From assembly GCA_951406725.2 (NCBI GenBank), contig OX597838.1:9424001-9488000 (forward strand): 64,000 nt of DNA, given 5' to 3'. The stretch's first letter is position 1, and every line of letters starts with the position of its first letter. The notes beneath the pieces are model-generated. The model was given only the letters and a program-made list of their open reading frames with translations. It had not been told where the DNA came from and made no database searches. The position numbers were made by a program, and so were the translations under genes. Origin of the DNA: Octopus vulgaris (Eukaryota). Positions 1 to 64,000 of this stretch are shown here, piece by piece.

Positions 1-53
1 AAACGCTGAAGCAGTTTGAATGGGAAACGATGCCTCACCCACCATATTCTCCT
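1..53 (+). pseudogene. mariner-type transposase fragment (window edge)
   Basis: Frame 3 reads TLKQFEWETMPHPPYSP, matching the mariner HPPYSPDL catalytic-domain motif; truncated by the following element. Confidence 0.7.
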
Positions 54-180
54 TGTTTCTTTCTATGGAAGAGCTTAGGCTCGAAACGTAAAATACTTTT
101 TCAATTCCCGAGCGTTATGCTAATACATCTGTTTGTTTTCTACACCACCTGTTTTCATCCTTTTTTTTTTCGTGAATTCT

Positions 181-184
<4 letters not shown>
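54..184 (+). mobile_element. short Penelope-terminus-like element with degenerate hammerhead (59-94)
   Basis: cttt-ctatgga-a-gagc ttag gctc-gaaac gt a-aaat, followed by a tail ending in (TA)n; homologous to 13389-13590 on the opposite strand. Confidence 0.6.
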
Positions 185-256
<72 letters not shown>

Positions 257-288
257 TTTATCTCAAAGCAGCAGAAATTCAACAAAAC

Positions 289-326
289 CTGTTACTCTGA
301 GTTTCACGTTCCCGTTCGTCGGACAG
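289..326 (-). ncRNA. minimal type I hammerhead ribozyme fold, CCGACGA core
   Basis: Reverse complement reads CTGT-CCGACGA-ACG GGAA CGT-GAA-ACTC A GAGT-A-ACAG; stems I, II and III all pair; GUA cleavage triplet. Confidence 0.7.
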
Positions 327-356
327 TTTGTTTTCTTTTTGTTTTTTTAACAAAAA

Positions 357-394
357 CTGTCCGACGAACGGGAACGTGAAACTCAGAGTAACAA
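357..394 (+). ncRNA. minimal hammerhead fold, CCGACGA core (inverted twin of 289-326)
   Basis: ctgt-ccgacga-acg ggaa cgt-gaa-actc a gagt-a-aca. Confidence 0.65.
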
Positions 395-476
395 TTTCTG
401 CTGCTTAAACATATTACTCTACCCCTGGTATTTGAGTATCTTTTTTCCACCTTGTTTCACATTTATGTGTTTACTC

Positions 477-520
<44 letters not shown>

Positions 521-531
<11 letters not shown>

Positions 532-752
532 TTAGAGACAAAACCACTATTTTGCAAAACAAACAAGGAAAGACTTAATCAATACATAAAATTTTAATAA
601 AAAGTAAATTTTTATTAAAATTTTATGTATTGATTAAGTCTTTCCTTGTTTGTTTTGCAAAATAGTGCTCTAATTAATATTATATACTATTTTTCTATAA
701 AATTGGATTTAATCCTTAATCTGATTTTTTTCCCTGTAAATTTGGATTTATT
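521..752. repeat. ~160-bp near-perfect palindrome plus short tail between (TA)n tracts
   Basis: taatattaattagag...cactattttgcaaaacaaacaaggaaagacttaatcaatacataaaattttaataaaaa is mirrored at ~609-684. Confidence 0.85.
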
Positions 753-756
753 CCTA

Positions 757-901
<145 letters not shown>

Positions 902-902
902 G

Positions 903-951
<49 letters not shown>

Positions 952-1151
952 TGTACAGTTAGATGTACGAAGACAACGCATGAGTTAGAAATGAATACGA
1001 ACAATCGCCATCCAGTCAGATTTCACTATACTGCGTAGTGAAAACTGTACTTAACAATGTTATTAGTTATGACTTACAGAGTAAAGTAAATGTAGCGGAA
1101 CTAATTACTTAGACTTGTGTCTATCTTAATGTTCTGGCGTACACACACACA

Positions 1152-1370
<219 letters not shown>

Positions 1371-1475
1371 GGGGGACTAAAAGTCACGCACCAAGATACA
1401 AATGATAATAATACTTTCTACTATAGGCACGACGCTTGAAATTTGTGAGGTCCTTAATATTCATCGGCAGGATGA

Positions 1476-1649
<174 letters not shown>

Positions 1650-1724
1650 TATGATAATTATTATAACAACGTAACATAAATATAATGTCAATTGTTTTGG
1701 TGACTTTTGTCCCACACTCTATAC

Positions 1725-1771
<47 letters not shown>

Positions 1772-1774
<3 letters not shown>

Positions 1775-2036
1775 TTTGAAACGTAGAGTAGATGAAAGCT
1801 TTAGCGACTGAAGAAGGGGTTTTTTCTTTGTGGTAATTGTCCTGTATTCTATTTTTTTTTTTGCTGTTTTTAAATAAATGTCCAGTTCCTTTGGTTTGTG
1901 TCTATGTTTTCGCTTATCATTGTGTTCGACGTCCTTTTGGTGTCCTGTACTCATATATGCGTGTATATGTACATGTAGAGGTAGGTACGTACATATATGT
2001 TTATATATATATGCATATGTTTTATTTTATTTATTA

Positions 2037-2040
<4 letters not shown>
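1772..2040 (+). mobile_element. dispersed repeat, Penelope-terminus-like (copy 1)
   Basis: Shares the gaaac... and tgtcctgtactca...tacatgtagaNgtaggtacgtacatatatgttt blocks with the reverse complement of 36270-36570. Confidence 0.55.
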
Positions 2041-2113
<73 letters not shown>

Positions 2114-2123
<10 letters not shown>

Positions 2124-2304
2124 TATAGAGAACTTTACAGGATTAGTACTGTTCATTAAGAGAAATCTTCAGGAAGCTCTGAAATTTCTCTGAATGAAAC
2201 AGTACTAGTCCTGTAGAAGTTCCTTCTATATAATAAATTAATTTTACTCTGCTATGTATTGAGTACCTTACTTACTGTGGTTAACCCCGAATCAACCCGG
2301 GACC

Positions 2305-2308
<4 letters not shown>
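2114..2308. mobile_element. palindromic element with hammerhead-like core (CTGAAGA on - strand, 2166-2172)
   Basis: Inverted arms ~2114-2166 and ~2184-2240, then a tail ending cccgggacctac; homolog at 32417-32558; flanked by (TA)n. Confidence 0.7.
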
Positions 2309-2357
<49 letters not shown>

Positions 2358-2409
2358 CCACACACACACACACACACGTCAAAACACCCATAACTGCGTG
2401 TGTATGCTT

Positions 2410-2456
<47 letters not shown>

Positions 2457-3017
2457 TAATCGTAAGAAATGGTAAGTGGAAGTGAAAAGTGAATGAATGG
2501 AAAAAAAATATTTAAAGGGTAAAAGTAAAAGTGGGATTAGAGTAAATCAATAAAAGAAAATTGAGAAGAAGAGAAAATGAGAGATATGTGGTGGTGGTGG
2601 TGGTGGTGGTGGTGGTGGTGGTGGAGGGGGCAGCAAATGGTGATTAGAGGAAAGAGTCAAAAAATCGAAGTGATTTCGATAGATGAAGTTGGGAAAGACT
2701 AAGAGATGAAGTAAGAGGGAGATAGAGAGAAAGGAGAAGGGAGGGTGAAGCAATCGAGCGTCGATGTTCCGCTTTTCGCCATTATGAAGTTTACGAGGAA
2801 AGAAACGAAATTTATAACCAGCTAAAAGTGCAATAAAAATATATATGAAATATATTGTCGAGTGCAAGTGTACTCTTGGTGGTGGTCATAAGTCTGTGGC
2901 GCAGTATTGACGTGTGATGTGCGATAATTATATAGAAGAAGAAGGAATGCGGTGAGATGGTAAAATCGTTGGCCGGACAAAGTGCTTAGCAATCTTTCTT
3001 CCCCTCCACTACCCCCC

Positions 3018-3140
3018 AAGGTGGCGAGGTGGCAGAATCGTTAGCATGCCAGACAAAATGCTTAGGGATAATTTTGTCCGTCTTGACGTTCTGAGTTCAA
3101 ATTCCGCCGAGGTCGACTTTGCCTTTCATCCCTTCAGGAT
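3018..3140 (+). mobile_element. SINE family B, 5' fragment
   Basis: ggtggcgaggtggcagaatcgttagc...gttctgagttcaaattccgccgaggtcgactttgcc (tRNA-like A/B boxes). Confidence 0.8.
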
Positions 3141-3950
3141 TAGTGAGAGTCTGAGAGACCCTGCAGATAGGCTACAAAGGATAGTCAGAGTTCAAAACAG
3201 AGCGGTAGGAGTTGAAACCAGGGAGAAGAGTAGACAGGAGGAACAAGGGAATGGTGATGGGGCTGTTAAGGATGAGGAACAGGAATGTTGTACAGTAAAC
3301 CCTGATACTATGGTAGGTGGACAGGCAGGGGGAATGAATCAACTAGAAAATGAATTGCTTGAAATTCAGAGACGACTCACCAAGTCGGATTACAATAATT
3401 GACTGGTTATGGCTTCACTTGGAGTGGATGATCCACTCGTTGGACCACCGAGTGGTAGCACTTTTAAGCCTACTTTCAAAATACATGGAAGGTTGTATCA
3501 CCGCATAGGAAGTCTCCTTACGCGCAGCTATATTTCGTTGACACTGAAAATGAGATGGGAAACAGGTTGTCATTCAGAGGAGCGGACAATGACCTTAATG
3601 AGAACATCCTGCTAGACTTGCATAGAGCACTGCATATGCACAATCCATATGACATAGGTTTTAAACTGGCTGTTGATATAATTAAGGAATTTTCTTTTCT
3701 ACTCTAGGCACAAGGCCCGAAATTTTGGGAAAGATGGCTGGAATGTGTTCTTGAAGGATAATGACCGAAGAAAAAAACATCACTAAATGTCACTTTTATT
3801 CTTATCGGCTTCAATGGCATAACGAAAAGTAGGCGTCTGATGCAACAATATTCAAAGATAGAGCAAGATCATTTACACCTCCTGAGAACTCATCAGAAAC
3901 AGCTTAAGGCTGAAAAGTACCAGGACCTTCTGGATGTCATTGCAAATAGT
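3141..3950 (+). pseudogene. internally deleted Helitron Rep-protein fragments
   Basis: Translations YNN..MASLG..TFKIHGRLYHRIGSLL, AQLYFVDTENEMGNRL...LHMHNPY and RLMQQY..SKIEQDHLHLLRTHQKQLKAEKYQDLLD match conserved Helitron Rep motifs; stops, frameshifts and large deletions present. Confidence 0.8.
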
Positions 3951-3953
3951 GAT

Positions 3954-4018
<65 letters not shown>

Positions 4019-4033
4019 TATTATTATTATTAC

Positions 4034-4094
<61 letters not shown>

Positions 4095-4095
<1 letters not shown>

Positions 4096-4453
4096 TATGT
4101 TTGACTTTTGCTTTATATTTGTACAAGTTGGCTCCAAGTCTCACCCAGAGACCTCAAGAGACAACAGGGTTGGAAGTTCATGTTGTTGTTATGCCTAGTG
4201 TGCCATATATTTGGGAGGTGGGGTGTTGTACTAATGAATGTCTAAAAAAAAAAGTTGTTTTTTTTTGTTTTTTTTTAAACCGAAAATTATGTTTGTTTTA
4301 AACCTTGAGATTACATAGAAAGTATTTTGCGTAGGATATGAGCAGTCCCATGAGCACTATCTTTTGAATTTCTGCCATTTTGGGGTTTCCTGGTATCTGA
4401 GTTAGGTAGCTATCAGCCCCTTTTGCTATCATTCCCAGGGCACCTATGACAAC

Positions 4454-4455
<2 letters not shown>
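4095..4455 (-). mobile_element. Dong/R4-clade non-LTR retrotransposon 3' end
   Basis: VVIGALGMIAKGADSYLTQIPGNPKMAEIQKIVLMG.AHILRKILSM* plus 3' UTR; (TAA)n on both sides. Confidence 0.75.
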
Positions 4456-4505
<50 letters not shown>

Positions 4506-4716
4506 GGCGGCGAGCTGGCAGAGTTTTAGAATGCCGGGCAAAAATGTTGAGAGGCACTTCCTCTGTCTTTTTATGTTCTAAGTTCAAATTCCGCCTCGGC
4601 CGACTTTGCCTTTCGTCTTTTCTGCGTCGATAAAATAGGTACCAGTTGAGCACTGGAGTCGATGTAATCGACGTACCCCTTTCCTCGAAAATGCTGGCCT
4701 TGTGCCAAAATTTGAA
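4506..4716 (+). mobile_element. SINE family B
   Basis: ggcggcgagctggcaga head, gttcaaattccgcc B box, gtcgataaa...gtaccagttgagcactgg body. Confidence 0.8.
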
Positions 4717-4739
4717 AAATAATAATAATAATAATAACA

Positions 4740-4801
<62 letters not shown>

Positions 4802-4829
4802 CATCATCATTATCATTATTATTATTATC

Positions 4830-5362
4830 ATTCAGTAGTTTTGTTTTTATAGCGTGCTTTCACTTCACTACCGAGCGCAGCTGTGTGCCTTGGGTATGTG
4901 CTGTGATTTGTTGTGATGCTCTGATGGTTATTGTATGGAAAGTGTTCTGCGTAGGGATGTGTGCAGTGCCTAGTAGTGCAATTTTCTGTATGTTATATGT
5001 GTTTGTAAGTCCTGGTGTTTTTGTTATGTATTTGTCTGAATATTTTTTTATCATGCCTAATGCACCTACTATGATAGGAATTGTTTCTGTTTTCAGATTC
5101 CACATTCTAGTTACCTCTATTTCTAGGTCTTTGTATTTTGAGAGTTTCTCCATTTCTTTTAGAGACACGTTGTCATCTGCCGGTATTGATACATCAATTA
5201 GAAAGCATTTTTTCTTCATGATCTCTGACAACTATATCTGGTCTGTTGGCCTTAATTTCTCTATCTGTGTGTATCGGCATATCCCAGAGTATGGTTGCTT
5301 TCTCGTTTTCTGTGACCTTTTCTGGTGTGTGCCTATACCATCTTTTTTCTGTTGTTATTCCA
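4830..5362 (-). mobile_element. Dong/R4-clade retrotransposon 3' end encoding restriction-like endonuclease
   Basis: WYRHTPEKVTENEKATILWDMPIHTDREIKANRPDIVV/CFLIDVSIPADDNVSLKEMEKLSKYKDLEIEVTRMW...IPIIVGALG (PD-D/ExK RLE domain); frameshift near 5215; flanked by (TAA)n. Confidence 0.85.
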
Positions 5363-5380
5363 TTATTATTATCATTATCA

Positions 5381-5468
<88 letters not shown>

Positions 5469-5476
5469 CATTATCA

Positions 5477-5574
<98 letters not shown>

Positions 5575-6279
5575 TGTTATATTGTTGTGTTTATTGTTGT
5601 AGTCTTTGTTGTTACTGTTTGTGTTTATTATTGTTGTTGTTATTGTTTTTGTTATTGTTCTTGTTTCGTAAAGACTGTTATCTTGAGTTGGATTTAGTGA
5701 CTGGGTTTTAAATGGAAAAGTGTTAATTTTAAGTGCAGCAACAACATCAGAAATATATCCAGTTAATTGCTCCTATCATTTTTCTACTTTGGGGGGAAAA
5801 ATAACATTTTTTTTTGTTTTTGTTTTTTTTGTTTGAGAAGAAATTTTTCTTTTCATTTCTAAATTGACAAAATGGCTTCGAGCGGGAACACCCACATAAT
5901 CGCGAACTCTGGCAAATACACTTTTACAGACAGTAAACAACAACAAAAAGAAACAATAAAAGAACACGGACAAAAATACTTTGCAGCAGAACATTTAAAA
6001 TTTAAAAGGAAAAAAGAAAGACTATGACTTTTCTATCGATAATGAATTAGCTATTAATTTCAGCGAGTTTTTTAGTAAATATCCAAAACACTCACACGAC
6101 CACACGCCATTTTGCTGAGCAAGAATTTTATAAATGGAAGTATTTTTTACATACATTAGTGACATTTTGGACGTGAAGAGTAGCTACTGGCTGGACAAAA
6201 TGTGGCAGCGCCTGTGTGACAAAAGATTCCTTCTCTGAGGAATGTGTCTAAGAACAAGCAATGAAAAAAAAATGATATT

Positions 6280-6460
6280 CGAAGAGGTATCAAAAAGTTC
6301 CCGTACTAGTTCTCTAGCGCACCAACTGATGGCAGCACACAGCTGTGCGCACACTGAGAGCTAGCAGTGACCTTCATGAGGCAGTGTTCCGGGTGACATT
6401 GCTGTGTTTACTTCGCAAGTTGTGAAATCTATGTTTTTGTTATCACGTATATGCTGTGTC
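6280..6460 (+). mobile_element. mariner-like 5' terminal fragment
   Basis: Begins cgaagaggtatcaaaaagttcc, resembling mariner-type TIRs; no coding remnant seen. Confidence 0.4.
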
Positions 6461-6479
6461 ATATATTTGGTTTTGCATA

Positions 6480-6810
6480 TAGTATTGTTCTAGAGAAGGT
6501 TTATGAAAATTATGAGTTTGTTTTAAAATTTGAGATTACATAGACAGTATTTTACGTAGGATATTGGCAGTTCCATTGAGCACCTGTCATTTTGGGGGTC
6601 TCCTGGTATCTGAGCTAGGTTGGAATCAGCCCCCTTTGTTATCATTCCTAGGGCACCAATGACAACAGATATTGTTTCAGCCTTCAGGTTATACATTTTG
6701 CCAGTTTCTTTTTCAAGATCTTTATACTTGCTAAGTGTTTGGCGGGTCTTCACAGATACATTTATGTCGTTTGGGACAGTTATATCAATGAGGAAGCACG
6801 AAACCACAAC
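6480..6810 (-). mobile_element. Dong/R4-clade 3' fragment (same subfamily as 4095-4455)
   Basis: CFLIDITVPNDINVSVKTRQTLSKYKDLEKETGKMYNLKAETISVVIGALGMI. Confidence 0.8.
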
Positions 6811-7257
6811 TTGTGATTGTAAGTACGACATCCACACCATTAGCCAAGACGCTTTCATGAATTCAAGTATCTGATTAGGTAAGAAACTATAATCCATAAG
6901 TCGCACAATTAGACACTGTGCACTTAGTTATAAAATAGACTTTTAATATTATTAGAAGAAAGCTTCTTTTGGAAATACACATGAAATGTCAATGTTTTTC
7001 AATGCCCTTCTCCACAATCAACGATACAAGAATTTTTCTGTAATTGATAATGGTAAAATGGCGTAGGGCTCTTGACTTAATAATCAAATGTTTGTGTATG
7101 TTTGAATTTACGTGTGCATATAGACATATATAAGGACACACATACACGCATGCACGCACACACACACACACACATACACACACACATACACACAAATATG
7201 TATATAGATATATAATATTTGTATTATGATTATAGACAGATAGACAGACAGACAGAG

Positions 7258-7378
<121 letters not shown>

Positions 7379-8535
7379 AATAGATAGATAAATAGATAGA
7401 TAGACAGACAGATAGGCTGTTAGCTTGATGGACGACTGCATCACACACACCTCGACCTTCATTTCACCCCCACCCCTGATTGGCTGATTTCTAACCACAT
7501 ACGCACACACACACACACACACACATACACACATATATATATATGCGTGTGCGTGTGTGTGTATGTGTATGTATATTTTTATATATATATATATATATGT
7601 ATATTAGTGTACATGCGTATATGTATATATGTATGTGTGTGTCCGGGCGTGTGTGTGTGTGTGTGAGTGTGTGTGTGTGTGTGTGTGAACGCATGTATGT
7701 ATGTATGTATTCATGTGCATATACACACAGATACACCTACGCACCTCCACTAAACATCATAGTAGGCAACAGTTATGAGCATCCACGAAAAATACTATCT
7801 ACACCGCCATCACTCTCACCACGACCACCACCACCACCATTAATAACAACAACAGAAGCAACAAACAACAACAATAACAACATATTCACATAACGTATTC
7901 AAGACAATCAATTCGTTTAATGACATCTAACTTTATTAGCTGGGGGTTAAATCAACCGCCAGCGTAAATCACGGAAGATTTCGTTATTATTTCTCTCAAG
8001 TTCAATGTCCTGCCTTGGCTATTAAACTCACACCGTCCTCCATATTGATTTCTTAAGTCTGTATATCGGTATCTTCGAGTAATTTCATGTAACTTCATGT
8101 ATCTCTATGGTGGTCCTGCTTGTGTAGTCGGGGGGGGGGGGGGTAAAAACATATAAAAAGATATACAACTAAATTTCTTTCCTACCTTCTCTTTTTCTCT
8201 CTCCCTTTCAATATATATATGTGTGCGTGTGTGTGTGTTTGTATATTCTGTATATGTATATATATGTATATATATATGCATATATATATGTTTATATAGG
8301 TATATTATGTATATATATATATATGATTATATATATGTATATATATGTATGTATCTGTATATACATATATACACACACACACATATATATATATATACAT
8401 ATACATGTATATATATATGTATGTGTATATACATATATATACATATATGCATATAAATATACATATATATATACATATATATGTATGTATATATATATAT
8501 GTATATATATGTATATATATGTATATATATGTATG

Positions 8536-8595
<60 letters not shown>

Positions 8596-8699
8596 CTCTT
8601 TTACTCTTTTACTTGTTTCAGTCATTTGACTGTGGCCTTGCTGGAGCGCTACATTTATATACATATATATACATATTTACACACACACACACATCAATA

Positions 8700-8955
8700 T
8701 ACTGCTCCGATCAATAAGTAACCGGACTGTTGCCATAGTAAGGAAGCTAAAGCACTCAAAGGGAAGCCACTTGGCACAGATAGACCTGGAACTCTGCTGT
8801 ACACTAAACTTTCATATTGTAGCTCACTTCCACTGTTTACAGCAGTGCTTGGAAGGAAGGTGTGTAGCGTGTGATCGTCGCATTGATCATGATAGAGAAA
8901 GTTGAGCAGAGAATCTCGGCATCAAATTTTTCCAAAAGCTTGGTGATAAATGTTT
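8700..8955 (+). mobile_element. mariner 5' fragment with transposase N-terminus
   Basis: atgatagagaaagttgagcagagaatc...atcaaatttttccaaaagcttggt reads MIEKVEQRI/IKFFQKLG, matching the mariner EQRxxIKFxxKLG motif (frameshifted). Confidence 0.6.
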
Positions 8956-9198
8956 CTGTATGTTATGTAATATACTAGCGGAAATATATTCGATCTTTGA
9001 ACGTATTTCCCGTCATCCTCATGTAGTTTTCTACTATTAACCTATACGGAGCACAGAGAACTTGGCACAGAAATGCAATGTGTTTGATAAGCATTTATCA
9101 CTGAGTGGACACTACATAGAGATATTGAAATCTTATGCAGTTATATAACAGTGGTAGATTTGTCTTCACACGTATGTCTCTGTTTTTTTTTATTATTT

Positions 9199-9246
9199 GT
9201 TCTAACTAATTAAACAGAGATGGTTCTAACTAATTAAACAGAGATG
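9199..9246. repeat. 24-bp tandem duplication
   Basis: gttctaactaattaaacagagatg occurs twice in tandem. Confidence 0.9.
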
Positions 9247-9838
9247 TTTTCTGTGCAGCTATAACTAACTTCCACATTTTTTTGTTGATCAGGTTGCGAT
9301 ATTCATAGTTAACAAGGAAATTGTTAATACTGCAGTTAGGAAATTTTTTGTTCTCTCAGACTTAGGATTCACAATAAAATTAATTTTCCATGTCCTGGTA
9401 TTATTAGTCTCCAGATTATTTATTATTTCATTTTGTATGTACTGCAATATATCTCCTCAAATCTATTATTTTTAACTTGGTGTATCATTGTAGCTTAATT
9501 AAACACACACACACACATATATATGCATACATATATATACAAATTCATACATATATCTATAAACATATACATATATATATATATATTACACGTGTACACA
9601 CATATACATAAGTATGCATGTATGCATAAATATATATATATATACACACACACATGATACATATACATGTACATATATGTAATATATGCATTTAAATGTG
9701 TGTATATATATATACATACATGCATGCGTATATCTATATACATATATATAATACATATATATATATGTACATATACGTGTGTGTGCCTATATGCATATAA
9801 ATACGATATATATGTGTATACACACACAAGTATAGGTT

Positions 9839-9880
<42 letters not shown>

Positions 9881-10530
9881 TATATGTTAATATACATTTA
9901 TTGTCGTTGCTGTTGTTGTTGTTGTTGTTGTCATCGTTGTCATCGTCGTCGTAGCCGTTGTCATTGATGCAGAAAACCTTGACTATTCCCTTGCCAATCA
10001 TGGCGCGTACATTTGTAACGGTTTTTATGATTATTAATCATCAATGGTCATAGTTTCAATTATTTTATAGCAGGTTGAGTTAGATTGCCGTTCATTTTTC
10101 TGTTGTCAAATCTACAGAGAGCACAATATATTTCTGTAGGTGTGTTTCTACGAGTTACATGCAATCCATTTGGAATATCTCTCATCGCATTGTAGTTTCA
10201 CATACACCAAGTCGTCAAATGACAGACGATAATTACCGACACGATTTAGATTTAGCATACCGGCATCATTGATAGTAGCCGTAGTGTCGTAGTAAATCTT
10301 TACCTGAATTGTATAACGCAAGTATGACTTTATTAATTGAAAGGTAAAAAAAAAAGACGAAAACATCTCAACGGAAAGAACAACATACAAGTAAGGTAAT
10401 CATAAAATAAACTACATCGTAAATTCACCAAGTACCGTATTGCAGACGTTTACTTATATTTTAAATGTTATACACTAGCAAACATATATGCTCATACACA
10501 TAACAGCCTACAGATATACATATCCTTAGT

Positions 10531-11166
10531 GGTCAGACCGTATGGGGTCTACATTTAGCATATTAGGAGTCCACCTAGTAGTCATTCCTCTTATATGTAT
10601 GTTATATAATTTTCTGAATCTTCAGAATTTCTTCAATATGCTCTATCAGTATTTTAATGTCTTTCAACCTGCTGTTTTTTGTGTCACCAATCAGGCCGTG
10701 CTCTAGGCCACTGGTTTAAATTTATATTAATCTAATTAATATAAATTTTTGACCCTTATTATTTAAATTTAAATAACCATGTTCTCTAATCGACAGGCTT
10801 CGATGAGGTAATTTATTTTCTGCTGAGTCATTTCCGGTTTCGGGGCGCCAAAACGAAGACATTTGAAATATACCCCCAAATATAATTGATAGAACTGTAT
10901 GCATGTTCTCACTCGGGAGGACGTCTCGTGGATACGTCTGGAAATTATATTTTCTATGATGGTCACACTGAAGGTTTGCAGACATTTACGTAATGTAAAT
11001 GGTAACTATGAAACCACGGTATGTGACTAACCATTATATTTTCTATCTTTTCATTTGTCTTGACCGCTTTACTCTCTGGCGTTTTGCCGAATTTTCTTGA
11101 GAATAATTTTTCGTAATGGTCAGATCATATGGGGACAACATTTAGAATATTAGGAGTCCACCTAGT
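10531..11166. repeat. 49-bp imperfect direct repeats 587 bp apart
   Basis: ggtcagaccgtatggggtctacatttagcatattaggagtccacctagt (10531-10579) vs ggtcagatcatatggggacaacatttagaatattaggagtccacctagt (11118-11166). Confidence 0.85.
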
Positions 11167-11370
11167 GTCCGTGTTTGTCCCCCCACCTCTCCAGCATCGC
11201 TTGACAACCGATGCTTGTGTGTTTACGTCCCCGTTACCTAGCGGTTCGGCAAGAGCGACCGATAGAATAATTACTAGGCTTACAAAGAATAAGTCCCGGG
11301 GGCGATTTGCTCGACGAAAGGTGGTACTCCAACATGGCCGCAGTCAAATGGCGGAAACAAATAAAAGAAT
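11167..11370 (+). mobile_element. SINE family A, 3' half
   Basis: gtgtttgtcccc...ttgacaaccgatgct...gcggttcggcaa...catggccgcagtcaaatg. Confidence 0.8.
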
Positions 11371-11436
11371 ATACATATATATATATATATATATATACAT
11401 ATATGTATATATATATATACATATATATATATATAC

Positions 11437-11566
<130 letters not shown>

Positions 11567-12183
11567 GTACATGTATGTGTGTGAAAAGTAAGTATATATG
11601 GACGTATATGCGTGTGTGTGTGTGTGTACAAGCGTTTATTTGCATGTATTCATATTTACTGCATTCCAGTGAAAATATAGGTTGCTAGGCTGAAAAGTTC
11701 TGGACAAACTCTCTATCCTCTTTCTCTCTTTATCTTTCTTTCTCTCTCTCTCTCTCTCTCTCTCAGTCTATCTCTCTCCCAGTCTATCTCTCTCCTGTCT
11801 ATGCCAGTCTATCTCTCTCATACAGGAAGTATGGGAATGTATATGTGAAACGGAGATTGGAGGTGGTTACGAACGCTACGAAAACTATCACGTCAGTATG
11901 AATACAATGAAACAACTGGTGCATTTATTCATTGTTTGTTGGTGGCACTTATCGCTTTCCATAGAAACAATCCCTTCTACTATGTATGCAAAAACTTAAG
12001 ATAACTCCATAATACAAGGCTCTGTTAATGAAGAATTTAGACTATTTGGAGCGTGTTCTTGAGTGGGCCGATTATGTGGTGGATGTAGCACTTAAAGGAC
12101 AGCTAAGAACAAGGAGTTTGAAATGGTTCTCCTAAATTTATAGTCAGCCTTTATTCAATAAGAGCAACGCTTTTTCTCCTTAG

Positions 12184-12215
<32 letters not shown>

Positions 12216-12379
12216 ACTTTCTCTCTCTTTCTTTCTCTCTCATCTTTCTCGTCTTCACCGACGACAAACACACACGTACGTAAACAACCAGGCAAACAAA
12301 CAAACGCACACGATGCGATACATGGATAAATAGAAGCACGCACTCATATAATCAAACACACATATATAAATATGTGTAT

Positions 12380-12452
<73 letters not shown>

Positions 12453-12464
12453 AATATATATACG

Positions 12465-12725
12465 TGTTGTGTTCTTGAGCAAGACTTTTTATTTCACGTT
12501 GCTCCAGTTCACTCAGCTGTAGAAATGAGTTGCGACATCACTGGTGCCAAGCTGTATCGGCCCTTGCCTTTCCCTTGGACAACATCGGTGACGTGGAGAG
12601 GGGAGGCCGGTATGCATGGGCAACTGAAGGTCTTCTATAAAACAACCTTGCCCAGACTTGTGCCTTAGAGGGTAACTCTCTAGGTGCAAACCCATGGTCA
12701 GTGTCTGACCGAAGGGGGTCACCAA
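12465..12725 (+). mobile_element. SINE-like family C fragment
   Basis: High similarity to 15970-16215 (ttatttcac..cagttcactcagctgtagaaatgag...ggtgccaagctgtat...gaagggggtc). Confidence 0.7.
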
Positions 12726-12804
12726 CATATATACGTATATATAAATATATATGCGTATATATATATGTATATCTACACATATATATGCATATATATATAC
12801 ATAC

Positions 12805-12850
<46 letters not shown>

Positions 12851-12944
12851 ATATATACACACACATATATACATACGTACATACATACATAAGCATATAT
12901 GTATGTGGGTTTGTGTAAAATTCTGTGCATGTGTGTTTGTCCGG

Positions 12945-12987
<43 letters not shown>

Positions 12988-13015
12988 TATGAATGTATGC
13001 ATGTATGTATACGTG

Positions 13016-13062
<47 letters not shown>

Positions 13063-13194
13063 CACATACACACACATATACTTAGATGCATGCAAACATA
13101 CATACACAGACATACAATAGACACCTTTAATTTTCAAAATCTTTTATTTAATACGCAAAGCGAACAATTGAAATGTAATCGATAGGTAGGACTC

Positions 13195-13311
13195 CATACT
13201 TTTGTATTTAGTTGACATTTCCTTCACAGTTTTTAAATCAGATACTCTTTTAGGCATTGAATTGATGAGTAGTGTGATTGTCTCTTGTAGAATTTCTGCC
13301 CACTTTTCACG

Positions 13312-13316
<5 letters not shown>
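13195..13316 (-). pseudogene. Tc1 transposase C-terminal fragment
   Basis: LLREKWAEILQETITLLINSMPKRVSDLKTVKEMSTKY matches the Tc1 C-terminal W..I....I..L..SMP.R......KG..TKY pattern. Confidence 0.75.
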
Positions 13317-13388
<72 letters not shown>

Positions 13389-13392
<4 letters not shown>

Positions 13393-13590
13393 AGAGTTTA
13401 CGAAAAAAAACAAAAGACGAAGACAGGTGCTGTACAAAACAAACTGGCGTAGTAGTATAACGCTCAGGAATAGAAAAAAGTCTTTTACGTTTCGAGCCTA
13501 AGCTCTTCTACAGAAAGGGACAGAAAAAAACAAGGAGAGTAACAAGGAGAGAAAAAAATGTGTGTAGTAGCTAACGATCTATCATGGAGT
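13389..13590 (-). mobile_element. Penelope-terminus-like element with hammerhead fold (13482-13517, CTGTAGA core)
   Basis: Reverse complement CTTT-CTGTAGA-A-GAGC TTAG GCTC-GAA-ACGT-A-AAAG; homolog of 54-184. Confidence 0.65.
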
Positions 13591-13854
13591 GTGTGTGTGT
13601 GTATAGATATATTTTTATGTCCATCCAGGTATATATATGTATATATATTCGTTTATGCTATTGCGTTCTGTTTCATGTTTATGCCAATCGAAACATAGAA
13701 CATTGGCTTCGTGCATAGATGTGTGCGTGTACGAGTGTCTGTGAATCTCCGAACGAATGTTTTTCTTCATATAAAACGCGGTTGTTTCGCTAAATCTCAG
13801 CAAATTTGTAATTATGATGTTTGCTATATCCCATAATTCTTTTATATGTGCCAG

Positions 13855-13899
<45 letters not shown>

Positions 13900-14157
13900 G
13901 CACATACAAACTCACGCACGCACATATATATATATGTAAAGAAAGAGAGAGAGAGAGAGAAAGAAAGAGAGTAAGAAAGAGATATACATATTTGTATGTG
14001 TGTATGTGCATATGTGTATATATATATTTTTTTCTAGTAGGGACGTCAGAGTGTTGTATACGTATGTACATGTATGTGTATATGTATACTACAATCATAC
14101 GCACCTACTCCAAAAAATATATACATACGTAAATACATAAACTCAGACACACGCACA

Positions 14158-14208
<51 letters not shown>

Positions 14209-14645
14209 TCTGTGTGTGTGTGTAATTATGTATGTAGGTAAATACTTAGCTATTTATACATATATATGCATATTTTTGTGCGCACGAGTGCGTGTACAGG
14301 TCTGATGGCTGTTGAATCCAGGAATTACCGACCAACGATGTTACACGGAAACAGATAAATCATTTTAAGTGTATAAACACAACCGCAGACACAGACATAT
14401 TTTTATATGTGTACGTATGCATGTATGCATAAGCGTGATCATATAGACTTATAGAAATGTATGTAAATATGTATGTACATATATATATGTGTACATGAAT
14501 ATTACATATATACTTACTTATATATGAACAAATATATGCACTCGCCTATAAAACTACACTGATGCATATTCATATGTGATATTTACGTAACTACAGAGTC
14601 CACCATGATTTCGAGAACGTCTTCGGTTTATGTATGCATATGTAT

Positions 14646-14793
<148 letters not shown>

Positions 14794-14938
14794 GTAGGTA
14801 AGTAGACAGAAAGATAGATAGATAAAGAGAGAGAGGGGGAATGAAGGTGTATATATATATGTGTGTGTGTGTATATATATATATATATGTATATATATGC
14901 ATATATATATATGTGTGTGTGTGTGTGTGTAGATATAT

Positions 14939-14971
<33 letters not shown>

Positions 14972-14985
14972 TATACATATATTTA

Positions 14986-15075
<90 letters not shown>

Positions 15076-15599
15076 TGCATGTATGCTTGTATATCCGAAC
15101 GTATGTGCGTATAAACATATATATAAACATTACACACACACAAACACACACACACACACACATATAATGAAATACGTTATATACACACATATACATCCAT
15201 AATCTGTAGATTACATCTTTAATGTCGGTACAAAATGACAAAGCACCACCCTGGGCTGAATTAACCGTTGATTCCATTTGTCTTAGCAAATGTCATAATA
15301 TTTCTGCCATGAGATGATGCTTTCCTTTATTTCATATTTATTACGCCATCTTCTCCTTGCATTGGTTTCCAGCAATACATACGTACAAACATATATATGT
15401 GTGTGTATATATATTTGTATGTATATATATTTGTATGTATGTATGTATGTATGTATGTATGTATGTATGTATGTATGTATACACATATATATACATACAT
15501 ATGCACATACATGTATACACAGATGTGTATATATAGATATATAGATATATAGATATATATATATAAGATGTGTATATATAGATATCCATACATGTGTAT

Positions 15600-15671
<72 letters not shown>

Positions 15672-15763
15672 ATGTATGCGTAGAAGTAAGATCCAAGGAT
15701 CAACGTGTAGGAAGTTAGTGAGCTTCAAGCAATCCATAGAAGATATATAGGAAAATATGCTTT

Positions 15764-15807
<44 letters not shown>

Positions 15808-15833
15808 TATGTGTGTGTATAGATTTATATGTA

Positions 15834-15885
<52 letters not shown>

Positions 15886-15969
15886 GCAACATCAGATCCC
15901 AAAACCTGTTGGTTTTAAGGCCTCTCTAGCGAATGACCTCTCTAAAATACGGAGAAGGAAAGGATCCCG

Positions 15970-16215
15970 ACATTTTATTTCACTTTGCTGCAGTTCACTC
16001 AGCTGTAGAAATGAGCTATGATGTCAGTGGTGCCAAGCTGTATTGGCCCCTTTGCTTTTCCCTTGGATAACATTTGTGGCATGGAGAGGAAGGTTGTATG
16101 CATGGGCGACTGCTGGTCGTCCATAAACAATCTTGCCCGGACTTGTGCCTTGCAGGGTAACTTTCTAGGTGCAATCCCATAGTCAGTTATGACGGAAGGG
16201 GGTCCCATGGTTGGC
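15970..16215 (+). mobile_element. SINE-like family C fragment
   Basis: Second copy of 12465-12725. Confidence 0.7.
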
Positions 16216-17068
16216 AATATATACTCCTACGTTGATTCTTTACCCTTCCGTGCTACATTATGTCCCAAGTTTGGATCCAAAGGTTTGTTTGGATATACAG
16301 GTTCCCATTACATCCCTATATCCCTACAGGCCTGTAAGACCCGCATTGACCTTCCATGTCCTAGAAGCTTCTTTGTCTCCCTATATCGCCAATTCGTCTC
16401 GTAACCCCTTCTGTAATTCTAAATGTTCCCGCGTTGGCTCTGTGACTTCCCACAGCTCAAATTGTTACCCCTACTTTTTGATCCTCCAGGCTGCCTTGTC
16501 TCTACATGTTCCCACGTTGGCGGGTGGTTCATTTCCTGCAAAGCCGTCTTAAAAATCTCCACGCTTAATTATGAAAACAAAATCATTATTAATGTTACTG
16601 ATCAGCTTCGACATTAAAACTTAAGGATTAACAAAACTGGTTAATCAAGCGGTTCAACAAATGCAATGAAGTTTAAAATAAAAACAAAATATAAAAACAT
16701 ATTTTCGTAAAAAAATTATACATAATCAATGACATCAACAACAATAACAACTAGGAAATTTAATTAATTAATTAATTACAATAATAACAAACGGGAATTA
16801 TAATCTACTAAAGCAATCAGCTGGCGAAACGAAAATAAACTTAATAAGTAGGGGAGAATTATTTCCAGGATTTTATTTAAAATATTTCGGTTGAATCGAT
16901 CACTGCTGGCTTTCCCATCCCATCACCTTTAAATGTCTATGGCATTGTGCCTCGCTTAAAAAAATCAATGGTTTATTTTTTCTTTTCAGAATTTGCGGCA
17001 TTTATTTATATTCTTTTATGGTCTGAGTTCAAATCGAACCAAGATAAAAAAATTTATCGTCAATAGTA

Positions 17069-17235
17069 GGCGCAGGAGTGGCTGTGTGGTAAGTAGCTTG
17101 CTAACCAACCACATGTTTTTCCGGGTTCAGTCCCACTGCGTGGCACCTTGGGCAGGTGTCTTCTACTATAGCCTCGGGCCGACCAAAGCCTTGTGAGTGG
17201 ATTTGGTAGACGGAAACTGAAAGAAGCCCGTCGTA

Positions 17236-17301
<66 letters not shown>

Positions 17302-17521
17302 TGTGTGTGTTTGTGTGTCAGTGTTTGTCCCCTTAGTATTGCTTGACAACCGATGCTGGTGTGTTTACGTCCCCGTTACTTAGCGGTTCGGCAAAAGAGA
17401 CCGATAGAATAAGTATTGGGCTTACAAAAGAATAAGTCCCGGGGTCGAGTTGCTCGATTAAAGGCGGTGCTCCGGCATGGCCGCAGTCAAATGACTGAAA
17501 CAAGTAAAAGAGTAAAAGAGT
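17069..17521 (+). mobile_element. SINE family A, full length, internal (TA)n
   Basis: tRNA-like head ggcgcaggagtggctgtgtggtaag...gggttcagtccc, internal microsatellite, tail (gtaaaaga)n. Confidence 0.9.
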
Positions 17522-17573
17522 AGGGCCAAGACGAAAAAATACATACTCCTTACATTTTACTCTCTCTTTTACT

Positions 17574-17782
17574 TGGCGAGCTGGCAGAGTCGGTATGACG
17601 TAAGGCGAAATGCTTAGCCGCATTCCCTCCGTCGTCACGTTCTTAGTTCAAATTCGACCGATGTCGACTTTACCTTCCATCCTTTCTAGGTCGATAAAGT
17701 AAGTACCTGTGGAACACTGGGGTCGATGTAATAGACTTACCCCTCCACCGAAATTGATGGTGTTGTGGTAAAATTTGAAATC
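17574..17782 (+). mobile_element. SINE family B (diverged)
   Basis: tggcgagctggcagagtcg...gttcaaattc..gtcgacttt..ctggggtcgatgtaat. Confidence 0.75.
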
Positions 17783-17939
17783 CCTATTTAGACTATCCTA
17801 TCAATTATTGAATGAAACCTCCCTCTCGGGTTGTTCAAAATCTATTTTTGCTCATTGCTCTTAAATTTTGAGCACTCAATAGAGGGAGTTTTTGGCTACG
17901 AGCGGCAGAGATAATCTGGATTAGTGGCAGTAAAGGGTT

Positions 17940-17973
17940 GTGATAGTGGTAATAGTGATGGTGCAGATGATGG

Positions 17974-18010
<37 letters not shown>

Positions 18011-18670
18011 GAAAGTGACTGTGGTGATGGTGGTGAGGGATAGGAGAGCAGTGGTGATGGCGCTGGTAATAGTGATCGTTGTGGTGACGTTGATGATGAT
18101 GATGCTGGTGCTGGTGCTGGTGCTGGTGGTTGTGGTAGTCGATGATAATGAAGGTGGTGGTGGTGATGGTGGTGGTGGTGGTGGTGGTGGTGGTGGTGGT
18201 GGTGGTGGTGGTGGTGGTGGTGGTGGTGGTGGTGGTGGTGGTGGTGGGTGGTGGTGATGGTGGTGGTGGTGGTGGTGGTGGTGGTGGTGGTGGTGGTGGT
18301 GGTGGTGGTGGTGGTGGTGGCGGTGGTGGTGGTGGCAGTGGTGGTGGTGGTGGTGGCGGCGGTGGCAGTGGTGATGGTGGTGGTGGGTGGTGGTGGTGGT
18401 GGTGGTGGTGGTGGGTGGTGGTGGTGGTGGTGGTGGTGGTGGTGGTGGCGGTGGTGGCGATGGTGGTGGTGGTGATGGTAGCAGTGGTGGTGGTGGTGGT
18501 GGTGGTGGCTGTGGTGGTGGTGGTGGTGGTGGTGGTGGTGGCAGTGGTGGTGGTGGTGGTGGTGGTGGTGGCTTTCATCAAGATGGTGGCGGCTGGGATA
18601 ATGGTAATGGTGGTAATTGGTGGTGGTGGTGGTGGTGGTGGTGGTGGTGGTAGTGTGGTTGTGGTGGAAT
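17940..18670. repeat. (GGT)n/(GAT)n trinucleotide tract
   Basis: Read directly; gives spurious poly-G/V/H/T/P ORFs in all frames. Confidence 0.95.
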
Positions 18671-18851
18671 GGCGGGAAGTCATTTGACAGATTAATTCGT
18701 GGTATCCAGAGTTTAATGAGGTGCAACAGGTTGGAATGTCTGAAGCATTAAAAGTAATATGAACGGGAATTACTAATTCATACTGGCACAAATATCAAAC
18801 ACAGCCATATTCACGCGCATACACGCACCCACGCGCATATACGCGCACCCA

Positions 18852-19234
18852 TGGAGGCGCAATGGCCCAGTGGTTAGGGCAGCGGACTCGCGGTCATAGG
18901 ATCGCGGTTTCGATTCCCAGACCGGGCATTGTGAGTGTTTATTGAGCGAAAACACCTAAAGCTCCACGAGGCTCCGGCAGGGGATGGTGATGATCCCTGC
19001 TGTACTCTTTCACCACAACTTTCTCTCACTCTTACTTCCTGTTTCTGTTGTACCTGTATTTCAAAGGGCCGGCCTTGTCACTCTCTGTGTCACGCTGAAT
19101 ATCCCCGAGAACTACGTTAAGGGTACACGTGTCTGTGGAATGCTCAGCCACTTACACGTTAATTTCACGAGCAGGCTGTTCCGTTGATTCGGATCAACCG
19201 GAACCCTCGTCGTCGTAACCGACAGAGTGCTTCC
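18852..19234 (+). mobile_element. tRNA(Arg)-like SINE family D, full length
   Basis: Head ggaggcgcaatggcccagtggttagggcagcggactcgcgg...ggtttcgattccc; 13-bp flanking duplication atacgcgcaccca at 18839-18851 and 19235-19247 (in a repetitive context). Confidence 0.85.
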
Positions 19235-19319
19235 ATACGCGCACCCACGCGCACATACACGTACCCACGCGCACATATGTAGTTTATACTCACTTCTCTG
19301 TTCCCTCTCTGTGTATAGA

Positions 19320-19700
19320 GAGGAGTGGCTGAGTGGTAAGTAGCTTCCTTACTAACTACATGGTCCCGGGGTCAGTCCCACTGCATGACACCTTGAGCAA
19401 GTGTCTTCTACTATAGCCTCGGGCCGACCAAAGCCTTGTGAGTGGATTTGCTAGACGGAAACTGAAAGAAGCCCGTCGTATATATGCATATATATATATG
19501 TATATGTTTGTGTGTCTGTGTTTGTAGCCCAACCACCTCTTGAAAAAGATGTTGGTGTGTTTACATCTCCGTAACTTAGAGGCTCGGCAAAAGAGAAAGA
19601 TAGAATAAGTACTAAGCTTACAAAGAATAAGTCCTGGGGTCTATTTGTTCGACTAAAGGCGGTGCTCCAGCATGGCCGCAGCCAAATGACTAAAACAAAT
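19320..19700 (+). mobile_element. SINE family A
   Basis: Colinear with 17069-17521. Confidence 0.85.
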
Positions 19701-19876
19701 AATAATATATATATATATATATATACATATAGACACGCACGTACATATGAATGTATTTGTGTAGAATTCCTCTTTCTCCTTTTTACTTGGCCATCGCTCT
19801 ATCAATCGATATGTGTGTATGTGTACACACACACACACATATATGTATACACATGTGTGTGTATTCGTTTATTCTA

Positions 19877-20070
19877 TTATTTGTTTCAGTCATTTGACTG
19901 CGGCCATGCTGGAGCACCGCCTTTAGTCGAACAAAAAATCGATCCCAGGACTTATTCTTTGTAAGCCTAATACTTATTCTGTCGGTTTCTTTTGCCGAAC
20001 CGCTAAGTTACGGGGACGTAAAGACACCAACATTGATGGTCAAGTGATGGTGGTGGGGGGACAAACACAG
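19877..20070 (-). mobile_element. SINE family A, 3' half
   Basis: catttgactgcggccatgctggagcaccgcc...gccgaaccgctaag...gacaaacac. Confidence 0.8.
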
Positions 20071-20096
20071 TTCAAGATGGGGGAAAAGAAAGAGAA

Positions 20097-20132
20097 GTTG
20101 TGACGTTTCGAGCATGGCTCTTCGTCAGAAAG
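20097..20132 (-). ncRNA. hammerhead fold, canonical CTGACGA core, weak stem I
   Basis: Reverse complement cttt-CTGACGA-A-GAGC CAT GCTC-GAA-ACGT-C-acaa; GUC triplet. Confidence 0.55.
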
Positions 20133-20387
20133 AAGAAAGAGGTGAAAGTCCGGAGAGAGAGAGAAAAGAATAGTCCGAGAAAAACTTGTGTACCGTTACA
20201 TGACTACATGCATACACACACTAACAAACACACCCGCGCACACACACACACACAACACACACACTCACGCACACACACACGCGCACACATATATTTATAC
20301 CGAGAGAGAGAGAGAAACTCAGAGATTTATAGGTTTCATCGTTCTCTCGTGCATCAATGGATTTATTGATTACTTTGTTGTTGTTGT

Positions 20388-20444
<57 letters not shown>

Positions 20445-20477
20445 CGACGATGATGATGATGATGATGATGATGTTGA

Positions 20478-20509
<32 letters not shown>

Positions 20510-20608
20510 ATGATGATGATGATGATGATGGTGATGGTGATGATGATGATGATGATGATGATGGTGACAATGATGATGATGATGGTGATGGTGGTGGTGG
20601 TGATGATA

Positions 20609-20640
<32 letters not shown>

Positions 20641-20659
20641 GATGGTAATGATGATGATG

Positions 20660-20724
<65 letters not shown>

Positions 20725-20778
20725 GATGATGATGGTGATGGTGATGATGATGACAATCATGATGATGATGATGACAAC

Positions 20779-20875
<97 letters not shown>

Positions 20876-20930
20876 GTGCTGACATTGATGGTGATAACGA
20901 CAAAGACGGGGATGATGACAAGTATGATGG
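20388..20930. repeat. (GAT)n tract with GGT interruptions
   Basis: Read directly. Confidence 0.95.
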
Positions 20931-21199
20931 AACTGTCCTCAGATAATTAGTTCTTTCATCTTTTTTTTAGTTTTTTCTTTCATTTTTGTCGTTGTTGTTG
21001 TATTCTTCCCTTTTCTCCATCAACAAACTACTTATCAACGACGCTTGCAAATATCATCAAATCCGCCTCAGATTCACGCAAATTTCTTTCAGTCCCCAAA
21101 ACTGAACACGTTACCCTGTATCTTCAGAATTATGTAAACACCGTCGACGAAGGTGAACGACCGATGCTTTAGATAACAGTGAATCACAACTGGGACTTT

Positions 21200-21349
21200 G
21201 ATGTGTGTATGTATGTATGTATGTATGTATGTATGTATGTATGTATGTATGTATGTATGTAGGTATGTAGGTATGTATGTATGTATGTATGTATGTGTGT
21301 GTGTATGTATGTATGTATGTATGTATGTATGTACGTATGTATGTATGTA

Positions 21350-21380
<31 letters not shown>

Positions 21381-21393
21381 ATGTATGTATGTA

Positions 21394-21424
<31 letters not shown>

Positions 21425-21755
21425 ATGTATGTATATATGTATGTATGTATGTACGTAGGTTTGTATGTATGTATGTATGTATGTGTGTGTGTATGCATGT
21501 ATGTATTTATGTATGTATGTATTTATGTATGTATGTATTTATGTATGTATGTATGTATGTATGTATGTGTGTATGTATGTATGTATGAATGTATGTATGT
21601 ATGTGTGTATGTGTGTTTGTATGCATGCATGTATGTATGTATGTATGTATGTAATGTATGTTGTGTATGTATGTATGTATTTAATGTATGTATTATGTAA
21701 TGTATGTATGTATGTATGTATGTATGTATGTATGTATGTATGTATGTATGTATCT
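21200..21755. repeat. (TATG)n tetranucleotide tract
   Basis: Read directly. Confidence 0.95.
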
Positions 21756-22079
21756 GTGTCACAGTCACCCGTAGTGTCCTTAGCGGAAGCGTATCTCTCT
21801 CTTTTATGCCAAACTAAACGAAAAGAAAAATATCTGCCCCTTCCTTATCTCAGAAAATAGTTCTGGCATGCTTCTCGGTAGAATTGATTTATTAACCAAT
21901 TTTACACCACAACCAAACTGGACCTTGGCTGCTATCAGTGGATCTATCTCTGTAAGAATTATTCGGACCAGACTACACCAGGCTAGGTTTGTTGTCTGTG
22001 AATATTTTCCTCTCACCAACCACAACGTCCCAGAGCACCGACGTTTCTCCCTTGAGTTACTTATTATATACAACACAGA

Positions 22080-22425
22080 GTCGTCATCATGTGTAGAGTC
22101 AACCAGGTCCACCAGTGCTCTCTGTCGCTGGCGGTTTAGTGCTAGCCCCTCTGCGAACTCCGAGGTGACGTCAAGCCTCTGGAAATCTTCGTCAATCACG
22201 TCCAGCAATCTGGTGCGGGGTCTGCCACGAGGCCTCTTCCAGTCCGCAGCTGTTGTGTCGAATGAGAGCAACAAAACCCTGGGGGGATGGTCTGACGTGA
22301 GACAGAAGGTATGTCTGGATTAGTGCATGTGGTGGTTAGCAATGAGTTGGAAGGTTGCGGCCTGATGCTTGTGTGCACGCATTCTTTGTTAGAAACATGA
22401 TGGTTTCTATGGCATCTAAACTAGG
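22080..22425 (-). mobile_element. RTE-clade LINE 3' fragment
   Basis: WKRPRGRPRTRLLDVIDEDFQRL...LALNRQRQRALV matches the RTE ORF C-terminus (R.RGRP..RW.D....D......A.DR..WR). Confidence 0.75.
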
Positions 22426-22929
22426 AACCCTATTTAGCTACGTATGTTCCTCCGAGTGAGAGCCTTAGTGAAGTGAGTACCGTATACGGGTGAATCTTTC
22501 TCATCAAGGAAACCCGTCGGTAAAGTAAGTACCAGTTGAGTACAGGTACTTACTTTAACCACAAGGGGCGATATAGCAGACGTTTTCATTTGGTTATTTT
22601 GAGACTGAAGCAGGGCAGGACGATCAGTCCTCGTCATTTTATGTCAGTAACGTCGTTGACCAGTACTTTTACCTGACCGCTAAGGGATAATTTCCTTCCA
22701 GTCAATCTTTAGACGAGCCTGACCACTTTGGTCATAGCATCATCACATTTCTATTTATCTAGAGTTATAAGAAGCTAACTAAACCGGTCCATTGAGAGCT
22801 GAATACTGTGTATTTGGATGAGTCATGCATTGAATGGCAACATGTCACAAACTGCTGACATCAACTCGTTTTTCCGTGACCTTCATTCTGAGTGAGATCT
22901 TTGTAACAATAACACTAATGATGATGATG

Positions 22930-23009
<80 letters not shown>

Positions 23010-23372
23010 TTTGGCAGAAGGCCAGCAATTTCAGGGGACGGGTAAGTTGATTAGATCGACCCCCAGTACTCAACTGGTATTCGTTTTATCGACTCCGAAA
23101 GGATGAAATGCAAAGTCGTCCTCATCCTTGAAAACAAACAATACCTATTTCTTTATTACCCACAAGGGGCTAAACATAGAAGGGACAAAGACAGACATAG
23201 GTATTAAGTCGATTACATCGGCCCCAGTGCGTAACTGGTACTTAACTTTATCGACCCCGAAATATGAAAGACAAAGTCGACCTCGGCGGAATTTGAACTC
23301 AGAACGTAGCGGCAGACGAAATACGGCTACGGATTTCGCCCGGCGTGCTAACGTTTCTGCCAGCTCGCCGCC
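23010..23372 (-). mobile_element. SINE family B (head + unit + degenerate second unit)
   Basis: Head gtttctgccagctcgccgcc near 23353-23372; unit junction aatacctatttcttt near 23140. Confidence 0.8.
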
Positions 23373-23961
23373 TTCATGTTTACCAGTTATATGTTGGGTC
23401 ACCTGTTTGTTTTCAAGGATGAAAAAAAAAAAACAGGCGAAGTTAAGTTCTGTGGTATGTGTGAGTGGGAAAGATTTTAAGAGGGGACGGAATTAAATGC
23501 GATCAGACATCTCAGTCTGGAGCTGTCATTAAGCATGTTTCAACAAGTTGGCTTATGTAGTAAAATAAACAAACGACTTGAGACAGATAAGAGGGCATTG
23601 GTTAAGTGGCGGTCAGTGGGGTGGGGTGATTTATTGATTTCTAACATTGGAACAAAGCCACTGCCGGAGTTGGGAGAAGGGGGCGACGAAGACGTATTGC
23701 CGAGACGCCTTCTACGCGAAACATCACATTCAGTTCATGACGGATCTCGTAGGCATGTGCGTGCGTATGCCACCACTCTCTCACTTTTTCTCTCTCACTC
23801 TCTCGTGTGTATGTGTGTATGTGTGTGTGTGTGCATATGTAGATGTGTATGTGTGTGTATGTGTGTGTGCATGCGTGTGTGTACATTTACATAATCAGCA
23901 ACGTGAACACACTGGGGTATATAATTTTATATATTGAATACTATTCATTTCTAAACACGTG

Positions 23962-24044
<83 letters not shown>

Positions 24045-24159
24045 CCTTATGTATATGTGTACATATCTAATATTGTATGTATATATTTTATTAATTTGCC
24101 TATGCGGCTAATAATTCGCTTACCACTTGTGATGGTATTTTAATAATACCGTCCCTATA

Positions 24160-24223
<64 letters not shown>

Positions 24224-24398
24224 CATACACACACACAATATGAAATAGAAGGAACGCTGGTGTAATATACGTTATCAACCACATATACTCATTGTGCACG
24301 GTGCGTGTATTTGCCGATAGGCTGCGATATGGCGCGGTGGAGAATACTCTCTCAAATCGCCGGCTGGTAAAACAACTGAAAGTTATAGACAGGCGAGA

Positions 24399-24733
24399 TA
24401 ACTCACCTCTAATCCCCTCCAGGAGTGATGAACATCGATGTTTCGCCAGTTTTATGGCTTACCAACACCTAACCAACAGGGACGGAGAGGAATCATATCG
24501 CCAGTCCACGTTATATATATACCACGTTATATATATATATATATATATGACCTTTCAAAATGTGACCTCGTGTGTACCGTTCTCTGGATCTTTCCTTCTC
24601 CTATGTTTCCGACGAAGAGCTCTGCTCGAAACGTTAATCCCTCCTTCTTTCCTTCTTTCCTGAGCGTCCAATAATACTATATTTGTTCCACGTCCTCGCG
24701 TTGTTGTGTTTTTTTGTGCTTTCTTGTTTGGAT

Positions 24734-24769
<36 letters not shown>

Positions 24770-24860
24770 ACGGCCCGGGGCTATAAGTCGTTGATAACCC
24801 GTAACAAAAATGGCGAAACATCGATGTCCATCATTTCTAGATAGTATTAGAGGTTAGTTA
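24399..24860. mobile_element. inverted pair of hammerhead-bearing arms (U3-A8 core) enclosing a second element
   Basis: taactcacctctaat...gatgaacatcgatgtttcgcca (24399-24448) mirrors tggcgaaacatcgatgtccatc...attagaggttagtta (24811-24860). Confidence 0.7.
24555..24738 (+). mobile_element. Penelope-terminus-like element with hammerhead (24605-24639, CCGACGA core)
   Basis: gttt-ccgacga-a-gagc tct gctc-gaa-acgt-t-aatc; near-identical to 32190-32353; flanked by (TA)n. Confidence 0.75.
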
Positions 24861-24888
24861 CTACTACTAGTGCTACTACTGATACTAT

Positions 24889-24938
<50 letters not shown>

Positions 24939-25583
24939 TCCTGAAAATGTCTCAAAATTTATGGAATGCACCTGGTAAGTGCTGCGATCGATATAAGTGT
25001 CTAAAAACTCAATTACTTGAAATCGTTGCCCCAGCATGACCGCAGTCCAATGACGGAACCCAGTAACAGAATAAACGAAGACACCCCTGTAATACCATCA
25101 CCTCGCCAGCATCAATACCACAAGTAGTAGAAGTAGTAGTAGTAGTAGTACTACTACTACTACTACTTCTACTACTACTACCACAAACACCACCACCACC
25201 GCTACTATTAATATTACTACTAACACTCACTATTACTTATTACTTACTATCACCACCACTGTTCTACAACCACTACCACTAATATTACTGCTACTTCTGC
25301 TACTACTACTACTATTACTACTACTGCTACAATGCTCCACTTATTACCAACACTACTATCGTCAGTCACCACTACCTCCTCCACCATCACCACTAACAAT
25401 ACCATGTCTACTATTGCTACTGAGTGACTTAGCATATAAATATATACACAGAAATATATATATACACATACATACATACATATATATATATATACATGCA
25501 TACATGTATATATATATTATATACATGCATGTATATATATGCACATATGCATATGTATATATATACATGCATATATATATATG

Positions 25584-25632
<49 letters not shown>

Positions 25633-25768
25633 CATACATATATATATATATTCATACATACATACATACATACATACACACATACATACATACATACACA
25701 CATATATATATACACACACACAGACACATATATATTATACATATAGACACATACACACACACACGCAC

Positions 25769-25810
<42 letters not shown>

Positions 25811-25874
25811 TATACATATATATAACATATATATATATATATACATATATATATCTATACATATATATATATAC

Positions 25875-25931
<57 letters not shown>

Positions 25932-25944
25932 TATATACATATAT

Positions 25945-26014
<70 letters not shown>

Positions 26015-26824
26015 ATATATCTGATGGAATTTACGTTAAAACCAGACACGTTAATTGAAGATGATTAAGTCGAGTTTATTATCAACAAGAAGATTGTCTC
26101 TTCTTGTTATCTTTCCTCCTCTTATTCTTTATTAGCTTACCTTTTTATTTTTTTTTTCTGTCCTTTCTTAATTTCATTCTTTATCTCCTTACTGTTATTT
26201 TTTTTTCCTTTAATTATATTATTTATTACTTTATTTTGATAATTGTTTTTTTTTTCCTAATAATATATTTATTGCCTTATTTTATCATCAAAAGTTAATC
26301 GCACTGCTTTCGTTTGTTGTCTTCTTGTTTCTTAAACCTTGTGGCAAATAAAGACAAAAAACATATGGTTATTATCATAATTGCCAATATGTATACTAAC
26401 AACGGCCGGCTTACAGAAATTTTCGCACGTTCTGAGTTCAAATCGCGCCGAGGTTGATTTTGCCTTTCGTCCTTACTGAGTCAATCAAATAAATGCCAAC
26501 TGAGCTACCATTCCCCGCTCAAAATTGCTGGCCTTGGGCCAAAATTTTAAAATCATTATTATTCCCTACCAGTGTTGTAATGCCCGGATACACCAGCTTT
26601 CTATTCGATATTTATCTTGGCTTGTGACAGATTTTCTAACTAGCTACTTCGCTTGTTGCAAGATCAGTGACTGTTTCTCACTTATTTCTCTATATATTGC
26701 AAGATGGAACGGATTACTGCTGTCTTTAGCGGATGGGAGTCCACCGCCGAGGATGAGCACAAATAGCTCGAAACTCTACAGTCTGGTGGTCCCGTCGTCA
26801 GCTAGAAGATGGTAAGGGTTCGCT

Positions 26825-26952
26825 CCCCTGCTTGCAATATATATCGGGTGCAGATTGCATCGATAACCAGCTGGAGTAGGCTTCTGCTGGGGTTAAAAAT
26901 GGTAGAAACGTCGGTTCCTACGGAATAGCCATATTGAAGTGGCGATAAACCT
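26825..26952 (+). repeat. dispersed repeat family E (copies also at 50073-50204 and 51213-51335)
   Basis: Shared atcgRgtgcaRaNtgca..ataaccagctg.....ggttNaaa..tg...gttNaaRtggNgaYaa blocks in three places. Confidence 0.65.
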
Positions 26953-27382
26953 TAATTCCTTAATCCTCAACTAAAAACCCATCCCTAATTTCACCTCAAT
27001 CAAAATAGCCTCTTTGGATATAATTTCTCATTATCCACGCATCCAAATTGAAAACTCTATCACAGAATTAGCTTCCACCAAATAATACATTTAATTCTAT
27101 TAAAATATTTAAACGTATTAGTCGAGCTTAGGGCTGAAACGTATAAAAGAATAATTATTCCTTTCGAATTTTCTCAGAAGTATTTTCTTCTAATTTTGAT
27201 TTCAGTGGCAAAGCTCCTTTAACTTAGATTACATTATGCCGTTCTTTTATATTTTTAATTTATTTTTTGGCTCGATTTTCCCAAATTGTACTTCGATTAG
27301 TTTCAATGGGAAATAATAGGAAGATCTCTGTCCGCCGACTGGTCGCTTGCTGTGGTGGAAATCACAGTAAAAAAAGAGAGAG

Positions 27383-27430
<48 letters not shown>

Positions 27431-28694
27431 AAAAGACTGTTTAAAGGTACGGTCATCTTTCCTTCTGGCATGATTAGGCAAGCCATCTAATGAGAAAGCT
27501 TTGAAGTTACTCGTACATGTTCAACATGCTACATCTTCGTAAAAGAGCCGTGTTTGGCATTATGATCTGCCGTCAGCCTAACGACCTTTTTATATATCTT
27601 GAACGCTTTTGCTGGTTGTGCTTCCATCCTGTATTACCGCGATCCTCAAAACACAGGGTACGTTTTGATGATTGGCCTCTGCAGATGCTCGTGTAGGCTT
27701 ACCACTTTGGATTTTCGTTAATGAGTCGTAATTTTTATAATTCTTCCAAGTAAATCATGGGTAAGAGCTTCTGCTGTTGCTAGTATCTACTGCAAGCATG
27801 GGCAACTTCTTTCGAGAAGCGGGTTGGAAACCGCATGAGATATGGCTAACCATCAGGCGGATCACACTACTAATAAACCATCGAGATAATTTTTCGTTAG
27901 TGCCATTGAGAAAGTCACGCAGTCCGCAATTTGCTTAGGGCTTCTCTGCTGTGTCTCACAGGATTTTGAGTCCTATAATAATATCAGGACAATGAACTCC
28001 TTATAAACTTAAACATTTTTCTTGAGGCATCTCCATACATTTTATCGCAATCTTCCAAAACGCAGGGAAGTTTTTTTTAATAGTTAAACCAATGTTAGTA
28101 TATTTAATCTAATTAGTATTAAAAGCTTAATTAGAAAACATTTCTTGAGTTCAGTAAGAAGCTACTGATTCGTATAAAGATAAGGTACCATAATGTGCGT
28201 CATTCCTGGTTTAGGCTGCAACTGATTTTCCGAATTTGATGTATTTATGTCGAGTCCAATGACGTGACAAGCTGAAGAGATATTCGTTGCTAATTGCTCG
28301 CTAATTGTTGAAAGCCTGTTTTTAACTAGAACGCAGTTATCATCGAACAGAAAAAGTATAAATTTTAGCAAATTAGACTATCGTGACAAGTTTAAGTTTC
28401 TGAAGTTTCTGACAAATTTTGTAATTAAGTTTAATGCCAAGATTGCATTCTGGGAAAGCATCAGTAAGTATTTTACTGAATAAAATATTGTGGTTAACAC
28501 ACAAAGCTGTTTAACCCTATTAAGAATTAAGATAGCATTATTTGTTACCTTTACGTGATGAATATCTGAAACATTATTTGTAATAGGCTATACCATATTA
28601 AAAAAGCAATCCTAATTATCTTAACCCTTTCACTGCGAAATATACCAAAAAACTAGAATTAGCATTTTCTGCAAGTCACGTTACTTCACTAAAT

Positions 28695-28920
28695 TTGATC
28701 AGAGCCCTACCCATTCCAGGTTCCTTACTCAACCTGTCTATGATGTAACGCATGAGGTAGAGGTTGTCATGGATAGATGTGTTTGGAATAGCGCATGTCT
28801 GCACGTCACTGACCAGCTTATCAACGACAAGTGCCAATCTTTTGACTAACAGCTTGGCCAAAGCTTTATGATCTGCGTTCAGTAGAGATATGCTCCTAAA
28901 ATTATCTATTTCGTCCTCCT
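28695..28920 (-). pseudogene. Tx1/L1-type reverse transcriptase fragment
   Basis: DEIDNFRSISLLNADHKALAKLLVKRLALVVDKLVSDVQTCAIPNTSIHDNLYLMRYII matches the L1/Tx1 RT N-terminal motifs (N.RPISLLN.D.K..AK....RL; Q....P..SI.DN). Confidence 0.8.
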
Positions 28921-28939
28921 TGATCGGCTCACAGTCGAT

Positions 28940-29539
28940 TAGATTAGATTGACCCCAGTATGCAACTAGTACTTTATTTATAGACCCCGAAAGGATGAAA
29001 GGCGAAGTCGACCTCGGCGGAATTTGAACTCAGATAATAAAGACAGACAAAATACCTATTTCTATTTCTTTTACTACCCACAAGGGGCTACACACAGAGA
29101 GGACAAACAAGGACAGACAAACGGATTAAGTCGATTACATCGACCCCAGTGCGTAACTAGTACTTAATTTATCGACCCCGAAAGGATGGAAGGCAAAGTC
29201 GACTTCGGCGGAATTTGAACTCAGAACGTAAAGGCAGACGAAATACGGCTACGCATTTCGCCCGGCGTGCTAACGTTTCTGCCAGCTCACCACCTTTACG
29301 AAATACCTATTTCTTTACTACCCACAAGGGGCTAAACACAGAGAGGACAAACAAGGACAGACAAACGGATTAAGTCGATTATATCGACCCCAGTGCGTAA
29401 ATGGTACTTAATTTATCGACCCCGAAAAGATGAAAGGCAAAGTCGACCTCGGCGGAACTTGAACTCAGAACGTAAAGGCAGACGAAATATGGCGACGCAT
29501 TTCGCCCGGCGTGCTAACGATTCTGCCAGCTCGCCGCCT
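28940..29539 (-). mobile_element. SINE family B tandem/nested array
   Basis: Two heads (~29250-29294, ~29495-29539) and three ~184-bp units joined at aaatac|ctatttc. Confidence 0.85.
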
Positions 29540-30196
29540 TAGAATTAGGTCTTTTATTAAACGAGGAAATGCATTTGCAACTTGTTTTGAATATATATCA
29601 ATTAGATTCGAAACAAATTTATTCGGTAAATATGTCACCAAATAAAGAACCCGGCAAACTGCATTTTCTTTGAGCATTCTCTCACTTTGTACATGTAAGA
29701 CTTGCTCTAACAAATACACACACATATACATAGATAAACATGCATACACACACACATACATACACACACACACACGTACACACACACGCATTTTACACAT
29801 ATATAAATACGTGTACATATGTATGTGTGCGTGTATGTGTGTGTAATTATACATTTACGTACCTAGCTTTCCATCGAGTCGTGTATACATATATACAAGC
29901 ATATACATATACACACACATACGTATAATATATGGATAATGTGTGTGCGTAAGTATGTATGTATGTATGTATGTATGTATGTATGTATGTATGTATGTAT
30001 GTATGTATGTATGTATGCATGTTTGGATGGATGGATGCTTAATGGATGCTTAATCGCAGAGATGTACACACGAACACGAACAAAAACACACACGTCTGTA
30101 CGCGTGCATGTATGAACGTGCACACACATAAACATATGTAGGTGTGCGTATATACACATATATATAATTCAATTTTGGTGTTAAACAATGTATATG

Positions 30197-30282
<86 letters not shown>

Positions 30283-30704
30283 TATATATATATATATATA
30301 AGTACACACAATTATATGCACCCATTTTGTGTATCTATGTATGCATACATGCTAATGAGGCGTCACCAAAATCGTTTGAAAGACACCCATTGAATGACAG
30401 CAGACGTAACTGGACGCAATCTAGTGGATTAGATGTCTAAAGGCGTAGAAGAATCCTGTAATTTTATTTGAATCTTATTGAACGTTCCGATTACAAGAGT
30501 AGGTTTTGTAAGTAGGACATCTTATTGAAATGTCTCCGAGAAATTATATGGCAATTGACAGGGTCATTCCTACAAATTGCGAAACAGCGGTTTCTTTTAC
30601 GTATCTGGAGACGTGAGAGTAAATTGACAATTATGGGATGCTGGGGTTTTCTTCTCTGTGTCGTTTTCGTTGTGTGGTCATCGGCTTCGCTATCTATCAA
30701 TCAA

Positions 30705-30759
<55 letters not shown>

Positions 30760-30884
30760 TGCATATATACATATATATACGTATGGTATCTGTATGCATA
30801 TATGTATAGTTCTATATTGCCATGGTGATCCACTTTCATACATAGATACATGCGTACATACATATGTGTGTGTACATATATCTA

Positions 30885-30943
<59 letters not shown>

Positions 30944-31033
30944 ATATATATATATACGTATGCATGTATAGATAGATAGATGCATACACTACAAGGTAGA
31001 GAGGTATGCGTTTGTAAATATACATTTATACAT

Positions 31034-31084
<51 letters not shown>

Positions 31085-31091
31085 GACAGAC

Positions 31092-31172
<81 letters not shown>

Positions 31173-31529
31173 CACATATACAAACGCGCTCACGTGTGTG
31201 TGTGTGTGTGTAGTATAGATTAGAACTCGCGTTTGCCACATACGAATTTCAAATCACAATTCAATCATGGTTTGATCATGTGTGCAACCAATATCTTCTC
31301 CAACCAATGGCTGTTGTTCACGTGATAGTTCTTTTGCCCTTCGAGAACTTTCCGTGAGCAAAGCCTATAAATACAGTCAGCGAAGGTGCCAATATCGCAA
31401 AGTGCCGAACCGATGTGGGGTTCTCCTCTCTCGCCAATTTCAGAATTCTGGGGTCGAGCCTCGAATTGCACATTCTCTAGAACTGCCTTATTTATTTTTT
31501 TTATTTATGCACCCTTTTGAAGCCTAGCC

Positions 31530-31812
31530 GGGCTCGTGGGCCCGTTTCCCCGGTTTCTGTGGCGTATGTGTTCACCCCAGCTGGACGGGACACCAGTCCA
31601 TCGCAGCGTTACTCAAGAAACAGGAAGAAAGAGTGAGAGAAATTTGGGGCGAAAGAGTACAACAGGGGTCACCACTACCCCTTGACGGAGCCTCGTAGAG
31701 CTTTAGGTGTTTTCGCTCAATAAACACATACAACGCCCGGTCTGGGAATCGAAACCGCGATCCTCCGATCGCGAGTCCGCTGCTCTAACCACTGGGCCAT
31801 TGCGCCTTCACA
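31530..31812 (-). mobile_element. tRNA(Arg)-like SINE sharing family D head but with a different tail
   Basis: 31615-31810 is the reverse-complement homolog of 18853-19047; the tail differs; gcRcccttttRaagcctagcc is duplicated at 31509-31529 and 31816-31836. Confidence 0.8.
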
Positions 31813-31989
31813 AATGCGCCCTTTTAAAGCCTAGCCAGGAGGGGTTGAGTCGATTATCTCGACCCCAGTTTTCAATTGGTACTTATTTTATCAACCCCGA
31901 AAGGATGAAAGACAAAGTCGACCTCGATATATATATCCACATATATACATACATACTTCTATACATATGTATATATCTGTGTCCTGTTC

Positions 31990-32349
31990 ATATTGTATAA
32001 ATTTTGGTAATTTTTGCTGTACTTATCGCTCGTATGTCTACGTATTTTTCACACGTTGGTGCTGTCCTGTACTTGATGTATTTTATATTTATTCATAATC
32101 GAACGCCACTCACCCTTATCCACAGTAAGTTTTTACTGATATATGTTGTGACCGCGTGTGTAGCGTTGACGATATTTTTTCCTCTGTCTTCCCTTCTCAG
32201 GATCTTTCCTTCTCCTTTGTTTCCGACGAAGAGCTCCGCTCGAAACGTTAAACCCTCCTTCTTCCCTTCTTTCCTGAACGTCCAATAATACTATAATTGT
32301 TCCACGTCCTCGCGTTGTTGTGTTTTTTTGTGCTTTCTTGTTTGGATTA

Positions 32350-32353
<4 letters not shown>
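31990..32353 (+). mobile_element. Penelope-terminus-like element with hammerhead (32219-32253)
   Basis: GTTT-CCGACGA-A-GAGC TCC GCTC-GAA-ACGT-T-AAAC with all stems paired; same family as 24555-24738; 5' boundary uncertain. Confidence 0.75.
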
Positions 32354-32416
<63 letters not shown>

Positions 32417-32420
<4 letters not shown>

Positions 32421-32555
32421 GGAACTTCTACAGGACTAGAAGTGTTTCATTCAAAAGAAATCATCAGGAAGCTCCTTCTATAAAATAAATTAATTTACTC
32501 TGCTATGTATTGAGTACCTTATTTACTGTGGTTAACCCCAACTCAACCCGGGACC

Positions 32556-32558
<3 letters not shown>
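32417..32558. mobile_element. element with inverted hammerhead-like segment (CTGATGA on - strand, 32461-32467) plus tail
   Basis: Reverse complement cttc-CTGATGA-tttc tttt gaat-GAAAC acttcta GTC-ctgta gaag; homolog of 2114-2308. Confidence 0.65.
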
Positions 32559-32648
<90 letters not shown>

Positions 32649-33022
32649 GCATACACATATGGTAACAGATAGATAGTAAGTAATATGTGCTATCTGTATT
32701 ACAGTTCGAACTGCGGTGATTGAAATCTGCTAACGAGAGTGTCGGCCTATATACGATTACATTAGTAATTGAAACAATTGAAAAGAAGCCTTATTTCAGA
32801 CGCGATAAGTTGATAGCCTCGTTGTGGATGCACTCTTACATATCGTCTGCGTAAAGCCATACTTACACACACGCTTGGGCTGTGTGTAATCTTGCCTGTC
32901 ACTGTGTCTCTTATCTCTTGTTGCTTGCTATTTTTTGATTTGTATTTCACCAGCTTTTGTTACTATGTGTGTAATTATCGCTGTCATCGTATCATGCCAT
33001 CTCTCTCTCTGCTTCTCACTCA

Positions 33023-33084
<62 letters not shown>

Positions 33085-33266
33085 CTCAATCTCTATCTAT
33101 CTTTGTCTCTTTCTCTCTCTCCCTCTCGCTCGCTTTGTCTTTCATTCAAGCAGTGAATTCAATAAATAATGAATCGCAATCTCAGTTTTCCAACCACACC
33201 TACATACACATGTTTATATACATATATACATACATACAGACACACACACACACACACACAGACACA

Positions 33267-33332
<66 letters not shown>

Positions 33333-33375
33333 CACACATATATAAGTATACGCATACATATATACACACACACAT

Positions 33376-33590
33376 CAGGAGGTGCTGTAAGGTTCCTAGC
33401 TTTGGGTAAAAGGAAATACAGGAGGATCAATTAATTATGATTTTATTCAATATAATCTCCTTCCTGATTCACACACTTTTTCCAGCGGTCCTTCAATTTC
33501 TGTAAGCCCTGTAAAATAACTCGGAAGTTTTGGCCCCCAGCCAGGCCCTTCACGATACCCTTAAAGCCAGGAACCTTAGAGCACCCAACT
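33376..33590 (+). mobile_element. mariner-derived MITE
   Basis: Imperfect TIRs gaggtgctgtaaggttcctagcttt / aaagccaggaaccttagagcaccc; other copies at 35865-36070 and 36600-36720. Confidence 0.7.
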
Positions 33591-33940
33591 TTTATAGCTA
33601 GCTAGACAGACAGACAGACAGATAGATATGTCAGCGTATTTTGTGTGTTTATGTATACATGTGTATTTACATGCATATACATACATATAGATACATATAT
33701 ATATGTGCATGAATATATGTCTATATATAAGTGTGCGTGTGTATAATTATATGTATGTATCTATGTAGAAGATGAAATATGTCAAAACCATATTTTATCT
33801 AACATAAAATTCGCTTATGCCTAATGACCGATTAGCACTGATACTGCTGAACATGCACACACACACACACACACACACACATGCACACACACATGCACAC
33901 ACACACACATGCACACACACACATGCACACACACACACAT

Positions 33941-34009
<69 letters not shown>

Positions 34010-34701
34010 ATGTTATATATTAATATTTACAAGGAAGAGTTTGAGTGTAGTGTGTATGCGTACGAGTAAAATTCTAGCATTTTGCTCTCCTATAAACGTG
34101 AATTAGCTGACTATTTTCCACTTAGTGTATGGTTACTTGAAAATGTTATATCTCCCATAACTTACGGTGCCAAAAACAACCCACCTTACTCTCCACAAAC
34201 TCTATAGTACGTCTATGATCGCATTTCTTGGCTAAATTCAAAGTATTGACGTTTCGAATTAGTGTCCATTTACCACCACAGCTTTGCAAGTTTTAAAGAA
34301 TGACGCACATGCACGGTGAGGATTTCAATAGTATTGTTAACTCGTTTCTTACTGGTTATTCAGTTGTACTGGAAATTTAATCTTTCCTTATCAAAAGATC
34401 TTACGCCGTATGATTTTTCTTTTAATATCTATTTCATTTGATTACTGTTTTAACTGTAATACTTCTCTCGTTATATTTGCAGAAAGATTGTCCCAACGTT
34501 GCCAAATCTTCGGTGCAAACCAATTGAATGTATACAAGATACCTTGTATTTGTTATGGAGTAAAACTGAGAAAAGCGAAAATAAATAGAAATAGGTAAAA
34601 ATTATTTGTTACAAGTATTTCAAAATAACTTATACAATTAATAGTTTATTTCAGATCAGATATTATGGACGATAAAATATAGTTTGCAAATTTTTAAAAC
34701 A

Positions 34702-35119
34702 GGCGCAGGAGTGGCTGTGTGGTAAGTAGCTTGCTAACCGACCACATGGTTCCGGGTTCAGTCCCACTGCGTGGCTTCTTGGGCAAGTGTCTTCTACTAT
34801 AGCCCCAGGCCGACCAAAGCCTTGTGAGTGGATTTGGTAGACGGAAACTGAAATAAGCCCGTCGTATATATGTATATATATATATATGTATGTATGTGTA
34901 TGTGTGTGTCTGTGTTTGTCCCCCAAGCATTGCTTGACAACCGATGCTGGTGTGTTTATGTCCCCGTTACTGAGCGGTTCGACAAAAGCGACCGATAGAA
35001 TAAGTACTGGGCTTACAAAGAATAAGTCCCGGGGTCGAGTTGCTCGACTAAAGGCGGTGCTCCAGCATGGCCGCAGTCAACTGACTGAAACAAGTAAAAG
35101 AGTAAAAGAGTAAAAGAGT
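34702..35119 (+). mobile_element. SINE family A, full length, with long flanking duplication
   Basis: Colinear with 17069-17521; flank duplicated at 34636-34702 and 35120-35174. Confidence 0.9.
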
Positions 35120-35284
35120 AATTAATAGTTTATTTCAGATCAGATAAAATATAATTTGCAAATTTTTAAAACAGCTTCCTACGTATCTGTCTGCGGCTGT
35201 AAGACACAAATAAGGTTGCTCTTACCTCGAGATGCAATCGGCAACTATATATGAAACTTCGGATCACAGGAATCAGCAAAAAAA

Positions 35285-35500
35285 GGCGGCGAGCTGGCAG
35301 AAACGTTAGCACGCCGGGCGAAATGCTTAGCGGTTACGTTGTGAGTTCAAATTCCGCCGAGGTCTGCTTTGCCTTTCATCCTTTCGGGGTCGGTAAATTA
35401 AGTACCAGTTACGCACTGGGGTCGATGTAATCGACTTAATACCTATGTCTGTCCTTGTTTGTCCCCTCTGTGTTTAGCCCCTTGTGGGTAATAAAGAAAT
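35285..35500 (+). mobile_element. SINE family B, monomer
   Basis: Head plus one unit; 14-bp TSD aggaatcagcaaaa at 35268-35281 and 35501-35514. Confidence 0.9.
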
Positions 35501-35864
35501 AGGAATCAGCAAAACTCAACGGTCGTACACTCATGTGCACTCTACCCGAGCTTCTGGCCCCAAAATTTACTTCCTTAAAACAATCTCCGAAACACCTCTG
35601 TCGCGCTCGAAGCCCGGCGAAGAAAGAAACTTTTCGAAGAACCCGCTTCTTGACGTGACATCACCCCCACCCTCCACCCGGATTCCAGTTCTGTCGTCCT
35701 CATCGCTCCCTTCATTCTTCCACAGTATCATAGTTTATACACACTGCCGATAAACCAGGTGTTGTAGTATTTGTACTACGGTAACATGTTTTATGGAATT
35801 GGTGTGTTAAAAACACAATAAATACCAGAGAAACAGGCAGACAGACAGACAGACAAACACACAG

Positions 35865-36070
35865 AAAAAGTTCCTGGCTTTAAGGGTGTCACGAAAGGAC
35901 TGGTTGGAGGCCTAACCTTCCGAGTTCTTTTACAGGGGCTTAGGAAAACTGAAGGACTGATGGAAAAAGTGTGTGAATCTGAGAGGAGTATATGTTGAAT
36001 AAAATCATAACTAACTGATCCTCCAGTATTTCCTTTTACCCAAAACCAGGAACCTTACAGCACCTCCTGA
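35865..36070 (-). mobile_element. mariner-derived MITE (inverted relative to 33376-33590)
   Basis: Reverse-complement homology across ~200 bp. Confidence 0.75.
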
Positions 36071-36102
36071 TGTGTGTGTATATATATGTATGCGTATACT
36101 TA

Positions 36103-36183
<81 letters not shown>

Positions 36184-36269
36184 TAACATTTGAGGATAAA
36201 ATCTTTAAAAAGAAATTATCAGTAGTCAGCGTGAAAAACCTCGTAAGAGAAAAAATCCTCGTAAGATAG

Positions 36270-36570
36270 GTGATAAATAAAAATATATGCATACATACAA
36301 ACATATATGTACGTACCTACATCTACATGTATATATACATGCATATATAAATAATTATACGTGAGTACAGGACATCACAATAAGACGTAGAAACGGAAAA
36401 AACCAAAAAACAAAAAACAGGAAAACGAAAAACGAAAAACAATTACAGGACGAGCTACACAAGGACAAAACCCCCGTCATCAGCTGTCGCTAGTGGAGTC
36501 AGGCATGTTTCGAAGGCATAGACAGAACACTAATCCAATAGGCCTTCCTGCGAGAGAATTAAAATAAAAT
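36270..36570 (-). mobile_element. dispersed repeat, Penelope-terminus-like (copy 2 of 1772-2040)
   Basis: Reverse-complement homology to 1772-2040; gaaggc...gccttc hairpin followed by gaaac. Confidence 0.55.
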
Positions 36571-36959
36571 TCCAAGCAGCGGGGCAGAATGAGTACGAAC
36601 ATATACATGAAGGACTGATGCAACAAGTGTGTGAATCTGAGAGTGGAATATGTTGAATAAAATCATAATTAACCGATTCTCCTGTATTTTCTATTTCCCA
36701 AAACCAGGAACTTTTCAGACCGCTTGGGTCTAGGGAAACCGTGCGCGCATCTATACAGTCAACTCTTAGTATTGTCACTTGTTCGTTTACCCTGGTTTTC
36801 AGTTAATCTTTTTGCAAGGTTTTGTGTAAGGGACCTCCAAAATTATTTTTTTGTCAAGTGAAATTTTTAATCCTCCCCCATATGGGATTGGAAAAATCTT
36901 CCTTCATATACAGGAAACAAGGACAAGAAGAACAAAAGGAGCGGTTAAAACGAAAACGA

Positions 36960-37020
36960 GTGATGATGATGATGATGATGATGAAGAAGATGATGATGAT
37001 GATGGTGATGGTGGTGGTGG

Positions 37021-37067
<47 letters not shown>

Positions 37068-37140
37068 GTGATGATGCTGATAATGATGATGATGATGAAG
37101 AAGAAGAAGATGATGATGATGATGGTGATGGTGGTGGTGG

Positions 37141-37180
<40 letters not shown>

Positions 37181-37189
37181 GAAGAAGAA

Positions 37190-37240
<51 letters not shown>

Positions 37241-37272
37241 GATGATGATGATGATGGTGATGGTGGTGGTGG

Positions 37273-37309
<37 letters not shown>

Positions 37310-37373
37310 GAAGAAGAAGAAGATGATGATGATGATGGTGATGGTGGTGGTGGTGGTGGTGGTGATGATGAAT

Positions 37374-37406
<33 letters not shown>

Positions 37407-37464
37407 GTGATGGTGGTGGTGGTGATGATGATGATGAAGATGATGATGATGATGGTGGTGGTGG

Positions 37465-37510
<46 letters not shown>

Positions 37511-37681
37511 GAAGAAGAAGAAGATGATGATGATGATGGTGATGGTGGTGGTGGTGGTGGTGGTGATGATGAATATGATGATGATGATGATGATGATGAT
37601 GAAGAAGAAGAAGATGATGATGATGATGGTGATGGTGGTGGTGGTGATGATGATGATGATGATGATGAAGAAGAAGAAGAA

Positions 37682-37747
<66 letters not shown>

Positions 37748-37750
37748 AGA

Positions 37751-37814
<64 letters not shown>

Positions 37815-37975
37815 GAAGAAGATGATGATGATGATGGTGATGGTGGTGGTGGTGGTGATGATGATGATGATGATGAAGATGGTGGTGGTGGTGGTGGTGA
37901 TGGTAGTGGTGATGATAATGGCGAACGGTGAAGATGATCGATGATGATGATGATGATGATAATGATGGTTGTGAT
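36960..37975. repeat. compound (GAT)/(GAA)/(GGT) tract with higher-order periodicity
   Basis: Recurring block (gat)n(gaa)n(gat)5 ggtgat(ggt)n. Confidence 0.9.
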
Positions 37976-38205
37976 GTTGAAAAAAAAAAAAGATTAAAAA
38001 TGTGGGAAAAGAAATCAATAGAAAATATTTTTCCATTGATTGTATTATCGTAAACACTTACTAACACCATCATCATCATCATCATCATCATCATCATGGC
38101 TATTTATTTATTTATCTAGTTATTTATTTATCTACTAATTTATTTACTTATCTCTATATTTTTATCTGTACAGAAGCAGTAGCAGCAGCAGCAGCGGCAA
38201 TAGTG

Positions 38206-38245
<40 letters not shown>

Positions 38246-38279
38246 CAGTTGTTGTTGTTGTAGTAGTAGTAGTAGTAGT

Positions 38280-38313
<34 letters not shown>

Positions 38314-38609
38314 GTTGAGTACTAGTAATGAAGGTGGTAGCAGTTGAAGAAGAAGAAGAAGGAGAAGAAGAAGAAGAAGAAGAAGAAGAAGAAGAAGAAG
38401 AAGAAGAAGAAGAAGAAGAAGAAGAAGAAGAAGAAGAAGAAGAAGAAGAAGAAGAAGAAGAAACAAAAACGAAAAAAAATTAACTGTTAAACGGAAAACT
38501 AAGTGCGTAAGATAATAGACAAAAGGAGATAGCGAAATGATATTTGTTTCATTGATAAAATGAATGGGAACCCATCGAGAAATGACTCTAAATTGGAAGA
38601 GAGAGAGAC

Positions 38610-38650
<41 letters not shown>

Positions 38651-38812
38651 GTAGAGGGAGAGAGAGAGAGAGAGGAGAGAAACAGATAGAAAGAGTGAGC
38701 GAGAGAGAACTAGAGAGAGAGAGAGAGGCGGAGAGAGATGTAATTGAGTTAAGAAGGCTTTATATTCGATACTTAACACATAATTATATCTTGAATTATA
38801 TTGAAGCGTTGT

Positions 38813-38869
<57 letters not shown>

Positions 38870-39495
38870 CATATACTCATATACATATATATTTTTTTCT
38901 GTGCATTGTTATTTCAGTATACAACTATAGAATTGTTGGTTGTGTGGTTAAAATGCTAGCTTCGCAACCATGCTGTCTAAGTTTCGATCGCATTGTCGGG
39001 CACTTTGAGCGATGTTTTGTGTATGAAAGTGTATTTTACCATAGCTTTGTATCGATCTAAAAGTTATGAGTGAAACTGGGACAAAAGGAAACTGTGTCGA
39101 ATCCTGTCAGAATGATAGATGTTGCTTCTAACTCTTAGTTCTCTTGTGCCACGCATTGAATTGTTGAATCCGAGTCTTTTTCACGCTTACTGAAGCGTTT
39201 TCAATTTTCGTATGTCTATAAAAACCGTGTCTATAAAAATATATCTATAACATGGATGTCTATTAAAAACCATTGGATTTAACGGATTAAAATACGAGAT
39301 GAAATCAGTTTGTGCTGTAGACTTTGCAAAGCAAATGTCAAACATCCAAGACGTCACAGATGTAATACAGGAGATTGAACCAAACCAAGCTCTGGCCAAA
39401 CTAACAAACTACATTTAATTCTGATCATATCTGCCACATCTGCTTCCTGTGAGAAATCACTTTCTTGATTAAGGCGAATAAATAATTATATGAAC

Positions 39496-39778
39496 ACAAT
39501 TGCAGCGTGGAAGGTGTTTGTAAGCCATTTAAGAAACACACAAAAGCCGTTCGATTCACTTCAACATTTAAGTTTAATTTGTCAAAATATTTTCGTCGCT
39601 TTAAGACCGCGACCTGTTCACTGCATCACGGATGCAGCACGGATTTTTGTCAGTGAACAGGACGCGGTCTTAAAGCGACGAAAATATTTTGACAAATTAA
39701 ACTTAAATGTTGAAGTGAATCGAACGGCTTTTGTGTGTTTCTTAAATGGCTTACAAACACCTTCCACGCTGCAATTGT
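39496..39778. mobile_element. 283-bp palindrome (128-bp arms, 27-bp spacer) carrying inverted hammerhead folds
   Basis: Arms 39496-39623 and 39651-39778 are reverse complements with one visible mismatch (gtcgc/gacgc). Confidence 0.9.
39646..39696 (+). ncRNA. hammerhead fold with G3-C8 swapped core (GTGAACA)
   Basis: TTTGTCA-GTGAACA-G-G(T/A)CGC ggtcttaaa GCGAC-GAA-AATATT-T-TGACAAA: 7-bp stem I, 5-bp stem II (perfect in the left arm), palindromic stem III. Confidence 0.65.
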
Positions 39779-40023
39779 TTTCGTTTCGGCACACGATCTC
39801 AGATCAAATCACTTGCTATGCAAGTACATCTCCGTAATAATTGTATGAGTTGTTCTCAATATAAAGAGAGATTGTATGATTTGGTCTTCATTTTCACGAA
39901 TAAAAATAAAAATGAAGTCAGAGCGTGATGCTGATACACATTTATAGCAAAGCGATCGATGAATTTGCCAAAACGAAACAAAGAATTGAACAGATTTACA
40001 AATAAATTCTAAACAGTTCATAT

Positions 40024-40420
40024 GCGCAGGAGTGGCTGTGTGGTAAGTAGCTTGCTAACCAACCACATGGTTCCGGGTTCAGTCCCACTGCGTGGCATCT
40101 TGGGCAAGTGTCTTCTGCTATAGCCCCGGGCCGACCAATGCCATGTGAGTGGATTTGGTAGACGGAAACTGAAAGAAGCCTTGTCGTATATATGTACATA
40201 TATATATGTATGTGTGTGTGTATGTGTTTGTGTGTCTGTGTTTGTCCCCCTAGCATTGCTTGACAACCGATGCTGGTGTGTTTACGTCCTCGTCACTTAG
40301 CGGTTCGGCAAAAGACACCGATAGAATAAGTACTGGGCTTACAAAGAATTTGCTCGACTAAAGGCGGTGCTCCAGCATGGCCGCAGTCAAATGACTGAAA
40401 CAAGTAAAAGAGTAAAGAGT
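40024..40420 (+). mobile_element. SINE family A, full length
   Basis: Colinear with 17069-17521. Confidence 0.9.
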
Positions 40421-41216
40421 CCATTATTTGTAGGTTCTGTTATTTTCTCAGACTTCTCCTGTAACCAATAACGGTCACCATGGCAGACCCTTCACTTTGG
40501 TATGGCTAATGGGAGAACATCAAGTCCAGTGGAGAGGGATATCAAATCCAAAGCGTGGCATTTCTTCGTATATCATTGACGAGGAGACAGTTTTCGGAGA
40601 CAGTTTCCTCTGCCTTGGCGATTGGCCAGCATCAGAGATTGCATGCCCTCGTTTCCAGGTCACCCATCGCCACTTGTCTGAAGACTCGGCCGTGGCCTTC
40701 ATTGCTCCTCTAAGACCAGCAGTTAATGCCGGCATCGATGCGATGGTGTACTGCGACATGACCGTTGTAACTTGTAACCAGAAACACCTGACCGAAAATG
40801 CAACGCATGGCTGTCTTCTATGGAAAGGACATGTCCCGATGATCAGGAAGTCCCCCTTCTCAATAGCACCCACTCCGTGGTAGTATCGAGACGTCGCTCT
40901 CGATAAGGCGCAGGCACGCTCTCAGAGTGAAATCAGCTGCTGAAATGTCTGAACTTTTGCAACGATGACAACGACGACGGAAACGTGGATGAACTGGTGT
41001 GAATGTCTTCCGTACGATGCAAGTCCCTTGACTACACGCACACACACATACACACGCATACATATATATAGAGAGAGAGTGAGTGAATGAGTGAGTGAGG
41101 GAGGGAGGGAGGGAGGGAGGGAGGGCGAGAGCGAGATACATACACACATGTATATAAAGGAGAAGAGGTGGTGGTGGAGGAGGAGGAGGAGGAGGACAAA
41201 GAAAGGAAGGAAGGAA

Positions 41217-41330
<114 letters not shown>

Positions 41331-41683
41331 AAATTGGAAAGTATCTCACAGAAATGGTAATGAAAATCAGAACATTCAAAGAGAGGAAAAATTGAAAAAA
41401 GAAGAAATTCAAAAAACCTAAACAATAGACAACAGATTCTTGAGAAATTAATTCCCAAACAGCTAGAATGTAATCTTTGATCTTGTAGCATTGGTTCCAC
41501 CAAGTACGATAGGATCCAATGGGTTATGGTACACTGCGCAACCCTACTCCCGAGTTGCCAAGATTTGGTTCCATTTCGTTTTACTTACTTGGTCTAAATG
41601 ATGTTATACGTCCACACATGTATAATGTATGCCATACATGTTTATGGGTGTATGTATGGCAGTGTGTATGTGTCTGTGAATTC

Positions 41684-41726
<43 letters not shown>

Positions 41727-41826
41727 CATTCCTATGTGTGTGTGCGTGTGTGTATGTGTGTTACAGTTTCAAATGGAGTTAATATGTAGCTGTAAATATT
41801 TATATACGTGAATGGTTATAGATGTG

Positions 41827-41873
<47 letters not shown>

Positions 41874-41989
41874 ATATATATACATATACATACATACATA
41901 TATATATACATATACATATACATTAGTGGGGTATGTGCGTGTCAGTGTATAAGTCTAAGTACCCGTTCTATTATTTTTCTTTTACTTTT

Positions 41990-42290
41990 TTCAGCTATTA
42001 GAATTAGATTGTGGCCATGCTGGAGCCCTACCTTCAAGAATTGATCCCAGTTCTCATTGTCGTTTTTCTTTTGCCGAATCGGTAAGTCACGGGAACGCAA
42101 ACACAACTACACCGGTTGTCAAGCGGTGAAAGGGTATAGTCAGAGGCGCAAAGACACACACATATAAATATGCATATATACGACAGGCTTCTTTCAGTTT
42201 CCGTCTACCAAATCCACTGAAAAGATTTTGGTCAGCCCGAGGTGCCAGGCAGTGGGGCTGAACCTGGTACCATGATTAGGAAGCAAATAT
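41990..42290 (-). mobile_element. SINE family A, degraded
   Basis: ggccatgctggagc...tttgccgaa...ttctttcagtttccgtctaccaaatccact. Confidence 0.7.
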
Positions 42291-42439
42291 CTGTTTGAAT
42301 ATATATATATGTGAGTGTATATATTTATACATCTATATACATAAGTATATATACGTATATACGTATGTGTATGCGTCTGTGTGTGTGTGTGTATATATAC
42401 ACATATGTATGTACATTTATATATACATATTAGTCTTTG

Positions 42440-42489
<50 letters not shown>

Positions 42490-42763
42490 CGACGTACACA
42501 CACGTATATGTTGATATTTTTCTGTTTGCGTATGTGCTTGTCAGCATTTGTGTATATGTGTGCACGCATGTGTATAAACGTCTGTATAAGTGTATGTATG
42601 TATGTATGTATGTGTGTATGCGTATACGTTGTTGTCAAGTATTCTATATACACCCACCACATCATTGTATGTATAATATATATATATATTCATATATATA
42701 TACATATATATATACTCATATATATTATATAGTTATATCTCTATATCTCTCTCTCTCTCTCTC

Positions 42764-42856
<93 letters not shown>

Positions 42857-42988
42857 TATATATATATATATATTTCAGTGCACCAAGTTATTCCTGCGAG
42901 ATACGGCACCAGGCCGTCTGCTATACAAGATAGACCGTTACTTCAAATAAATTCCTTTTATATGATCAAAGCAAAACGAAACAAAGTC

Positions 42989-43028
<40 letters not shown>

Positions 43029-43359
43029 TTCTCTCTACCTCTCTTCCCTGTCTCAGTGTGACATAGAGAAGATAACAAAATCTAATGAAAATATACAGGT
43101 GAGACACGAACAGACACATTCGCCAGTTTGGAAACATTCATTTTAAAACACCAACGGTGTTGGTACAAAGATCTTACTGTAGGAAACGTCTTGTTTATGT
43201 AGAATTCTTCAAGTAAAGTATAAAGTTTATAAATGTGTAGTTGTGTTCTTTGTATAGAGATGTTACTTGTCTGATATGAAATATGCGTGTTCGAACCCCG
43301 GTCGGCTTCATCGTTTCATAATTGTTTTCTTCTTTTTGAATCCTTTCTGCACAAGGAAG

Positions 43360-43520
43360 GGAAATTTTGTGGGAGGGACCTCGTAGATTTCATCGACTCC
43401 CAGTTCTCGTCTAGTGCTTATTTAATTGAACACAAAACGATGAAGGGTGGCAGTGACCTCGGTGGAATTTGAACTCAGAACGTAAAGACGGCCGAAATAC
43501 CGCTCAGCATTTTACCCGTA
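43360..43520 (-). mobile_element. SINE family B, degraded
   Basis: gacctcggtggaatttgaactcagaacgtaaagacggccgaaataccgct. Confidence 0.65.
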
Positions 43521-43564
43521 AATATACAAACAAAATAAAAACCGTGGGACTTTTAGACAATATA

Positions 43565-43657
<93 letters not shown>

Positions 43658-43659
43658 TC

Positions 43660-43893
43660 AGATGAATATGGTACTTAAGTTGAGGCACCAGAATTTAGTA
43701 TGGTAATTATCCATACAATATAAAATAAGGTGATTAAAATTAAAATAAGCAACAAGGATATCCAGAGGTAATGCCGTACGATCGTTTCATGCCACTCCAT
43801 TTAATTGAACAATGCAATCATTTACATTGTTCAATTAAATGGAGTCGCATGAAACTATCGTACTGCATTACCTCTGGATGTCCTTGTTGCTTA

Positions 43894-43901
<8 letters not shown>
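43660..43901. mobile_element. palindromic element (77-bp arms, 10-bp spacer) with hammerhead 3' half, between (TA)n
   Basis: Arms 43738-43814 and 43825-43901; the - strand reads gcat-GAA-ACGATCGT-A (palindromic stem III, GUA); no core visible at the inversion centre. Confidence 0.7.
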
Positions 43902-43978
<77 letters not shown>

Positions 43979-44939
43979 CATAGATGTAGGGGTCGAACCT
44001 CCGTCATTAACAAGACCCAGGAAGGTCGAAATCACGTGAACTGGTGGTTTCGGTGCTGGAGGTACCAGGGATTTATTTTCCTGCTAGTGATATAAACAAG
44101 AGTGCATTTTTGCACCAGAAGCCAATATGAGAGTCTCTCTCATGCTAACTATCGCAGTATAGCTTGTTCTAACAAAACCGGCACGTTTAAAAGGACGGAA
44201 AAATTACCTATATATATACGAATATATATATATATAATGCAAAATGGGACAAGAACGCAAGACATCCGGACAGTTAGGTGATAAAAAAAATGGAACAAAA
44301 AACGTCCAGATAGACAGTACAAAGAAAACAAGGAGGGGGTGATGTCATTCGAACTTTTCTTTCCTCAGTCGTATACCAGATTATCTTCTCAATTTCGGCT
44401 TCACCACCTTATATCTGTTTATACACGCACATATATATATACATAAATACATGCATGCATACATACATACATACATACATACACATACATACATACATAC
44501 ATACATACATACATACATACATACATACATACATACGTACATACATACATACGTATATACATACATACATACATACATACATACATACATACATACATAC
44601 ATACATACATACATGCATACATTCATGTATACGTGGTCGTCAAAATTCGTCAAGAAATGAATGCCCGAGTAGGTTGATGCAAGTAGGGTCAACAAAATAA
44701 AGTTATACATATATATATAAGTGCAACCAGTAAGGCTCTACGCACATACAAATGCACGCACATATATAGTCACACATGCACGCACATGCGCACATACACA
44801 CAAATCTTTAGATTTATCGAGCGAACTCCTACCTCTCTGCTTCAGAATTAATTTTCTTAATGTGTTTTGACGAATAACTATATACACTTACATACATACA
44901 TATTTATTTGTATGTATGTATGTATGTATGTATGTATGC

Positions 44940-45025
<86 letters not shown>

Positions 45026-45082
45026 GTGTGTGTGTGGCTGCGTACATATATTATATATCTATATATATACATATATATATTA

Positions 45083-45131
<49 letters not shown>

Positions 45132-45161
45132 ATATATAATATATATATATATATATATATG

Positions 45162-45259
<98 letters not shown>

Positions 45260-45670
45260 ATATATATATGATAAATCTCTGAGCGAGATGGAGAAGAAAA
45301 GTCAGACGCAGACGGACAGACAGACAGACGGATCGAGAGACAGCCAGCCAGACAGACAGACATTAATATCCATATGTGATATTCCTGAAAGCCTTTTACT
45401 TAACTCTTAAATATACATATGTCTACACTTCGGTTCACTCCATGATTAATAATATCAACACAAAAAAAAGCATTAAGGTGACTGCTTCGTTGTTTATTAG
45501 ATGTGACGAGAATCGGAGAAAACTTGTGACATACGAATATGAATGAATAATAATATTATGCTTCCATGCGAGTGCAGTTATGAGTGTATATATATCTATG
45601 TGTCCATCTATCTATCTATCTATATATCTATCTATCTATCTACCTATCTATCTATCTATCTATCTATCTA

Positions 45671-45729
<59 letters not shown>

Positions 45730-45769
45730 TTATCAATCTATCTATCTATCTATCTATTTATCTATCTAC

Positions 45770-45853
<84 letters not shown>

Positions 45854-45926
45854 TTATCTATCTATCAATCTATCTATCTATCTATTTATCTATCTACCTA
45901 TCTATCTGTCTGTCTATCTATTTATC

Positions 45927-45957
<31 letters not shown>

Positions 45958-47143
45958 CTATCTATTTATCTATCTATCAATCAATCTATCTATCTATCTA
46001 GATAAAATACAGTGTACATTTAAACATATAAGAGGAATCCACTCATGGGATTCCTCACGCTAGAAAGAACAGCTAGATTCCAAAACCACAAAATTAGGGA
46101 TAAAATTCCGAAAGGAACTAAATGAAAAAATAAAAACTTTTACCATCAAGTTTCCTGGACCAATTGGTTTCTGATTTTATTTTAGCAAATAATATAATTT
46201 GCTAGGTGAAATCGTCATCAGCAGGTACACCTCAGATTAAATATATAAACACGAGGCAATCAATTATATGCCTCTTGTTTATACATCCTATTTTTTTCAA
46301 AACTACTGCACAGGCGCAGCTCCTCGTCGGCAATAACTGTGGGGGGTCTTTACGAAAGCACAAGTTTTGAGATAAGAGTATAGTCTTGCAAGGACTTACA
46401 TCGATTCACACCACAGCAAGCTTAATGATGCCGTAGGCGGGAAAACAATGCATGATTCCTCTACAGGGCTTTAGAGGCTATGAAAGATGATAGATAGGTG
46501 GAAGGAACAGGGAAGAGATGGCGAGTAGGAGGGCCAATCTCAATGAGAAATAGGTCGAGAAGTTGTCACCGAAATGTCCAGTATTTGACAGCTCCTGCAC
46601 TTTTACTCAAAACTTAAAAAGCCGTAATTACACGCTGCGAAAATATTTTTGTTCAGCATTGTAACAATTTTATCGGTCATGGCTTTATTATTGTCCACGA
46701 ATATGTAACTAGATTTTTTTTCACTGACGAACATCAATGTGATAGTAGTAATAGTGTTGCTGCTGTTAATAATGATGAATCTTCTTGTTGTTGTTGTGGT
46801 GGTGGTGGTGGTGATGGTAGTGACGGTCGTTGTCGTCGTCGTAATAGTCGTAGTGGTCGTGACGGTTGACGGTGCGTGATGAGCGGAATCAGAGCTATGT
46901 AGTGTTGTATATAGATTTGCCATTATCTATAATCAATTTTAAAGTATGCAACACACCGTGAAGCGGAGGAATTAATCAAATCTGTAGAAGGAAATAAGAG
47001 GAAGCTTGTTTGTTTGCCTTGGCGTATATTTGGTGTTTACCACATAGAGAGGCGATACGTGTTTGAAAGTTAATGACTGTGTATACGTGAATACTTATAC
47101 CTATGTATGGATGCGTGTGGGTGTGTGCGCGTATGTGTGAGTG

Positions 47144-47253
<110 letters not shown>

Positions 47254-47276
47254 GTATATGTATATGTATATATATG

Positions 47277-49100
<1,824 letters not shown>

Positions 49101-49102
49101 GT

Positions 49103-49257
49103 TGCAGGAGTGGCTGTGTGGTAAAAAGTTTGCTTACCGACCGCATGGTTCCGGGTTCAGTCCCACTGCATGGCATCTTGTATTCTATTATAGCCTCGGG
49201 CTGGGCAAAACCTTGTGAGTGGATTTGATAGATGGAAACTGAAAGAAGCCTGTATAT

Positions 49258-49292
<35 letters not shown>

Positions 49293-49485
49293 TTTGCTTT
49301 GTTTGTCCCCAACCATCGCTTTGACAACCGATGTTGGTGTGACCCCGTAACTTAGTGGTTCGGCAACAGAAACCGATAGAGTAAGTACTAGGCTTACAAA
49401 AAATGTCCTGGATCGATCTCTCGACTAAAGGCGGTACTCCAGCATGGCCGCAGTCATACGACTGAAACAAGTAAATGAGTAAAAG
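49103..49485 (+). mobile_element. SINE family A
   Basis: Colinear with 17069-17521; internal (TG)n. Confidence 0.85.
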
Positions 49486-49519
49486 AAAATATATGTACAC
49501 ATATATATCATATTTATAC

Positions 49520-49601
<82 letters not shown>

Positions 49602-49602
49602 G

Positions 49603-49666
<64 letters not shown>

Positions 49667-49734
49667 CCTGCATACACATATACACATGGACATATATAAA
49701 TTTATGTAAATCGAAATCGCCATCATTTAGACAT

Positions 49735-49985
49735 CACGGTATCGACTAGACTATCGGATGTTGTTATACATCGCTAGTCACAATGCACTTCGCAATGGTT
49801 TAGCATTTGAATGGTGTCAACTCGCTAGGCAACCAAACCAACATTGAACTATTCCGTTGGAGTGTGATGAAGTGTGACCCATTTACAGATGAGTAGACTG
49901 GAGCAACGTGAAATGAAGTATTTTGCTTAAAAACACCCGGCCCGGGAATTGAAACCATGCTCACCAAATCGTGAGTGCACCATAT
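49735..49985 (-). mobile_element. old SINE-like repeat (second copy 62590-62875)
   Basis: Shared ttgttatacatcgctRgtcacaatgc..ttYgca...gttttagc, ccatttacag...gaYYggagcaac and ccgggaat.gaaNcca blocks. Confidence 0.6.
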
Positions 49986-50705
49986 TTATGTGTTTTCCAA
50001 AGAAATAGTTTAGAGTAAATAACTATAAGCAAGTACCTATAAGAGATAAAAGTAGTAACTATAATGACAAGTAATGTTTGTCGCCACTTCAACATCGAGT
50101 GCAAATTGCATCGAATAACCAGCTGGAGGAGGTGTCTTCTTAGGGTTAAAATGGCAGAATCGTCAGTCCATATGGAGCAGCCATGTTGAAATGGAGACAA
50201 ACATTACAAATAACAATATTTTTTCTATAAAGAATTGATTAGGTGCTATGCACGGTAGTGTATCATGTTTGTCATAGTTCGGCATGCTTAATAGGTGGCC
50301 TTGTACAACATGGTATATTACCAGTTGATTTTTACACACACACACACACACACACACAAGTGCACATACACTCAGAATCATACACTCTCACACAGTCATC
50401 CACCAACACCTCAATTGGATACGGTGTGCGGACAATTTGATCGAAACTTATTGAACGAAAAAACAAAAAAAACAGTTGCATTGGAAAGAAAAAGCAATTA
50501 GATCATAGAATATACCAAATTTTCTTTTTGTTTTAAATACTATACTAATCAGGTTTTATTATAATTTTTTGATTAATATTGTTAATAAATATATATATAT
50601 ATATATTTATTAGCCCGTTAGAAAATTTCTGTTGGAGATAGAAGCAGTAGAACAAACCAAAAAGTGTGGCAAGAGTTCTTTCCCGTATATATGTGTACAT
50701 ATATT

Positions 50706-51207
50706 TATTTATCGACCCCGAAAGGATGAAAGGCAAATTCGACCTCGGCGGAATTTGAACACAGAACGTAAAAACAGAAAAAAAAACACATATTTCTTTA
50801 CTACCCACAAGGGGCTAAACACAGAGAAGACAAACAAGGATAGACAAACGGATTAAGTCGATTACATCGACCCCAGTGCGTAACTGGTACTTAATTTATC
50901 GACCCCGAAAGGATAAAAGGCAAAGTCGACCTCGGCGGAATTTGAACTCAGAACGTAACGGCAGACGAAATACCTATTTCTTTACTACCCACAAGGGGCT
51001 AAACACAGAGAAGACAAACAAGGACAGACAAAGGGATTAAGTCGATTACATCGACCCCAGTGCGTAACTGGTACTTAATTTATCGACCCCGAAAGGATAA
51101 AAGGCAAAGTCGACCACGGCGGAATTTGAACTCAGAACGTAACCGCAGACGAAATACCGCTAAGCATTTCACCCAGCGTGCTAACGTTTCTGCCACCTCG
51201 TCGCCTT
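50706..51207 (-). mobile_element. SINE family B, head plus 184-bp tandem units
   Basis: Head ~51158-51207; units 50974-51157, 50790-50973 and partial 50706-50789. Confidence 0.85.
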
Positions 51208-52322
51208 CTCCCGCTTGCAATGAACATCGAGTGCAAAAGTGCACTGAATAACCAGCTGAGGAGATGCCTTCCTGAGGTTTAAATTGCAGTATCATTGGTT
51301 CTTAGAGAACACCCACGTTAAAGTGGCGATAAGCATTACTCTTCATATATTTATTATTTTTTTAATAAGCATAAAAGATGGCGAACCGACAGGACCGTTG
51401 ACGCACCGGCCCTAAAACCTTAATACCATTTTCCGAGATCAAATACAGGCTATATCATCTTTTCATCTCTTCAGGGTCGATATGACGAAAAGACCGCTAA
51501 GTCATTTTCCTGACGCATTAAATATTTTACCAACTCTCCGCCACATGGTTTCAAAGTTTGACACAAAACTAACAATGGCGTCGACCTCAGTACTTCACTG
51601 GTACTTTATTTTCCAGATCCTGAAAGGATGCGAGGCAAAGTTTATCTCGCTGATGTTTGAACTCAGAACGTAAGGAGCCGGAAGAAATGCTGCAAAGCAT
51701 TTTATCCGAAGCGTTAACGGTTTTACAAGCCGCGCAGCATTATCGTTTCAGATTTTGATACAAAGCCAGCAATTTTAGGAGAGCGACATGTCAATTACAT
51801 CGATTCCTTGTATTCAACAAAATCCCTAAATAACAAAATCCAAAACTGATGTCGGCGGGATTTCCACGCGGAACGTAAAGAGCCGGAAGACCTGTTGCTA
51901 GCCATTTTTTCCGACGTGCTCACGATTCTGCCACCTCGCCCGCCATCTATCAGCTGGCTACCTTTAATATATGAATGTAAAAATAACGGTGTTATTGTTT
52001 TACCTTGCTCAGGTGTATTACGGTGAAATTTGTACCGGGAACAAATTTCACGAACGATTCTCGCCCGAGTTCTTGCGACCATACCTATTTGACGCTTTAT
52101 GTTTAACAAAATCTTATAGCTCTTCTTCATAAATTTTTGATATACCTCTGCATAACAAACTAGCATTGCTAGTGAAATTTTAAATCGATGTGAGGTAAAA
52201 ATTAACCCAGGACAAAAAAAAAATAGGGAAGACCGCAGAGATTAATACCAAACGATGTTCTTTTTCATTCTGATTTCAAATTCTGCCCAGACTGATTTAA
52301 GCATTCACACAATTATACACGA

Positions 52323-52705
52323 CTAGCAGTATCGCCCGGTGTTGCTCGGGTTTGTAAGGGAAATAACTATAAAGCATTTTTAGAGAGTTATAGCAAAAAA
52401 TAGCAAAAAAATGGGAAAAAAATTATGGTAAATTTTTTTTGAGAGTTAAAAAGGTCGAGTTGCGTCCCCTAGACAGTCTGTGGTTTGTGTTTCTGATTCT
52501 CGACCCCATGTCGAATTTATCGATTTTTTTCAGAACTGGGGGAACTTTTCAAAATTTTCGGTCCGTTAGTTTTGAATTATGACATTGGGCTATGTGTGTG
52601 TCAAGTTTCATCAGAATTGGTTGAAAGCCGTGGTCAGGGTGAGGGTACAACCTGACAGACACACAGACACACAGACAGACAAACTGCCATTTATATAGAG
52701 AGAGA
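52323..52705 (-). mobile_element. non-autonomous Helitron
   Basis: The - strand starts A|TC (52705) and ends CTAG|T (52323); subterminal hairpin cccggtgttgctcggg at 52335-52350; (CAGA)n near the 5' end. Confidence 0.85.
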
Positions 52706-52829
52706 TAAGCTATTGGCCAAACCACGCCCACACGACACACATACGCACACACAGTCACTCTTACACTATACTCATCTCTACACATGGATACCTTTCTGTA
52801 CTGGCACACGGTAACCAGCTACGTCCTCT

Positions 52830-53073
52830 CTTCATAATTCCTCCCCATAGAACAGCATTTGAACCTGCTCCCTAAATCCTTTATTTCTTCTTTCGTGGTA
52901 CATCTCTTTCTTTCGTTTTTTCCTTCTTTCACTCCTTTCTTTTTTCTGATGAAGGACTGGCGTCCGAAACATCAAGATTTCTTTCCATTCTTGCAAAGAG
53001 TATACTAATAATACATTTATTACAACTTGTCCATCCCGTTGTTTCGTTTCCTTGTTTTTGCTGATAATACTGT
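52830..53073 (+). mobile_element. Penelope-terminus-like element with canonical hammerhead (52942-52977)
   Basis: tttt-CTGATGA-A-GGAC TGGC GTCC-GAA-ACAT-C-aaga; pyrimidine-rich leader and tail resembling the 24555/32219 family. Confidence 0.65.
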
Positions 53074-53251
53074 ACATATATACATACACATACATACATA
53101 TAAATATATGCATATATATATATATATGCGCGTGTGTGTGAAAACATATATATAAATATATATATATATGTACATATGCATGTATATATATATATGTATA
53201 ATTATATATAAATACATATTTATATACATGTATACATGGCATATACACACG

Positions 53252-53285
<34 letters not shown>

Positions 53286-53344
53286 CATGTATACATGGTA
53301 AATATATATATATTTGTATGTGAATATATGTATATATCGTATAC

Positions 53345-53393
<49 letters not shown>

Positions 53394-53483
53394 ATATGTA
53401 AATACATATAAATATATATACATGTATATACAGATATATAAATATATATATATATAGATGTGTGAATATATATTCATACATAC

Positions 53484-53515
<32 letters not shown>

Positions 53516-53651
53516 GTATGTATGCGTGTGTGTATGCAAACATATTTGTAAATACATGTGTGTCTGTTTGTGTGTGTAGGTATATATGTAAATAAACATA
53601 TTTGTCTATACATGTGTGTCTGTGTCTAATGGCTGCAAATACATACACGCG

Positions 53652-53706
<55 letters not shown>

Positions 53707-53879
53707 CCTTCTGCATTAAATCCAAGCTAGAATTTCGTCTAATTACGTCAGAGATATTGGAATCTTTCAGCCACTGTTTTTAAATGTAGGCCGTGCACAG
53801 ATAACTGGATTTAACATGGAACAGCGGCGGCGGCGACAAATGGCGGCGGAGGTGGGGGGGGCAGTGCCGTCGAGGGCGG

Positions 53880-54693
53880 TAGTGTGGGCGATGAGGCCCG
53901 CGTAGGTGACGGGGGCAGTGGCGGTGGTCACGATGGTGGTGGTACTGATGCTGATGATGGTGATGGTATTGACGGTGGCCGTGGTGTGACGATAGTCGTG
54001 GAGGCGGTGGCGACAGTGGTGACGGTGATAGTGATGGTGGTTATGATTATGATAGTGTTGTTGTTGTTGGTGGTGGTGGTGATGGTAATTATGATAGTGC
54101 TGGTGGTTGTGGTGGTGGTGGTGGTGGTGGTGGTGGTGTTAATTATGATAGTGCTGGTGGTGGTGGTGGTGGTGGTGGTGGTGGTGGTGTTAATTATGAT
54201 AGTGCTGGTGGTTGTGGTGGTGGTGGTGGTGGTGGTGGTGTTAATTATGATAGTGCTGGTGGTGGTGGTGGTAATTATGATAGTGGTGGTAGTGGTGATG
54301 GTGGTGGTGGTGGTGGTGGTGGTGGTGGTCCTGTTAATAGATCTGGAGTTGGTGTTGGCGGTGGTGATAGTGTTATATGTAGTGGCGATGGTGTTAGTGA
54401 TGGCGCTAATGGTGATGCTGCTGTTGCTAATGGTATAGGCTGTGATGATAGAAGCGGCGGTGGTAGTGATGGGGACGGTGGGGACGGCGGTGGTGGAGAG
54501 GCGAAGGTAACGACTTTGGTGGTGGCGGCAGCGGTGAAGGTTGGTGGTGGCAGTGTTGATGGTGGCGGTGGTGACGGTTGTGCTGTTGAGGGTGGTGGTG
54601 GTGGTGGTGGTAGTGGTGGTGTTGGTGGTGGTGGTGGTGGTCATAGTAGTGGCCGTTTCGGCGGAGAATGCTGCAGCGTTGGTGGTTGTGCGG

Positions 54694-54735
<42 letters not shown>

Positions 54736-54935
54736 CCACTGCTGCTTCCACTGCTGCAGCTGCTGTTACCACCACTGCTACTGCTACTGTAGCTGACGAT
54801 AGTGTTTGCAGCGCCGGGTCGGTGGTGGCGACGGTGGCCGCGTTGGTGGTCGTTAGAATTATGGTGGTGTGGAAGCCTGTGATGATAATGATGATGATGG
54901 TGTAGGTGGTTGTGGTTGTGGTGGTGATGGTGTAG
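53880..54935. repeat. (GGT)n/(GCT)n low-complexity tract with ~50-bp repeat units
   Basis: taattatgatagtg(c/g)tggt recurs five times at 54085-54290. Confidence 0.9.
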
Positions 54936-55040
54936 TTACAGTAATGGGCTAGTGTCGGCTTTTCTTTTAAAGTACATTACTTTTTAAATGGTGGATAGAC
55001 AGACAGACAGGCAGGCAGGCAGACTGGCAGGCAGATAAAT

Positions 55041-55158
<118 letters not shown>

Positions 55159-55439
55159 CCAGTCACACAGATAGGCAGGCAGACAGACAGACATTGATTT
55201 ATACATACACACTCATATAAACATGCATACATATCGCGTATAAGCATACACTAACATTGTGTGTGTGTGTGCGTAAGCGTGTGTGTTTTGAATGAACATG
55301 CTATTTAGTATGTCACACGGCCATATGTACTTATATATGCATTAGCAGTCATAAACATAAAGGAGTAGTTTTTCACACACACACACACACACACACATAC
55401 ATATACAATAACACAAAGGGAGGAATTATAACCACGCGG

Positions 55440-56953
55440 TGAATTGTAATATAAAAAGTATATATAAAGTAAAAGTCTTAAGATTTTTAAAATACATTGT
55501 ATTGTGTTTGTCGACCGGTTTCGCCTTCTCTAAGCATGACATTGAACTTATTGTAATTTCTTACTTTCTTAAGAAAATTTCAGTCCATGTGTGGAGAAGT
55601 TTATGAACGAATGATTCAACAAGTAGAAAAATCTACGGGGAGGTAATTGATGATCGTCATTATTGGGGATAGAGGAGGTAATTGGTCATCTTTCGGGGAG
55701 GGGATAGATATACACAAAAACACAAAAGGTAAAGTAGTGAAAAGAAATATGAAGAGTATCTGATCATGAATTAAAATATATACTGAGATCAAAGTTGGTT
55801 ATGCGTTCATATTTAGACGTTTTCTGTATTTTTCAATGAATAACTTTTCTTTATTTAAACATTCTTGTATAGAAAGAAATTGTTTCTTTGCACTAGTAGA
55901 TGAGGAAAACTGTGAAATTTGGTTGGATATTACCTGCACATCTCAGTATGTGTTCACTCAAAAGAATCTGGCTGTATCGCAAGAACCGGATCTGTTCCTT
56001 ATGTAGTGTCGTTCTCCATCTCAGTGACATACTTATCTGTCCTATATAGTTATGTCCATGACCTTAGCAAGTTATAACATAAATTAGATTCTCGGAAGCA
56101 CAAGTGAAGTTGGTTTTATTTGTGAACCTTTCTCCTAGTTTGAATAGGAAATCCGAGCCTTGCAATACGTTGGGGCATGTTCCGCAGTTTGGCCGTCCAC
56201 ATTATTAAACGTTGGTTTCGTGGTTGTTTTGTAAAGCTTTGCATTTGTTAGAAGTCTTTTTAACGATTTGTGTCGCTTTTTGCATTTGATGAATTTATGT
56301 GTTTTCAGAATATTGTTCATTTTTGGATCTCACGTGAGCATGGGTAGATTTTGTACAATAGTGTTGTATGCCTCATTGTTTCTAGGGTTGTGAGTTGATA
56401 TATACAGTAGTGTTTTTAGTGTTACATTTTGACGCCCTTAGTGTTTTAATATCTAATTTCTTAGCACGCTTAATTCCATCATCTATAAGTGAGGGTGGAT
56501 ATTGTCTTTCAGTTAGTGTTGTTCTGAAGTCTTGAAGACGAAGGTCCCAAGTATTTCTATCAGACACTATTGTGCAAATCCTTTTTGCTAAATTAAAGGG
56601 GATATTTTCATGTGTTTCGGGTGGCATGAGCTAAACAGGAGATATTTCTTCGAGTCCGCTGGTTTATGATAAATGTCTGTTATAATTTGGTTGTTGATTT
56701 TTTAAATCATAATATCCAAGAAAGGGAGCTGTTCTTTGCTATATTCCATTGTAAATTGAATGTTAGGGTTTATATTATTTAGTATTGATTTAAATTCCAA
56801 ATTTTTATCAATGGTCTCCTTCCAAATGGCATAGCAGTCATCCTGGTATCTTTTCCAGTTCTCTCTTATATAATGGGGAAATGGATGTCCATATTTTTTC
56901 AGTGACACTTCATATATATGGTGAATTCAAAATAAGCCATTATTAGGTTCGCA
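55440..56953 (-). mobile_element. 5'-truncated decayed Penelope-like element (RT + GIY-YIG endonuclease)
   Basis: ANLIMAYFE; WKRYQDDC...LNNINPNIQFTMEYSKEQLPFLDIMI; TDIYHKPADSKKYLLFSSCHPKH; NIPFNLAKRICTIVS; FTCASENLIYVITC*GHGHNYIGQ...R...H (GIY-YIG); many stops and frameshifts; hammerhead 3' half gaa-accggt-c-gaca at 55509-55523. Confidence 0.92.
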
Positions 56954-57199
56954 AACACATGAGACAAACGAAAGTAAAACCGTGCTGCTCTAAGACGAGA
57001 CGAATATATGAGTAGTAATTGTGTGTGTGTGTATGTATGTGTGTATGTATGTGTGTATGTATGTGTGTGTGTATGTATGTATGTGTGTATGTATGTGTGT
57101 ATGTATGTGTGTATGTATGTGTGTATGTATGTGTGTATGTATGTGTGTATGTATGTGTGTATGTATGTATGTATGTATGTATGTATGTATCGAACTGGA

Positions 57200-57419
57200 A
57201 GTGTAAAGGGTGAACGGATGGAAAAACTTCCACAATTTATTATATCTATTAAAGTTGAGATCGTCTCGATGTGTTGCGTAAAACCAATGGAACACGTTTG
57301 GAAGTGTTCTGATGTTTCTCCTAAAACTTTATTTGTTTACCAATAAACTCTGTTGATTTATACTGTTTTTTTTCTTCTGAATTTCTCAAACTGAAAAGCT
57401 AATTTATGGACACCCTGTA
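57200..57419 (+). mobile_element. Tc1/mariner-superfamily 3' end
   Basis: DRLDVLRKTNGTRLEVF* resembles the RLDVCRATNGAHIE C-terminus; ends ttatggacaccctg|ta (CAGGGTGTCC-type TIR). Confidence 0.6.
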
Positions 57420-58368
57420 TTTTTATGTGTATGTATGTATATGTATGTATGTATGTATGTATGTGTGTGTGTGTATGTGTATGTATGTATGTATGTGTGT
57501 GTATGTATGTATGTATGTGTGTATCTATGTATATGTGTGTATCTATGTATATGTGTGTATGTATGCATGTGTATGTATGTATGTATGTATGTATGTATGT
57601 ATGTGTGTGTGTGTATGTATGTCTGTATGTATGTATGTGTGTATGTATGTGTGTGTATGTATGTATGTGTGTGTATGTATGTATGTATGTATGTATGTAT
57701 GTGTGTATGTATGTATGTATGTATGTATATGTGTATGTATGTATGTGTGTGTGTGTGTATGTGTGTGTATGTGTGTGTATGTATGAGTGTATGTGTGTAT
57801 ATATGTATGTATATATATGTGTGTGTGTGTATGTGCGCATAACTATGTGCAAGTGTTTGTGCTTTTATCTCCTTCCTAATCCATAATTTCTGGATTTCGT
57901 CTCTCCTCGAGATGTCATTTAAAGAAGACACTGCTTTATTTTTCGTACCAACGAAGTTGTTATGAAGTTACGATAAAGCTCTGGCTGCAACAACAACAAC
58001 AACAACCCCACCACCACCACCACCACAACAACAACAACAACAACAACACAACAACAACAACAATGCCAACAACAACAACAGCAGCAACAGCAACAGTAAC
58101 TGCAGTATCAACTACAACTGCGCATGATCTTCATTGATCTTGCAAAACAAATGTGTAATACATACTCTGAGTGTGTATGTGTGTGTATATGCGTGTATGT
58201 GTGTTTATTAGTGCGTTTGTTAATGTGTGTATGTGTGTTTATTAGTGCGTTTGTTAATGTGGTTGTGTGTGCATGAGTGTTTGGATGCAAGTATATGTTT
58301 ATATATATACATACATACATACATACATTCATACACACACACATACACACACAAACGCACACATATAT

Positions 58369-58441
<73 letters not shown>

Positions 58442-59178
58442 TGTATGTATGTATGTATGTATACCATAAAGTTAGGTCTACAGTCTAACAAATGATTTTA
58501 CTTAGTAACTATGTAGTAATTGGATAGATCTGCAATGTACAGAGCTGGGTATATAACATGATATACAATCTGATTGAATCGAACGGTGCTTCTACTAGTT
58601 AGAATTTGTTCGACGCACTTATTCCTCCACAGTATCACTCCGTGCTTTTCTTTTTTTTTTATCATTAGTTCGACAATGACATATTCTTGAAAAGTTGCAT
58701 GGTACACCTGTTACTGAACGCGTTTCATATACTTACATAGATACACGTATGTATGTAAATATATACACACATGTATGATAGTAAGCATGTATGTATATTT
58801 TTATGTATGATTGTATATATGTATGTACGATTGTATGTATGTATGTATTCATGTAGGATTGTACGTATGTATGTATGTATGTATGTATGTATGTATTAGG
58901 TAAATATGCATGTATGTATGTCATCATTCAGTTTATATCAAGATTTCTTGCCAACAGAGAAAGAGCCGGTTTCTAACCCAGGTCCAAGGATCCTTCATTG
59001 GGATTTCAACAACACCAACATGGTATTTTTGTATGTATGTATGTATGTATGTATTCTCGTGCATATACTTGCATATCTAGACAGGCTCATATATACTTAA
59101 ATGATAAAACTTCTGCAAAGTTTTACAGATTTTTACAGTTCCAGTGATGGCATAGATTTGTAGTCTTTGAATCAGCTA

Positions 59179-59215
<37 letters not shown>

Positions 59216-59549
59216 ATGTATGTATGTATGTATGTATGTATGTATGTATGTATGTATGTATGATCGTCTCTTTCTCTTCTTAATTTTAGAGTAAATTTTC
59301 ACCAGCCACCTACCTTGTAGGTAGGTTGTGAAGGAAAGCATCTTGTTTTAAACATCCTCTTTTAAATTTTAAAGAGGTCTTCCAGATTTTTACAATCCTA
59401 GATATTGTGGTTATGTGTAGCAATGGTCACTATGTTGTGTGTCTACGCTGGTCTTTTCCTGCAATATACTTTGTAACAGAGGAAATAAACACGTTATATT
59501 TAAAATTTATTTGCAATATAATTAAAATGGGATACGTGAAAGCAAAAAC

Positions 59550-59631
<82 letters not shown>

Positions 59632-59810
59632 AAGAAGAAGAAGAAGAAGATGAAGAAGAAGAACAACAACGACGACGACGACAACAACAACAACGACAAC
59701 GACAAAAACGACGACAACAGCAACAACAATAACAATAACTATAACAATATTACTTTTACTCTTTTACTCTTTTACTTGCTGGGGCACCGCCCTTGTGCTG
59801 GGGCACCGCC

Positions 59811-59852
<42 letters not shown>

Positions 59853-60071
59853 TAATAATAAACGGGAGGTGGTAGAGCAAAAACAATTCAGAAAATTGAA
59901 TTCACCATATCATAATTAGTGAAAACCACATACATCGTTGCCTTAGAGCAAAAAGAACATTTTTTTTTGTAAACTATTATAATAGGCAAATCGAAAATAA
60001 AACATAAAACAAAAAATGTTAAAAATACCTACATACACACTCTCAAACACACACACAAACACATACATACA

Positions 60072-60122
<51 letters not shown>

Positions 60123-60123
60123 A

Positions 60124-60154
<31 letters not shown>

Positions 60155-60161
60155 ATATCTA

Positions 60162-60210
<49 letters not shown>

Positions 60211-60701
60211 ATGTGGGTGGTATCCCTGTAGTTGATGGTGGTAATATGACATCGATGTGAATGCAAGCGATATTTCTGGTTCCTCCATAATCTTCGGGCT
60301 CCGTTTAACTCGCCATTTTTCCTGAAATGTTTCACCTTTCATCTAATTATGAATACGTCTCAGGTTACAATTCAGTAATCTAATTTACATACTCGCAGTA
60401 GTTACGGCCTGTTTGTATGTGTATATGTGCGTGTTCTTATATGAATGTATGTATGTATGTATTTATTTATTTAGGTTTGAGTATGTACGTGTGTATGTAA
60501 GTGTGTATATACGTCTGCATGTGTGCGGTTATAAGTGTATGTTTGCGAATGTGGATGTATGTGTGTAGGTGTGTACGTGTCTGCATGTATATATATATAT
60601 GTTTGTGACTATATATATTCGTATGTATATTACTATAAGTGTACACATGTATATATATATATGTGTGTGTGTGTTGGTGTGTGTGTGTGTTTATATATAT
60701 A

Positions 60702-60742
<41 letters not shown>

Positions 60743-60749
60743 GCTATCT

Positions 60750-60964
60750 TTTAATCATTTCAGTTACTAAGACAGCGGCCATGCTGGGACACGGGTTCGA
60801 AGAATTTTAGTCGAGCGAATCGATCCCAGTTCTTATTTTTTATTTATATGTATATTTTTTGTAAAGCCTGCTACTTATTCTATCAGACGCCTTTGCCGAA
60901 TTACTAAGTTACGGGGACGTAAGCATATACACAGACGCACGTGTGTGCATACATACAAACACAT

Positions 60965-60997
<33 letters not shown>

Positions 60998-61040
60998 ATA
61001 TATATATATATATATATATACGATAGGCTCCTTTCAGTTA
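60750..61040 (-). mobile_element. SINE family A, degraded 3' half
   Basis: gcggccatgctgg...tacttattctatc...tttgccgaa..ctaagttacggggacgtaa. Confidence 0.7.
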
Positions 61041-61108
61041 TATGTATACACACACATGCACACATACATACATACATACATACATACATACATACATGCA
61101 TACATGCA

Positions 61109-61147
<39 letters not shown>

Positions 61148-61235
61148 CGGTGGTGCCCTAGCATGGCCGCGGCCTTCGGGCTAAAACATTTTAAAGGATT
61201 TAAGTATTTAAGGATACATATAAAGAACGAGAGAC

Positions 61236-61307
<72 letters not shown>

Positions 61308-61959
61308 GTCTTTCCCACAATTTGCGTTTATCAAAATTCCCTTCCCAAAGTTGTGGTCTCCACTCGAGGGTATGGTATGGAAAACACTTCCTCAATATTC
61401 GGCGTAACGCACAGGTATTGAACCAGCGACCATGTGGTGGTTCGTGGTTGAGAAGCAACCGGCTAAACAGCATAATCATACCTACATTTGACGATATTCT
61501 CGCTTAAAATATTCCTTCCGTAAACATCAGAGGACATTTTTTTGTATTAGAAATCAATAATATACAGGACATAGTAAACCATCTCAAATGGTCTCTTAAT
61601 TTCCTGTTGCAGATAATATCTCATCTGAATTAATCCATTCACTTCCTACTTTGAGTGAGATAATACCTGAAATAATGATTTGTTGAATGTCTGTCTATAT
61701 ACTACGGTATACAGGGGACTTTATAAGAAAGATATAGCACAGCAGTGGTTCTGTAGCTTTGTGATTTCGTAGTACACTGGAGATTAAATTATAAAAAAAA
61801 ATGTCGGTGCACAAAAGAGCAGACACGCCTAAAAAGAAAAATCATTACAAAAATTAGAAAAATTATTCAAAAAAAAAAAAAAAGCGGTGCCCCAGCATGG
61901 CCACAGCTCATTAGCTGAAACTGGAAAAATCAAAAATCAAATAGCCAAAGATATCCAGT

Positions 61960-62179
61960 CATGCTGTGTGGTAAGAAGCCCTGCGTACCAACCACATGGT
62001 TCTGAGTTCAGTCCCACTGCGTGGCACCTTAGGCAAGTGTCTTCTACTGTAGCGCGTGTGGTGAGAAGCTTGCGTACCAACCACATGGTTCTGAGTTCAG
62101 TCCCACTGCAAGTGTCTTCTACTGTAGCGCCGGGTCGATGAAAGCCTTGTGAGTGGATTTAGCTGAAAGAAGCTCGTCG

Positions 62180-62257
<78 letters not shown>

Positions 62258-62352
62258 TTTGTTTGACCCCTACTACCGCTCGGCAACCGGTGCTGGTGTG
62301 TTTGCGTCCCCGTAATGAAACGCTTTGCTATAAGAGACCGATAGAATAAGAA
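61960..62352 (+). mobile_element. SINE family A with internal head duplication
   Basis: gtgtggt.agaagc.tgcgtaccaaccacatggttctgagttcagtcccactgc occurs twice (~61966 and ~62056). Confidence 0.75.
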
Positions 62353-63449
62353 CTTGCCCTTGGTACCGCGCAGAAGGACTGAAACCCGCACTTGCACCTA
62401 TGAATAACAAAACTGGAAAAAGTTAACTGGTGACGATTTTTTTAATGAGTTTATTATGGATAATTAATAAATCAGCTTCTTATTACTTCTCTGAAATTAA
62501 CTGGTAAATGCCTTGTGTCAAGTAATATCTCGCCTGAAATAGATTGATGAATAAATTTCTTAATTAACATCTTATTTGAAATCACATGATCACCTGATCG
62601 GCCAGACTAACGGACATTGTTATACATCGCTGGTCACAATGCCCTTTGCATCGTTTTAGCTTTCGAATGATGCCACCCTGCTGACTAGGCGAGTAGGCCA
62701 ACATCTCTCCCGGTCGGAACAATAGTCCGTCGCAGGGGGATCCATTTACAGCTAAATGGACCGGAGCAACTTGCAGTGCTTGCTCAAGAACACAAAGCAC
62801 CTCCCTGTCCGGGAATAGAACCCACCATCTAGCGATGATGAATGCAACGCCCTAGCCACTAGGCCACGCGTTTTCAGTTACTTGAAGTATCCTGCATGTA
62901 TTCAATTCCTAGTATTATTTCATCCTGAATTGTTTAGTAATTTTCTGCTTCATTTACAATCTCACCTGAGAAATTTAGTAATTGTAATATTTCACCTGAG
63001 ATACATTTCTAGTTTTCCATTCCAGTGAACATCTAATTTGAAATACTCCGTTGATTTTTTTCTCGGTCTATGAAAGATCTCACTAGAAATTGTCCGCTAA
63101 ATTTCTTGTGTCAGGTAAAATATTTCATCTGGAATTAGTTTGCTCAATTTCTCTTCCAAGAAATATCTTTCTGTTCCAGATAACATCACACCTGACATAT
63201 TTTGCTAACGCTCTGTTCCAGGTAACGTCTTGCTTTAAATATTTCAATGAAAATATTTCTGGGTTAATACCTGGAATTTTTTAGATTACTGATTTTCATT
63301 TTCAGGTAATTACCTTACCTGAAATTTGTTCAATAAAATGCGAATTATGCAGCTAAATAAGCCCTAGATTAAAATGTTTATCTATATGACGTACTAAACT
63401 TATATATTTCAGGACAAATATAGAAAGAGGCGCCGCCGTGGCTGTATAG

Positions 63450-63810
63450 ATGCAGGCGTGGGCGTGGGTGTGTGGTAACAATTTTGCCTCCCAACCACAT
63501 GGTTCTGGGTTCAGTCCCACTGCAGGGCACGTTAGGCAAGTGTCTTTTATTATAGCCTCAGGCTGACGAAAGCGTTGTGAGTGGATTTGATAGACGGAAA
63601 CTGAAGGAAGTCCATCGTGTAGATATATATATATATATATATATGATTGTGTGAATGTTTGTGTGTCCTACGGTTTTGGGATGTGTAGCCGTTCGGCAAA
63701 AGGGACCGATAGAATAAGTACGAGAGTTGATTCGGTTAAAAATTATTCTAGGTGGTGCCCAAGCATGGCCGAAAGTTTAGTAACTGAATGACATAAAAGG
63801 TAAAAGACAA
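63450..63810 (+). mobile_element. SINE family A, diverged
   Basis: gtgtggtaa...aaccacatggttctgggttcagtcccactgc...gttcggcaaaagggaccgatagaataagta...gcatggccg. Confidence 0.75.
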
Positions 63811-64000
63811 AAAAAATGTAATCGGCTCTCAATTAAAATCTTCATGATAATATGACGTACATAACTTATGTATATCATAGAAAAGCCAGAAACTGGATTG
63901 CTCATCCAGGAAAAGACCCTTTTAACCTCGCTCAGAAGTATATTGTGGTTTTTTTTTTAAGTGAATACGTCAATAAAGGAATATTCAACCGGATGAATAG

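Follow-up and report, generated by a model that had tools for sequence, protein, structure and literature searches.

A Penelope-like retrotransposon family of Octopus vulgaris with a natural G3-C8 hammerhead motif in its terminal repeat

Thousands of copies of a Penelope-like element (PLE) in the genome of Octopus vulgaris carry a hammerhead motif in which the canonical C3-G8 pair of the core is replaced by G3-C8. Judged from its sequence, this core is a new natural variant of a known ribozyme, and it may be active. The family came to light through an inverted-repeat stub in a 64,000-nucleotide stretch of contig OX597838.1 (assembly GCA_951406725.2; hereafter the window). We are fairly confident in reading this stub as a head-to-head end-repeat insertion of an abundant PLE with a natural G3-C8 swap; we predict that slow cutting by this motif is likely retained in the family, in a dimer or with the help of protein, and that neither arm in the window is active. 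More tentatively, and with somewhat less than even confidence, we propose that a PLE family of thousands of copies, common to several related organisms, has an active natural G3-C8 hammerhead that so far was a laboratory rescue mutant only and was missed by CUGANGA-based screens, and that its stubs record two reverse transcriptions, one per strand, each at a different start site and at times from different RNAs, joined at the capped 5' end.

Results and Discussion

A damaged head-to-head stub in the window

The inverted repeat in the window has arms of 132 nt (39492-39623 and 39651-39782) that are 98% complementary and differ from one another at 2 of 132 nt; its predicted fold lies far below shuffled controls (z -34). 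The motif GTGAACA is found at 39653 on the plus strand and at 39621 on the minus strand. A sequence-only reading of this DNA had described a 283-bp palindrome with arms nearly identical over 128 bp. The inverted repeat and the likeness of its arms are real, but the insertion is larger and lopsided: the right arm, and only this arm, continues about 55 nt past the earlier end at 39778, to about 39838, for a total of 347 bp. A target-site duplication of 13 nt, 12 of them alike, brackets the insertion (39481-93 and 39836-48). The features of the locus are as follows.

39492..39838, no strand: whole insertion, a head-to-head pair of PLE pLTRs, short arm left and tailed arm right (by homology)
39492..39626, minus strand: inverted short arm, no tail; G3-C8 core intact at 39621-39615, stem II perfect, a 16-nt deletion takes the 5' strand of stem I
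39630..39782, plus strand: direct arm, beginning where the element RNA is inferred to start and ending at the short 3' end of the family
39783..39838, plus strand: tail of about 55 nt between the two 3' ends of the family; the parent ORF likely starts in it, at 39818-20
39481..39493, plus strand: left copy of the target-site duplication, 13 nt, overlapping the arm end by 2 nt
39836..39848, plus strand: right copy of the target-site duplication, 12/13 alike
39379..39492, plus strand: decayed hAT-like C-terminal dimerisation region, split by the insertion and likely resuming after 39836 (PF05699, E 0.054, below the cut-off)
39646..39696, plus strand: type I minimal hammerhead motif (by sequence), with the following parts
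39646-52 and 39690-96, plus strand: stem I, 7 bp
39653-59, plus strand: core G3-U-G-A-A-C8-A9
39660, plus strand: extra G after the core
39661-65 and 39675-79, plus strand: stem II, with a private mismatch at 39662
39680-82, plus strand: GAA box
39683-88, plus strand: palindromic stem III
39689, plus strand: U17, with the predicted cut at 39689/39690

Neither arm of this copy has an intact ribozyme, and we predict no activity for either. In the right arm, stem I and the core are present, stem II has an A.A mismatch at 39662, and the predicted fold rearranges so that the hammerhead shape is gone. In the left arm, stem II is free of mismatches; a microhomology deletion of 16 nt, bounded by two CAG repeats, has taken away the 5' strand of stem I, and stem II forms without stem I in the predicted fold. 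The 51-nt hammerhead string quoted in the sequence-only reading occurs on neither strand of the window, as it merges the two arms: its 7-bp stem I is that of the right arm, in which stem II is mismatched, and its 5-bp stem II is that of the left arm, which has lost one strand of stem I. Two other copies of the family (L140 and L091) fold both stems (z -2.5 and -3.1). Taken by itself, the locus is a commonplace stub that has suffered damage, and its type of element is known.

The insertion had also been placed within a hAT transposase frame, after ...RINNYM. The flank does read so, and its sole Pfam match is the hAT dimerisation domain PF05699 at E 0.054; because this match is weak and below the cut-off, the hAT label is likely but not shown. 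Pfam searches with the unbridged hAT fragments of the flank gave nothing relevant, and a TscT match to the bridged flank was disregarded as below the cut-off on an X-rich string. Further downstream, positions 40026-40420 of the window hold a dispersed repeat that is present in many other fetched loci too and resembles an octopus SINE.

The parent is an endonuclease-bearing PLE

Traced upstream, the arm lies in some copies behind a GIY-YIG endonuclease and a microsatellite-rich spacer. A protein search of the genome gave 150 scored matches, many equal in score, with long open frames. One of these loci (L080) has an ORF of about 1,000 amino acids in which reverse transcriptase (RT) motifs, a C-X3-C-X2-C linker, a GIY-YIG domain and CCHH residues can be read. 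Pfam detects the GIY-YIG domain in this ORF (PF01541, E 1.8e-5); RVT_1 is matched in four of 26 aligned relatives and not in L080 itself, and a PDB sequence search with the ORF gave no match. The G3-C8 arm is present in all 12 long loci that were fetched. In five of the copies (L093, L096, L103, L106 and L110) the tail runs directly into the ORF, the likely start codon being the equivalent of 39818. The arm therefore follows the endonuclease and precedes the ORF, which is the pLTR arrangement of endonuclease-bearing (EN+) PLEs (PMC8557442). Its contiguity with an RT and GIY-YIG ORF bears out what had been predicted for the parent, namely that the arm is the terminal repeat of a GIY-YIG PLE.

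The C-X3-C-X2-C linker is seen in three loci (L051, L080 and L081). According to PMC8557442, a CX2-5CXXC linker between RT and endonuclease defines Neptune and Nematis. By this linker, and with a tree that holds no named Neptune or Nematis references, the parent would be classified from its sequence as an RT and GIY-YIG PLE of the Neptune/Nematis type.

The palindrome could in principle belong to a MITE or a foldback DNA transposon with long terminal inverted repeats, its hammerhead likeness being due to chance. Long near-perfect inverted repeats, TA-rich targets and target duplications are what such an element would have, and a fixed-end MITE with a target-site duplication had been named as the finding that would overturn the hammerhead interpretation. 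The duplication is present and does not point to a MITE; the ends are lopsided, the centre differs from copy to copy, many copies have a single arm, and a relaxed hammerhead scan (see below) gave 0.05 matches per shuffled set vs three in real metagenome loci, each behind the ORF. The contiguity of the arm with the RT-endonuclease ORF already refutes a MITE, and we regard this explanation as extremely improbable.

G3-C8 is the family consensus

In exact pattern counts over the octopus genome (2.8 Gb), which a protein labelled Octopus vulgaris by its source (P0001) matches at 100%, the 22-nt core region occurs 5,534 times with G3, C8 and, at the stem II site, T. Another base stands at that site in only 41 copies (15 A, 20 C and 6 G). 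Since 5,534 copies have T vs 15 with A, the quoted hammerhead string is the consensus of the family, GTGAACA included, and the A at 39662 is private to the window. An apparent A/T asymmetry at the stem II site between paired arms was rejected as an artefact of query ascertainment on the same counts. In the motif, U4, G5 and A6, G12, A13 and A14, A15.1-U16.1, H17 and G10.1-C11.1 are all as in known hammerheads, and only the canonical identities C3 and G8 are lacking, G3 and C8 standing there in the 5,534 copies. An Rfam search returned no hammerhead family among 102 matches at E up to 10. In contigs of four public runs, from four organisms, the stem II site is T in 98-99.8% of the depth, and no other letter is listed at positions 3 or 8, where a missing row is no proof.

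Copies that depart from the consensus at the 3-8 pair are unevenly distributed. C3 is found in 15 copies of the family, none of them with G8, so that the route of the swap is not visible within the family. A base other than C8 occurs in 324 copies, and the first 100 of these listed comprise 42 G, 41 T and 17 A. The G3-G8 form, which is predicted to be inactive, is thus over-represented, at 42 of the first 100 of 324 copies vs 15 for the reverse change at position 3. These numbers correspond to about 140 G3-G8 copies, extrapolated from the first 100 listed, and suggest a sub-lineage that was amplified without the 3-8 pair. One G3-G8 ORF, a single row of the protein tree, nests inside the family and not at its base. 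An older subfamily, with several G3-G8 members, shows a strong concentration on a single chromosome (contig C16) among the best matches.

An open frame across the whole arm, seen in one copy (L003), was considered as a source of constraint and rejected, as it is not conserved: the length of loop II is either 8 or 9 nt, and stop codons interrupt the frame in other subfamilies. Coding does not, therefore, account for the conservation of the core.

The 3-8 pair across relatives

We compared the motif with those of related PLEs at the equivalent place. An active sister family in the same genome has C3-G8, with C9, an extra G, a 6-bp stem II and U17. This sister family (L195, minus strand, about 678-725) is very young, with open frames of up to 1,312 amino acids and an asparagine-rich stretch in the ORF. 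A scan of 31 related metagenome loci with positions 3 and 8 left free found three motifs, all C3-G8 and all behind the ORF, vs 0.05 in shuffles. Looser inspection of 17 of these loci added two further C3-G8 and two U3-A8 motifs, which gives C3-G8 in L221, L222, L224, L228 and L234 and U3-A8 in L223 and L226. These seven were aligned, and three more seen by eye were excluded (L225, with U3-A8 and a 3-bp stem II; L236 and L238, with C3-G8 and a broken GAA box). No motif was seen in the remaining seven of the 17 loci, several of whose contigs end too early. Two of the metagenome motifs have further departures, U3-A8 together with C9 in L223 (2490-2537) and U15.1-A16.1 in L221 (4966-5016).

In the resulting alignment of ten motifs, positions 3 and 8 are paired in all ten rows (six C-G, two U-A and two G-C, both G-C rows from the G3-C8 family). 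The stems covary, with changes on both sides in 11 of 12 base pairs. No row departs from U4, G5, A6, G10.1-C11.1 or GAA; subfamilies differ in loop II and in the bases that precede stem I. Covariation of positions 3 and 8 is 0.77 vs 0.24 when shuffled (0/500) and at most 0.23 when the positions are slid. The ten rows were picked by a hammerhead-like scan, and two of them represent one family; the choice of rows by hammerhead likeness favours the stems and not the 3-8 pair.

In the protein tree (19 rows) the G3-C8 family and the C3-G8 family of the octopus are sisters (100/99), and the two sit in a clade (100/100) that also has C3-G8 and U3-A8 members. On this placement G3-C8 is most simply derived from C3-G8, and we infer that it arose from C3-G8 in this lineage. 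By homology, then, the G3-C8 core is a real swap of the C3-G8 pair: the pair-keeping exchange of positions 3 and 8 recognised in the sequence-only reading agrees with relatives that have C3-G8 or U3-A8 at the same place. The PLE clade seems unusually tolerant of changes in the hammerhead core.

Comparison with published hammerheads and PLEs

The comparisons that follow are with the cited passages and alignments of each article. PLE hammerheads have been described with an extra base after position 9 and a palindromic stem III; their activity is low and depends on dimers, and a U3-A8 variant is among them (PMC4209133). The octopus motif resembles them in its pLTR position, the extra base between 9 and 10.1, G10.1-C11.1, the frequent U17, the covariation at 3-8 (U3-A8) and the short palindromic stem III, which implies dimers. 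It differs from them in the G3-C8 core and in a stem I of 7 bp, compared with 4-5 bp in the schistosome motifs. By our own count, the 56 rows of Fig. S3 of that article comprise 53 C3-G8, three U3-A8 and no G3-C8, and 24 of the 56 have U17; the UUU cleavage triplet, singled out beforehand as unusual, is thus a common one among PLE hammerheads.

Compensatory change of the 3-8 pair in nature, as seen here, was noted by Perreault et al. (2011; PMC3088659), where the text of section 8 names U3-A8 only. G3-C8 is mentioned as a tested variant in PMC3884650, and a natural G3-C8 is also absent from the relevant passages of PMC7151607 and PMC2920678. The open literature searched, including the abstract of a 2026 retrozyme preprint, gave no report of a natural G3-C8 family. 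Within the text of these open papers, G3-C8 was found only as a laboratory mutant. The octopus family would complete the natural 3-8 series C-G, U-A and G-C within one element clade, giving evolutionary support to a pair that crystal structures and rescue mutants had revealed. It also indicates that standard hammerhead descriptors can miss entire ribozyme families, and it supplies natural G3-C8, G3-G8 and C3-C8 forms for comparison.

As elements, the octopus copies are like Adineta Pen2a (PMC3846280; PMC8557442, Fig. 2) in their head-to-head inverted ends, one-sided tail, target duplications and bias to (TA)n. Unlike Pen2a, the octopus tail is about 55 nt rather than 30-40, most sampled insertions consist only of the pLTR pair, and some pairs mix subfamilies. 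With the Anolis Poseidon element PAc (PMC11167929) the family shares two internal RT starts that bound the tail, AT-rich targets and a hammerhead near the ORF start. PAc, however, belongs to the Poseidon clade and is naturally C3-G8, whereas in the octopus family the tail likely holds the start codon, some 130 nt downstream of the predicted cut. The engineered C3G/G8C mutant of PAc has the very core that is natural in the octopus family.

Does the G3-C8 motif cut?

We lean towards cleavage of the consensus G3-C8 RNA, a prediction from sequence and analogy in which our confidence is modest. It is favoured because the core is invariant, the pair is kept and an engineered double mutant partly rescues a PLE hammerhead: C3G/G8C in PAc (PMC11167929), in line with the partial rescue by engineered G3-C8 double mutants that the sequence-only reading had mentioned.

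Cutting might be expected to leave copies that begin at the cleavage site. Hits starting at the predicted cut number 133, vs 117 and 218 at the neighbouring bases. Sampled starts are junctions in 17 of 30 cases at the cut and in 10 and nine of 30 at the neighbours, or roughly 75, 39 and 65 copies, about 1% of all copies; at the cut, the stem I complement forms the joint in five of the 17, and microhomology alone could yield these. There is thus no clear pile-up of 5' ends. For Anolis PAc, RNA-seq reads likewise do not end at the cut, and yet that ribozyme is active in the presence of protein (PMC11167929), so that the lack of a pile-up does not refute activity.

The motif could instead be dead or a structural relic of the same element, positions 3 and 8 having drifted in the master and the fold or the sequence being kept for protein binding or as part of an internal promoter. 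Besides the lack of a clear pile of 5' ends, the amplification of the G3-G8 sub-lineage would fit such a relic, as would the deviation of the sister family (C9) and the position of the motif, about 24-35 nt after the inferred RNA start, a distance at which promoter elements often sit downstream of the start. Hammerhead mutants, moreover, leave in vitro insertion of the anole element unaffected (PMC11167929). A drifted relic is harder to reconcile with the fact that, of the double changes possible, the one that became fixed leaves positions 3 and 8 able to form a Watson-Crick pair, as they do in all ten aligned rows. It also fits poorly with the invariance of U4, G5, A6, G10.1-C11.1 and GAA next to a variable loop II and variable bases ahead of stem I; the anole ribozyme, again, is active despite the lack of RNA-seq ends at its cut (PMC11167929). 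We judge a dead or relic motif unlikely and retain a slowly cutting one as the preferred reading.

Cleavage at the predicted site would shorten the RNA by about 60 nt at its 5' end, ahead of the ORF. Such cleavage does not appear to be needed for insertion.

Ends of the insertions and formation of the stubs

Insertions of the family stop at two 3' ends, tailed and tail-less, in roughly equal numbers, and loose ends occur at the same two places in the contigs of two public runs (X16 and X17). Loci L001-L190, which were gathered by several differently biased searches, yielded 62 distinct head-to-head pairs: 49 long+short, two long+long, two short+short and nine with an odd end. Long+short pairing thus accounts for 49 of the 53 pairs with both ends regular (p 7e-11). 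Flanks of 12-15 nt outside microsatellites are shared in 14 of the 62 pairs (by eye, without a chance control); many other pairs lie in (TA)n, and insertions favour (TA)n or AT-rich targets. Head-to-head inverted pLTR insertion is a published PLE pattern (PMC8557442, PMC3846280).

The 5' ends of the arms are sharp, 63 of 124 lying within the first four bases of the arm. Among arms without an upstream spacer, 28 of 75 have GAG preceding the start with a random base before it, where long copies read CAG or TAG. We interpret the extra G at the arm start (equivalent of 39630-39634) as the copy of a cap, carried by an RNA whose first base would be that A. EN+ PLEs may retain a spliceosomal intron near the 5' end; just before the arm, long copies have a branch-point-like motif, a pyrimidine tract and AG; no donor or spliced exon was found, and the spot may be an RNA start instead.

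The arms of a pair need not be alike. Four of 24 pairs (L123, L128, L142 and L154) combine different subfamily loops in their two arms, which suggests two RNA templates per insertion; one master with two unlike pLTRs, or later gene conversion, could also have produced them. These observations can be accommodated by a scheme in which the endonuclease would nick both target strands and reverse transcription would begin at two internal sites, one per strand. The two cDNAs would proceed to the 5' end of an RNA that is likely capped, where short homologies would join them. One arm would then have the tail and the other lack it, and the two would at times derive from separate RNAs. In Anolis PAc the tail likewise lies between two internal RT start sites; cuts are made in both target strands, and a dimeric protein is predicted (PMC11167929).

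Self-priming by fold-back on one template, with both arms copying one molecule, has been proposed for PLE palindromes (PMC3846280). It would agree with the mere two differences in 132 nt between the window arms and with rare variants that are shared by both arms of some pairs (L018, L008 and one further pair). The strictness of long+short pairing and the four of 24 pairs with different subfamily loops speak against it. Fold-back bears solely on how stubs form; we give it about one chance in a few, and it may account for part of the copies. Strict long+short pairing and mixed arms make the formation of inverted PLE insertions testable from a genome alone.

Two smaller observations concern the arms themselves. 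The sharp 5' end with its extra G coincides with the 3'-splice-site-like motif of the long copies. Three loci (L108, about 1745-3067; L106; L036) have tandem arrays of short arms spaced by (TA)n, like tandem retrozyme-like repeats, in which dimeric ribozyme folding would be possible.
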